DNA from: an uncultured Candidatus Saccharibacteria bacterium
GTDB lineage: Bacteria; Patescibacteriota; Minisyncoccia; Phycocordibacterales; UBA2100
Assembly (NCBI GenBank): GCA_964363895.1
Contig: CAYIJV010000004.1
Coordinates: forward strand, 1-40,067
Reading direction: 5' to 3'
Length of the DNA: 40,067 nucleotides
The position numbers and the translations under genes are program-made. The notes beneath the pieces were generated by a model, which saw nothing but the letters and a program-made list of their open reading frames with translations, did no database searches and had not been told where the DNA came from. This document shows positions 1 through 40,067 of this stretch, piece by piece (position 1 is the first letter of the stretch; every line of letters starts with the position of its first letter).

Positions 1-88
1 GGTAGAGCAACCCGTCAAAATACACGAGAGGAAGAAGCGCCGGCGCAAGCAGGAGGTACGGCAGAGCTCTGCGCACAAAGCCGATCAT
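1..88 (-). CDS. Partial CDS (N-terminus only) of a membrane protein, possibly O-antigen ligase-like
   Basis: ATG at 88 overlaps the TGA of the TPR gene (ATGA). It reads MIGFVRRALPYLLLAPALLPLVYFDGLLY off the window edge and is hydrophobic. The family guess is inference only. Confidence 0.55.
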   Translation of the reverse strand, partial: MIGFVRRALPYLLLAPALLPLVYFDGLLY

Positions 89-777
89 AGCTTGCCTTCT
101 AAGCGTCGTATTTCAGAATTCACCGCAGAAGAAGACGCGGGCGACAGCTCGCTGATCTTTTTCCAATCAGCGATAGCATCTTTGATACGCCCTTCCCCCT
201 CAAGCCAGCGAGCGCGGATCTGCAATAGCGTCGATGATTGGGTCGAACCAACGCTTGCATCCGCAAACGCTTTTTCTATTGCATTTTCGTCTGTGGGAAA
301 CTGCTGTGTGAGAAACTCAAGATATCTTGTTTGATATTGATCCAACTCGGGTTGTGCCATAGCAGCTTTCGCATATGCGGTACGGGCGGATCCAAAAGCA
401 CCAAGGCGCACAAGAAGTGTGCCGAGGTTGTACCACGCAAGCCCTGTCTTCTCGGAATCCTCTGCAAGGGCGCGACGAAGGTATTCGTATTCCTTGGCCC
501 CGTCTCCCAGAAGTTCGTACACTCCGGCAATGCTCACATCGAGTATGTAATCCGTATTCCCTTCAGTACCGAACATGCCATTCAGCCGCTTTATGTCCGC
601 GCGAGCTTTCTTTTCGAGCTCACTGTTGCCGCTATATAGACCTTTGAAATCCCACGAGGAGATAGAGTCTTCCGCCGCAAGTTCAAACGGATAGAGCGCG
701 GTTTGTGACGCATACCACAACGCACCACCCACGAGTAGCAAAACAGCAACGACCACAGATACATAACGAATATTCAT
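85..777 (-). CDS. Membrane-anchored TPR-repeat protein
   Basis: N-terminal TM helix (YVSVVVAVLLLVGGALWY) and TPR-like helices (AWYNLGTLLVRLGAFGSARTAYAKA). Start moved to ATG 777 because TGaTAAGCT lies 7 nt upstream and the longer ORF runs through a terminator. Confidence 0.8.
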   Translation of the reverse strand: MNIRYVSVVVAVLLLVGGALWYASQTALYPFELAAEDSISSWDFKGLYSGNSELEKKARADIKRLNGMFGTEGNTDYILDVSIAGVYELLGDGAKEYEYLRRALAEDSEKTGLAWYNLGTLLVRLGAFGSARTAYAKAAMAQPELDQYQTRYLEFLTQQFPTDENAIEKAFADASVGSTQSSTLLQIRARWLEGEGRIKDAIADWKKISELSPASSSAVNSEIRRLEGKL

Positions 778-810
778 GTTCGCCAGCTTATCATGCGAGG
801 CAACAATAAC

Positions 811-836
811 AAAAACCACCCCTTGCGGGGTGGTTT
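811..836 (-). terminator. Intrinsic terminator of the surface-protein gene
   Basis: Minus strand AAACCACCCC-GCAA-GGGGTGGTTTTT: perfect stem, GNRA loop and T tract, ~70 nt after the stop at 908. Confidence 0.85.
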
Positions 837-907
837 CTGTTTTGCCAAATCGTTCTCCTTTGGCCAGAGGACTCGCAACGAGTGTTGCTAAGCCAACCAA
901 GAGCTTC

Positions 908-3900
908 CTAGAAGTTCACCGATCGATTGCCGACCGTGAGAGGAAGTGTCCTGACCAAGTAATCTCCCGTCCAGTCAGAGGTCGAAGCTCCCGTTGCACT
1001 CGAAGAGTGATCGGAGAGGTCAGACCAGTCAGACCATACGAAGGACGACACAGTGCTTACACCGATCGCACCAGACGACGCTTCGAAGATGTTCGTCGAA
1101 GACGCTGTCGTGTGAGGATTGGCGATAGATACACTGATGTTGTTAGCGCCAGCGGCGATTCCATCAACTGTACCGCGAAGCTCGTATGTCTTCGAGGATC
1201 CAGCAGGAATCTTCTCAACTGCTGTCGGACGGAAGTGGACGAGACAGGATGTGTTGTTATCACAGGCGTCAATGGTGTCGTTGTACGAACCCGTTGTCGT
1301 CGCGATAGTACCTGCGATCTCGTTGGCACCCGACCACACAGCGAGGGTCGATGTAGAACCCGTACCCACCGCAAGAGTCTTGTTGAGGGTGAATACTATC
1401 GAGCCCCAGTCAATGTCGCCTGCCGCGTCAGCCGTAACCGAGAAGCGCCCAAGGACCTGATCGGATCCCGCATTGAGCGTTCCAGAGTCGAGAGCTACCG
1501 GCGCAAGAACCGGCTTGGATTTGCGTACGTACATCGTGCCCTTGCCGCTTGTGCCAGCCGACGAGAGGTCAGTAGCAGAGATTGCCATCGTCGTCGAGGC
1601 TGTTCCAGAGCTGTCCACAGCTTTGTAACCCTCATTTGCGTCAAGCAATGCAGTAATTGCTGTACCGGATGTTGCGCCGTTCTGAACTGTCGGAATATCG
1701 ACGTAGACATCGAGTGTCCTCACCGCGTTCGCCGGGATAGCAAACGTGAGACCGGTGAAGGTCGCCGTCGCGTGGGTCTGTGCACCCGAAGAGAGCGCGA
1801 GCGCCTGCCTTGCCGTTCCGCCTGTCCACTTGAGAACGACAGACGAGACAGAGGTCGCGGCGTTTGCCGGAACCTTGACTGCAATTTCTTGCAGAGTGAA
1901 GCCGGAATTGGCCGCAGTGAAGTTGAAGGAGCCGACTTTGACGTCGTTCGAGCCTGCAATGATGTTTGCATTGTCAGGCGAGACTCCAACTGCTTGCGTG
2001 AAGGTGCCTGTGCCGACCGTGATTGTCTGGAGTGTGAGATCGCTTCCGATCGTTACAGAGTTGCCTGTGTTAATCCCTGTACCACCTGAAGTTGTGTCAA
2101 CCTCCGCAATCCAGGAACCGACATTGGAACCGGACTTGATGTTACCGATAACATCGATCGTCTTGGTCGATGAGACCTCGACGTTGAAGTTCACGGAGAA
2201 CGAGTTGGACGTCGATGGAGACGCCTTTGACGTACCGATCTGCACGCCTGTAGCAACATCCACGAGACGGAGATCCGTGATGGATGCCGCTTCGTCCGCC
2301 GAGAGATCAACAACGATGGTGTTTACGTTTGTCCCTTCCGTCGATCCCGACGAAAGAGTGAACGAACCCAAGCGAGCGTTGCTCGTACCTGCGATGATGG
2401 TCTGGTTGCCGTAACCCGAGAACTTCGTCGCTGTGAGTGTCGCGGACGAAATGGTCAAGGTGTTACCAGCAGTGTCTGAGCCCGGTACATTGACCGCAGT
2501 AAGCGATACCTGGCCAAAGGCGTTGGAAGCACCATCATCGAGCGTGATGGCTACCGTCTGACCCGAGGTCAAAGCCGTGCCCGTCGAGCTCTTCGCATCT
2601 GCGTAGATATCGATGATGTGCACTGCTCCCGCCTTCGCTATGAAGGAAGAACCGAAGGTGAATTCGATGTCTGAACCATCAGTCAGGTCCTTGGTAGAAC
2701 CGACCTGTACGCCGTCAACGAATACTTTACCGTTATCAAGACCAGCCTGCGCGCCAGCCGAAGTATCGGCATTGACATTGAGAGACTCGATCTTCACATC
2801 CTCACCTGAGGCGCGGAGTTCGAAGCTCGCGAACTTTTGGTTCGAAGCTCCGAGGGTAATGTTTGACGAAGGCGATGTGTTCGCTTTCACGACCGAAACT
2901 GATGCGGAACCGATCGTCTGCAGACCTGATGTGCGAGCCGAGAACGCCGTAGCACTCGTGTGTGTTGAGAGAATCGGCTGATTAAGCTCGGTATCAATGA
3001 AGCGAGTATCAGCTGCGCGACGAAGCGAGAGCTGGACTGTCAAGCTAGAGCCACCGACGACATCGCCGACAACCTTGATGACGCGTCCGCCCGACTCGAG
3101 GCGCTTTGGAGCTGCAGAAAGATCCCACGAGACAGATGTCTCACCCACCGTGAGGTTCGCTACAGCAGCGCCGACCTGAACACCGTCTACAAAGAGGCGG
3201 AGGTTCCTGATGTCAGTAACTGCGATTGAACCGAGATTGCGGAGCTGGAACGAGGTCAAATTGACCGCGCGCGTACCAACCGTCGCGGTGTTCTGCCAGA
3301 GGACAACATCGTTTGCAGGGGTCAAGCTAGCGTTGACCGCGGGAAGTGTCGTTGCTCCGAAGTCGACCGTAGCGAGAGTCGCCGAAGAGACCAAGAGCGC
3401 CGTGCCCGAGATCGGAAGAACGACAGAAGTGTCGAGAAGACCAGAAGAGCTTACGCTCGTGAGTTGAACGCCGACCTGCTGGCCATTCGTCGAAGCTGCG
3501 ATATCGGAGCGCACGGATATAGTGACCGATGCGCCTGGGAGTAGCGTGAAGAGACCGGTGGAAGCGTTGTAGTTGAACGCCGTGTTGCTGACTCCTGCGG
3601 CATCCGTGATTCGTGTTGCTCCTTGGAAGAGATACACGTTTGCGAGTGTCGAGTCAGACGATACACCAATTCGCTTGAAGGCAAGATTGGTGACCGTAAT
3701 CGGAGCGGCTGTCGGGTTCGAGAAGGTGAACTTCGCGAGCTCAGCGATTGCCTGACCCTGGACGAGTGCACCGTACGTCGGGTTGTCAGATGCGAGCATG
3801 ACCTTGAGGCCATTGCCTGTCACCGGAACTCCCGGTACTCCTGGAACACTTGGAGTGCCTGTGCACATCGAGTTTGCCTTGGCGCGTGTGATCGGACCCC

Positions 3901-4294
3901 AGTAACCTGCCGTCGGCGTGATGCCATTGGCTGCCTGGAATGCCGAGACTGCCGCCTTGGTCTTTGGACCGAAGCTCGAGGTTTCGTTGCCTGGAGAGCC
4001 CGCGCCGCTTGCGGAAACCTGCGCTCCGTTGCTGTTAAGGAATTTCTGGACTGCCATCACTTCACCGCCCGTATCGCCTGTTTGGTGATTACGTGTGAAC
4101 GTGGTGCAAGAAGCCGTCGATGACGAGCCGCCCTGAAGTGCTGCAATTTGTGCGAGCAATGCATTGATCTGAGCCTGGAGATCGGAGAGGACATCAGCTT
4201 TCGCCGGTGTGGCGAAAGAAAATGCGACTCCAAAAACCATGACTACAGCCAAGAGCATCGTCGCAACATTCTTTGTTGCTAATGATTTACTCAT
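908..4294 (-). CDS. Large secreted S-layer-like surface protein with an N-terminal peptidoglycan-binding domain
   Basis: Signal peptide ending TPAKA, short coiled coil (LQAQINALLAQIAALQ) and PG_binding_1-like motif (GGEVMAVQKFLN...FGPKTKAAVSAFQ...GYWGPITRA). The rest is ~950 aa of Ser/Thr/Gly/Ala-rich beta-type sequence. The start could also be 4315. Confidence 0.8.
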   Translation of the reverse strand: MSKSLATKNVATMLLAVVMVFGVAFSFATPAKADVLSDLQAQINALLAQIAALQGGSSSTASCTTFTRNHQTGDTGGEVMAVQKFLNSNGAQVSASGAGSPGNETSSFGPKTKAAVSAFQAANGITPTAGYWGPITRAKANSMCTGTPSVPGVPGVPVTGNGLKVMLASDNPTYGALVQGQAIAELAKFTFSNPTAAPITVTNLAFKRIGVSSDSTLANVYLFQGATRITDAAGVSNTAFNYNASTGLFTLLPGASVTISVRSDIAASTNGQQVGVQLTSVSSSGLLDTSVVLPISGTALLVSSATLATVDFGATTLPAVNASLTPANDVVLWQNTATVGTRAVNLTSFQLRNLGSIAVTDIRNLRLFVDGVQVGAAVANLTVGETSVSWDLSAAPKRLESGGRVIKVVGDVVGGSSLTVQLSLRRAADTRFIDTELNQPILSTHTSATAFSARTSGLQTIGSASVSVVKANTSPSSNITLGASNQKFASFELRASGEDVKIESLNVNADTSAGAQAGLDNGKVFVDGVQVGSTKDLTDGSDIEFTFGSSFIAKAGAVHIIDIYADAKSSTGTALTSGQTVAITLDDGASNAFGQVSLTAVNVPGSDTAGNTLTISSATLTATKFSGYGNQTIIAGTSNARLGSFTLSSGSTEGTNVNTIVVDLSADEAASITDLRLVDVATGVQIGTSKASPSTSNSFSVNFNVEVSSTKTIDVIGNIKSGSNVGSWIAEVDTTSGGTGINTGNSVTIGSDLTLQTITVGTGTFTQAVGVSPDNANIIAGSNDVKVGSFNFTAANSGFTLQEIAVKVPANAATSVSSVVLKWTGGTARQALALSSGAQTHATATFTGLTFAIPANAVRTLDVYVDIPTVQNGATSGTAITALLDANEGYKAVDSSGTASTTMAISATDLSSAGTSGKGTMYVRKSKPVLAPVALDSGTLNAGSDQVLGRFSVTADAAGDIDWGSIVFTLNKTLAVGTGSTSTLAVWSGANEIAGTIATTTGSYNDTIDACDNNTSCLVHFRPTAVEKIPAGSSKTYELRGTVDGIAAGANNISVSIANPHTTASSTNIFEASSGAIGVSTVSSFVWSDWSDLSDHSSSATGASTSDWTGDYLVRTLPLTVGNRSVNF

Positions 4295-4740
4295 AGTTTG
4301 TTTTGACTTTTTCATGCCGCTCTTTCTTGAAAGAAAGGGCGACACCGCACACAACACCCTTTCGACGAGGAGTCGCGCACGTTTTTGTGTCTTCTGCTAA
4401 ATGCTCAATTACTAACTGAACTAACTAACTGATAACTGAAGACCTACTGATAATCGGGCCTGACCCGCCGTCGGCGGATCTTGTGCCCATAACTTTGCTA
4501 GCCCCCTCCGTCAAAATGGCAGAAAGAGGATTAGCACCGAGAAGGAAATTTTCGTACAGACATGCAATCGTAACCGAAGAAGGAATTCCGAAATGTCTTC
4601 GAGTAAGACATCGACCTGCTTTACAGGTCGGCGATTGAATCGCTTTTTTGTATCTTATTTAAATGTCAACGAACTACACACAGAAAGCACAGCGCTCTCA
4701 TGCGTCTACCAACACCTCATACAAGAGATGTCGTAGAGCA

Positions 4741-4746
4741 ATTATA
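4741..4746 (-). promoter_or_regulatory. Candidate -10 box (TATAAT) for the surface-protein gene, implying a ~440-nt leader
   Basis: Perfect TATAAT on the minus strand, followed directly by a hairpin. No ORF of 60 aa or more lies between it and the gene. Confidence 0.45.
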
Positions 4747-4788
4747 TACTAGGGACCTTACCGAACGCGAATACAAGGCTCCCCGGTT

Positions 4789-4797
4789 TGTGGATAA
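4789..4797 (-). promoter_or_regulatory. DnaA box
   Basis: TGTGGATAA is the reverse complement of consensus TTATCCACA. It is intergenic. Confidence 0.5.
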
Positions 4798-5017
4798 CTT
4801 GTGAGCTAAGAAAGTCCTATAAAGACTTTTCTCACCCAGTCCATTACCGCGTGCAAGGATACCTCAGTACACAATGGGAGTCAATCAAAAGGCAGACTCG
4901 TAAAAACCCGCAAAGATCAGACCTTTGCGGATTGGAATTACTAAACCCATCTCCGTTTCAATAACCCAAAAGTCTCTTAAACTCGAAATTGAATCTGATC
5001 ATTTGAGACTTTATCTG

Positions 5018-5773
5018 CTATGCAATGGAATAGCGACTCCAGCGCTTCAAACCTGCCTTTTTCACACGTCCCGTAGCAACAAGAGCCATTAAGTCGCGCT
5101 GGATCATTTTTTCGCTATATTCTGGTAGGTTCGAGGCAATATCCCTGATACCGAGCTCACCGCCCGTCCTAAGAATCGCAATGATACTAAGCTCTCGGAC
5201 ACTTAACCCGTCACTATTGGTCATCTTCTCGGACATTCTAGTCCTGTCCTTTACATGTAACCTGTCCTTTGTAGCTATGTTGTCCTTTATGTCCTTTAAC
5301 GGTGACCCGTGAATGTCGAGAAGATCGTCGCGGGATAGAGAGATGCTTTCTGAAAGCGGAGAATTTCTCGAGACAGATAGAAAATTCCCCAATTCATCGA
5401 GTCCATCTATGACTATATTGGTGTTTTGAGTAGAGACAAATCCAGCAACAGGAAGCATCCGTACTAGCGAAATTAGATGCCGTATTGATACTCGGCAAGC
5501 ATCGACGTGGTCTGATCCAATTGCCCTCATATCGTCCCGTAAAGAGAGCATTCGTTCGAGAATTACGAGCGCTTCAGCCCGTAGAGATACTCGGAGCGAT
5601 TCTGTAGATGGAATGTGGTTGGTTATGAGGTACAGGGCCGCAACGATGCGTTCAGTCCTACGATATGCACGATCTGCCGATTGATTAGCCCCAAATGGGT
5701 TCGTCCGAACAACTTGACCATCAAAGAATTGAGATAGTTGGGTCGGATTCTGTTTGTCGTTTGGCATGTCCAT
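5018..5773 (-). CDS. DNA-binding protein with a helical N-terminal domain and C-terminal DeoR-like winged HTH
   Basis: C-terminus LGIRDIASNLPEYSEKMIQRDLMALVATGRVKKAGLKRWSRY matches the DeoR-type wHTH pattern (S-x-x-T/M-I-x-R-D-L). Confidence 0.75.
   Translation of the reverse strand: MDMPNDKQNPTQLSQFFDGQVVRTNPFGANQSADRAYRRTERIVAALYLITNHIPSTESLRVSLRAEALVILERMLSLRDDMRAIGSDHVDACRVSIRHLISLVRMLPVAGFVSTQNTNIVIDGLDELGNFLSVSRNSPLSESISLSRDDLLDIHGSPLKDIKDNIATKDRLHVKDRTRMSEKMTNSDGLSVRELSIIAILRTGGELGIRDIASNLPEYSEKMIQRDLMALVATGRVKKAGLKRWSRYSIA
5245..5297. repeat. Four phased TGTCCTTT direct repeats inside the wHTH gene
   Basis: Exact copies start at 5245, 5263, 5281 and 5290 (spacings 18, 18, 9). An inverted copy AAAGGACA lies at 5834-5841 in the upstream intergenic region. 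Confidence 0.85.
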
Positions 5774-5968
5774 TGTATGTCCCAGACCTGTACATTAAGA
5801 CACTCTGTACATGTCCGACATTGATGAGTATATAAAGGACATGTCTAATAAGCAACCCCGCCCCACTTTTATCTCCGACCATCGCAACTCGTGTTCGGGC
5901 ATACGGAAGAACTTATATTTCAAAAGAATCCGACCTGAAAGAGTGGGGCGGGATGATATGATGTCATC

Positions 5969-8209
5969 ATGAAATTGAAACGGAAACGCGGAAGAGACAA
6001 AGATATCGACGATGATAGTGGTTCAAGTGTCAGACACGTGAGTAGCGAGGCACTACGCGGGGTGTGCGCCATCTTTTTTGTCGCAATTGCCGGATTTCTC
6101 ATTCTTGCACAACTCGACGGGGGCGGAGCAATAGGCGCCACCCTTTATTCGTGGCTCTCGTGGCTTCTAGGTATCGGGTATTTTCTTTTACCCATCTCTC
6201 TCATTCTGCTCGCTCTCCTCATTTTTCGATCCTTTGAACGCAGCTTTGGCTGGGTACAGTTCTTAAGCATGACAGTCTTTCTGCTCGCTGGTTTAGGACT
6301 TATCAATCTCGTATTTCCGGGCCAAGGTGGAATTGTGGGAACGGGAGTATCAAATCCGATCGTTGCGGGCGTTGACATAACTGCGACTTTCATTTTTCTT
6401 ATCGCGTTCACTGTTGCATCGCTTGTTGTAGCATTCAATGTCCATCTCGGAGAGCTCCTTGCGAGCATCCGTGATTACTTCCTCTCTCTGCGCACTCTGA
6501 AAACAACTGAGGGAGTCGAAGCGCCCGTTATCGGATTGCCTACGGATGAAGAATCTCCCGAAACACCGGAACCAGAAGAATTGCGGGAGGACGTGGGATC
6601 TCCGCAAGACAAGCCGAAAGATACAAGTACAACCGGCTCTATTAAGAAATTCTTCATGGAGAGCGATGTGGCGACCGAGGGCTTCCCTATCATAGCGAGT
6701 ACTGGCAGCGCGTATATTCCACCGCCCGTTTCCATCCTTGCAAAAAATAGAGGCAAGCCTGAAGTAGGCGACGTGAAAGCAAACATGAATATCATCAAGC
6801 GCACTCTGCAAAATTTTGGGATACAGGTGGAAATGGATGAAGCTTCCATTGGCCCTACTGTAACGCGCTACTCGATGAAACCAGCCGAGGGTGTACGGCT
6901 CTCCAAAATAATCGCGCTTCAGAGTAATCTCGAGCTTGCACTCGCGGCTTCACCGGTGCGAATCGAGGCTCCCATACCTGGAAAATCCCTTGTGGGCATT
7001 GAGGTGCCGAATATAGCGCGAACAACGCTCGGCATGGCGCCCATCGTTTCTGACGAAACATTTACTCAATCAGATAAACCGCTTCTTCTCGGTCTTGGGC
7101 GCGCAATTACGGGTGCACCTATCTTCGCTGATCTTGCCCGCATGCCTCACATACTCGTCGCTGGTACAACGGGCGCAGGCAAATCAGTCGCTATCCACGA
7201 CTTTGTCGTTAGCCTTCTCTATCGATGCGGGCCCGAACGGCTACGCTTCATTATGATAGATCCAAAAAGAGTCGAGCTTACTGTATATAATTCCATCCCA
7301 CACCTCCTCACACCTGTGATTACCGACGCGAAAAAAGCTATCCTTGCCATAAAATGGCTAGCGAAAGAAATGGAACGCAGGTACAACATTTTGGAAACTG
7401 AAGCCGTGCGCGATATTTCTTCGTATCATCAGAATGTCGTTGCACCAGCACTGGAGAGGGTCTCGCGCAACGATATCGAAACGCCGCTACCAGAAGCTAT
7501 GCCGTATATCGTTGTAGTTATTGATGAGTTGGCCGATATCATGACAAGCTATCCTCGCGAACTTGAGAGTGGAATTGTACGGCTTGCACAAATGAGCCGC
7601 GCCGTAGGAATACACCTCATTCTCTCGACACAGCGACCGAGCGTGAAGGTTATTACAGGTCTCATCAAGGCCAATATACCCGCGCGAGTCGCCCTGCAGG
7701 TGGCCTCGCAAATCGATTCCCGAACTATTCTGGACACCGGCGGCGCAGAAAAACTCTTGGGAGCTGGCGACATGCTCTTTCTTTCGGGAGAAATGTCAAA
7801 ACCGCGCCGCATCCAAGCCCCATTTATTTCGGAAGATGAAGTAAAGCGAGTGGTTGCGCATATCATAAAGACAAGCGATGGAACACTCCCAAGCGAGATC
7901 GATTTCAGCGATCAGAAAACGGGAAGCGGAACTGATCCAATATTTTCTGCTTCGCTCGAAGACAGCGAGGATGACGCGCTATATGCAGAGGCAAAGCGCA
8001 CCGTCATAGAGGCCGGCAAGGCATCCACATCGTATTTGCAACGCAAACTCGGCGTAGGCTATGCTCGAGCGGCGCGTCTCATGGATATTCTCGAAGAGCG
8101 AGGCGTTATTGGTCCACCCGACGGGGCAAAGCCGCGCGACATCATTGGAGCAGGCAATGCTGATGAATTGGCGCGCGAGGAAAGTGGCAACGAGGAAGAA
8201 CGCGTATGA
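5969..8209 (+). CDS. ftsK: DNA translocase FtsK/SpoIIIE
   Basis: N-terminal TM region, Walker A AGTTGAGKS, MIDPKRVEL, Walker B VVIDELAD, TQRPS, and gamma domain ASTSYLQRKLGVGYARAARLMD. Confidence 0.97.
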   Translation: MKLKRKRGRDKDIDDDSGSSVRHVSSEALRGVCAIFFVAIAGFLILAQLDGGGAIGATLYSWLSWLLGIGYFLLPISLILLALLIFRSFERSFGWVQFLSMTVFLLAGLGLINLVFPGQGGIVGTGVSNPIVAGVDITATFIFLIAFTVASLVVAFNVHLGELLASIRDYFLSLRTLKTTEGVEAPVIGLPTDEESPETPEPEELREDVGSPQDKPKDTSTTGSIKKFFMESDVATEGFPIIASTGSAYIPPPVSILAKNRGKPEVGDVKANMNIIKRTLQNFGIQVEMDEASIGPTVTRYSMKPAEGVRLSKIIALQSNLELALAASPVRIEAPIPGKSLVGIEVPNIARTTLGMAPIVSDETFTQSDKPLLLGLGRAITGAPIFADLARMPHILVAGTTGAGKSVAIHDFVVSLLYRCGPERLRFIMIDPKRVELTVYNSIPHLLTPVITDAKKAILAIKWLAKEMERRYNILETEAVRDISSYHQNVVAPALERVSRNDIETPLPEAMPYIVVVIDELADIMTSYPRELESGIVRLAQMSRAVGIHLILSTQRPSVKVITGLIKANIPARVALQVASQIDSRTILDTGGAEKLLGAGDMLFLSGEMSKPRRIQAPFISEDEVKRVVAHIIKTSDGTLPSEIDFSDQKTGSGTDPIFSASLEDSEDDALYAEAKRTVIEAGKASTSYLQRKLGVGYARAARLMDILEERGVIGPPDGAKPRDIIGAGNADELAREESGNEEERV

Positions 8210-8217
8210 ATTTCTCC

Positions 8218-8252
8218 TAGAACTTGAAACTTAATACCTAGAACCTAATCCG
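8218..8252 (+). repeat. Degenerate 7-bp-period tandem tract
   Basis: TAGAACT TGAAACT TAATACC TAGAACC TAATCCG fills the gap between ftsK and the next ATG. Confidence 0.6.
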
Positions 8253-8253
8253 T

Positions 8254-8667
8254 ATGCTTCCGTATCGTGACAGTCGTCTCACTTACATTGCGCTTGGTAT
8301 TTTCTTTCTTATCGTCATTGGATATGCGTACTTCGAGGCACGGGGCGTGCTCTTCGGTCCATCAATCTCAACCGCATTGCAAGAGACCGAAGTGCACGAG
8401 CCTTTCATCATGATAAAGGGTCAGGCAGATCGTATCGCTTCCCTCTTGATGAACGGCAAGGCCATCTCCGTCACCGAAACCGGAACTTTCGAAGAACCCT
8501 ATCTACTCGCCCCTGGATACAATCGAGTAGTTCTCGATGCGCGCGATAAGTACGGAAGGAGCAGAAGCAAGGTCATCGAGATCGTCTATACGCCCACGAC
8601 AACAAATCCAGACATCATTCCTGCGGCGGCTACTTCCGCCTCTTCCACAGGCTCGGTAGCGCACTAA
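8254..8667 (+). CDS. Small membrane-anchored protein with one Ig-like beta domain
   Basis: N-terminal TM helix, then a beta-strand pattern (LLMNGKAI...GTFEEPYLLAPGYNRVVLDARDKYG) and a Ser/Thr/Ala-rich tail. Confidence 0.75.
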   Translation: MLPYRDSRLTYIALGIFFLIVIGYAYFEARGVLFGPSISTALQETEVHEPFIMIKGQADRIASLLMNGKAISVTETGTFEEPYLLAPGYNRVVLDARDKYGRSRSKVIEIVYTPTTTNPDIIPAAATSASSTGSVAH

Positions 8668-8700
8668 AGACAATACGATATACTGCACTGGACAATATAC

Positions 8701-9771
8701 ATGGCTGGATTTAAGAAAAAAGAAAAAGCACCGCCCAAGACAACCGGCACAGGGTCGGACGCGGATATCGAGCGAGCTATCTCCCAGATAAAAACCAAAT
8801 TCGGCGATGAGTCGATAATGATGCTCGGCGCGCAACCGAAAGTCGATGTGAATGCCATCTCGACCGGTTCAATAGGCGTCGATTGGGCGCTCGGCATCGG
8901 CGGATTGCCGCGCGGACGCATCATTGAAATATTCGGACCGGAATCCTCCGGTAAGACGACACTCTCACTTCACGTCATCGCCGAAGCGCAGAAGAAAGGA
9001 GGCATCTGCGCTTTCATCGACGCCGAGCACGCGCTCGATCCAGAATACGCAAAGAAACTTGGCGTACAGATCGAGCATCTCCTCGTATCGCAACCCGACA
9101 CGGGCGAACAGGCGCTCGAGATAACCGAATCGCTGGTACGTTCTGGAAAAATAGATGTCATCGTTATTGACTCCGTTGCGGCACTCACGCCCAAGGACGA
9201 AATAGAGGGCGATATGGGTGCACAGCATGTTGGCAAGCATGCACGGCTCATGTCGCAAGCGCTTCGCAAATTGACGGCAATCGTCGCAAAGACGAAGACC
9301 ATTATCATCTTCATCAACCAGATCCGCATGCAAATCGGCGTCATGTTCGGGAATCCCGAAACGACTACGGGTGGCAAGGCATTAAAATTCTACACGTCGG
9401 TGCGTATCGACATCCGCCGCATTGCACAGATAAAGAAAGGTGATGAAACAATGGGTGGCCGGCACCGCGTGAAAATCGTGAAGAACAAAATTGCGGCACC
9501 ATTTCGACAGACCGAATTCGACATGCTCTATGGAGAAGGCATCTCGCGCGAGGGTGAAGCCTTAGCGCTCGGTGAAAAGCTCGGCTTCGTCGCAAAATCT
9601 TCCGGCGGCTCGTATTCCATCGGGGAAACAAAGCTCGGCCGCGGCTATGATGCCGCGCGTACCTATCTGCGCGAGAACAAGCCCGTCTTGAATCAGCTTC
9701 TGAAAGATATCAAAAAGGGCCTCGCCGATGGCGGGATGACCGCAAAAAGTTCGAGCGGAGATGATGAGTAA
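8701..9771 (+). CDS. recA: Recombinase RecA
   Basis: [54 protein letters not shown]. Confidence 0.99.
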
Positions 9772-9852
9772 AAACGATGGTTATCAACACCCGCACAAAA
9801 AGTGCGGATTTTTGGTTATACAATGAACGTAATTAGCTTAATTATCAATTTC

Positions 9853-10092
9853 ATGCCACAAGAAAAGAAATCTTCACTGCTTTTTATCGCCGGCGCGCTC
9901 GTTGTCGGTGTTCTCGCGGGAGGTGCGGCCGGCTATTATCTCGGATACGATCGCGGCTGGGAGGGAGCTGTCGCAGAGACAACGGCTAATACGGCACAAG
10001 CGTCGAATCCATACGCGAACGTGCAGACCAACCCGCTCGAAAACGTAAAAACGAATCCCTACTCTGACGTGAAGATAAATCCGTTCGACTGA
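9853..10092 (+). CDS. Small single-pass membrane protein with C-terminal NP[Y/L/F] repeats
   Basis: Gly-rich TM helix followed by NPYANVQT-NPLENVKT-NPYSDVKI-NPFD. It ends 1 nt before the next ATG. The start is uncertain (9823 or 9853). Confidence 0.7.
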   Translation: MPQEKKSSLLFIAGALVVGVLAGGAAGYYLGYDRGWEGAVAETTANTAQASNPYANVQTNPLENVKTNPYSDVKINPFD

Positions 10093-10093
10093 T

Positions 10094-11791
10094 ATGCGCA
10101 CTATCAACCACCGTGCGATTCTCTTTTTCGGAATTGCGCTTATCCTCGTTTTCGCCGTTGCAACCCCGCTTTTTGCGCAGGAATCCACGATCACCTTCCC
10201 AATTGCCGATCTCGGCAATTGTGAATCCAAGAGCGCGTGTAAGACGTACTGCGATAACGCCACACATCATGATCAGTGCATCTCCTTTGCGGAGTCACAC
10301 GGCCTCATGAGCGCCGAAGAAGTGAAGATCGCCCGCGCAATCGGCAACGAAAAAGGACCAGGCGATTGCGTAGGATTTGAGTGCAAAGAATACTGTGACG
10401 CGGAGGAGCACATAGATGAATGCCTAGCATTTGCGGAGGAGCACGACATCATTCCACGTGAGGAAGTAGCTATTGCGAAAGAAGTGCGCACCAAGGGAGG
10501 TCCCGGGGGCTGCAAGAGCGAAAAGGAGTGTCGCGCGTATTGCGGCACCGATGGACACTTCGATGAGTGCATTGCGTTTGCCGAGAAGCACAATTTGATA
10601 TCGAAGGAAGAATTGAAGATAGCAAAGAAGATGGGCGACAAGCCGGGACCCGGTGGCTGCCGTCGCGAGGCATGCAAGACATACTGTGAAAATCCCGAAC
10701 ACATGAGCGAATGCGTTGATTTCGCAGTGCAAAGCGGCTTCATGACTGAAGAGGAAGCGACAATGGCAAGAAAAATGGGCAACAAAGAAGGCCCCGGAGG
10801 ATGTCGCGGGGAGGCATGTCGCACGTACTGCGAGACGCCCGAACACATGGAAGAGTGTCTTGCGTTTGCAGAAGAAAATGGGTTGATGTCGCGAGATGAG
10901 ATCGAACGCACGAAGAAATTCATGGGGAAACCCGGTCCGGGTGGGTGTATCGGTCAGCAATGCCGAACCTATTGCGAGGACCCCGCGCACCAGGATGCGT
11001 GTCTCTCGTTCGCGGAGGGAAACGGCATGATGTCACGCGAGGAAGCAGGGCACGCTCGAGAGTTTTCAAACAAGGAAGGCCCCGGAGGATGTCGCGGGGA
11101 AGCGTGCCGTACCTATTGCGGGGATCCGGCGCATATGGAGGCCTGCCGCGCATTTGCCGTCGAGAACGGATTCATAACGCAGGAAGATGCAGGTCGAATG
11201 AAAGAAATGCAAAACATAACAGGTCCTGGTGGGTGCAAGGGCGAGGAGTGCCGCACATACTGCGATGACCCCGCGAACATGGAGGCCTGTAGCACATTTG
11301 CCGAAGAGCACGGGTTCGGCGGACCGGACCATGAGGAGGGACTTGATCGAGCAATCGAGCGCCGCGGATTCGGTCCGCCAGCTGGCGGACCATCCGGAAA
11401 AATGCCCTGCGCATCGCCTGAAGAGTGCGAGCGAATGTACCGACAGAACCCTGATGATTTCAGAAAAAACATGGGAGAAGGGCCTCCGACCGGCGAAGAG
11501 CGAAGAGGCCGTACGAACGAATTCATGGGACGCCCCGATGAGAGCGGCAGCCCCACCAAACCGAAGCCCTATCAAGAAGGACTTCTGCAACCCGCGAGAG
11601 ATACGGGTCACATGCCGCCGGAATACCAAGGTCAGTATCAGCAAGAATATCAACGCCAATCCCAAGAGCAGTATAAAGAGCAATATCAGCAACAGATGCA
11701 ACAGACACAGCAGCAATATCAACAACAATCTCAACAGCCGCCGCCAAACGTGACTCCCCAAGAACAGCAGACGTATCAGCAGTACCCGTAA
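10094..11791 (+). CDS. Secreted Cys-rich repeat protein (GPGGC repeats) with a Gln-rich tail
   Basis: Signal peptide ending PLFA, then eight ~48-aa repeats, each with 4 Cys (GPGGC-x4-5-C-x-x-YC-x4-H-x3-C-x-x-FA), then a Pro/Gly-rich and Q/Y-rich C-terminus. Confidence 0.85.
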   Translation: MRTINHRAILFFGIALILVFAVATPLFAQESTITFPIADLGNCESKSACKTYCDNATHHDQCISFAESHGLMSAEEVKIARAIGNEKGPGDCVGFECKEYCDAEEHIDECLAFAEEHDIIPREEVAIAKEVRTKGGPGGCKSEKECRAYCGTDGHFDECIAFAEKHNLISKEELKIAKKMGDKPGPGGCRREACKTYCENPEHMSECVDFAVQSGFMTEEEATMARKMGNKEGPGGCRGEACRTYCETPEHMEECLAFAEENGLMSRDEIERTKKFMGKPGPGGCIGQQCRTYCEDPAHQDACLSFAEGNGMMSREEAGHAREFSNKEGPGGCRGEACRTYCGDPAHMEACRAFAVENGFITQEDAGRMKEMQNITGPGGCKGEECRTYCDDPANMEACSTFAEEHGFGGPDHEEGLDRAIERRGFGPPAGGPSGKMPCASPEECERMYRQNPDDFRKNMGEGPPTGEERRGRTNEFMGRPDESGSPTKPKPYQEGLLQPARDTGHMPPEYQGQYQQEYQRQSQEQYKEQYQQQMQQTQQQYQQQSQQPPPNVTPQEQQTYQQYP

Positions 11792-11848
11792 ACTGGCCAA
11801 CCACCTAACGGTGGACAAACGAGCATTTTTGAATAGAATGTTCGGAAT

Positions 11849-12409
11849 ATGTTGGCATATAACGAAGTGTTGCCTAAGAAATTGATAATCGTCGACGGCG
11901 AGCCGTACGAGGTTGTCTCGGCTTGGATATTTCGCAAACAGCAGAGAAAACCAGTCAATCAGACGAAGTTACGCAACCTTAAGACCGGCTCGCAGACCGA
12001 GGTCACCTTCCATCAGCCCGACAAAATAGAAGAGGCGGAGGTAGAGACCAAGCTGGCAAAATTCATTTACGCACGCAACGGCGAGTGGTTCTTTCACGAG
12101 ATCAATAATCCATCCAATCGATTCACTATTCCGGAAGAGATGGTTGGCGACGCGGGCAAATATCTCACTGGTAATACCGATGTAGACGTGCGCTGGTTCG
12201 AAGAAAAGCCGATCCAGGTCAAAATTCCCATCAAAATGGCCCTCAAAGTTACAGAGGCTCCGCCAAATACCCGCGGCAATACCGCTCAGGGCGGCAACAA
12301 GGTGGTTACGCTCGAAACGGGCGCTACCGTGAACGTCCCTATGTTCATCAACAAAGGCGACGTTCTGCGTATCAATACGGAAACCGGAGAATACGTGGAG
12401 CGCGTCTAA
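11849..12409 (+). CDS. efp: Elongation factor P
   Basis: 186 aa with the C-terminal signature RGNTAQGGNKVVTLETGATVNVPMFINKGDVLRINTETGEYVER. Confidence 0.96.
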   Translation: MLAYNEVLPKKLIIVDGEPYEVVSAWIFRKQQRKPVNQTKLRNLKTGSQTEVTFHQPDKIEEAEVETKLAKFIYARNGEWFFHEINNPSNRFTIPEEMVGDAGKYLTGNTDVDVRWFEEKPIQVKIPIKMALKVTEAPPNTRGNTAQGGNKVVTLETGATVNVPMFINKGDVLRINTETGEYVERV

Positions 12410-12418
12410 AACAAGACC

Positions 12419-12814
12419 CTATCTAAAAAATCCCCGATACTGGGGATAATTATCACATACAAGCCCCTTCCACCAATCGGTTTCTCGCGAGCCTCGTACA
12501 TCGGTCTTGCAGTATACAAGAAGAATCCGCGCATCCGCAGTGTCTGCGTGCAGAGCTACTATGTATCTATTTCCCGAGCCACGGCGGGATTTTTCGGTTC
12601 CATGCACACGAAAATCCACTTTGAACACTTTAACCCTTTCACTATGTACTATAGTGGTTGCATTGGATTTCGCTATCAAAACATCGAAATTCTTGAACTC
12701 ATCCAGAAGGCCCTTCCACGTGACGTCCCACGCGCTCTTGTACTTCTTCGAGAAACTGCTTACAAAGTGACGCTCGGCAAAGGGCTCGAGGTGTGGCACA
12801 TACTCAATAGACAT
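12419..12814 (-). CDS. Putative RelE/HigB-like toxin
   Basis: 131 aa, basic, and overlaps the 3' end of the antitoxin gene by 11 nt. KVDFRV...KSRRGSGNRYIVAL...RILLVYCK resembles the RelE/HigB pattern (GKSGGxRVIY...LLxxYxK). Confidence 0.6.
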   Translation of the reverse strand: MSIEYVPHLEPFAERHFVSSFSKKYKSAWDVTWKGLLDEFKNFDVLIAKSNATTIVHSERVKVFKVDFRVHGTEKSRRGSGNRYIVALHADTADARILLVYCKTDVRGSRETDWWKGLVCDNYPQYRGFFR

Positions 12815-13487
12815 TGTTGGGGTCTTCCTGAATGATAAGTTCGTACGGGATTAATTCGTTCTCGGCACAAATTTGGTATGGTAATTGCTCGTGAGTAAAG
12901 TCGACAATTTCCTGCGTTCGCTTTCCGCGCCATTTCGTCGCAACATCCGAAATGAGTTTCTGCTCTTCCGCAGATAGTAGGTCGAGGGGTGCATTTGGCG
13001 CGCTGCCCGCTTGCGAAATTAAAAGGGCTTCATCTTTTTTCTCAATATCAATTTTCCCGCTTTCGAAAAGCTCATCAAGTGCACGAAAATAGAGATCCGG
13101 CACTGGGCCGTATTGTATGCGACGATACTGCATATCGCTCATACTTTGCAAATTGCGATAGAACCACGCAAAATCGGCTAGGTAGAGTAATTTTGCTAAT
13201 TTGGTCTTTGGCACTTTACCGCGAGAGTCCGCCCCAACGCGTAGGAACGCTAATACCATCTGCTTGTATTTCTCATAGTTTGGCGTGACTGTGCTCGAAA
13301 GCTCCTCAAGAGTTATCCCAAAAAGTTGCACGAATCGGTGTGCTTCCTCCAAACTCAATTCACGAGATCCATTTTCAACGGCAATATAGGACGATCGTGC
13401 GATACCTAGCTTCTCAGCCAAAAAGGCCTGAGAAAAAGTGTGTTTCCTACGTAACGACTTAATAAATGGGCCTAATTTGTTGGTCAT
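12804..13487 (-). CDS. XRE-HTH plus Panacea (DUF4065/SocA/GepA) antitoxin
   Basis: N-terminal Cro/C1 HTH (IKSLRRKHTFSQAFLAEKLGIARSSYIAVENG) and Panacea motifs KLAKLLYLADF, YGPVP and DFTHEQLPY. Confidence 0.85.
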   Translation of the reverse strand: MTNKLGPFIKSLRRKHTFSQAFLAEKLGIARSSYIAVENGSRELSLEEAHRFVQLFGITLEELSSTVTPNYEKYKQMVLAFLRVGADSRGKVPKTKLAKLLYLADFAWFYRNLQSMSDMQYRRIQYGPVPDLYFRALDELFESGKIDIEKKDEALLISQAGSAPNAPLDLLSAEEQKLISDVATKWRGKRTQEIVDFTHEQLPYQICAENELIPYELIIQEDPNNVY

Positions 13488-13701
13488 AAAGGCACTATAT
13501 CATGGTATGTCAGGAATGTGTACATCATGTGTATAACTACCAGACGTATGTGTGCTATAATTCTTTCAATTCGGAGCACCGAGGATTATCAGCAAGGATT
13601 TCTCAACATCCTCCTGTAGATACTCCTTATACAGCCCAAACAAAAACTCAAGACGCTCGGGTTCGGATTTGAAGCTCTTTTTGCCGTAGCAGGTATGGTT
13701 C

Positions 13702-15708
13702 TTATTCACCGTCCGGCTCAACAACTTCTTGTACAACGCCCTGCACGCTATCGCCCTCCTCTGGTGTTATCGGCATGTGATTCTTGTTACTACTTTTGGG
13801 CAATAAGATTCTACGACCGTCTTTTTTGTCATACATTTTGATTGTCACATTATCGCCTAGTAGGGCGACAACCCTATCGCCCGTGTCTGCCTTTAGTTGC
13901 TGACGACATAAAACGAGATCGCCGTTATTGATGCCTGCAAGGTTCATAGAATCACCTTCTGCTCTGAGAATAAAGTATTTATAACCTGATTTTATCTTTG
14001 ATTTTTCAACCAATACATGGTCCTCAATGTTTTCTTGTCCGAACAAAGGACTGCCGCACGGGGCTGATCCTACAAGAGGTATCCTGATCATGTCCAACGT
14101 AATTGGAGATTTAACGAGTCCACTGTAATTCATCCTCATGCTCACCCCCATTCTCGACTTGAAGTACCTCTCTGTTTCTTTGTCCACAAAATACACATAG
14201 CACCCTCGCATGCCCCGGGTCATAAGCGTCTTGTAGATATTGATGATGTATCTCTCTAATTCGGCAGGATCTGTAATTCCCCTCCACCCGTTTCTATCCT
14301 CGTACTTGTCACCATTTACTACGAGTCGATCCGCTGTGGCATCGTATGCCAACTCGGGACCTACTATGACGCCCACATAATTTAAGTCATATCCTTGTAC
14401 TGTGTGAATGCAACCGACCTCGTTTATCGCGTTGGGCGAGTTGACCCAGTCAGTCGTAGTGCTATTCCATCTCAATTTGAGCCCATTGATATCGATGTCA
14501 GTTGCATCGGGACTCCCCCTACTAATCCACGGCCATGCAAATCCCGCCACAATCCGACTTAGACTGAATTTTCTGTTTTTGATTTTAATATCTGCAACCA
14601 TCTCTGTAGCGTCGTCATAGATTTGGAAATCGAAGTCATGGAACTTCGAATCAAGAGCCTTTTGTCCCTTAAATATATTATTGATAAACGCAATATACTT
14701 TTCTCCACCTTTCACTCGAAGCTGGCTCGTTAGGAAGTGGTGTACTGCTACAAGATTCTTGAATCGCGCGACGTGAACATCGGCGGGTCTAATGCTTTGA
14801 TTTTCATCGTAAAAGAGAATCTGCTGCTTTGAGCACTTGAGAACCCAATCCAGCTCCGTACCGTCCTGCCCGAACTCTAGTCGCTTGTTCATCGCGTCAT
14901 GGCTTCTATAATTTGTGATATTCCGACGCTGCCTTAGCCGATGTGCTTCATCAACAATCAGCAGGTCGTATTTTTTGTCTGCGACTTCGCTTGGTCCTAT
15001 AACCATGCTCTCCGAGAGCCCAGACACGCGTGAAAATGCGTCCTTAATTGATCTGCGCAACGGCGTCATTGATATAACCAGTCCGACTGAAAGATCTTTT
15101 GTCTCATCGTCTTCTTTGAGCAACTTAACCAGATATGTCGCTAAAATAGTTTTGCCTGTGCCGGGGCCACCATTCACAATATGCGTACTTGCCTGACCTG
15201 TTCTAACAGCATGGTACAGTTCATCAGCCACTGCCATCTGATCCTCTGTAAGTGCCTTATATGGGGAATACTTAAACAATTCGCTGTTCTCGATGTCCTT
15301 TAAATCACGCTTCACTAGCGCTAGCTCTTGAAGTTTTTTCCAGATTGTTTCCAGTTTTGCGCGATATCGGTCCCTGTCAAAGTAATTGTGGTTCACCAAC
15401 CCCTTATTGCCATTTTGTAGGCGGAGGGTTCCTTCTGCAGAAAAATACTGAATTAGTTGCGACTCGAGGTCGAGTGTGGCTGATTTGTTATATTCCTCAT
15501 CCGTTATGACATGCAGTGTTTTCAAGCGAGCCCGATCCTCATTTTCGTAGTGTTGTCTGCTTCGATTATGCGCGCTGGTTGTTTCACCTATATATACCTC
15601 GCGTCCGTTTTCTATTATGTAGACCACTGGCCAATCTCGCCCAAGTGGAAATCTTTTAATACCTTCAAAGCCCACCTTATCGAACGCAAATGTTTCGATG
15701 TTGGACAT
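13702..15708 (-). CDS. GIY-YIG nuclease / DUF2075 (Schlafen group-3-type SF1 helicase) / LexA-like S24 peptidase fusion
   Basis: N-terminal VVYII...VYIGET...R. Helicase motifs GGPGTGKT, IVDEAH, CIHTVQGYDL and LMTRG. C-terminal IPLVGSAPCGSP...GDSM...GDLV...VTIK is an S24 domain. Confidence 0.88.
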   Translation of the reverse strand: MSNIETFAFDKVGFEGIKRFPLGRDWPVVYIIENGREVYIGETTSAHNRSRQHYENEDRARLKTLHVITDEEYNKSATLDLESQLIQYFSAEGTLRLQNGNKGLVNHNYFDRDRYRAKLETIWKKLQELALVKRDLKDIENSELFKYSPYKALTEDQMAVADELYHAVRTGQASTHIVNGGPGTGKTILATYLVKLLKEDDETKDLSVGLVISMTPLRRSIKDAFSRVSGLSESMVIGPSEVADKKYDLLIVDEAHRLRQRRNITNYRSHDAMNKRLEFGQDGTELDWVLKCSKQQILFYDENQSIRPADVHVARFKNLVAVHHFLTSQLRVKGGEKYIAFINNIFKGQKALDSKFHDFDFQIYDDATEMVADIKIKNRKFSLSRIVAGFAWPWISRGSPDATDIDINGLKLRWNSTTTDWVNSPNAINEVGCIHTVQGYDLNYVGVIVGPELAYDATADRLVVNGDKYEDRNGWRGITDPAELERYIINIYKTLMTRGMRGCYVYFVDKETERYFKSRMGVSMRMNYSGLVKSPITLDMIRIPLVGSAPCGSPLFGQENIEDHVLVEKSKIKSGYKYFILRAEGDSMNLAGINNGDLVLCRQQLKADTGDRVVALLGDNVTIKMYDKKDGRRILLPKSSNKNHMPITPEEGDSVQGVVQEVVEPDGE

Positions 15709-15711
15709 ACA

Positions 15712-16059
15712 CTAGAACTTCGTGTACTTGGTGTGCTTTCCTTTTGATTTCTTTATCGGGTATTTCTTCTCGTTCTTTTTCATTTTCTCTTCGAACGCTT
15801 TAAACAGATCAATCTCCAAATCTTTGCTCATGATCGCTACCCAATACAGCACATCTGCAAGTTCGTCTGCAATCTCCCCCTTGTGCGAGCGAACATACTT
15901 TTTCATCTCTCCGGGATTTTTCCACTGAAAATGCTCCATGAGCTCAGCCGCCTCCAAAACAAGTGACAGTGCCACATCCTTAGGATTATGGAACTGTTTC
16001 CAATCTCGGGCATCCCGAAAAGCTATCGCCTTCTTTTGAACATCCCGCCAGTTGACCAT
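15712..16059 (-). CDS. MazG-like (dCTP pyrophosphatase-type) nucleotide pyrophosphohydrolase
   Basis: FRDARDWKQFHNPKDVALSLVLEAAELMEHFQW...DELADV...KMKKNEKKYP. CATAAT lies 6 nt before ATG 16059. Confidence 0.92.
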   Translation of the reverse strand: MVNWRDVQKKAIAFRDARDWKQFHNPKDVALSLVLEAAELMEHFQWKNPGEMKKYVRSHKGEIADELADVLYWVAIMSKDLEIDLFKAFEEKMKKNEKKYPIKKSKGKHTKYTKF

Positions 16060-16111
16060 GGGGGCATTATGGCTCAATTCGAGCCCTTCGTCAGCTTGCT
16101 ACTGCTAAACC

Positions 16112-16312
16112 TTACTTCTGGATGAACGGAAGCAATCCCATGAAGCGCGCGCGCTTCACTGCCGCCTCTACGGTGCGTTGCTGCTTGGAAGTGAGGCCGC
16201 TCCGCCCTCGAGCTATGATACGACCATGCGGATTGATGAATTGCTTTAAAAGATCGACATCTTTGTAGTCGACATGCTGAATATCATTCTGGGTTAAAAT
16301 GTTGTTAGACAT
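16112..16312 (-). CDS. rpsR: 30S ribosomal protein bS18 (Cys-free form)
   Basis: [13 protein letters not shown]...GRI...QQR...[13 protein letters not shown], in rpsF-ssb-rpsR order. Confidence 0.96.
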
Positions 16313-16315
16313 ATA

Positions 16316-16771
16316 TTAAAAAGGAATATCGTCTGGATTAATATCGTCTTTCGGGTAATCGATTCCGGCACCTCCCCCTCCCGCAGAAACCTCTTCTTCC
16401 GGCTGTGTCCCATCTGGGCGTTTGCCACCAGTGCTACCGCTCCCCTTAGGTCCAAATTGGACCCTGTCGGCGACGACTTCCGTCCGATACTTCTTCTCTC
16501 CGCTTGTCTTATCATCCCAACTTCTTGTCTGCATGCGGCCCTCTACAAATACCGAACTGCCCTTCTTCAAGTACTGATTGACGGTATCAGCTTGGCGACC
16601 GAACACAACGACATTGTGAAAATCTGCCTGTTCTTGTTTCTTGCCGTCACGATCCTTGTATATGCGATTAGTCGCAATGGTGAAATTGACAACATTCATG
16701 CCAGAAGGAAGCGCTCGTAACTCCGGATCGCGAGTAAGATTACCGAAAAGCATTGCTTTGTTGATATACAT
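16316..16771 (-). CDS. ssb: Single-stranded DNA-binding protein
   Basis: INKAMLFGNLTRDPELR OB fold and acidic tail DDIPF. Confidence 0.98.
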   Translation of the reverse strand: MYINKAMLFGNLTRDPELRALPSGMNVVNFTIATNRIYKDRDGKKQEQADFHNVVVFGRQADTVNQYLKKGSSVFVEGRMQTRSWDDKTSGEKKYRTEVVADRVQFGPKGSGSTGGKRPDGTQPEEEVSAGGGGAGIDYPKDDINPDDIPF

Positions 16772-16772
16772 A

Positions 16773-16814
16773 ATGGATAGGTTATAGGGACTAGTGTTTG
16801 GGGACTAGAAAGTA
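16773..16814 (-). repeat. Degenerate 7-bp-period tandem tract upstream of ssb
   Basis: Minus strand TACTTTC TAGTCCC CAAACAC TAGTCCC TATAACC TATCCAT, directly before the ATG. Confidence 0.6.
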
Positions 16815-16831
16815 CAATATCATAAAAAAGA

Positions 16832-17350
16832 CTACTCGGTCGTGATGTCTTGAATCGCCTTCTCAAGATCAACCTCGGAAATAGGCGCGGCGGATTTCTC
16901 GACACGGTGCGGGGCCGCTTTGATGATGTCGGTGCGCCTCACCTCGCGCAATATCGGAGCCTTCATTTTGGCGCGTGTGTCTTCGCGGACTGTTTGGAAA
17001 ATCATATGCCGCAACAGGTTTGTATTTTTCTTGAGTGCCTCGTCAAGCGCTTGCGCAACAGCAACGTGCGCTTCGAATTTTATCCATCCAAAATATCCAC
17101 GGTCATGCTCGACGTATGCTTCCCCCTCCAATGTGGTCATTGGGTACGCGAGCTTCATTAGAGCTGGGGCTCCTTCAGCAATAAACGAGCCGTTGGCTTT
17201 TTCTATTACACTGCGTATCTCGCCAACAATTCTTTCTACATCTCCTTCCTTGACCGTTGGAATGATGTGATAGCCAACTTCGTAGATGCGGACAATGGCC
17301 GGATCCTCCGTGTCGGTTTCAATCGTTATTGCATCCATTTCCTCTGCCAT
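16832..17350 (-). CDS. rpsF: 30S ribosomal protein bS6 with N- and C-terminal extensions
   Basis: RIYEVGYHI...KLAYPM...GYFGWIKF...LLRHMI, upstream of ssb-rpsR. Start set at MAEE. Confidence 0.9.
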   Translation of the reverse strand: MAEEMDAITIETDTEDPAIVRIYEVGYHIIPTVKEGDVERIVGEIRSVIEKANGSFIAEGAPALMKLAYPMTTLEGEAYVEHDRGYFGWIKFEAHVAVAQALDEALKKNTNLLRHMIFQTVREDTRAKMKAPILREVRRTDIIKAAPHRVEKSAAPISEVDLEKAIQDITTE

Positions 17351-17376
17351 ATGTCGGGGCACTCTATCACAGCAGA

Positions 17377-18207
17377 CTATACGCCGCAAGAATCTTTAGA
17401 AATACCGAAAACGCGACATGCGTTCTTGAAAATCTGCTCTGCAACCACGCCAAAATCCTCCCCGCGTATTTCCGCAATGCGGCGAACAACAAGCTCGACA
17501 TAAGCAGATTCATTGCGTTTGCCCCGATGCGGCGTTGGCGTTACATATGGAGCGTCGGTTTCAGAAAGAAGCATGTCTAGCGGTGCGTTTTTAATGACCT
17601 CATCGTAATCGTGTGTAAATGTAATCACTCCTGTAAAAGAAATGGTGAACCCAAAATCCAAGAATCTTTTAGCAGTTTCCCAATCCCCAGCAAAAAAGTG
17701 TACGTCCCCTTTCACCTTCGCATGCGCCTTCAACACTTCGAGCGCATCGGCATATGCATTGCGGATGTGGAGCATAAGCGGTTTTTGTAGTTTGTTTGCA
17801 AGTTCGATCTGCTGAATGAATGTCTTTTTCTGGATTTCTTTGGTATTTTCTTCTGCGCGAAAATAATCGAGTCCGCATTCCCCGATCGCGATCACGCGCT
17901 TCGACTTCCCAAGCGCCTCGTATGCGGCTGAATCGAAGATTTCGCCCCGCGATGTAAACTCCTTTCCACCCTCACCAAGCTCTTTTTCATCATGATATGA
18001 CTTTGATGTATGTATCGGGTGCAAGCCTATCGTTGCAAACACATTGCTGTGTTTTTCCGCAAGCTCCATGGCGGAGCGTGAAGTATCGAGTTGTGTCCCC
18101 ACCACGTTCATCACTACCCCAGCGTCTTTCGCGCGCAGTATCGTCGCCTCGCGGTCGTCATCGTACGCGACAAAGTTCACGTGTGTATGCGCGTCGAAGT
18201 ATTTCAT
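17377..18207 (-). CDS. tatD: TatD-family DNase
   Basis: FDAHTH, GLHP, IGECGLDY, LHIR, ETDAPY; follows metG. Confidence 0.95.
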   Translation of the reverse strand: MKYFDAHTHVNFVAYDDDREATILRAKDAGVVMNVVGTQLDTSRSAMELAEKHSNVFATIGLHPIHTSKSYHDEKELGEGGKEFTSRGEIFDSAAYEALGKSKRVIAIGECGLDYFRAEENTKEIQKKTFIQQIELANKLQKPLMLHIRNAYADALEVLKAHAKVKGDVHFFAGDWETAKRFLDFGFTISFTGVITFTHDYDEVIKNAPLDMLLSETDAPYVTPTPHRGKRNESAYVELVVRRIAEIRGEDFGVVAEQIFKNACRVFGISKDSCGV

Positions 18208-18209
18208 GT

Positions 18210-19628
18210 CTACTCTTTGCGCGGGAAGAGGTTGGCAGGTTTTTTGTTCTTTAGGATTGCGTCTTCAATAACGCGGCTCGTTTCCGGCATGAACGGTCGT
18301 AGCTGAAACACAATTGAGTACAGCGTTCTGACGGCCTCCTTTATCAACTCCTTACCCTTTTCCGGGTCGTCCTTGATAACGCCGAAGGGCTTCGTCTCAT
18401 TAATGAACCTGTCGAGACCTTGCGCTAGATTCCATACATATTCCAAGTAGCGATCGAAGCGGAACGTCTTATCCAATTCGCTGAAAATACCCTCAGGCAT
18501 CACTACCGGCTCCTGGACATATTTTTCCGAGAGGGTGAGGACTCGCGCAACGAGATTTCCCAGCCCATTGGCGAGATCTGCGTTGTACGTTTCTTTGAAC
18601 TTATCCATCGTCACATCCGAATCTTCAAACGGGTGCACTTGCCGCGCGAGAAAATAGCGAAGTGCATCGGTCCCGTACTCTGCGACGATGGCGAGCGGGT
18701 CGATAACGTTACCTAGAGACTTGCTCATCTTCTGTCCGCCGCTCGTGATGAAGCCGTGGTAGAGGACTTGTTTCGTGGTTGGTAGTCCGGCAGACATAAG
18801 CATCGCCTGCCACATTATGGATTGGAAGCGTACCTGGTCTTTGCCTGCAAGCTGTAGTGTCTCGCCTTTTTCCCAGAATTTCTCGAATTTCCCCTCTTTG
18901 TCTTCAGGCCAGCCAAGTGTCGAAATGTAATTCGTGAGCGCATCAAACCATACGTACATGACCTGCGAATCGTCGCCCGGCACGGGAATGCCCCACGACA
19001 TTTTTTCTTTCACGCGCGAAATGCTGAAATCTTCCAATCCCCCTTTCACGAAGTTGATGGCTTCTTGTCTGCGCCATTCGGGAACCACAACTCCATCCGT
19101 AGCTAGGTATGTTTCCAACGGTTTCTGGTATTTGCTGAGTTTGAAAAAATAATTCTCCTCCTCTATCTCCACCGGCTCCATCGTCGGATGATTGGGACAT
19201 TTCCCGTTGACTAATTCGGTCTCTTTGATAAATGCCTCGTCGCCCACGCAGTAGAGTCCTTTGTATTTCTTTTTGTAAATGTCACCGGCTTTCTCGCAGC
19301 GCTTCCAGAGCTCCTGTGCTGCTTTCACATGGTCCGCATCCGTCGTGCGGATGAAGGCATCATACGAAAGGTCGAGTGCCTCTTTTAGTTTCTTAAACTC
19401 TCCCGCAAAGTGGTCCACGTACTCCTGCACATCGCGCCCCTCTTCTTTTGCCTTTTGTGCTATCTTCTGCCCATGCTCGTCGGTGCCAGTGTTGAAAAAG
19501 ACATCATCGCCCATCAGTCGGCGATACCGAGCGATGATATCGGCCTGCACCATTTCAAGCGCAAAACCGATATGCGGCTCGGCATTCACGTACGGCAAGG
19601 TCGTCGTGAGAAAGAGCGCCTTAGCCAT
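18210..19628 (-). CDS. metG: Methionine--tRNA ligase (short form)
   Basis: LPYVNAEPHIGFA, GTDEHGQK, YVWFDAL, KMSKS. Confidence 0.97.
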   Translation of the reverse strand: MAKALFLTTTLPYVNAEPHIGFALEMVQADIIARYRRLMGDDVFFNTGTDEHGQKIAQKAKEEGRDVQEYVDHFAGEFKKLKEALDLSYDAFIRTTDADHVKAAQELWKRCEKAGDIYKKKYKGLYCVGDEAFIKETELVNGKCPNHPTMEPVEIEEENYFFKLSKYQKPLETYLATDGVVVPEWRRQEAINFVKGGLEDFSISRVKEKMSWGIPVPGDDSQVMYVWFDALTNYISTLGWPEDKEGKFEKFWEKGETLQLAGKDQVRFQSIMWQAMLMSAGLPTTKQVLYHGFITSGGQKMSKSLGNVIDPLAIVAEYGTDALRYFLARQVHPFEDSDVTMDKFKETYNADLANGLGNLVARVLTLSEKYVQEPVVMPEGIFSELDKTFRFDRYLEYVWNLAQGLDRFINETKPFGVIKDDPEKGKELIKEAVRTLYSIVFQLRPFMPETSRVIEDAILKNKKPANLFPRKE

Positions 19629-19632
19629 AGCG

Positions 19633-20694
19633 TTAATTTTCAAATTGACTCCCTAGGCGACCGCTCTCAATATCACGTGCAAGCTCTTGAATTGTCGCCG
19701 CCACGGGCACAGATAGAATGACGCCAAGAAATCCTGCGAGTTCGAAACCTATAAAGAGCGCGAGAATTATGAGCAAGGGTGGCACACCTACCACTCGCGT
19801 AACAACGAGAGGATAGATGAGATGGTTTTCAAATTGCTGGAAAATCACATACAACGCAATGACAAGGACTCCTATCGTGACACCGCCGTCTGCAAATCCA
19901 ATGAGAACTGCGGGGACTGCCGACAAAACAGGCCCGAAAACCGGAATAATCTCAAAGACCGCTGCGATGACAGCAAGAAGCAACGCATGCTTCACACCAA
20001 GAATCGTGAGTCCGAGATAGACCAGCACCCCCATAATCAACGCTAGGATGAGTTGTCCTTGCATCCAGAGGCCGATTTTTTGCTGCGAGCGACGCCACAG
20101 ATCAAGAATGTAGCTTTGATGCTTTTTGGGAGCGATGAGCCTTAAAAAGTCGTCTACCCCCGTCTCGATTACGGCAAAATAGAAAGAGAACACGATAATC
20201 AAGACAAAGGAGAAGATGCCTCCGAATATCCGAGCGAACGCACCGAATGCGTTACCGAGCGTGCCGCTTATATCAAATGTGCTCCTGATATTCGCCATTA
20301 TATCGCCGGACGAAATCGCCGAAGGAATAGGAGTGCCTAAGATGTTGGCATACGTATCGAACGCGCCACTTCGACTAAACATATCAATGTATGCCGGTAG
20401 GGAAGAAATGAATGCCGCGAAATCCTCAAGTACCGAGGGGAAGAAGAAATAAAAGAGACCGAAAAACACGCCGAAAAGGATGAGATAGATGATGATAACC
20501 GCAAGAATACGAGGAATGCTTCTTCGCATTAGTGCTATCACGCCCGGTTCGATTGCAGAAGCTATAACAATAGCGACCACAACATCAAGAACAATGTTGC
20601 GAATAGTAAACAGAAGCCAAACACCAATTAAAATGAGAGCGGTCTTCAAGACTGTACCCGCCGTAATGGAAATGTTGATATGGCGGCCTTCCAT
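19633..20694 (-). CDS. AI-2E/PerM family transporter
   Basis: Multi-TM protein with IIPVFGP, QQFENHLIYP and GVILSVPVAA. Confidence 0.92.
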   Translation of the reverse strand: MEGRHINISITAGTVLKTALILIGVWLLFTIRNIVLDVVVAIVIASAIEPGVIALMRRSIPRILAVIIIYLILFGVFFGLFYFFFPSVLEDFAAFISSLPAYIDMFSRSGAFDTYANILGTPIPSAISSGDIMANIRSTFDISGTLGNAFGAFARIFGGIFSFVLIIVFSFYFAVIETGVDDFLRLIAPKKHQSYILDLWRRSQQKIGLWMQGQLILALIMGVLVYLGLTILGVKHALLLAVIAAVFEIIPVFGPVLSAVPAVLIGFADGGVTIGVLVIALYVIFQQFENHLIYPLVVTRVVGVPPLLIILALFIGFELAGFLGVILSVPVAATIQELARDIESGRLGSQFEN

Positions 20695-20730
20695 GCCCGC
20701 ATCGTAACATAGCCGATTTAAACGACCAGC

Positions 20731-22065
20731 TTAATTTGCTTCAGAAATACGCAACGAAAGATCATCTATGCTGACGCGCTCTTGTTCTCCTGTATTGCGA
20801 TCGCGTACCGTGACAGTATTTTCGAGCTCTGGAGTCTCTCCGAGAGTATCAAAATCGATGGTGATGCAATGCGGGGTGCCGATTTCATCTTGTCTGCGAT
20901 ATCGCTTGCCAATATTGCCATTGTCGTCCCACATGATCTGCGGTGTCTGCTTTTTGAGCATCACATAGATTTCGCGGGCCTTGGCGACAAGTTCGGGCTT
21001 ATTTTTCAAAAGAGGAAAGACGGCGGCCTTGATGGGCGCAATCGCCCGGTTGAACTTGAGATACGTGCGCACCTCGCCTCCAAGCTCGTCTTCTGTATAC
21101 GCCGATGTAAGAATCGCAAGAATCGTCCGATCTACGCCAAATGATGGCTCGATGACGTGAGGTATAAATCTCTGTCCCCCACCTTCCGGTGAATCATCGA
21201 GGTACGAGAGATCGACTCCCGAAGCTTTTGCATGAGCAGAAAGATCGAAGTCCGTGCGATACGCGAGACCCCAAAGTTCCTTCTGTCCAAATGGATATTC
21301 GAATTCCGTGTCCACGCCTTGACTCGAGTAATGTGCCCTGTCTGTATCTGCAACGTCTACTTGATTAATGCGCTCTCGTGAGAGTCCGATTGAATCCGCG
21401 AATCCTAACATGTTCAGACTCCATTCCTCAAAACGCTCTTTCCAATCGTCCGGACGAACAAAGTACTCTATTTCCATCTGCTCGAATTCGCGGGAACGGA
21501 AGATGAAATCGCGTGGTGCTATTTCGTTACGAAATGCTTTTCCGATTTGCGCGATGCCAAATGGCAATTTTGGATGGAAACTATCGACAACATTCTTAAA
21601 ATTGACGAAGATGCCCCCCGCCGTTTCAGGACGCAAATAGGAAACCGACGATTCGTCTTCTGTAGCGCCCACATGTGTTTTGAACATCATGTTGAATTGT
21701 CGTACTTCACCAAGTCCGCCCCCGCATTCAGGGCATCCACTGTCCGGAGGACTCGCCACTTGATCCGCCCGAAACCTTCGTTTGCATTTTTTGCACTCTA
21801 CAAGCGGATCAGAGAATCCGCTCACATGTCCGGATGCTTCCCACACCTTCGAGTTCATCAGAATTGCCGCATCCAAGCCGTACATGTCATCACGATCCTG
21901 CACGAACATTCTCCACCAGAGTTGTTTGACATTATTTTTCAATTCAACTCCCAATGGACCGTAGTCCCACATACCCGAAAGTCCGCCATAAATCTCGCTG
22001 CCGGGATAGATAAAACCGCGGCGTTTTGCCAGCGATATGATTTTCTCCATGGTCACATCGGTCAT
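20731..22065 (-). CDS. glyS: Glycine--tRNA ligase, homodimeric (alpha2) type
   Basis: KRRGFIYPGSEIYGG, YLRPETAGG, GKAFRNEI, REFEQME, IEPSFG, GKRYRRQDEIGTP. Start 22065 is supported by a -10 box 7 nt upstream. Confidence 0.97.
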   Translation of the reverse strand: MTDVTMEKIISLAKRRGFIYPGSEIYGGLSGMWDYGPLGVELKNNVKQLWWRMFVQDRDDMYGLDAAILMNSKVWEASGHVSGFSDPLVECKKCKRRFRADQVASPPDSGCPECGGGLGEVRQFNMMFKTHVGATEDESSVSYLRPETAGGIFVNFKNVVDSFHPKLPFGIAQIGKAFRNEIAPRDFIFRSREFEQMEIEYFVRPDDWKERFEEWSLNMLGFADSIGLSRERINQVDVADTDRAHYSSQGVDTEFEYPFGQKELWGLAYRTDFDLSAHAKASGVDLSYLDDSPEGGGQRFIPHVIEPSFGVDRTILAILTSAYTEDELGGEVRTYLKFNRAIAPIKAAVFPLLKNKPELVAKAREIYVMLKKQTPQIMWDDNGNIGKRYRRQDEIGTPHCITIDFDTLGETPELENTVTVRDRNTGEQERVSIDDLSLRISEAN

Positions 22066-22090
22066 GTGAGTGAGTGTATCAAACCTGTGG

Positions 22091-24052
22091 CTATTTAACG
22101 ACCGTTGAATTGGCGGAGCTGAAGCCGGGATCACTCTGAATATTTGTCGTTACGTTCTTCACGCTCCGGGTAATCGGGGCTTTTGTAGCTTCATCGGTGC
22201 CGGTCAAAGAAATATTCTGAAGCAGTGGCGGTTCTTGACCGATTTGGGAGGTAGACGGCGTGAAGCCGATTGCGATAGCCGCTTGGCGTGGCGTGGTTCC
22301 ATTCAATCCTACCCCAGGTGCTATGTCACCAATATCCCAGATGACAGTGCCGTCATTTTGATTGAAGGTGATGTTTTCGGAAGACGGACGATAGATCCCT
22401 ACCCAGCGCACATAAGGCGGAAGGTGCGCTGTGACCTTAGCTCCTGATATCTTGTTCGTCGTATTTGTGACCGTAAACACCATGGCGTAGGTCGTTTCCA
22501 TGCCGGCTTTTGCTGGCATTGGCCCAACGCTCCCAAATGGATTTGCATAGTAGAGACCCTGCGCGGTAAGCACTATATCGCTCGCGAGCGAGATCTTCTG
22601 GTTGGCGCTCGACTGTAAATTCTCCGGCACACCCGTTTCCGATATGCGCTTACCAGCAGCGTTAATAGAAATGTTCAGTTGCGGACTAAGAATACCGCCG
22701 AGCTCATCACTTTTCGGCACTTGAAATGAGAACCCGACCGTACCGCGCGCACCCGGAGCCAAGCTTGCGAGCGCTCCCCCACTTGTTGTCTTGTCCCAGA
22801 GCATAATGTTGTCATTGGATCTATAGAAGCCATCGGTTGTGTGTACCGTTGTACCGTCAATAATCAGCCCCGAGAGCTTCGCTACAATAACCGCATCCGT
22901 TATTGCGGTCGGAAGATTATTTCCCCACGCAATAGAGACAGAGACATTATCGCCCGGAGAAACAGTCACGTTGGGCCCGGTCGCTCCACCAACAGAAATC
23001 GCAAGACCGAGGAATGGTTTCGATATTGAAATGGGAAATGCATTATCGGCAAGTACTGTCTCGATCGTGGTTGAAGCCGTATTTCTCCGCGTGCCAGCAG
23101 TAAAGCGAAAGACCCGATCGTCACCCTGCTCGCCAGAAAGCGCGCCCCGAATCGTCACTGTCCGCTTTTTTCCTGGTGCCAAATCCCCAATCAGCCAAAA
23201 TCCGCTTTGAGCAGACTGAGAGGCGCTCGGAGCAGGGGAAGCGGATGAAAATTTAAAACCAAACGGATATTGCGCACTCAAGAGCACATCCTTGACTGGA
23301 GCATTTGCATTGGAAGAGACGGAAATGGTTATCTCGACAGGTTGACCCGATATGGTTTCATTATTTCCTTCAACCGCAAGCGATAGCGGAGACGAGCTAA
23401 AAACGACATTGTAATCAGATGACGTAACGAAAATCGCACTCGAACCTTGAATCCTATACTCAAGCTCAACTTTGATGTTGGAATGCTCTCCTTCGTGTCC
23501 GGCGAGAACTGCAGGAACTATACCCTGACGAGTTCCACCCGCTTCAATCGATCCGAGTGGAATACGTTGACTCGGAAGATCGGTCGCAAAATCTGTCGGT
23601 GAACGCGTACCATCCGGATACGTAATGATGAGATCGGCAAGTTCAAGCGAAACTTTATTCTTATTTGCGACAATAATTTGAAGCTCTGTGAGAGTACCGC
23701 CTTCTATTTGCGGGGGACCTGAAATAGAGATATCAATATTACCTGATGCAGCAGCAATACTTCCCCCGCCAATAAGGAAATGATAGGAAAAAAACGATAT
23801 CGCACCGATGAAAAAAAGTATGGCTCCGCCCAACAGCCACCAGAGCGCCGTACGTGCAAACCCTATCGTTCGCGGCGCCACAACAGTACCCTCGACCTGC
23901 TCTTGCCGCTCGATAAAGTTCTCCCCGATTGCCTGTTCGGCTTGCTCGAGAGGGCGCCGCGGACGATCCTTAAGCTTGTCTGAGAGCGACCGCGAGTACA
24001 TGGCACGCCGTAAACGCTCTATTTTTTCCTTCTCGTGTTCCGAGGGATCCAT
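22091..24052 (-). CDS. Single-pass membrane protein with several extracellular Ig-like (DUF11-like) domains
   Basis: Charged N-terminus, one TM helix, and repeated beta-sandwich motifs (WLIGDLAPG, LASLAPGARG, WDIGDIAPG). Confidence 0.8.
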   Translation of the reverse strand: MDPSEHEKEKIERLRRAMYSRSLSDKLKDRPRRPLEQAEQAIGENFIERQEQVEGTVVAPRTIGFARTALWWLLGGAILFFIGAISFFSYHFLIGGGSIAAASGNIDISISGPPQIEGGTLTELQIIVANKNKVSLELADLIITYPDGTRSPTDFATDLPSQRIPLGSIEAGGTRQGIVPAVLAGHEGEHSNIKVELEYRIQGSSAIFVTSSDYNVVFSSSPLSLAVEGNNETISGQPVEITISVSSNANAPVKDVLLSAQYPFGFKFSSASPAPSASQSAQSGFWLIGDLAPGKKRTVTIRGALSGEQGDDRVFRFTAGTRRNTASTTIETVLADNAFPISISKPFLGLAISVGGATGPNVTVSPGDNVSVSIAWGNNLPTAITDAVIVAKLSGLIIDGTTVHTTDGFYRSNDNIMLWDKTTSGGALASLAPGARGTVGFSFQVPKSDELGGILSPQLNISINAAGKRISETGVPENLQSSANQKISLASDIVLTAQGLYYANPFGSVGPMPAKAGMETTYAMVFTVTNTTNKISGAKVTAHLPPYVRWVGIYRPSSENITFNQNDGTVIWDIGDIAPGVGLNGTTPRQAAIAIGFTPSTSQIGQEPPLLQNISLTGTDEATKAPITRSVKNVTTNIQSDPGFSSANSTVVK

Positions 24053-24124
24053 TGAATAAATATACCACGATGGCGTGACTCGTTCGGCCCTTAAGATGGC
24101 CGCAAACTCTGCGTTGTGGAGATA

Positions 24125-24562
24125 TTACAGCTCCAGACGATACGCGTTCGTCTTTTTCTGGATGAATCCCACCTTCTGATACAGCTTGTTTCCCGCGATG
24201 CGCTCCGGACGAGAAGTGAGACCGATGGTCTGTATCTTTTTCGTTCGAGCTACCGCGATTAATTTCCTTACTATCATTTCTCCCAGCCCTTGCCCGCGAA
24301 AATCGCTATCCACCACAACATCCTCGACATACGCTATGCGTCTGCCAAGTTTCGGGACAATATATAGTGATCCAACTCCAACGATGCGTTTTCCGTTCTT
24401 CGCTATGACAATCACTATATTTTTGTTGGCAACAATCCTCTTAAGCTCAGAAAGCGTTGCCAATCTCGCACGTGATCGATGCTGACGAAGTTGCCTCATG
24501 AGGTGATTGAGGTCTGCCAGTTCTTTTGCTGAGACCTTTGAGAGCGTAGTAATCGTATTCAT
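24125..24562 (-). CDS. GNAT-family N-acetyltransferase
   Basis: VEDVVVDSDFRGQGLG acetyl-CoA motif and NKLYQKVGF. Confidence 0.92.
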   Translation of the reverse strand: MNTITTLSKVSAKELADLNHLMRQLRQHRSRARLATLSELKRIVANKNIVIVIAKNGKRIVGVGSLYIVPKLGRRIAYVEDVVVDSDFRGQGLGEMIVRKLIAVARTKKIQTIGLTSRPERIAGNKLYQKVGFIQKKTNAYRLEL

Positions 24563-24603
24563 ATGCAGACAATATACTCACACGCACAGATATGCAACGG
24601 GGA

Positions 24604-25197
24604 TTATAGCTGAGTTTCCTCAATCGCACGGTTAATGGAGGAAAGTAATTTGTCACGAATTATTTCTGCCTCAAGCAAGTACTCACCTGCGTAGGCGGTG
24701 TGAGTGAAAAGAGCAGTCTCGAGAGCTTCGGCCGAGAGATAGCCGAGCGCAAAAAGTACGCGCGCGACGCAAACGATTTCAATTGTCCCAAATATGTCCT
24801 GCTCTCCCAAAGCGGATCGGCCTTGGGCGGACATCAGGGCATCGTGTGCCTCTGCGAGCACGGCAAATAGATAGTCATTTTTCTCTTCGCCGTGCACGAG
24901 CCGTATAGTGAGCTCGGAAATGCGCGCGAATGCGGCAACTCCTTGCCTATTGCCATGTGCATTTTTAATAGCAGATGCTCCCGCCATGCGCCAGCCACTC
25001 TTTCCTCGCACCAAAGCCGCATTCGCGCGCGTATAATTTTGCAGTGCGTAGCGCATCCTAGAACGTTCCGTTCGGACTGCGCTTGCACGCGCCCGGACAA
25101 GACCAAACTGGCGTGTGAAGAGCACGAACACGCGGTCGTTCTCGCCGCTTTCGCGGCTTCCGAGAACCAAGGCGTCTGCTTGATATTTTTGATACAT
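24604..25197 (-). CDS. recO: DNA repair protein RecO (short form)
   Basis: N-terminal OB fold ALVLGSRESGENDRVFVLFTRQFGLVRARA...SRMR. It sits near glyS, as is common. Confidence 0.85.
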   Translation of the reverse strand: MYQKYQADALVLGSRESGENDRVFVLFTRQFGLVRARASAVRTERSRMRYALQNYTRANAALVRGKSGWRMAGASAIKNAHGNRQGVAAFARISELTIRLVHGEEKNDYLFAVLAEAHDALMSAQGRSALGEQDIFGTIEIVCVARVLFALGYLSAEALETALFTHTAYAGEYLLEAEIIRDKLLSSINRAIEETQL

Positions 25198-25200
25198 GGT

Positions 25201-28200
25201 TCAGCTCTCCTTAGTTCGCACAAGGCGTATGTCAGAAATCCCCACACCTTCTTCCTTACTCAACTCAACACGCAGGAGTGTTTTTGTTTCTTTCTGAATA
25301 TGAGCAATATTTCGTTCTATTACTCTCTTTATATCTGCCGATACCTCAACAATTATCTCCTCAACGTTATGCGGACTCATTTTTTGCCCTTTACGCCAAT
25401 CTTGGATTGAACGAACACACCAGCGAACTGTCCCCTCCTCGCGTAATTGATCCGTGATTGTCGTGTCGAGTGCCACCACATCGCCCGATTCGATCTCTTT
25501 TACGTTCACCTCGTCACGGATAATCTGAAGGAGCGCTTCTTTGTCTTTCCCTGTTAACTGTTTACTGTTCACGGTCAACTTCTGCAATGGCTGTCGGACC
25601 TTGATCTTTGCCGTGTCACGCGCCTCAAGCGCTTTTGTCACAATTGCTCGGGCGGCGCGCATCGTTTCAAGGAGTTTCTCATCATCTCTCCCAAAGAGTC
25701 GCGCCAGAAGACTCGTCTGATGCGAGATGTCGGGCCACGTAGCCAGATGCACGCTCTCCTCATCTTCCCCTTCACGCACTGCTTGGAATAAGTGTTCGGC
25801 AAAGAATGGCATCGAGGGTGCCATGACGAGCGACAATCGGTGCAGGACATATCGCAAGGTCGCGAGCGCGGCAACTTTATCCGGACTTTCTTCCTTGAAT
25901 CGCTCGCGCGAGCGGCGCAGGTACCACACCGAAAGGTCATCGATAAATCCTGCGATCGGACGAGTGGCCACATCGAGTTGGTATTTCTCAAACCCGCTCG
26001 TTGTTTCCTGTATCAACTCGTCGAGCCGCGCGATTATCCACTTGTCGAGAATGTTCTCACTTTTCCAATCGCGCTCGGTACCATTCTCATACAACTGATA
26101 GAACGCGAGTACGTTGCCGAGACGGCCGAGATTCTTCTTGAGCGCTTCGTCGACTCCCTTCTCGGAGAAGCTCAAATTTTCGGCCTGCATGACCGGCGAT
26201 GAGAGAAGGTAGAGCCGCAGCGCGTCTGCGCCGTATTTCTCGACGATTTCTATCGGGTCCGGATAATTCTGCAATTTCTTCGCCATCTTTTTACCATCCT
26301 CTGCCAATACGATGCCATTTACGATGACATTTTGAAAGGCACTTTTCTCAAAAAGCGCTCCGCCGAGGACATGGAGGTAATAGAACCACGCACGGGTTTG
26401 ATCCAGTCCTTCCGCGATGAATTGTGCAGGAAATGCATCATCAAATTGTTTCTTGTCCTCAAATGGATAGTGTTTTTCACCATACGGCATCGAGCCCGAA
26501 TCGAACCACGTATCCAACACGTCGGGAATGCGGCGCATCGTGCCACCACACGCACGCCCTTCGACAAGCTCAGGGCAGGGCACCGTGATTTCATCAACAA
26601 CATGCTTGTGGAGGTCGTCTATTTTTTTGCCACTCGCCGTTTCAAGTTCTGATGCGCTCCCAAACACTTTCTCTTTTTTGCATTTTTCACAACGCCAAAG
26701 CGGAATAACGCTCGCCCAAAAGCGCTGGCGGGAAATTGACCAATCACGCGCACCTTCGAGCCAATCGCCGAATCTTCCTTCCTTGATGTGCTCCGGCGAC
26801 CAGTTGATATTCTCGGCATTTTTGAGCAGATTATCTTTTATCTTCGTGACAGATACGAACCACGACGACGTCGCGTAATTAAGCAGCGGCGTATCGCAAC
26901 GCCAGCAATGCGGATATGAATGCGTGATGCTCTCTTTTGAGAAAAACGTCCCGTGTTCTTGCAAATATTTTAATATCGCGATATCCGTGCCGAGCCGCGT
27001 TTTATCGTCATCCGAGCGCGGCTTCACTTCCATCCCCGCAAAATCTTTTACTTCCGGCTTCATCGTGCCGTCCATATTCACGTGCTGTACGAACGGTAAA
27101 TTCTCTCTTTTCAGAAGCTCCCAGTCATCCGCACCAAATGCAGGCGCTTCGTGTGCTATCCCCGTCCCCGCGTCGGTCGTCACAAAATCAGCCGCATATA
27201 CTTTCCAACCGTTCTCGCGATTCTTGAGAGTTTTGTCGTTGCTGTAGTAATCAAATGGCGGCTCATATTCGAGACCAACGAGATTGGAACCTCTTAAAGA
27301 TTTCTCTGTTTCATACCCTTGGTCTTCCGCGCGAGCGAATACTTCTTCTGCTCTTTCCTTAGCAACAACGAAAGTTCCTCCTTGGTCCTTGGCCCAATCA
27401 CCTCCTTGACCATTTATCTTCAAGCTGTGCTCTCCACCGAGTAGATGAACAATGACATATTCGATGCTGGAATTAACAGCGAGTGCCACATTCCCCGGCA
27501 AAGTCCACGGCGTTGTCGTCCACGCGAGCAGATAAACATCGCCAGACAACCCGATTTTCTCCGGATTTTTCACCTTAAACTTCACCGTCACCGCGATGTC
27601 TTTCACGTCCTTGTATCCCTCCGCGACTTCCTGCTGTGAAAGTGTCGTCTCGCAACGCGGACAGATGTGCATCGAGCGGTAGTCCTCGTACACCAATCCT
27701 TTTTCGTAGATCTGTTTGAATACCCACCACACAGATTCCATAAATGGTTTGTCCATCGTGCGGTAGGCGTGCTCCATGTCGGCCCAGCGGCCGATGCGCG
27801 GGATTATCTTTTCCCACTCCTCTGCGTAGGTAAGCACTCGTTCTCTGCAACATTCGTTGAATTTCGCGATGCCGTATTTCTTGATGTCTTTCTTATGCTT
27901 AAAACCAAGTTCTTTTTCGACAATGTTCTCTATGGGCAATCCATGACAGTCCCAACCCCACACGCGTGGTACGTGATAGCCTCGCATGGTCCAGTAGCGC
28001 GGCACGACATCCTTGATGACACTCCCAACGATGTGACCGTAGTGCGGGAGACCGGTTGCAAAGGGCGGACCGTCATAAAACACGAATTCGCCTTCGGGTG
28101 CCGCTTTATCGAGAGATTTCTTGAAAATATTGCGTTCTTTCCAAAACGCGAGAGTAGCCTCTTCGCGCTTCGCGGTCTCGCTTTTTTGTTGCTTTTCAGC

Positions 28201-28203
28201 CAT
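25201..28203 (-). CDS. ileS: Isoleucine--tRNA ligase, type 2
   Basis: DGPPFATGLPHYGH, GWDCHGLP, WTTTPWTLPGN, DWSISRQRFW, FIAEGLDQTR, KMAKK; no C-terminal Zn finger. Confidence 0.97.
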   Translation of the reverse strand: MAEKQQKSETAKREEATLAFWKERNIFKKSLDKAAPEGEFVFYDGPPFATGLPHYGHIVGSVIKDVVPRYWTMRGYHVPRVWGWDCHGLPIENIVEKELGFKHKKDIKKYGIAKFNECCRERVLTYAEEWEKIIPRIGRWADMEHAYRTMDKPFMESVWWVFKQIYEKGLVYEDYRSMHICPRCETTLSQQEVAEGYKDVKDIAVTVKFKVKNPEKIGLSGDVYLLAWTTTPWTLPGNVALAVNSSIEYVIVHLLGGEHSLKINGQGGDWAKDQGGTFVVAKERAEEVFARAEDQGYETEKSLRGSNLVGLEYEPPFDYYSNDKTLKNRENGWKVYAADFVTTDAGTGIAHEAPAFGADDWELLKRENLPFVQHVNMDGTMKPEVKDFAGMEVKPRSDDDKTRLGTDIAILKYLQEHGTFFSKESITHSYPHCWRCDTPLLNYATSSWFVSVTKIKDNLLKNAENINWSPEHIKEGRFGDWLEGARDWSISRQRFWASVIPLWRCEKCKKEKVFGSASELETASGKKIDDLHKHVVDEITVPCPELVEGRACGGTMRRIPDVLDTWFDSGSMPYGEKHYPFEDKKQFDDAFPAQFIAEGLDQTRAWFYYLHVLGGALFEKSAFQNVIVNGIVLAEDGKKMAKKLQNYPDPIEIVEKYGADALRLYLLSSPVMQAENLSFSEKGVDEALKKNLGRLGNVLAFYQLYENGTERDWKSENILDKWIIARLDELIQETTSGFEKYQLDVATRPIAGFIDDLSVWYLRRSRERFKEESPDKVAALATLRYVLHRLSLVMAPSMPFFAEHLFQAVREGEDEESVHLATWPDISHQTSLLARLFGRDDEKLLETMRAARAIVTKALEARDTAKIKVRQPLQKLTVNSKQLTGKDKEALLQIIRDEVNVKEIESGDVVALDTTITDQLREEGTVRWCVRSIQDWRKGQKMSPHNVEEIIVEVSADIKRVIERNIAHIQKETKTLLRVELSKEEGVGISDIRLVRTKES
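26556..26576. repeat. Small palindromic element in-frame within ileS
   Basis: GCCCT-TCGACAAGCTC-AGGGC encodes CPELVEG between two Cys. Confidence 0.7.
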
Positions 28204-28233
28204 TTGTACTATCGTATCATAGGACCAAATCTC

Positions 28234-29913
28234 TCACATTTTTTCTGGTGCAGAGATGCCGAGAAGCCACAGGCCGTTTTTGAGCGTTCGCCGCACCGCA
28301 TCCACGAGCGCGACTTTGTGAGCCGCCTTCGGAGTGCCGTCGAGAATTTGCTCTTGTGCGTACCAACTGTTGAAGTGCGAGGCAATGTCCAAAAGGTACG
28401 TGGTGAGTAGGTGTGGCTCGTAGAGCGAGGTCGCGTATTCGACGATTTCGGGGAAACGGTGCAGGAGCCGTGCGAGTTCGTCGGGCACTGCTTCTGTGTC
28501 AACCTTTGCAACAACATTTTGTTCCCGCGCTTTTTCAACTATTTGCTGCGCACGCGCGTGCGCATACTGCGAATATGGTCCCGAATCTCCCTCAAGTGAA
28601 AGCGCTCGATCGCGATCAAAAATTATGTCTTTACCCGATGCCTGCTTAAGTATCTGATATTTGATGGCAGCGACAGCAACAACTTCGGCCAATTTCTCTG
28701 TGTCCTCTGCGCGGCTTTCCGCAGCACGCACTTTTGCCGCTTCTGTGAGATCCCTAAGGAGAGATTCTCCCGTGACTACGTTACCTGTGCGCGACGACAT
28801 TTTCCCTTCCGAAAACCGCATCATCCCGTGCGAGACATGCTGGATTTTCGACGCAATGTCGGGCAAGACTTTTTTCATTGCGACAAGCACGACCCTGAAA
28901 TAATCGCTCTGCTCGTGCGCCGTCACTGTAATCGAGGTGTCGAATTCGCACGTCTCTGCTTTCAGCTCAGCAAGCCCCAAATCCTTGGTCTCATATGTGG
29001 GTAAGCCTTTTGAGGTAATAAAAACACGCGTATGAAGTCCGTCTTGTTCGCCTTTATACACGACCGCTCCATCGCTTTTTTCAAAAACTTCAGGGTGAGC
29101 GCGAACGATTCTAATTCCTCGCGGAGCAGTATCACTCTCGAAAAAATAATAATCGAATTTTGTCCCGAGCATTGTGTACAAATCTTCGAAATGCTCTAGC
29201 GATGCCTTTCTGCCCGTCGTATAGATGTCGTTAACTTTTGGGTCCGATTTGTCATACACCTTTGCATTGAGCGCATCTATTTCTTTCTTCGCAGTGTCAT
29301 CTTTTTCATACGCCTCCGAACCCGCCGCGTATGCTTTGCCCAATGCAGCAGAATCATTTGGATCCAGCTCAAGTTTTTCAATCCCCCAAATCGCTTTTGC
29401 GACATGCGGCCCCACATCGCCTTGATAATTCGCCCGCTTCACATCTGCGCCGGAAAATTGCAAAAGCCGCGCGATGGATTCGCCGATAGCGTTGCTCATT
29501 AAATGCCCAATGTGAAATTCTTTAAACGGGTTAGGGTCGGTATACTCGACCATAATTTTCTTTCCAGATAACTTTTTGTTGGAACCCCACATGTCTTCCG
29601 TACGCGCAGTTTCAACAAATTCCGTGAGCGTTTGTGGAGCAAGATAAAAGTTGATGAATCCAGTGCCTGCGACTTCGGTTTTTGCGATACCCTCGATTGC
29701 GCCGAGCGAAGCGACTATCTTTTCCGCAAGCGCCTTGGGCGCCATTCCGATCTGCTTCGCGTATTGCATTGCAATACCGGAAGAATAATCTCCATTCTTT
29801 AGATCCGCTGGGTGTTCGAGCGAAACTTTATCGGCAGAAATTCCAATTCCTGAGTCAGTAAGTGCGCGTGCTATGGACTCTTTTAGCAGACTCGGAACGT
29901 TCATGGTATTCAT
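28234..29913 (-). CDS. argS: Arginine--tRNA ligase
   Basis: GDYS, GFINF, EYTDPNPFKEFHIGH, KMSSRTG, GDSGPY, APEKM. The start could be 29904. Confidence 0.97.
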   Translation of the reverse strand: MNTMNVPSLLKESIARALTDSGIGISADKVSLEHPADLKNGDYSSGIAMQYAKQIGMAPKALAEKIVASLGAIEGIAKTEVAGTGFINFYLAPQTLTEFVETARTEDMWGSNKKLSGKKIMVEYTDPNPFKEFHIGHLMSNAIGESIARLLQFSGADVKRANYQGDVGPHVAKAIWGIEKLELDPNDSAALGKAYAAGSEAYEKDDTAKKEIDALNAKVYDKSDPKVNDIYTTGRKASLEHFEDLYTMLGTKFDYYFFESDTAPRGIRIVRAHPEVFEKSDGAVVYKGEQDGLHTRVFITSKGLPTYETKDLGLAELKAETCEFDTSITVTAHEQSDYFRVVLVAMKKVLPDIASKIQHVSHGMMRFSEGKMSSRTGNVVTGESLLRDLTEAAKVRAAESRAEDTEKLAEVVAVAAIKYQILKQASGKDIIFDRDRALSLEGDSGPYSQYAHARAQQIVEKAREQNVVAKVDTEAVPDELARLLHRFPEIVEYATSLYEPHLLTTYLLDIASHFNSWYAQEQILDGTPKAAHKVALVDAVRRTLKNGLWLLGISAPEKM

Positions 29914-30005
29914 TATGCCCCACTTATTCTCTGAAAGACACTGTACGAGAAACGCTGTATAATTTCTTTGTTGTTGACTCGCATTATTAGATCCACACTA
30001 TCCGC

Positions 30006-30575
30006 ATGGAACAGGCACCAAAAGAAACCCCATCAAGCGACAAGAAAGAAGTTGAAGTACCAGTTAATGTAAGTAGGCGCGACTTTCTTAAGGGCGCTGG
30101 TGTCGGGATGGTTGGAGCAATCGCTGGTGTCGGGGTGGTGGGAGCAGCCGAGCCTACAGAAGAGCCCGTCCGTGGACCATTAACGAAAGAACAACGTGAA
30201 GCAATTGAAGAATTTGTTACCAAAACTTTCAAATACGTTCAGGATCTAAAGCCTTTCAAAAAAGACATTTCCTCAATTGCCCTAATTGTCCAACGGGAGG
30301 AAATGAATTATAGAGGAGACACTTTTGTCTCCAGGGAAGCATTAAAGTCTTTTAAAGAAGAAATTGCAATTGTATTGAACAAAATCGAACTGCTAGAAAA
30401 CTACCTCGCAGACATAGGGATATCCGTTGCGAAAAAAGATATGGATACGTTAAGAAAACAGAAGCAATTATTCTCTGAGGAAGCCAATTCCCTTTCGGAA
30501 AAATCCAAGCATCTATCTGAAAACCCGCTATACTTCAAGTACCGTACGCTAGCTCTTGGCTTCAGGGAAGCATAG
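30006..30575 (+). CDS. Hypothetical protein with a twin-arginine-like motif and helical C-terminus
   Basis: VSRRDFLKG followed by a hydrophobic Gly-rich helix. The sequence is visibly more AT-rich than its neighbours, with TATAAT at 29958-29963 upstream. Confidence 0.7.
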   Translation: MEQAPKETPSSDKKEVEVPVNVSRRDFLKGAGVGMVGAIAGVGVVGAAEPTEEPVRGPLTKEQREAIEEFVTKTFKYVQDLKPFKKDISSIALIVQREEMNYRGDTFVSREALKSFKEEIAIVLNKIELLENYLADIGISVAKKDMDTLRKQKQLFSEEANSLSEKSKHLSENPLYFKYRTLALGFREA

Positions 30576-30595
30576 TGAAGGTAAACTGATACTTC

Positions 30596-31015
30596 CTACT
30601 CTGTATCGATCCCCATTGAGCGGGCGGTGCCGGCGATTATTTTCTTCGCCTGCTCCATACTATTGGCGTTCAAGTCCTCCATCTTTTCCGTAGCGATCTC
30701 TTCAAGTTGCTTATTAGTGAGCTTGCCTACTTTGTTCTGCGCTTTATCAGAGCCTTTTTCCATGCTCATCGCTTTCAGAATGAGGCGCGAAGCCGGCGGC
30801 TTCTTGACGACAAAGGTGAAGCTCCGGTCTTTGTATACCGTGAGCAAAACAGGTACGATGTTGCCCGCCATCGGGCGTGTCAGCGTATTGAATTGATTCA
30901 CAAATTCACCGATATTCACGCCGGCCGGGCCCAGCGCAGTACCAACAGGAGGTGCGGGAGTTGCTTTCCCTGCCTCAATCTGTAATTTAATTATTTTTGT
31001 TATTTCTTTTGCCAT
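30596..31015 (-). CDS. rplK: 50S ribosomal protein uL11
   Basis: [29 protein letters not shown]. Confidence 0.98.
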
Positions 31016-31019
31016 ACAG

Positions 31020-31562
31020 TTATACTCTTTGCACTTGATCGGCTTCGAGCTCCACCGGAGTCTCGCGACCAAACATCGGAACTAGGACTTTAACCTTTCC
31101 TCGCTCTTCGTCAATCTCTCCCACCTTGCCTTCAAGATCCTTGAACGGCCCATCAATGATTATGACCGCATCGCCCTCCGAAAGGTCGATAGCGTGTCGC
31201 ACAGTATCGCCTCCCGCACGCTTCAGGATCTTTTCTACCTCCTCCGGTTCGAGCGGCACCGCCTGATTCGCCGTGCCGACAAATCCCGTTACCTGCGGCG
31301 TATTGCGCACAACGCTCCATGCGTCGTCATCGGCAATCATATCTACTAAGACATAGCCGGGAAAAACCTTCTCGCGAGCTTCTGTGCGACGGCCGTTCTT
31401 GATCTTTATCTTGTTCTCTGTCGGCACAATGATATTAAATATCTTCTCTTTCATACCGAACGATTCGACACGCTGCTTCAAATTGCGCGCAACGGCATCC
31501 TCATAACCCGAATACGTGTGGATAGCATACCATTGCCGCTCTTGGCCGTGTGTTTGTTTCAT
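31020..31562 (-). CDS. nusG: Transcription termination/antitermination factor NusG
   Basis: [27 protein letters not shown] motif, [10 protein letters not shown]. Confidence 0.98.
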
Positions 31563-31566
31563 ACGA

Positions 31567-31863
31567 TTATTGCAATTGTGGAACGCCTTGAGTCTGGTTC
31601 GAGGTACTTGCAGAATCCATAATCAACGAGGGCGAAGTAGAAGCGATCTCTTGTATGTTGGTTATTGAATTGGACGCGGGTAATAGATCCAAGAAACGCG
31701 CGAGGCCTCCTGTGAAAAGATAATCGAAAAGTCCAAGATACAGCGCAACTGCGATAGAAAGGATCGCAACCAAAATCGTGTACACGATGGTTTGCAGTCG
31801 TGTAGGCCACGCGACATGCCGTAACTCGCCTTGGGTGTCTTTGATGTATTGGATGATACTCAT
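31567..31863 (-). CDS. secE: Preprotein translocase subunit SecE
   Basis: ELRHVAWPTR plus one TM helix, immediately upstream of nusG. Confidence 0.93.
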   Translation of the reverse strand: MSIIQYIKDTQGELRHVAWPTRLQTIVYTILVAILSIAVALYLGLFDYLFTGGLARFLDLLPASNSITNIQEIASTSPSLIMDSASTSNQTQGVPQLQ

Positions 31864-31941
31864 ACAATCTGTGATTCTTGCTAATCAAAAACCCCTTGCG
31901 GGGCTTATCTGCTACATACTAATCGTTATTTAAATGAAGTC

Positions 31942-31972
31942 AAGAGCCGCCCGCCAAAGGCGGGCGGCTCTT
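31942..31972. terminator. Strong hairpin / probable terminator after the SIMPL gene
   Basis: AAGAGCCGCCCGCC-AAA-GGCGGGCGGCTCTT, a perfect 14-bp stem 8 nt from the stop at 31981. Confidence 0.75.
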
Positions 31973-31980
31973 TCCTAGCC

Positions 31981-32796
31981 CTACCGAACCTCGTACGTCA
32001 CCGTCACATTCGATATGATCTTGTTCTGTCCGGTCGGTATTTCAGGCGAAGGAGTGTCCGATTCAGCACCACCCATCCCGTACGACATCATTGCTTTCGC
32101 GTAATAGATCGGGCCTCCGATCCCCCCTTCGCTAAATCCAACGACGCGGACGATGCGCACGCCGAGCGATTCCGCAAGCACTTCGGCTTTTTCCTTCGCT
32201 TTTGTGATTGCTTTGTCGCGCGCTTCCGCCTCTAGCTTATCTTGGTCATCGATAGTAAAAGAGAGTCCACTTACCGAAGAAACACCTCGGGAACCTACGC
32301 CAGAGAGAAGCTCGCCCGCCTTTTTTGTGTCGCGCACTTTCACGGTCAAAGTCTGCGAGACTTGAAAACCTCGGAGTGTTTGTTTGCCAGGCGGGCAGTA
32401 TCCTTGCGTACAGACTGCGGTGATGTAGTCGTATTGAGGATAGACGCTGTAGTCAGTCGTTTGAATGTCTTTTTCATCAATGCCCTGCTGTTTTAAATAA
32501 TCTATGATATCGTTGCCCTTCTTTGTCGCAACATCCTGTGCGGCCTTAACATCTTTCGCTTCCTCTTGGATGGTTACCGAAAATGTCGCGGTATCCGGTA
32601 CAGCAAAGACCTCTCCATCGCCCGAGACACTTATAGTGTTGGTAGCCGCTACACCACTACCGATAAAACGCAGACCCTTGAGTTCACCTATCGTTGCGAT
32701 CAAAAGAAAGAGTGCCAAGACACCGAGGGCCGTCGCGGCCATTGCGCGAGGCCAGTGAGTCGCGCTGATAATCTTATCTACTGTTTGTTCATCCAT
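31981..32796 (-). CDS. SIMPL/DUF541 domain protein
   Basis: TISVSGDGEVFAVPDTA, GIDEKDIQT, AKEKAEVLAESLG, VTVTYEV; N-terminal TM anchor. Confidence 0.93.
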   Translation of the reverse strand: MDEQTVDKIISATHWPRAMAATALGVLALFLLIATIGELKGLRFIGSGVAATNTISVSGDGEVFAVPDTATFSVTIQEEAKDVKAAQDVATKKGNDIIDYLKQQGIDEKDIQTTDYSVYPQYDYITAVCTQGYCPPGKQTLRGFQVSQTLTVKVRDTKKAGELLSGVGSRGVSSVSGLSFTIDDQDKLEAEARDKAITKAKEKAEVLAESLGVRIVRVVGFSEGGIGGPIYYAKAMMSYGMGGAESDTPSPEIPTGQNKIISNVTVTYEVR

Positions 32797-32828
32797 ACTA
32801 GTGATTACTTTTTACATTAATTAATAAA

Positions 32829-32901
32829 AGTATACCCCATGAGATAGCCAGACCCAAATAAGACACGGGGTATTAAGAGTGATTACCTCACGTGGTATAC
32901 G
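32829..32901. promoter_or_regulatory. Back-to-back pair of an 18-bp promoter-like motif (pair 1)
   Basis: TATCTCATGGGGTATACT on minus (32829-32846) and degenerate TACCTCACGTGGTATACG on plus (32884-32901). Confidence 0.7.
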
Positions 32902-32913
32902 CACGCTCGGCAA

Positions 32914-33621
32914 TCATGGCGTTGCCTTCCTATCATCGGCAAGAAAAAGTGCGCGATCTTTCGGGAAAAGCCATTCGGCGATGTGAAAGATAGTGTAGGT
33001 GATAAAGAAGGCCGAGACCACATCGATTGTGTAATGCAAATGCCCCAGAAGTACGATCGTTCCCATAAAGACCGACCATGCGATAAAGATGAGCCGGAGA
33101 TTCCTTTCGCGCCAGAATATAAGCGCAAGAAGGAACGGTATGCCGGTGTGGGCTGAGAAGAACAAATCACTACTGAAAAGGAACCGGCTGATGAGCGTGC
33201 CCAGGTCGAGCGTGGTCTCAACTTGCGATGGGAAGGGTCCGATATGAGTGAGCGAAATAAAGGCAGAGCGGATGATGAAAAACAGTGTCATGCTATGAAG
33301 CGCGAACGGGATGCGTTTGGGGTGAGCGAAGAGCAAGAGCGCGATAAACGCGATCAAGAGAAGAGTGCTGACGACGAAAAGTCCTCCTACATTTATAACT
33401 GGAGTGTTGGAAAGAATGATATCCGTGACCGGACTACTCGCTTGCCTCGTGGCATATTGGATGGCAAAAAAAGAAACCACAACACTCCCAAAAAACATGA
33501 CCGTGGAGGTGAGGACCGAGATGCGGAATTCTTGCTGTGAAGAGTAATGTCGGTACCGCCGCCACAATTCGCGGTGGGGCGCAGGATGGCGATGAAGTGG
33601 GATGTATTCATCTGCGTTCAT
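32914..33621 (-). CDS. PAP2/sphingomyelin-synthase-like integral membrane phosphatase or phosphotransferase
   Basis: Multi-TM protein with catalytic motifs DLFFSAHT and HLHYTIDV. Confidence 0.85.
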   Translation of the reverse strand: MNADEYIPLHRHPAPHRELWRRYRHYSSQQEFRISVLTSTVMFFGSVVVSFFAIQYATRQASSPVTDIILSNTPVINVGGLFVVSTLLLIAFIALLLFAHPKRIPFALHSMTLFFIIRSAFISLTHIGPFPSQVETTLDLGTLISRFLFSSDLFFSAHTGIPFLLALIFWRERNLRLIFIAWSVFMGTIVLLGHLHYTIDVVSAFFITYTIFHIAEWLFPKDRALFLADDRKATP

Positions 33622-33633
33622 AGGCTTGAAAAT

Positions 33634-33707
33634 AGTATACCCTGTGAGATACGTAGCTCCGAATTGTCGGCATACAGTGCAAAGAGAGTTATCTCACGGG
33701 GTATACT
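33634..33707. promoter_or_regulatory. Back-to-back pair of an 18-bp promoter-like motif (pair 2): divergent promoters for the PAP2 gene and dedA
   Basis: TATCTCACAGGGTATACT on minus (33634-33651) and TATCTCACGGGGTATACT on plus (33690-33707). Each ends in a TATACT -10 box, 12 and 5 nt from an ATG. Confidence 0.8.
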
Positions 33708-33712
33708 ACGGT

Positions 33713-34294
33713 ATGGATTTCTCCCAGATTATCGCTTTTTTTGAGGCTTCGAAGTACTTCTTGCTCTTCTTCGGGACATTTTTCGAAGGAACCGTAGTCA
33801 TGATGGCCGGAGGACTTTTACTACAAGCAGGAGAGGTCAATCTTGCTCCCTTATATATCACGCTCGTCGCCAGCGATATCGCATCCGACATGTGTTGGTA
33901 TGTCCTAGGATACTGGGGAGCCCGACCGTTTCTCATGCGATGGGGACACCTCTTCGGCGCCACTCCCGAAGTCATCGCCATGATCGAAGGACGATTCCGC
34001 CGCTACCAAACCAGCATCCTAATAATATCGAAACTTACCATGGGATTTGGCTTCGCCGTCGTCACGCTCACGGTCGCTGGGATGTTGCGTGTGCCGTTCG
34101 CCCTGTATGCGACTATCACGGTGCTTGGCTCTCTTGTGTGGGTAGGGTTCCTAATTACCCTTGGATACTATTTTGGTAACGTGCTTGATCTGGTGCCGCC
34201 TGAATTCAAACTGGCGCTGGCACTTGGTGGACTCGCGGTCTCGTTCTTAATTCTCAAGTACATCAACAATCGCCTAACCCGTGTCAAATTATAA
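33713..34294 (+). CDS. DedA/VTT family membrane protein
   Basis: FFEG...AGGL...SDMCWYVLGYWG...ISKLT...AGMLRVP...LGYYFG. Start reset to 33713, just behind TATACT. Confidence 0.9.
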   Translation: MDFSQIIAFFEASKYFLLFFGTFFEGTVVMMAGGLLLQAGEVNLAPLYITLVASDIASDMCWYVLGYWGARPFLMRWGHLFGATPEVIAMIEGRFRRYQTSILIISKLTMGFGFAVVTLTVAGMLRVPFALYATITVLGSLVWVGFLITLGYYFGNVLDLVPPEFKLALALGGLAVSFLILKYINNRLTRVKL

Positions 34295-34296
34295 GT

Positions 34297-35010
34297 ATGC
34301 TTTCTATCGTCATCCCAGCACGCGAGGAGGAGAAGGCCATTAGCGCAACCATCACGCAATTCAAATCTATAACGCTTCCGCACGAAATTATCGTATCGGA
34401 TGATGGGAGTAGTGACCGGACGGCAGAACTGGCAGGTCAGTTGGCGAACAAGGTGGTTACTTTCTCTGGTGTACGGCACACGCCAGGCCGCACGCGCAAT
34501 GCGGGAGCAAAAGTGGCACACGGAGAATTCGTCGCCTTCATCGATGCGGATGTCGTCGTGCCAGAGGCGGACGCATTCTACAAACGCGCGCTGAAACATT
34601 TCGAGGATCCGCACATCGTCGGTGTCTGCGGACCACAGCGAGCATTACCTGAATTAGAGACGTGGGCAGATAGAATTTCTTTCGGCATTCTTAATGCCAT
34701 ACTTGCCTTCAATAATAATGTTCTTCATCGAGGCGAGGCTTCCGGGAAAAATATGGTTGTCCGCAAAAGCGCGTTTGAAAAAGTCGGCGGGTTACGTGAG
34801 GATATCGCGACGCGCGAGGACGGCGATTTTTTCTACCGTCTCTCAAAAATCGGCCGCACAGTGTACGACAGTTCACTCATGGTCCATCACGGCGCGCGGC
34901 GCGCACACAGAGTGGGGTGGCTCAAATTGTGGTGGATATGGATAAGCAACACGGTCTATTTCGCTCTTTTTAATAAAACAATCGCCGACGATTGGACGCC
35001 AGTCCGCTGA
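34297..35010 (+). CDS. Family 2 glycosyltransferase
   Basis: SIVIPAREE, SDDGSSD, RNAGA, FIDADV, EDGDF. Confidence 0.93.
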   Translation: MLSIVIPAREEEKAISATITQFKSITLPHEIIVSDDGSSDRTAELAGQLANKVVTFSGVRHTPGRTRNAGAKVAHGEFVAFIDADVVVPEADAFYKRALKHFEDPHIVGVCGPQRALPELETWADRISFGILNAILAFNNNVLHRGEASGKNMVVRKSAFEKVGGLREDIATREDGDFFYRLSKIGRTVYDSSLMVHHGARRAHRVGWLKLWWIWISNTVYFALFNKTIADDWTPVR

Positions 35011-35023
35011 TACAATTCCTATT

Positions 35024-36022
35024 ATGTCTATAGAGCAAATGCGACAGGCGCCGGATAAGAGAGGGGATTCTTTTGAGAAACAGTTCGAGAAACGCGAAAT
35101 GATCGATACTGCAGGTGGTATCGCAGAGGTTGTTGATATCGCTCCCGCGCAACAAAAAGACGAGGTGCCGGTGTTGTTTGCGCCTGCATGGGCATGCACA
35201 CTTCCTATTTACGAACCAGCACTCAAGACTCTCGTCAACGAAGGTCGAAGAACGATTTCTTTGAACCACCCGAGACGTGGCGGCGAAATGAATTTGAGCG
35301 ATGCGGAAAAAGAGTTGGTGAAAGAATATCCGAACGAAGAAGTGCGAAAAGCTCTTACTTTGCGAGATGTTTTGAATCATAAAGGAGTTGAAAAAGTCGA
35401 CGTCATCGCGCACTCCGAAGGAGCCGTGAATGCGGCGATTGCCGCTCTACTGAATCCCGAAAAATTCCGGAATATTATTTTCTTCGGGCCAGCGGGACTG
35501 ATAGGAGAAGACGATCCTATCCGCCTTCTAAAAGGTTTTGTAAGTCAGGGAGCGCCAAAGCCAAGTCTGAATAAAATCCCCGTGAGCGAAGAGCAGAAAG
35601 CCGTGGCGCGCGCCGAGGGAGGCGAAGCGATTGAATATCCAGAAATCCCCATAACGGAAACGGCTAAAGAAGTGGGAGCAATTGCCGCCAGAGAGGCTCC
35701 AAAATATATGATTCAAAATCCTCTCCGCGCATTCAAAGAGGGGTGGGGTCTTTCGCAAGTACAGATCGACGGCTTAATCGACAAACTTCGTGAACGTGGA
35801 ATCGGCATCGTGGTTATAAGCGCAGTGGACGATCCTGTGTTTCCAACAAAAACTATGGCTGAAAGGCTAAAGAAAGGAAGCCTCGACGGGTTCCTTTCAG
35901 TTCGTGGAGGACACGGGCAGATCGGAGAAACGCCCGAGCGCTATATGGTCGCGGCAAATCAAATGTTGGAAAATCTTCGAGATCGGAAAAAGCGGTCTAC
36001 AAGCGATACATCGGGCGGATGA
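35024..36022 (+). CDS. Alpha/beta-hydrolase fold protein
   Basis: Nucleophile elbow IAHSEGA, acid DDPVF and His GGHG. Confidence 0.8.
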   Translation: MSIEQMRQAPDKRGDSFEKQFEKREMIDTAGGIAEVVDIAPAQQKDEVPVLFAPAWACTLPIYEPALKTLVNEGRRTISLNHPRRGGEMNLSDAEKELVKEYPNEEVRKALTLRDVLNHKGVEKVDVIAHSEGAVNAAIAALLNPEKFRNIIFFGPAGLIGEDDPIRLLKGFVSQGAPKPSLNKIPVSEEQKAVARAEGGEAIEYPEIPITETAKEVGAIAAREAPKYMIQNPLRAFKEGWGLSQVQIDGLIDKLRERGIGIVVISAVDDPVFPTKTMAERLKKGSLDGFLSVRGGHGQIGETPERYMVAANQMLENLRDRKKRSTSDTSGG

Positions 36023-36518
36023 GGAGAAAGTAGACGTTGGCGAAAGTGAATGCAACTGCGGCGGCCCATGCGGCTTCAAATGAATAACCAATCACAGTAG
36101 CCCCGAGCACGGCAGCGCACGTCGCGGTGCCCATAAGATCGATGAGGATTTTACGTTTCAATACATTCGTCTGCGATATCACGAGAAGTAGGAGAGGGTA
36201 CTTTGTCGAAGCGGCGATAAATAGACACAGTGCAAAGAATGCGAATTGTGTCGGACGTCCCATTGAAAATGCGAGAGCCAAATATAGAGACACGAGAATT
36301 GTATCGATGGCGATTTGCGAAGTATTCTCGGGAGCGATGCGGGAGAAAAACCGTATGGAGAAAAACGTGTTAATCACGAGGACGCCATAAAAAATCAGAT
36401 GCGGTAGAAGATAGGAAGGTGTCGGCGCATACATGAAGAGCGATATGACTCCCGCAAGCGAGAATACTCCTGTCGCAACGAGTGCCTTGGTGGTCGGATT
36501 TCTCATGTCATCCATCAT
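35997..36518 (-). CDS. Hypothetical multi-pass membrane protein
   Basis: About six hydrophobic segments. ATG 36518 is coupled to the GT2 stop (ATGA). Confidence 0.75.
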   Translation of the reverse strand: MMDDMRNPTTKALVATGVFSLAGVISLFMYAPTPSYLLPHLIFYGVLVINTFFSIRFFSRIAPENTSQIAIDTILVSLYLALAFSMGRPTQFAFFALCLFIAASTKYPLLLLVISQTNVLKRKILIDLMGTATCAAVLGATVIGYSFEAAWAAAVAFTFANVYFLLIRPMYRL

Positions 36519-37231
36519 CTCACGTCCTTGTACGTTTTTGTAAACGGACGATGAAATATGACAGGCCAGATGTAGTTGAGAACATAGACAAAATTCGGCT
36601 TCCAAATGCCTTCCCTCTCAAATCGCCGAGCAGAGGCATGCGTATAAAAATCCATGCGGAAGAGCGTCTTTCCTATCTTGCTGAGACGGCGCGCTAGATC
36701 GGTGTCTTCGCCGTAAAATGCGATGGAGCGGTCAAATCCTCCGATCGCTTGGATAGCCGAGCGCTTCGCGATAAAGTTTCCACCCAAAATCATAAATCCC
36801 ACCAGTCGATACGTAATCGGTGCAATACCCCAAAATGCGTTTAGGATCCATCTTCGATACCACACGGTACCGAAATACCGACGTGGTCCGCTCAAAGAAA
36901 CGATATCCGACCGCTCACGGAACATACGCTCGGCGATATCAATCCACTGCGGCGTAATATGTGTGTCGGCATCGATGTATGCGATAAGCTCACCACTAGA
37001 AGCCTCGAGTCCAGCCTGACGAGCTGAGGTGAGTCCCTTTTGCGCTTCATACACTACACGCACACCGGAGCGTGCGCGAGCTACATCTGCAGTTTTGTCG
37101 GTTGAGGCATTGTCAACGACGATGATCTCTTTGAATTTCCCGCGCGAATTCTTGATCGCCGTGTCAAGACACGGACCAATGTACAACTCTTCGTTGTGCG
37201 CAGGAATTATGAGTGATATGTCCATGGTCAT
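36515..37231 (-). CDS. Family 2 glycosyltransferase
   Basis: SLIIPAHNEE, VDNASTD, YIDADT, GGNF, GEDTDL, SARRF. ATGA-coupled to the upstream gene. Confidence 0.93.
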   Translation of the reverse strand: MTMDISLIIPAHNEELYIGPCLDTAIKNSRGKFKEIIVVDNASTDKTADVARARSGVRVVYEAQKGLTSARQAGLEASSGELIAYIDADTHITPQWIDIAERMFRERSDIVSLSGPRRYFGTVWYRRWILNAFWGIAPITYRLVGFMILGGNFIAKRSAIQAIGGFDRSIAFYGEDTDLARRLSKIGKTLFRMDFYTHASARRFEREGIWKPNFVYVLNYIWPVIFHRPFTKTYKDVR

Positions 37232-37569
37232 TTCAGGTGATTTTCGAGGATCACGATACCGCGCCGCATCGCGACGAACGCATATCCCCAAAGTACCGGT
37301 AGCCAGAGCGGCATGACGCCGAAGAGCGAATTCCGCAAAAATACCTCTACACCTGTCGAGACGAAAAAGTACTCGGATATAAGAAGCGTAAAAAATCCGA
37401 AAACAAGAAAGATGACGTCATTTTTCTCATATTTCATAACGAACGATGCCGCAATGATAAGGGCGTATACTCCTGCCAAGAGAATATCGTTTTGCACGAG
37501 CGGAATGAGGCCAATCATGACGATGATCGGCACAGCTTGGAGAAACAATTTGAGAACCAACTTTGTCAT
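37228..37569 (-). CDS. Small multi-pass membrane protein (DUF2878-like)
   Basis: Four hydrophobic segments with a pattern E-x5-TG...PLWLPVLWG. The family call is tentative. Confidence 0.65.
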   Translation of the reverse strand: MTKLVLKLFLQAVPIIVMIGLIPLVQNDILLAGVYALIIAASFVMKYEKNDVIFLVFGFFTLLISEYFFVSTGVEVFLRNSLFGVMPLWLPVLWGYAFVAMRRGIVILENHLK

Positions 37570-37595
37570 CAGATAAAGCCTACCATCTTACTATC

Positions 37596-37670
37596 TGGGC
37601 GACTATCGAGAGTCGAACTCGAATCGAGAGCTCCACAAGCTCCAGTGTTAACCGTTACACCATAGTCGCC
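37596..37670 (-). tRNA. tRNA-His (GUG)
   Basis: Cloverleaf with encoded G-1, acceptor GCGACTA/TAGTCGC, anticodon loop TT-GTG-GA, T loop TTCGACT and C73. A full CCA after C73 is not encoded. Confidence 0.95.
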
Positions 37671-37745
37671 ATCGAACATTCCCTTTATAACAGATTCGCC
37701 TCTCGCATGCGACCTACCTGCCGTTAGGCAGTGAAAAATTAAATA

Positions 37746-38849
37746 TTACTTGAGTATTTCCTCGAGCGGGACAGGTGCAGGCACATCAATCACCATAAAT
37801 GAGATGCGTCCGATAAGTTGGCCATATTGAGTGATGACGTTGACACGCCACTTCCCCGGCGTTATACCAGTTTTGATTGAATAGCCGCGATACCCACCAT
37901 CGCGTCCGCCGATGATCGGAAATCGTAATGTATCTGTCGTCATCCACTGATCCACCATCATGTCGTAACGCTGCCATTCGTGCAGAATAACGGCAGACAA
38001 ACCTGATGGTGCAAAAATCGCACTGTAGGCATACACGCTCTCACCCTCCGTGTGATGAAAGCGCGTGTTATACCGCAAGTACGCCTCATACCACGGCACA
38101 GGCTCTCCTAAGAGATTATAGCTTTCTGCAGATCCACGGCTGACATTGTGATATATGCCGGCGTCCTTGAGTGCGAGCGGCAGGGGCGGAATTGCATTGG
38201 TGAAATACAAGATGTTAAATGCAACAAAAATGACGGCGATCGCGCGCACGACCCGCGTGCGCTCCTGAAGCACAATCTCTGGAGTCAAGCGATATAAAAG
38301 CAGGAGAAAGAGCGCAATGAGACCAAGGCTTGTGATACCGCTTATCAAAAACATGTACGGCCCAATACGATGAAATACAACGGGCAAAAAGAAGATAAGA
38401 AACGAGAATAGGACTGTAAAAAATACCGATATTTGAAATGAGAACTTCATGTAGAGGCGTACGAAACGTTCATTTCCCAATAGAAGTCCTGCAACGATAA
38501 GAACAAATATCCAACTGACGGCAAACGTTGCGCTCCGACTGTATAGTGAAAGGTATCCGCTGAAAAGACCGCCGAATGCAAACTGGGCAAGAACGGGAAT
38601 GAGCGGCGCCACTTTCAAAAGCCACGGCGCCTGCAAGCGACCACTTGTGATCAAATTCAACACGATGATGCAGGAGGCAGCGAGTACAATGTATGAAAAC
38701 AGAAGCAGGTGACCCGTCCACAGATCAACGCGACGTAATAGGATCAGATTATCCGCCACAAACCCTGCGATAAGCGCAAGCGGCGATATGTAGCGCATAT
38801 ACCAACGCGCCAATTCATCAACACTTTTCGGAAGATATCTTCTCACCAT
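37746..38849 (-). CDS. DUF2914-domain membrane protein
   Basis: About seven TM helices, then YSAIFAP...HEW...GGRDGGYRGYSIK...GKWRVNV. Confidence 0.8.
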   Translation of the reverse strand: MVRRYLPKSVDELARWYMRYISPLALIAGFVADNLILLRRVDLWTGHLLLFSYIVLAASCIIVLNLITSGRLQAPWLLKVAPLIPVLAQFAFGGLFSGYLSLYSRSATFAVSWIFVLIVAGLLLGNERFVRLYMKFSFQISVFFTVLFSFLIFFLPVVFHRIGPYMFLISGITSLGLIALFLLLLYRLTPEIVLQERTRVVRAIAVIFVAFNILYFTNAIPPLPLALKDAGIYHNVSRGSAESYNLLGEPVPWYEAYLRYNTRFHHTEGESVYAYSAIFAPSGLSAVILHEWQRYDMMVDQWMTTDTLRFPIIGGRDGGYRGYSIKTGITPGKWRVNVITQYGQLIGRISFMVIDVPAPVPLEEILK

Positions 38850-38851
38850 AT

Positions 38852-39415
38852 CTATTTGCCTTTGTATTGTGGCGGCTCCTCGATAACTCCAGCACGATGA
38901 TTCGCAAGACGCGTAAGCGCGTACAGGAGAGAAGACAAACGGTTCGCATACGCTCTGCTTGATTCACTCACGACTCGCTCCCCCGACTCATGCAATGTAA
39001 CAAGGCGACGCTCCGCGCGTCGTGCGACCGCGCGCGCGATGTCGAGCCGCGAAGAGAGCTCCGTGCCGCCCGGCACAAGAAACGTTTTTATCGGCGGCAT
39101 CTCCGCTTCAATGCGATTGATAAGAACACCAAGCGCCTCGACACTCGAAAGTGCTATGGACTTTGGCGCACCAGCGACTTCGGCTTGTAATGTAAACAGA
39201 TGATCTTGCACATCGTGCAAAAGGATCTTCACGCTGCGCCCCTGCGTCACAAACTCATCCTGACACTCGACTTTGCACCAACCAACAAGCGTATTAAGTT
39301 CGTCGAGCATTCCTAGGCATTCAAAAATAGAGCTCGCTTTCGACGCGCGTTGACCCGGCCCTGAATCAAAGAGTTTCGTACTTCCATCATCTCCCTTTCC
39401 TGTAAAAAGTGCCAT
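38852..39415 (-). CDS. PduO-type ATP:cob(I)alamin adenosyltransferase family protein
   Basis: FTGKGDDGST, GMLDELN, FLVPGG, ARAVARRAER, NRLSSLLY. Confidence 0.92.
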   Translation of the reverse strand: MALFTGKGDDGSTKLFDSGPGQRASKASSIFECLGMLDELNTLVGWCKVECQDEFVTQGRSVKILLHDVQDHLFTLQAEVAGAPKSIALSSVEALGVLINRIEAEMPPIKTFLVPGGTELSSRLDIARAVARRAERRLVTLHESGERVVSESSRAYANRLSSLLYALTRLANHRAGVIEEPPQYKGK

Positions 39416-39418
39416 GGG

Positions 39419-39502
39419 TGCCCGGGACAGGACTTGCACCTGCACGCCCTTGCGGGCACTACCACCTCAAGGTAGCTTGTATACTAATTTCAACACCCGG
39501 GC
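39419..39502 (-). tRNA. tRNA-Leu (GAG)
   Basis: Acceptor GCCCGGG/CCCGGGC, anticodon arm CTACC-TTGAGGT-GGTAG, long variable arm GCCC-GCAA-GGGC, discriminator A. CCA is not encoded. Confidence 0.92.
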
Positions 39503-39579
39503 ATTAAAGCTTCACAGCTTCTGACCAACTATACGCAACATTTTCTCTATTTTCAATCGTTTAGGGAAAGAAAGACGCG

Positions 39580-40023
39580 TTACTCGCTTTTCGTTTCCGA
39601 TTCAGCCGCAGCGGCAACCGACTCTTCTTCCTTTGCAATGACCTTCGTTACTCCCGAGACATTCACCATCAAGCGGGAGCGGCGCAACTGACGACGGGCT
39701 TCGCGCGCGACTTTTTCACGAATGAAGTAAAGTTTTGCACGACGAACCCGAGAACGTTTTACAATCTCGACTTTGTCTATCATCGGAGAATAGAGCGGAA
39801 AGACTTTTTCAACGCCTACACCGCTTGCAACACGCCGTACCGTAAATGTACCGCCCGGTTCCGTGCCATGTTTGCGCGCAAGCACCAACCCCTCAAATAC
39901 CTGGAGACGAACCTTGCCTTTCTCTTCAATTTTCTGCCACACACGTACAGTGTCCCCCGGCCGAAGGTCTAGATTTTTACGCGCATCCATATCGACGGAC
40001 GATATTTTGACTACGTTTTTCAC
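39580..40023 (-). CDS. rplS: 50S ribosomal protein bL19
   Basis: GDTVRV, RLQVFEG, TFTVRRVASGVGVEKVFP, VRRAKLYFIR; GTG start. Confidence 0.98.
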   Translation of the reverse strand: MKNVVKISSVDMDARKNLDLRPGDTVRVWQKIEEKGKVRLQVFEGLVLARKHGTEPGGTFTVRRVASGVGVEKVFPLYSPMIDKVEIVKRSRVRRAKLYFIREKVAREARRQLRRSRLMVNVSGVTKVIAKEEESVAAAAESETKSE

Positions 40024-40067
40024 GTCGACACTATAGCATCAGAGCCGAAAAACGCCAATACATCGTA

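Follow-up and report, generated by a model that had tools for sequence, protein, structure and literature searches.

A Winged-Helix Protein Gene beside ftsK with Conserved 9-bp Boxes in Its Linker-Coding DNA: A Probable Autorepressor in Candidate-Phyla Bacteria

Introduction

A single-copy gene lying divergently beside ftsK in an uncultured Candidatus Saccharibacteria bacterium encodes a predicted protein of 251 aa, comprising a four-helix bundle, a linker and a winged helix, and homologous sequences strongly support the conclusion that the repeats in its linker-coding DNA are real and selected as DNA. The repeated word, a 9-bp box, is likely to be the binding site of the gene's own product. 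The best explanation, to which we assign a probability of roughly 60%, is that this product acts as an oligomeric autorepressor with operators inside its own gene, and also acts with DnaA at an origin-proximal island. The observations behind this reading are DNA-level selection, the positional overlap of a box with the promoter, synteny with ftsK, and the occurrence of composites of box and DnaA box at two places in a parS-like island.

Gene regulation and cell-cycle timing are almost unknown in candidate-phyla bacteria, few of which are cultivable. The gene would provide these organisms with a class-wide single-copy regulator for which a likely site, likely targets and a link to DnaA and parS can be named. 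Three further points of interest are an unusually clear example of DNA sites that appear to dictate the sequence of a protein linker throughout an order, a novel role for the Avd/IVS fold, and a lead to a structured RNA missing from the catalogues. The underlying logic has precedents, in auxiliary operators placed within coding sequences and in the repeats of lambda O. A search of literature listings and abstracts, in which few subscription journals were represented, yielded nothing on this family or its site, nor on the pairing of the two domains, the rewriting of the linker throughout the order or the composites of box and DnaA box; motif and RNA tables for the CPR could still lie in supplementary files.

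The Gene and the Predicted Fold of Its Product

Positions given without a contig refer to the window, that is, the whole analysed stretch of 40,067 nucleotides. The gene occupies 5018..5773 on the minus strand and is present once in the genome. An AlphaFold2 model built on 114 sequences (mean pLDDT 88) predicts helices at residues 31–135, a low-confidence linker region at residues 164–179 and a winged helix at residues 188–251. On the minus strand, the predicted four-helix bundle corresponds to 5369..5683, the linker (residues 153–191), whose DNA bears the boxes, to 5201..5317, and the predicted winged helix-turn-helix, with the recognition helix SEKMIQRDL, to 5021..5212. The prediction is thus of an Avd/IVS-like four-helix bundle followed by a disordered linker and a winged helix. 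The bundle resembles Avd, Xcc0516 and BT_0352 in fold; its best structural matches are 8UB7, 4DWL, 2GSC and 2RLD, with Z scores of 13.9–14.3 and rmsd of 2.1–3.6 over 105–116 aligned residues, values to be read with the fact that helical bundles can reach Z ~13 by their common arrangement. The best Foldseek E-value for the bundle is 4.7e-3.

Sequence families capture the protein poorly. The query has no Pfam family at E 0.01; PF22296 matches 3 of the 114 family members, and PF08220 (HTH_DeoR) matches weakly, with 36 of 114 members at E <= 0.01 (best 1.4e-5) and the query itself not among them. A sequence search for solved relatives returned one weak match (E 0.32). No ParB family is found among the matches of the 114 members, and no initiator among the listed fold matches. 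Membership of the DeoR family was rejected, as the HTH is C-terminal here and the other domain is a four-helix bundle in place of a sugar-phosphate sensor. ParB/parS membership was likewise rejected: a separate ParB gene lies on contig C23, and the box is a non-palindromic 9-mer with no 16-bp palindrome. Nor is the setting that of a diversity-generating (DGR) cassette or an rRNA intervening sequence, for no reverse transcriptase was found among the 32 window proteins scanned, no rRNA gene lies in the window, and the neighbours are ftsK and a surface-protein gene. The protein stands outside the DeoR, Avd, Rep, ParB and Rok families, each of which failed on a defining feature. The gene is found in 38 of 41 related genomes; its nearest relatives are assigned to Kaiserbacteria and Paceibacterota, and homologue clusters in the Atlas are mostly from Minisyncoccota.

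Several other genes of the window were recorded in passing. At 12419–13487 (minus strand), a gene with HTH_3 and SocA/Panacea antitoxin domains is followed by a 131-aa ORF without a Pfam match, and the pair is likely, from its domains, to be a toxin–antitoxin system. A fusion of GIY-YIG, Schlafen-group-3 helicase and S24 peptidase at 13702–15708 (minus strand) contains a lone strict box at 15294, and a 565-aa ORF without a Pfam match lies between recA and efp at 10094–11791 (plus strand).

Box Repeats at the Locus

The repeats were first described in an earlier note on this DNA, every coordinate of which proved correct when re-checked on the sequence. The octamer TGTCCTTT occurs at 5245, 5263, 5281 and 5290, within the linker of the gene; its inverted form, AAAGGACA, lies at 5834 in non-coding DNA, inside what is here called the promoter box. 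In addition, ATGTCCGA is found at 5811 in the leader and TCGGACAT at 5229 at the end of the linker. All four Lys-Asp pairs of the linker array share codons and flanks (A-AAG-GAC-A), as the note had stated. The repeat unit itself is here corrected from the octamer to a non-palindromic 9-mer with a GGACA core. In this form, the locus contains four direct boxes in the linker (5245..5298, minus strand, with 9-mers at 5245, 5263, 5281 and 5290, the gene strand reading TAAAGGACA or CAAAGGACA), two oppositely oriented boxes where the linker ends (5193..5235, plus strand, GGACA cores at 5197 and 5231), the promoter box (5833..5841, plus strand), and three weaker ones, lying in the leader and across the start codon (5767..5820, minus strand, at 5812, 5778 and 5767). 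The additional ATGTC half-sites at 5766, 5777 and 5841 carry no weight as a bare word, which is common (62 on the plus strand of the window); they count only because they extend to box-like 9-mers. The description of the repeats as phased holds for a 9- or 18-base spacing, seen in 87 of 149 same-orientation neighbours in homologous linkers, and fails for helical phasing.

The array exceeds chance: the octamer has 24 occurrences on both strands of the whole 662,363-base genome, and four copies within 54 bases were reached in none of 20,000 synonymous redraws of the query linker peptide. A position-weight scan of the genome returned three clusters of at least three boxes: the linker, the promoter and leader, and positions 1909–1966 of contig C8.

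Selection on the Linker DNA across Homologues

From 99 loci, 84 distinct homologous genes were kept, most of them from one family and hence not independent. With the strict box defined as the 9-mer TA(A/T)(A/C)GGACA, their linkers contain 169 copies, against 7.4 +/- 2.8 and 9.9 +/- 3.0 in two runs of synonymous redrawing. By the same procedure, the N-terminal tail contains 11 copies (1.0 expected), the winged helix 15 (3.1 expected) and the bundle 2 (0.7 expected). Codon choice follows the same pattern: Lys-Asp is encoded as AAG GAC in 156 of 191 instances in the linkers, the corresponding figures being 19 of 54 for the winged helix and 74 of 486 for the long ORFs of the query genome. The strict box is present in 72 of the 84 linkers and absent from 12. 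At 35 of the 84 loci a copy occupies a different frame or the opposite strand and is there translated as KGH, KGQ, MSD or VSD, and the linker peptides vary widely among the homologues. The proposal that the linker is shaped by selection on the DNA is thus borne out by an excess of the 9-mer over peptide expectation in several frames and on both strands; when homologues are compared at the nucleotide level, codons do not vary freely and the upstream copies are conserved, contrary to the outcome that the earlier note had named as a refutation.

The Promoter of the Gene and Its Neighbours

The predicted promoter of the gene (5827..5855, minus strand) consists of TTGCTT (5855–5850), a spacer of 17 bases and TATACT (5832–5827), and the promoter box occupies the last 9 spacer bases before the predicted -10. 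With a score of only 8/12, this promoter is missed by a simple consensus scan. Among homologues, a box-like 9-mer directly precedes a -10-like hexamer at 61 of 83 loci, ~45–75 bases (once 118) before the start; TTG at a 17-base spacer occurs in 35 of these 61, and is one base off in most others. This box over the gene's own promoter makes the autoregulatory loop, one of the possibilities raised in the earlier note, the best reading of the sequence.

The divergent ftsK (5969..8209, plus strand) has a promoter-like site at 5935–5962, ~95 bases from the promoter box. Synteny with ftsK, also suggested for checking, is complete: wherever the flank was long enough, at 80 of 80 loci, ftsK is divergent. 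The box as a regulator of ftsK was rejected, as the promoter-like site of ftsK overlaps no box in the window; ftsK leaders start with GTC after the -10 in 15 of 53 cases, which is too weak to call.

On the other side, TGTGGATAA, a DnaA box at 4789..4797 (minus strand), lies 42 bases before the -10 (4746–4741) of the downstream surface-protein gene. It is conserved at 75 of 84 loci, always in the same orientation, and stands 41–43 bases from the -10 of the downstream gene at 73 of 80 loci. Since this distance is fixed, the DnaA box belongs to that promoter and not to the box array. Some features of this region are recorded separately. The gene for the surface protein, of 1135 aa, is preceded at 4741–4884 (minus strand) and at homologous loci by tandem promoter-like sites, the second of which has its -10 42 bases beyond the DnaA box, and by a long leader with a boxA-like word, a pattern seen at 69 of 80 loci. 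Imperfect units of 4–7 bases (ACTAACTG-like) occur in the same leader at 4410–4452, and similar runs are seen after the gene at locus L257 and before it at L066 and L091. Elsewhere in the genome, perfect DnaA boxes precede genes identified by eye as a pilin-like gene, mraZ and secA.

Homologues Outside the Order

A first profile matched 52 of 301 genomes of the phylum; among the 35 loci examined, boxes were abundant at the 12 with ftsK but not at most of the other 23. A second profile, applied to the class, picked up 126 of 251 genomes; nine of these loci, all outside the order, were examined. In six of them, GGACA arrays lie in the DNA for the C-terminal tail or immediately behind the stop codon, often accompanied by a DnaA-like box. 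In the remaining three, the recognition helix has lost the [QR]R pair and another repeat is present, within the gene or immediately behind it: five copies of TATCGGCAA spaced 11 bases apart beyond the stop codon (L352), TGACA (L272), and four copies of TTCCGG(A/T)A within the gene (L271). This covariation of helix and repeat, seen at three loci, suggests that the protein binds its own gene. Two unlike recognition helices, SEKMIQREL and TKRTLRRDL, share the GGACA core. At several loci of other orders (L278, L348–L351, L270 and L272) the homologue directly precedes an ORF judged by eye to be ECF-sigma-like, with the box array in between. A full-length homologue with ftsK and boxes (L257, on contig C96 of genome G393) comes from a 2.1-Mb, 150-contig genome that is placed outside the class and may be a mixed bin.

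Composites of Box and DnaA Box near xer and xth

The third cluster, C8 1909–1966, lies behind xth and the only integrase-family gene of the query genome, and takes the form of a composite in which a box is followed, after 3–4 bases, by a DnaA box. Of 301 genomes of the order, 93 contain this composite, almost invariably in a single copy, against 3 for a reversed-pattern control; outside the order it is at background level (7 genomes versus 11 for controls, among 301). The strict pattern misses variants, for instance in genomes G034 and G040. In 39 of 43 composites examined, the next gene is cca, xth or xer. Read on the other strand, the composite consists of a DnaA box, a box over a -35-like hexamer, a box in the spacer and, in 41 of the 43, a TAnnnT hexamer 30–33 bases beyond the DnaA box. 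No conserved small ORF was found behind the composite at the 43 loci. By a crude rule, a terminator follows in 21 of 43, mostly 190–330 bases on, and the intervening RNA bodies fold better than shuffled sequences (median z -2.4; 12 of 21 below -2). Four copies from the genus have a rod in common, 13 of whose 36 pairs show two-sided changes; a model built from them recovers a fifth copy at 135 bits and, in other families, weak matches only, in the right place. No Rfam family fits the RNA, and the 6S RNA model RF00013 gives no match in the query genome at E 1, a model that detects only 5 of 14 control genomes. In the query genome (G000, locus L101), the predicted structured non-coding RNA lies at C8 1669–1890 (minus strand) as a long interrupted rod with a terminator, has no Rfam match, and contains GTTCTTT in many copies.

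Measured from dnaA, the composite stands at 24–40 kb in 13 genomes out of 14 and at 80 kb in the remaining one. Counted with the parS consensus, 54 parS-like 16-mers fall within 6 kb of the composite (162 kb in all) and 7 in the other 1.97 Mb, the concentration being found in 13 of 14 genomes, and this region, 24–40 kb from dnaA, is a candidate for the centromere of the order. Parts of it were also seen individually, with parS-like palindromes in and around yraN and cca at ~187 kb of contig C3 in G008, at ~94.5 kb of C2 in G040, at 166–171 kb of C5 in G138, and in others. In 13 of the 14 genomes, a yraN-like gene is located 0.8–7.2 kb from the composite; a DnaA box stands upstream of this gene in 11, and boxes adjoin it in 11. 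Near this gene a second composite is found, in which tandem DnaA-like boxes with a period of ~11 bases end in a box; its 11 hits, in 10 of 14 genomes, all lie within 8 kb. A further 42 strict boxes occur within 6 kb of the composite, and boxes are also present inside the cca coding sequence and downstream of yraN with no evident promoter. The spacing of boxes is 11–12 bases in several non-coding arrays, as against 9 and 18 in linkers. A loose inverted-box pattern did not exceed its control. In the query genome, where the composite is 1.9 kb from a contig end, no parS-like site lies beside it and yraN has no match. The composite was also considered as a dif site and rejected, there being no Xer-type inverted arms around a spacer by eye and its position being origin-proximal. 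The suggested role in replication or segregation gains support not from the array at the gene but from the DnaA-plus-box composites in the parS-like island near xer.

A Probable Autorepressor and the Competing Explanations

Under the autorepressor reading, the winged-helix heads of an oligomer would bind the 9-bp boxes in the promoter spacer, the leader and the linker-coding DNA. By analogy with the solved look-alike Xcc0516, built of five bundles according to the title of a reference cited in PMC10053308, the four-helix bundles may assemble into a ring; a ring of bundles on flexible linkers would allow several heads to hold several variably spaced and variably oriented boxes at once. Occupancy of the promoter box would shut the gene off and fix the level of the protein, with the linker array, ~550 bases downstream, presumably serving as an auxiliary operator through a loop or a roadblock. 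Within the gene, probably only the linker is under little enough constraint to have been turned into operators. As its outward job, the protein would cover the -35 and spacer of the DnaA-box promoter that appears to drive the structured RNA of 190–330 bases, and would flank the second DnaA-box array before the yraN-like gene, so that its sites would be tied to the replication cycle. Against this reading stand the 8/12 score of its own promoter, a linker spacing that is not one helical turn, the 12 of 84 linkers without a strict box, a covariation seen at three loci only with two unlike helices sharing the GGACA core, and a query composite without an adjoining parS-like site or yraN. A more ambitious version, speculative and on balance unlikely to hold as a whole, is a minimal cell-cycle circuit of the ultra-small Paceibacteria in which a domesticated Avd/IVS-type pentamer with five winged-helix heads, dosed by its linker operators, would grip the centromere island together with DnaA, gate a DnaA-driven structured RNA (a divergent 6S RNA or a ligand of the Avd-like ring), and couple replication initiation to segregation beside Xer and FtsK.

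The strongest rival, itself unlikely, accepts that the protein binds the box, and holds that its main job is structural or replicative: it would bridge arrays in the parS-like island or license DnaA assembly, as IHF does at datA/DARS, while the arrays in its own gene would only set the dose. The parS-like clustering (54 versus 7), the second composite in 10 of 14 genomes and the neighbours, namely ftsK at 80 of 80 loci and the query genome's only integrase-family gene at the composite, speak for it; the boxes in cca and past yraN, together with the 42 extra ones, fit it as well as they fit the autorepressor. However, the main composite shows promoter geometry in 41 of 43 cases and has a terminator-ended structured stretch behind it, and control of transcription is suggested by the sigma-factor-like ORF that follows the arrays in other orders.

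Rather improbable is the view that another protein reads the box, such as the sigma-factor-like neighbour of other orders, a DnaA partner, Xer or ParB, and that the linker merely hosts its control sites. The occurrence of one core with two unlike recognition helices would suit such a reader, but the arrays track the gene through different neighbourhoods and change with the helix at three loci, and two of the three clusters in the genome lie in the gene and its promoter.

Very improbable is the idea that the gene, in the manner of lambda O, encodes an iteron-type initiator and carries its origin within the coding DNA, or that the array acts as a centromere. Lambda O and the rep genes of iteron plasmids have direct repeats in the interdomain linker and an operator over their own promoter, a layout that the linker repeats and promoter operator match, and a DnaA box lies ~450 bases away; that DnaA box is, however, locked to the next promoter, and a separate ParB is encoded. 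This possibility, put forward in the earlier note, is not upheld, with oriC placed at dnaA–dnaN on another contig: in the query genome, dnaA lies on contig C24 with the skew minimum adjoining. Among 14 long stretches, six chosen for few contigs and eight for carrying the composite, the GC-skew break after strand correction falls within ~5 kb of dnaA in eight, and an oriC at the gene or at the composite was rejected as a rule. In G002 and G040, where the gene is on the stretch, the break is at dnaA and not at the gene (G008 being uninformative). The raw skew turned at the composite in G025 and G029 before coding-strand correction; the corrected break is nearer the composite in G250 and weakly so in G138, G113 allows both positions, dnaA is at the stretch edge in G216, and G008 and G029 give nothing usable. 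DnaA-trio-like runs, identified by eye with the motif as given in PMC8287927, follow dnaA before the next gene in several genomes.

Finally, it is scarcely credible, and from the sequences already largely refuted, that the repeats reflect slippage, selection for the Lys-Asp peptide, an RNA-level effect (Shine-Dalgarno-like pausing) or relics of arrays bracketing IVS-type four-helix genes: in-frame duplication would give the 9- and 18-base spacing, but the same DNA word arises from unrelated linker peptides, in different frames and on the opposite strand, the copy in the promoter precedes the predicted start of transcription, and composites distant from any four-helix gene keep the same word.

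Comparison with Known Systems

The protein shares a predicted four-helix fold, at residues 20–142, with Avd (4DWL/8UB7) and the proteins of 23S rRNA intervening sequences (Xcc0516, 2GSC; BT_0352, 2RLD), but differs from them in its fusion to a winged helix, its single copy and its fixed place next to ftsK. With lambda O and the Rep genes of iteron plasmids it has in common the direct repeats in linker-coding DNA and an operator over its own promoter; in contrast to these, it is chromosomal and syntenic with ftsK, has no origin signature at the gene, and finds no initiator among its listed fold matches. Rok of Bacillus subtilis is described in PMC11841835 as a repressor that bridges DNA, is found together with DnaA at some of its sites and may act via short loops. 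It prefers AT-rich DNA, and brings DnaA to regions without DnaA boxes. Here, if the box is the site of the protein, a specific 9-mer is concentrated in three clusters and stands 3–4 bases from true DnaA boxes, and the listed family and fold hits include no Rok match.

The loci datA and DARS are DnaA-box arrays away from oriC that work with an architectural protein. The composites resemble them in having tandem DnaA boxes away from oriC with adjoining sites for a second protein, and differ in their location in a parS-like island, their association with a predicted RNA promoter, and a partner other than IHF or Fis. The looping repressors (LacI with O2, GalR with OI, DeoR and GlpR) use auxiliary operators inside coding DNA, and come close in plan, with what is here a predicted oligomeric regulator, a promoter operator and intragenic operators hundreds of bases downstream. 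Unlike in these systems, the winged helix stands at the C-terminus, a sugar-binding domain is absent, and an Avd-like bundle is the predicted oligomerisation module; moreover, the putative auxiliary sites lie in the regulator's own gene, where they dictate the peptide of its linker across the order.

Follow-up and report, generated by a model that had tools for sequence, protein, structure and literature searches.

What is a peptidase domain of the LexA/UmuD type doing at the end of a nuclease-helicase in an ultra-small groundwater bacterium? The question arises from a window of 40,067 nucleotides (the whole stretch of DNA that was analysed, positions 1 to 40,067 of contig CAYIJV010000004.1 in assembly GCA_964363895.1) of an uncultured Candidatus Saccharibacteria bacterium, in which the fusion gene and a MazG-like gene form a small accessory unit. 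The sequence-only reading of this locus had proposed a defence system switched by RecA. The features of the region that bear on the question are the following.

8701..9771, plus strand: recA, encoding the presumed trans-acting co-protease (Pfam RecA, E 7e-137)
12410..16111, no strand assigned: accessory insertion of ~3.7 kb between efp and rpsR, with four minus-strand genes
12419..12814, minus strand: RelE/ParE-like toxin candidate, 131 aa, overlapping the antitoxin gene by 11 nt
12804..13487, minus strand: HTH_3 + SocA/Panacea antitoxin-like protein, 227 aa (Pfam)
13702..15708, minus strand: GIY-YIG + DUF2075 helicase + S24 fusion, 668 aa, ATG start
15712..16059, minus strand: nucleotide pyrophosphohydrolase of the MazG-like/DCTPP1-like type, 115 aa with the ATG at 16059 as start
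16066..16094, minus strand: promoter-like site CTGACG-17-CATAAT just 5' of the MazG-like gene, a consensus match only

In two genomes of the same genus (G416 and G408), efp directly adjoins rpsR-ssb-rpsF without the insertion, whose GC content is 0.44–0.455 versus roughly 0.49–0.55 in the flanks. The MazG-like gene lies upstream of the fusion gene and is separated from it by 3 nt. The two-gene operon described from the sequence thus agrees with the ORF coordinates, and the ATG at 16059 fits the end that had been given for it; the mechanically called ORF starts at a TTG and spans 15712..16077 on the minus strand (121 aa). The promoter-like site is weak evidence, since six such sites occur in the region versus 7.6 expected. 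As for the toxin candidate, it has no match in Pfam, PADLOC or NCBIfam, and the ESM Atlas relates it to RelE-family clusters (score 0.96, TM 0.93), which is a lead only. The location of recA 4 kb from the operon, also pointed out in the sequence-only reading, is correct but carries no weight. The recA-efp distance is about equal in genus relatives devoid of the module, so the closeness reflects where the island landed, and a functional link between the module and this nearby recA was discarded on these grounds.

The 668-residue protein is composed of three domains and a linker, with predicted active-site residues in the C-terminal domain.

15439..15627, minus strand: putative GIY-YIG nuclease domain, residues 28–90 (Pfam E 4.5e-4)
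14182..15183, minus strand: SF1B helicase of the DUF2075/Schlafen group 3 type, residues 176–509 (Pfam PF09848, E 2e-65)
14080..14181, minus strand: linker, probably disordered and poorly conserved, residues 510–543
13732..14079, minus strand: peptidase S24 (LexA/UmuD-type) domain, residues 544–659 (PF00717, E 1.6e-21)
14053..14058, minus strand: predicted scissile bond Cys551-Gly552, aligned to Escherichia coli LexA Ala84-Gly85
13948..13950, minus strand: predicted catalytic Ser587 in GDSM, aligned to LexA Ser119
13837..13839, minus strand: predicted general-base Lys624 in VTIK, aligned to LexA Lys156

This architecture, as first proposed from the translated sequence, was borne out by Pfam, by alignment with LexA and by predicted-fold matches, the GIY-YIG assignment being a probable one. 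The putative GIY-YIG domain scores 20.9 bits in the fusion, just below the Pfam cut-off of 22.6, which relatives exceed (27.6 and 29.7 bits, for example). Its residues Y30, Y39-I-G41, R49, E82 and N99 are invariant in 30/30 aligned sequences; Y30, Y39, G41, R49, E82 and N99 are presumed catalytic residues of the GIY-YIG fold. Likewise, the Walker A motif (G180-K186) and D253-E254 (Walker B) of the helicase, named SLFN-g3_helicase/DUF2075 in Pfam, are invariant in all 30 sequences. The AlphaFold2 model of the fusion has a mean pLDDT of 79.6 and a pTM of 0.69, and its middle part matches RecD2, Upf1, RecD, SLFN11 (7zel), Dna2 and Dda. The flexible, low-confidence parts of the model are the linker (residues 523–538, with pLDDT <50 and an alignment without consensus residues) and the cleavage loop (residues 550–553). 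A predicted complex of the fusion with its MazG-like partner scored 0.00, which is evidence neither way.

An assembly chimera or a lost stop codon was considered as the origin of this architecture and rejected. The same architecture is found in 113 of the best 120 homologues, and contigs from two other studies' runs span the fusion junction (X5 record 2, 12784–14852, with 0 differences; X6 record 7, 13942–15369; X9 record 21, 14000–14224). The fusion is therefore not unique to this assembly: it recurs in homologues, and its junction is bridged independently.

The C-terminal domain has the hallmarks of an S24 peptidase, with a PF00717 score of 76.6 bits versus a cut-off of 23.3. In Foldseek comparisons, the corresponding part of the AlphaFold2 model matches LexA C-terminal domains (target TM 0.77–0.83, rmsd 2.7–3.0 Å). 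The NCBIfam matches for the tail are to UmuD and to positions 79–198 of the LexA model TIGR00498; the latter scores 80.7 bits, below its cut-off of 110.95, the N-terminal winged helix-turn-helix (wHTH) being absent and replaced by the nuclease-helicase. We placed the catalytic residues by counting columns in a phmmer alignment to E. coli LexA (7b5g_A), with the LexA residue numbers Ala84-Gly85, Ser119 and Lys156 and their roles taken as established knowledge. The coordinates previously assigned to the Cys-Gly, Ser and Lys codons are arithmetically right for a start at 15708. Thus, the fold, the dyad and the scissile dipeptide of a complete S24 active site were all found, as had been claimed.

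Conservation of these residues was analysed in 226 distinct tails of the fusion family, in which they are kept nearly throughout. The Ser residue is present in 226/226 and the Lys residue in 224/226 (one Arg, one truncated sequence), the P1 position is occupied by Cys in 202 tails and by Ala in 22, with one Ile and one gap, and P1' is Gly in 225. These counts bear on the proposal that the tail is not cleaved in vivo and serves only for dimerisation or as a tether to the RecA filament. The S24 domains of LexA, UmuD and CI do dimerise, as is well established, which is in line with such a role. Nevertheless, a pure scaffold is unlikely to explain a tail in which both the dyad and a Cys or Ala at P1 (224/226) followed by Gly are held across three divergent sequence types, and we regard this proposal as extremely improbable.

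The MazG-like protein is a constant companion of the nuclease-helicase. In 79/80 related loci, the gene directly upstream of that for the helicase encodes a homologue, so that the pairing noted earlier in this genome holds generally, and MazG and the GIY-YIG-helicase form a conserved two-gene module. The partner matches PF12643 (62.6 bits versus a cut-off of 27, E 4e-17) and, in the PDB, a pyrophosphatase (4qgp, E 3e-20) and dCTP pyrophosphatase 1 (E 5e-18), and its metal-binding residues E36, E39, E42, E66 and D69 are invariant in 38/38 aligned partners. It resembles the all-alpha, MazG-type dCTP pyrophosphatases DCTPP1/RS21-C6 over nearly the full length of its 115 residues, with the acidic residues kept; unlike theirs, its gene shares a fixed operon with that of a nuclease-helicase. 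A conserved third gene was sought and rejected: 76 downstream neighbours belong to 76 different families, and the Panacea pair was found in only 2/80 other loci (antitoxin homologues downstream of the fusion in L037 and L044). The Panacea-type antitoxin gene is a co-inserted neighbour, and not a conserved partner of the module.

By contrast with this constant pairing, the tail comes and goes. The count of GIY-YIG + DUF2075 + S24 architectures that had been called for showed the fusion to be recurrent: an S24 tail is present in 39 of the 80 species-level related loci, in three sequence types, A, B and C, that share only ~40% identity or less. Type C tails occur in cultivable Flavobacterium and Pedobacter strains. 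On a core tree of 78 rows, built without the truncated proteins (<480 aa) of L076, L079 and L081, presence or absence of the tail changed at least 15 times, with at least 10 of these changes forced by starred branches. The cores bearing type A and type B tails are 73–80% identical to each other. In the S24 tree, a starred branch (99) joins type A with the LexA proteins of Patescibacteria, apart from types B and C. The fusion frames L127, L129 and L132 were excluded from the non-fusion rows of that tree, and the Bacteroidota LexA-like frames L124–L126, L128, L130 and L131, with fewer than 80 residues matching the tail HMM, were left out. These analyses suggest, but do not prove, that the three tail types were captured independently, given that the trees are quick ones and the S24 domain is short and long-branched.

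Several features are consistent with the tail being under selection. In 65 homologues whose cores are less than 62% identical, the tails average 76.8% identity, compared with 56.6% for the cores. A tail ~85% identical to that of the 668-aa fusion is also found on a second DUF2075 family with an unrelated 260-residue N-terminus. In 9/10 long representatives of clusters at 50% identity the extension is S24, and in the tenth an HSDR_N domain is found at the N-terminus instead; thus, any C-terminal extension in the GIY-YIG-DUF2075 family is an S24 domain. S24-less orthologues have cores 74–80% identical with invariant catalytic motifs, and one of them, L031 (524 aa, 74% identical), belongs to the same tight clade as the fusion. 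The core therefore seems to work without the tail, and the predicted cleavage product resembles such forms. Based on these sequence comparisons, the S24 tail is a selected, portable and optional cassette on a conserved core.

The divergence of the three tail types raises the possibility that they sense different cues, in which case self-cleavage would be triggered not by RecA* but by a phage protein, a nucleotide, pH or a conformational change induced by the partner. RecA-independent cleavage has been reported for some LexA-like proteins such as IrvR (PMC7101444). Nevertheless, the nearest relatives of the type A tail are the LexA proteins of Patescibacteria, and a tail more conserved than its core is as expected for a fit to the highly conserved RecA filament (RecA identity within the genus is 86–90%). 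A trigger other than RecA* is thus very unlikely in our view.

In the same phylum, we also observed complete LexA proteins fused to three different families of DNA methyltransferases. The PF00717 tally for the phylum is 382/401 and includes one unpublished genome (G154), on which no further claim depends.

Is this a defence module? It is rare: the full-length fusion occurs in 2/25 genomes of the genus, and the GIY-YIG-helicase core in 4/301 genomes of the phylum, all at least 90% complete. Elsewhere, its neighbours include restriction and defence genes (Mrr_cat twice, GmrSD_N, DUF3427, CAP12 TIR and NA-iREase1 twice), and tail-less copies on megaplasmids of the Bacillus cereus group adjoin genes for an HNH endonuclease and a zeta toxin. 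A phage-borne origin of the gene was not supported: no record in the phage collection covered 80% or more of the protein, and the plasmid collection contained tail-less copies only; IMG/VR yielded only five related loci. PADLOC gave partial helicase matches to Nhi and AbiO (E ~1e-11, fusion residues 142–371); the Nhi match (E 1.3e-11) is confined to residues 142–362 and to positions 173–358 of the 470 of the model, short of a whole-length match. The notion of a defence system has circumstantial support only, from the patchy distribution, the toxin–antitoxin island and the Nhi-like architecture, and no PADLOC system model fits the module. Similarly, enrichment in defence islands is not shown, because the neighbours are heterogeneous and many have housekeeping functions.

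Those neighbours, the link of S24 domains to RecA* and the homology of the partner to DCTPP1-type enzymes, which clean the nucleotide pool, would also suit a pair whose part in a DNA-damage response is to act on damaged forks or recombination intermediates and to sanitise dNTPs, with no immune role. However, the module is rare and sits in an insertion with a toxin–antitoxin pair, its tail is often swapped and lost, and copies are found on megaplasmids. These features are more in keeping with accessory conflict genes than with genes for repair, making a purely housekeeping role quite unlikely. On the strength of the comparative sequence data, the fusion module is accessory and probably anti-phage.

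The fusion can be compared with several known systems. Like LexA, UmuD and phage CI (MEROPS S24), it has the fold, the Ser-Lys dyad and an Ala/Cys-Gly bond at aligned positions, Cys-Gly being the UmuD-type cleavage site; unlike them, it is devoid of a wHTH, carries its S24 domain C-terminal to a 540-aa nuclease-helicase and falls below the NCBIfam LexA cut-off. As with UmuD, regulation by the S24 domain would act on an enzyme itself, at the protein level, and not on transcription. Phage P1 Ref is a nuclease that depends on RecA filaments. Phage PhiNM1 Gp16 is likewise reported to be a RecA-dependent nuclease (PMC12817073). The action of both depends on RecA filaments, as proposed here for the fusion, whereas they are phage-encoded, without S24 and not known to be homologous to it. 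Nhi from Staphylococcus epidermidis and the Nhi-like proteins, which have validated anti-phage activity, combine a nuclease at the N-terminus with a DUF2075 SF1B helicase behind it in a single chain, as in the fusion. The Nhi nuclease is of the PD-(D/E)XK type instead of GIY-YIG, and Nhi is described as a single-gene system, in contrast with the MazG-like partner of the fusion family (79/80 loci) and, in the S24 variant, the additional tail. Human SLFN11 and other group-3 Schlafens share a homologous helicase domain with a nuclease N-terminal to it, but the GIY-YIG domain is not the Schlafen RNase, sequence similarity does not extend beyond the helicase, and they have no counterpart of S24 autocleavage. 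The SLFN11 nuclease is reported to be switched on by binding of ssDNA to the helicase domain (PMC13056530), a parallel to the sensing of ssDNA or RecA* proposed for the fusion.

Our preferred reading, to which we give a probability of roughly 0.45, is that of an accessory nuclease-helicase module directed against phages or mobile DNA and licensed by RecA*-stimulated autocleavage of S24. RecA-ssDNA filaments would form on intermediates of phage replication or recombination, or on damaged DNA; the S24 tail would dock on the filament and cut itself at Cys551-Gly552. The cut would release a nuclease-helicase of ~551 residues, near the size of the natural tail-less orthologues (~520–530 aa), and the freed enzyme might be licensed at the ssDNA where its SF1B helicase loads. 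The MazG partner may hydrolyse dCTP or modified dCTP. The sequence-only reading had allowed for a switch in either direction. Licensing is favoured over inactivation by inference only, from the S24-less orthologues with their 74–80% identical cores.

Activation is not what the known precedents would suggest, since cleavage of LexA and CI inactivates these proteins and exposes degrons. As the fold and cleavage site of the tail are the same as in LexA, the fusion might conversely be active when uncleaved, e.g. as an S24-mediated dimer, and be dismantled or destabilised by RecA* during host repair, which would spare the cell's own recombination intermediates from attack. An SOS-type state does exist in the carriers, 20/23 of which also run a LexA-sized S24 protein. 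Set against this, tail-less orthologues with equally similar cores and invariant motifs persist in the same clade, which argues that the tail can be lost without function being lost, unless dimerisation takes another route in these orthologues. We consider such an off-switch unlikely. The same 20/23 genomes led us to reject replacement of LexA by the fusion as a general rule; rather, the tail would compete with LexA for RecA*. In the fusion-bearing Saccharibacteria genome itself (93% complete), canonical LexA was not found.

No published description of the S24-DUF2075 fusion was found in the main texts of the open-access literature searched, which agrees with the initial impression that it is not a characterised system. 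To our knowledge, all characterised S24 switches except UmuD remove a repressor from DNA. An S24 domain that gates a nuclease-helicase would, if the licensing reading is true, extend the RecA* signal to an immediate, transcription-independent control of an effector. A natural series of proteins, tail-less, with type A or B tails on near-identical cores, or with type C tails in cultivable strains, makes this hypothesis directly testable. The conserved DCTPP1-like partner raises the question of how hydrolysis of the nucleotide pool cooperates with the nuclease-helicase.

More broadly, S24 might be a portable, protein-level sensor of RecA filaments that conflict systems have captured repeatedly, firing or retuning nucleases and methylases without transcription when phage replication or DNA damage is sensed. 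We put this forward tentatively and consider it rather doubtful; it is suggested by the at least three tail lineages, the second DUF2075 family and the LexA-methyltransferase fusions. If this is true, ssDNA-activated SLFN11 would have a functional equivalent in prokaryotes. For the DUF2075/Nhi/Schlafen helicases, a group whose mechanism is incompletely understood, the S24 gate would supply a defined sensor module, and a fast switch at the protein level could matter in bacteria with tiny genomes and few regulators.

Pfam, NCBIfam and Foldseek analyses confirmed the architecture proposed in the sequence-only reading, a MazG-like gene followed by a GIY-YIG/helicase/S24 fusion, although the GIY-YIG match is weak and lies under its cut-off.

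The two-gene module of the window and the domains of the fusion protein
15712-16077, minus strand: MazG-like gene from TTG, or from ATG at 16059 (115 aa); ORF 3 nt upstream of the fusion gene
13702-15708, minus strand: fusion gene, 668-aa ORF
Fusion residues 28-90: GIY-YIG (Pfam, 20.9 bits; cut-off 22.6)
Fusion residues 176-509: SLFN-g3_helicase/DUF2075 (Pfam, E 2e-65)
Fusion residues 544-659: Peptidase_S24 (Pfam, 76.6 bits; cut-off 23.3)

The ATG is the more likely start of the MazG-like gene. Its 115-aa product is MazG-like (PF12643, 62.6 bits) and homologous to dCTP pyrophosphatase 1 (E 5e-18), with acidic metal ligands that are invariant in all 38 aligned partners. The C-terminus of the fusion matches positions 79-198 of LexA, and also UmuD (NCBIfam). 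By counting alignment columns, we found Cys551-Gly552 aligned with Ala84-Gly85 of Escherichia coli LexA (7b5g_A), Ser587 with Ser119 and Lys624 with Lys156, LexA residues whose roles we take to be established; the cleavage site, Ser and Lys had all been placed correctly on the nucleotide sequence. In the AlphaFold2 model of the fusion (mean pLDDT 79.6, pTM 0.69), confidence towards the C-terminus is low in two stretches, the linker (523-538) and the loop with the cleavage site (550-553). Using Foldseek, the C-terminal part resembles LexA C-terminal domains (TM 0.77-0.83, rmsd 2.7-3.0 Å) and the middle resembles the SF1B helicases RecD2, Upf1, RecD, SLFN11, Dna2 and Dda.

A word-index search with the fusion yielded 7874 matches. 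The same architecture of ~665-690 aa is found in 113 of the best 120, at 57-80% identity, and the other seven are forms of ~520-540 aa without S24. Judging from the source names, metagenome-assembled genomes of Patescibacteria are the origin. Contigs from runs of two other studies span the helicase-S24 junction with 0-1 differences. An assembly artefact, a concern from the outset, is ruled out by these homologues and contigs, and the fusion is not unique to this assembly.

PADLOC assigned no system to the module, which gave only partial helicase matches to Nhi and AbiO (E ~1e-11) and GIY-YIG matches to the candidate PDC-S14, in line with the initial view that the S24 fusion is not known as a characterised system. 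According to the available portions of the DUF2075 literature, Nhi combines a PD-(D/E)XK nuclease and a DUF2075 SF1B helicase and has anti-phage activity, an 'Nhi-like' protein with the same nuclease and DUF2075 architecture also protects against phage, and GIY-YIG-DUF2075 fusions are named in passing among phage-attenuation candidates; S24 is not mentioned in those portions. The fusion has a predicted nuclease and a DUF2075 helicase in common with these proteins, whereas the nuclease of Nhi is of the PD-(D/E)XK type and that of the fusion is probably GIY-YIG. Nothing on such an S24 combination appears in the available parts of a Schlafen defence paper and an SRAP paper, and searches of the available literature for S24, LexA-like or RecA-filament combinations with defence found no such fusion.

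Scanning one genome per species gave at least 596 relatives, of which the best 80 loci were examined. The MazG-like gene directly precedes the helicase gene in 79 of these 80, the exception (L068) having just 48 bases of upstream DNA. The downstream neighbours are not conserved (76 families in 76 genes for the same loci). Thus, the module consists of two genes. Proteins without the tail end at ~520-530 aa and, judging from the record titles among the matches listed, come from Patescibacteria, Firmicutes, Bacteroidota and Woesearchaeota. Megaplasmids of the Bacillus cereus group carry tail-less pairs, whose two genes bear only the annotations 'nucleotide pyrophosphohydrolase' and 'DUF2075 domain-containing protein' and have an HNH endonuclease and a zeta toxin as neighbours. 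The phage collections searched contain almost no copies of the module.

Of the best 80 loci among at least 596 relatives, 39 have an S24 tail, as do 19 of the best 150 representatives of clusters at 50% identity. Nine of ten long cluster representatives end in an S24 domain (Pfam), and the remaining one carries HSDR_N at its N-terminus. The tails fall into three sequence types, and of the residues singled out in the sequence-only reading, Ser, Lys and the Gly at P1' are almost invariant, while P1 is mostly Cys.

Tail types, and conservation in 226 distinct tails
Type A, as in the window: ..VPLVGSAPCG..GDSMN..VTIK..
Type B: ..SVGCGE..GDSMN..ATIKEY..
Type C: ..AAAG..GESMN..YTVKEY.., in proteins of ~730 aa from Bacteroidota, among them named strains of Flavobacterium and Pedobacter
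Catalytic Ser: 226/226
General-base Lys: 224/226 (one Arg, one truncated sequence)
P1 residue: Cys 202, Ala 22, Ile 1, gap 1
Gly at P1': 225/226

The named carriers of type C tails are Flavobacterium nitrogenifigens NXU-44, Pedobacter zeae DSM 100774 and Pedobacter sp. R-06 (L092, L099 and L104), and genetics in a native host may therefore be feasible.

In a core tree of 78 rows, from which three truncated proteins were left out, the tail must have changed between present and absent at least 15 times, and well-supported branches force at least 10 of these changes. Proteins of type A, of type B and without a tail are intermixed, and the protein of the window (type A) shares one starred six-member clade with L028 (type B) and the tail-less L031. 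In the S24-domain tree, which is a quick tree, covers only a short domain and carries long-branch warnings, a starred branch (99) joins type A with LexA of Patescibacteria, away from types B and C, and type C forms a very long branch. A second DUF2075 family (P0121, P0137, P0141 and P0147; partial PADLOC matches only, to Nhi, AbiO and PDC-S41) consists of proteins of ~765 aa whose first 260 aa are unannotated. Its S24 tail and preceding linker are ~85% identical to those of the window, and its helicase region is far less alike. Type A tails are conserved more strongly than the enzyme core: for 65 homologues with <62% core identity, the means are 76.8% for the tail and 56.6% for the core. Based on these observations together, we argue that the tail was probably captured or exchanged several times and that a constraint external to the enzyme is likely to hold it. 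The conserved RecA filament would be the obvious candidate, and cleavage set off by another trigger appears quite improbable to us.

In other Patescibacteria genomes, we observed complete LexA proteins (LexA_DNA_bind and Peptidase_S24) that continue in frame into a DNA methyltransferase (L116, 727-2304, minus; L117, 392-2086, plus; L118, 839-2269, minus; also L106-L115). This reading applies to all ten long S24 frames examined, and three fusions were confirmed with Pfam. The proteins are 476-564 aa long, and the partners belong to three families, C5 DNA_methylase, D12 N6-adenine and N6_N4_Mtase. We know of no description of such fusions.

The genome of the window (662 kb, 44 contigs, 93% complete) carries the module in an insertion. 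Two genomes of the same genus have rpsR-ssb-rpsF directly after efp, whereas in the window ~3.7 kb of reduced GC (12410-16111) separates them, with the MazG and fusion genes, an HTH and SocA/Panacea antitoxin-like gene and a 131-aa RelE/ParE-like candidate. The full-length fusion is found in 2/25 genomes of the genus. The core occurs in 4 of 301 Patescibacteria genomes at least 90% complete, including this one; none of the other three has the tail, and one of them is interrupted by a stop codon. recA (8701-9771) has the same place relative to efp in relatives without the island, and its location 4 kb from the fusion, to which the sequence-only reading had drawn attention, is therefore without functional meaning. 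Canonical LexA was not found in this 93% complete genome, where matches to the S24 clan are limited to the fusion and, on another contig (C29), a signal peptidase I. Nevertheless, a missing LexA alongside the fusion is not a general rule, as a LexA-sized S24 frame also occurs in 20 of 23 genomes that carry the fusion; one of 199 aa is found in G442, a genome of the same genus.

Other genes in and near the island
12419-13487, minus strand: toxin-antitoxin-like pair, HTH_3 and SocA/Panacea antitoxin (227 aa) with an 11-nt overlap with the 131-aa protein
10094-11791, plus strand: 565-aa protein with Cys-rich repeats of ~45 aa (GPGGC..C..YC....H..C..FAE..G) and a Gln-rich C-terminal tail

The 131-aa protein has no family match in Pfam, NCBIfam or PADLOC and groups with RelE-family clusters in the ESM Atlas, which is a lead only. 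Homologues of both members of the pair are found downstream of the fusion at two other loci (L037 and L044). The 565-aa protein has no Pfam match, and its region shows a strong AT skew.

What we propose for the function of the module is inferred from sequence. All three divergent tail types retain the dyad and the scissile dipeptide, for which self-cleavage would be the parsimonious function of the tail. Orthologues that lack the tail persist, their cores 74-80% identical and their catalytic motifs invariant, and so the core must work alone; the 1-551 cleavage product would resemble these orthologues. These points favour a licensing model, to which we give a probability of about 0.45. The tail would dock onto RecA-ssDNA and cleave itself, which would free an active nuclease-helicase at ssDNA, the loading place of the SF1B motor. 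We consider the opposite polarity, with S24 cleavage as an off-switch for the fusion during host repair, unlikely. Under the licensing model, hydrolysis of dCTP or modified dCTP would fall to the MazG enzyme, which, more speculatively, might deplete the pool or block the reuse of nucleotides from degraded modified DNA. A repair role for the module is somewhat more doubtful than the off-switch.

The architecture of the fusion and the evolutionary pattern of its tail are well supported. They describe a recurrent and apparently undescribed variant, in which a GIY-YIG/DUF2075 nuclease-helicase that is paired with MazG and lies in an accessory island bears a LexA-type autopeptidase cassette.
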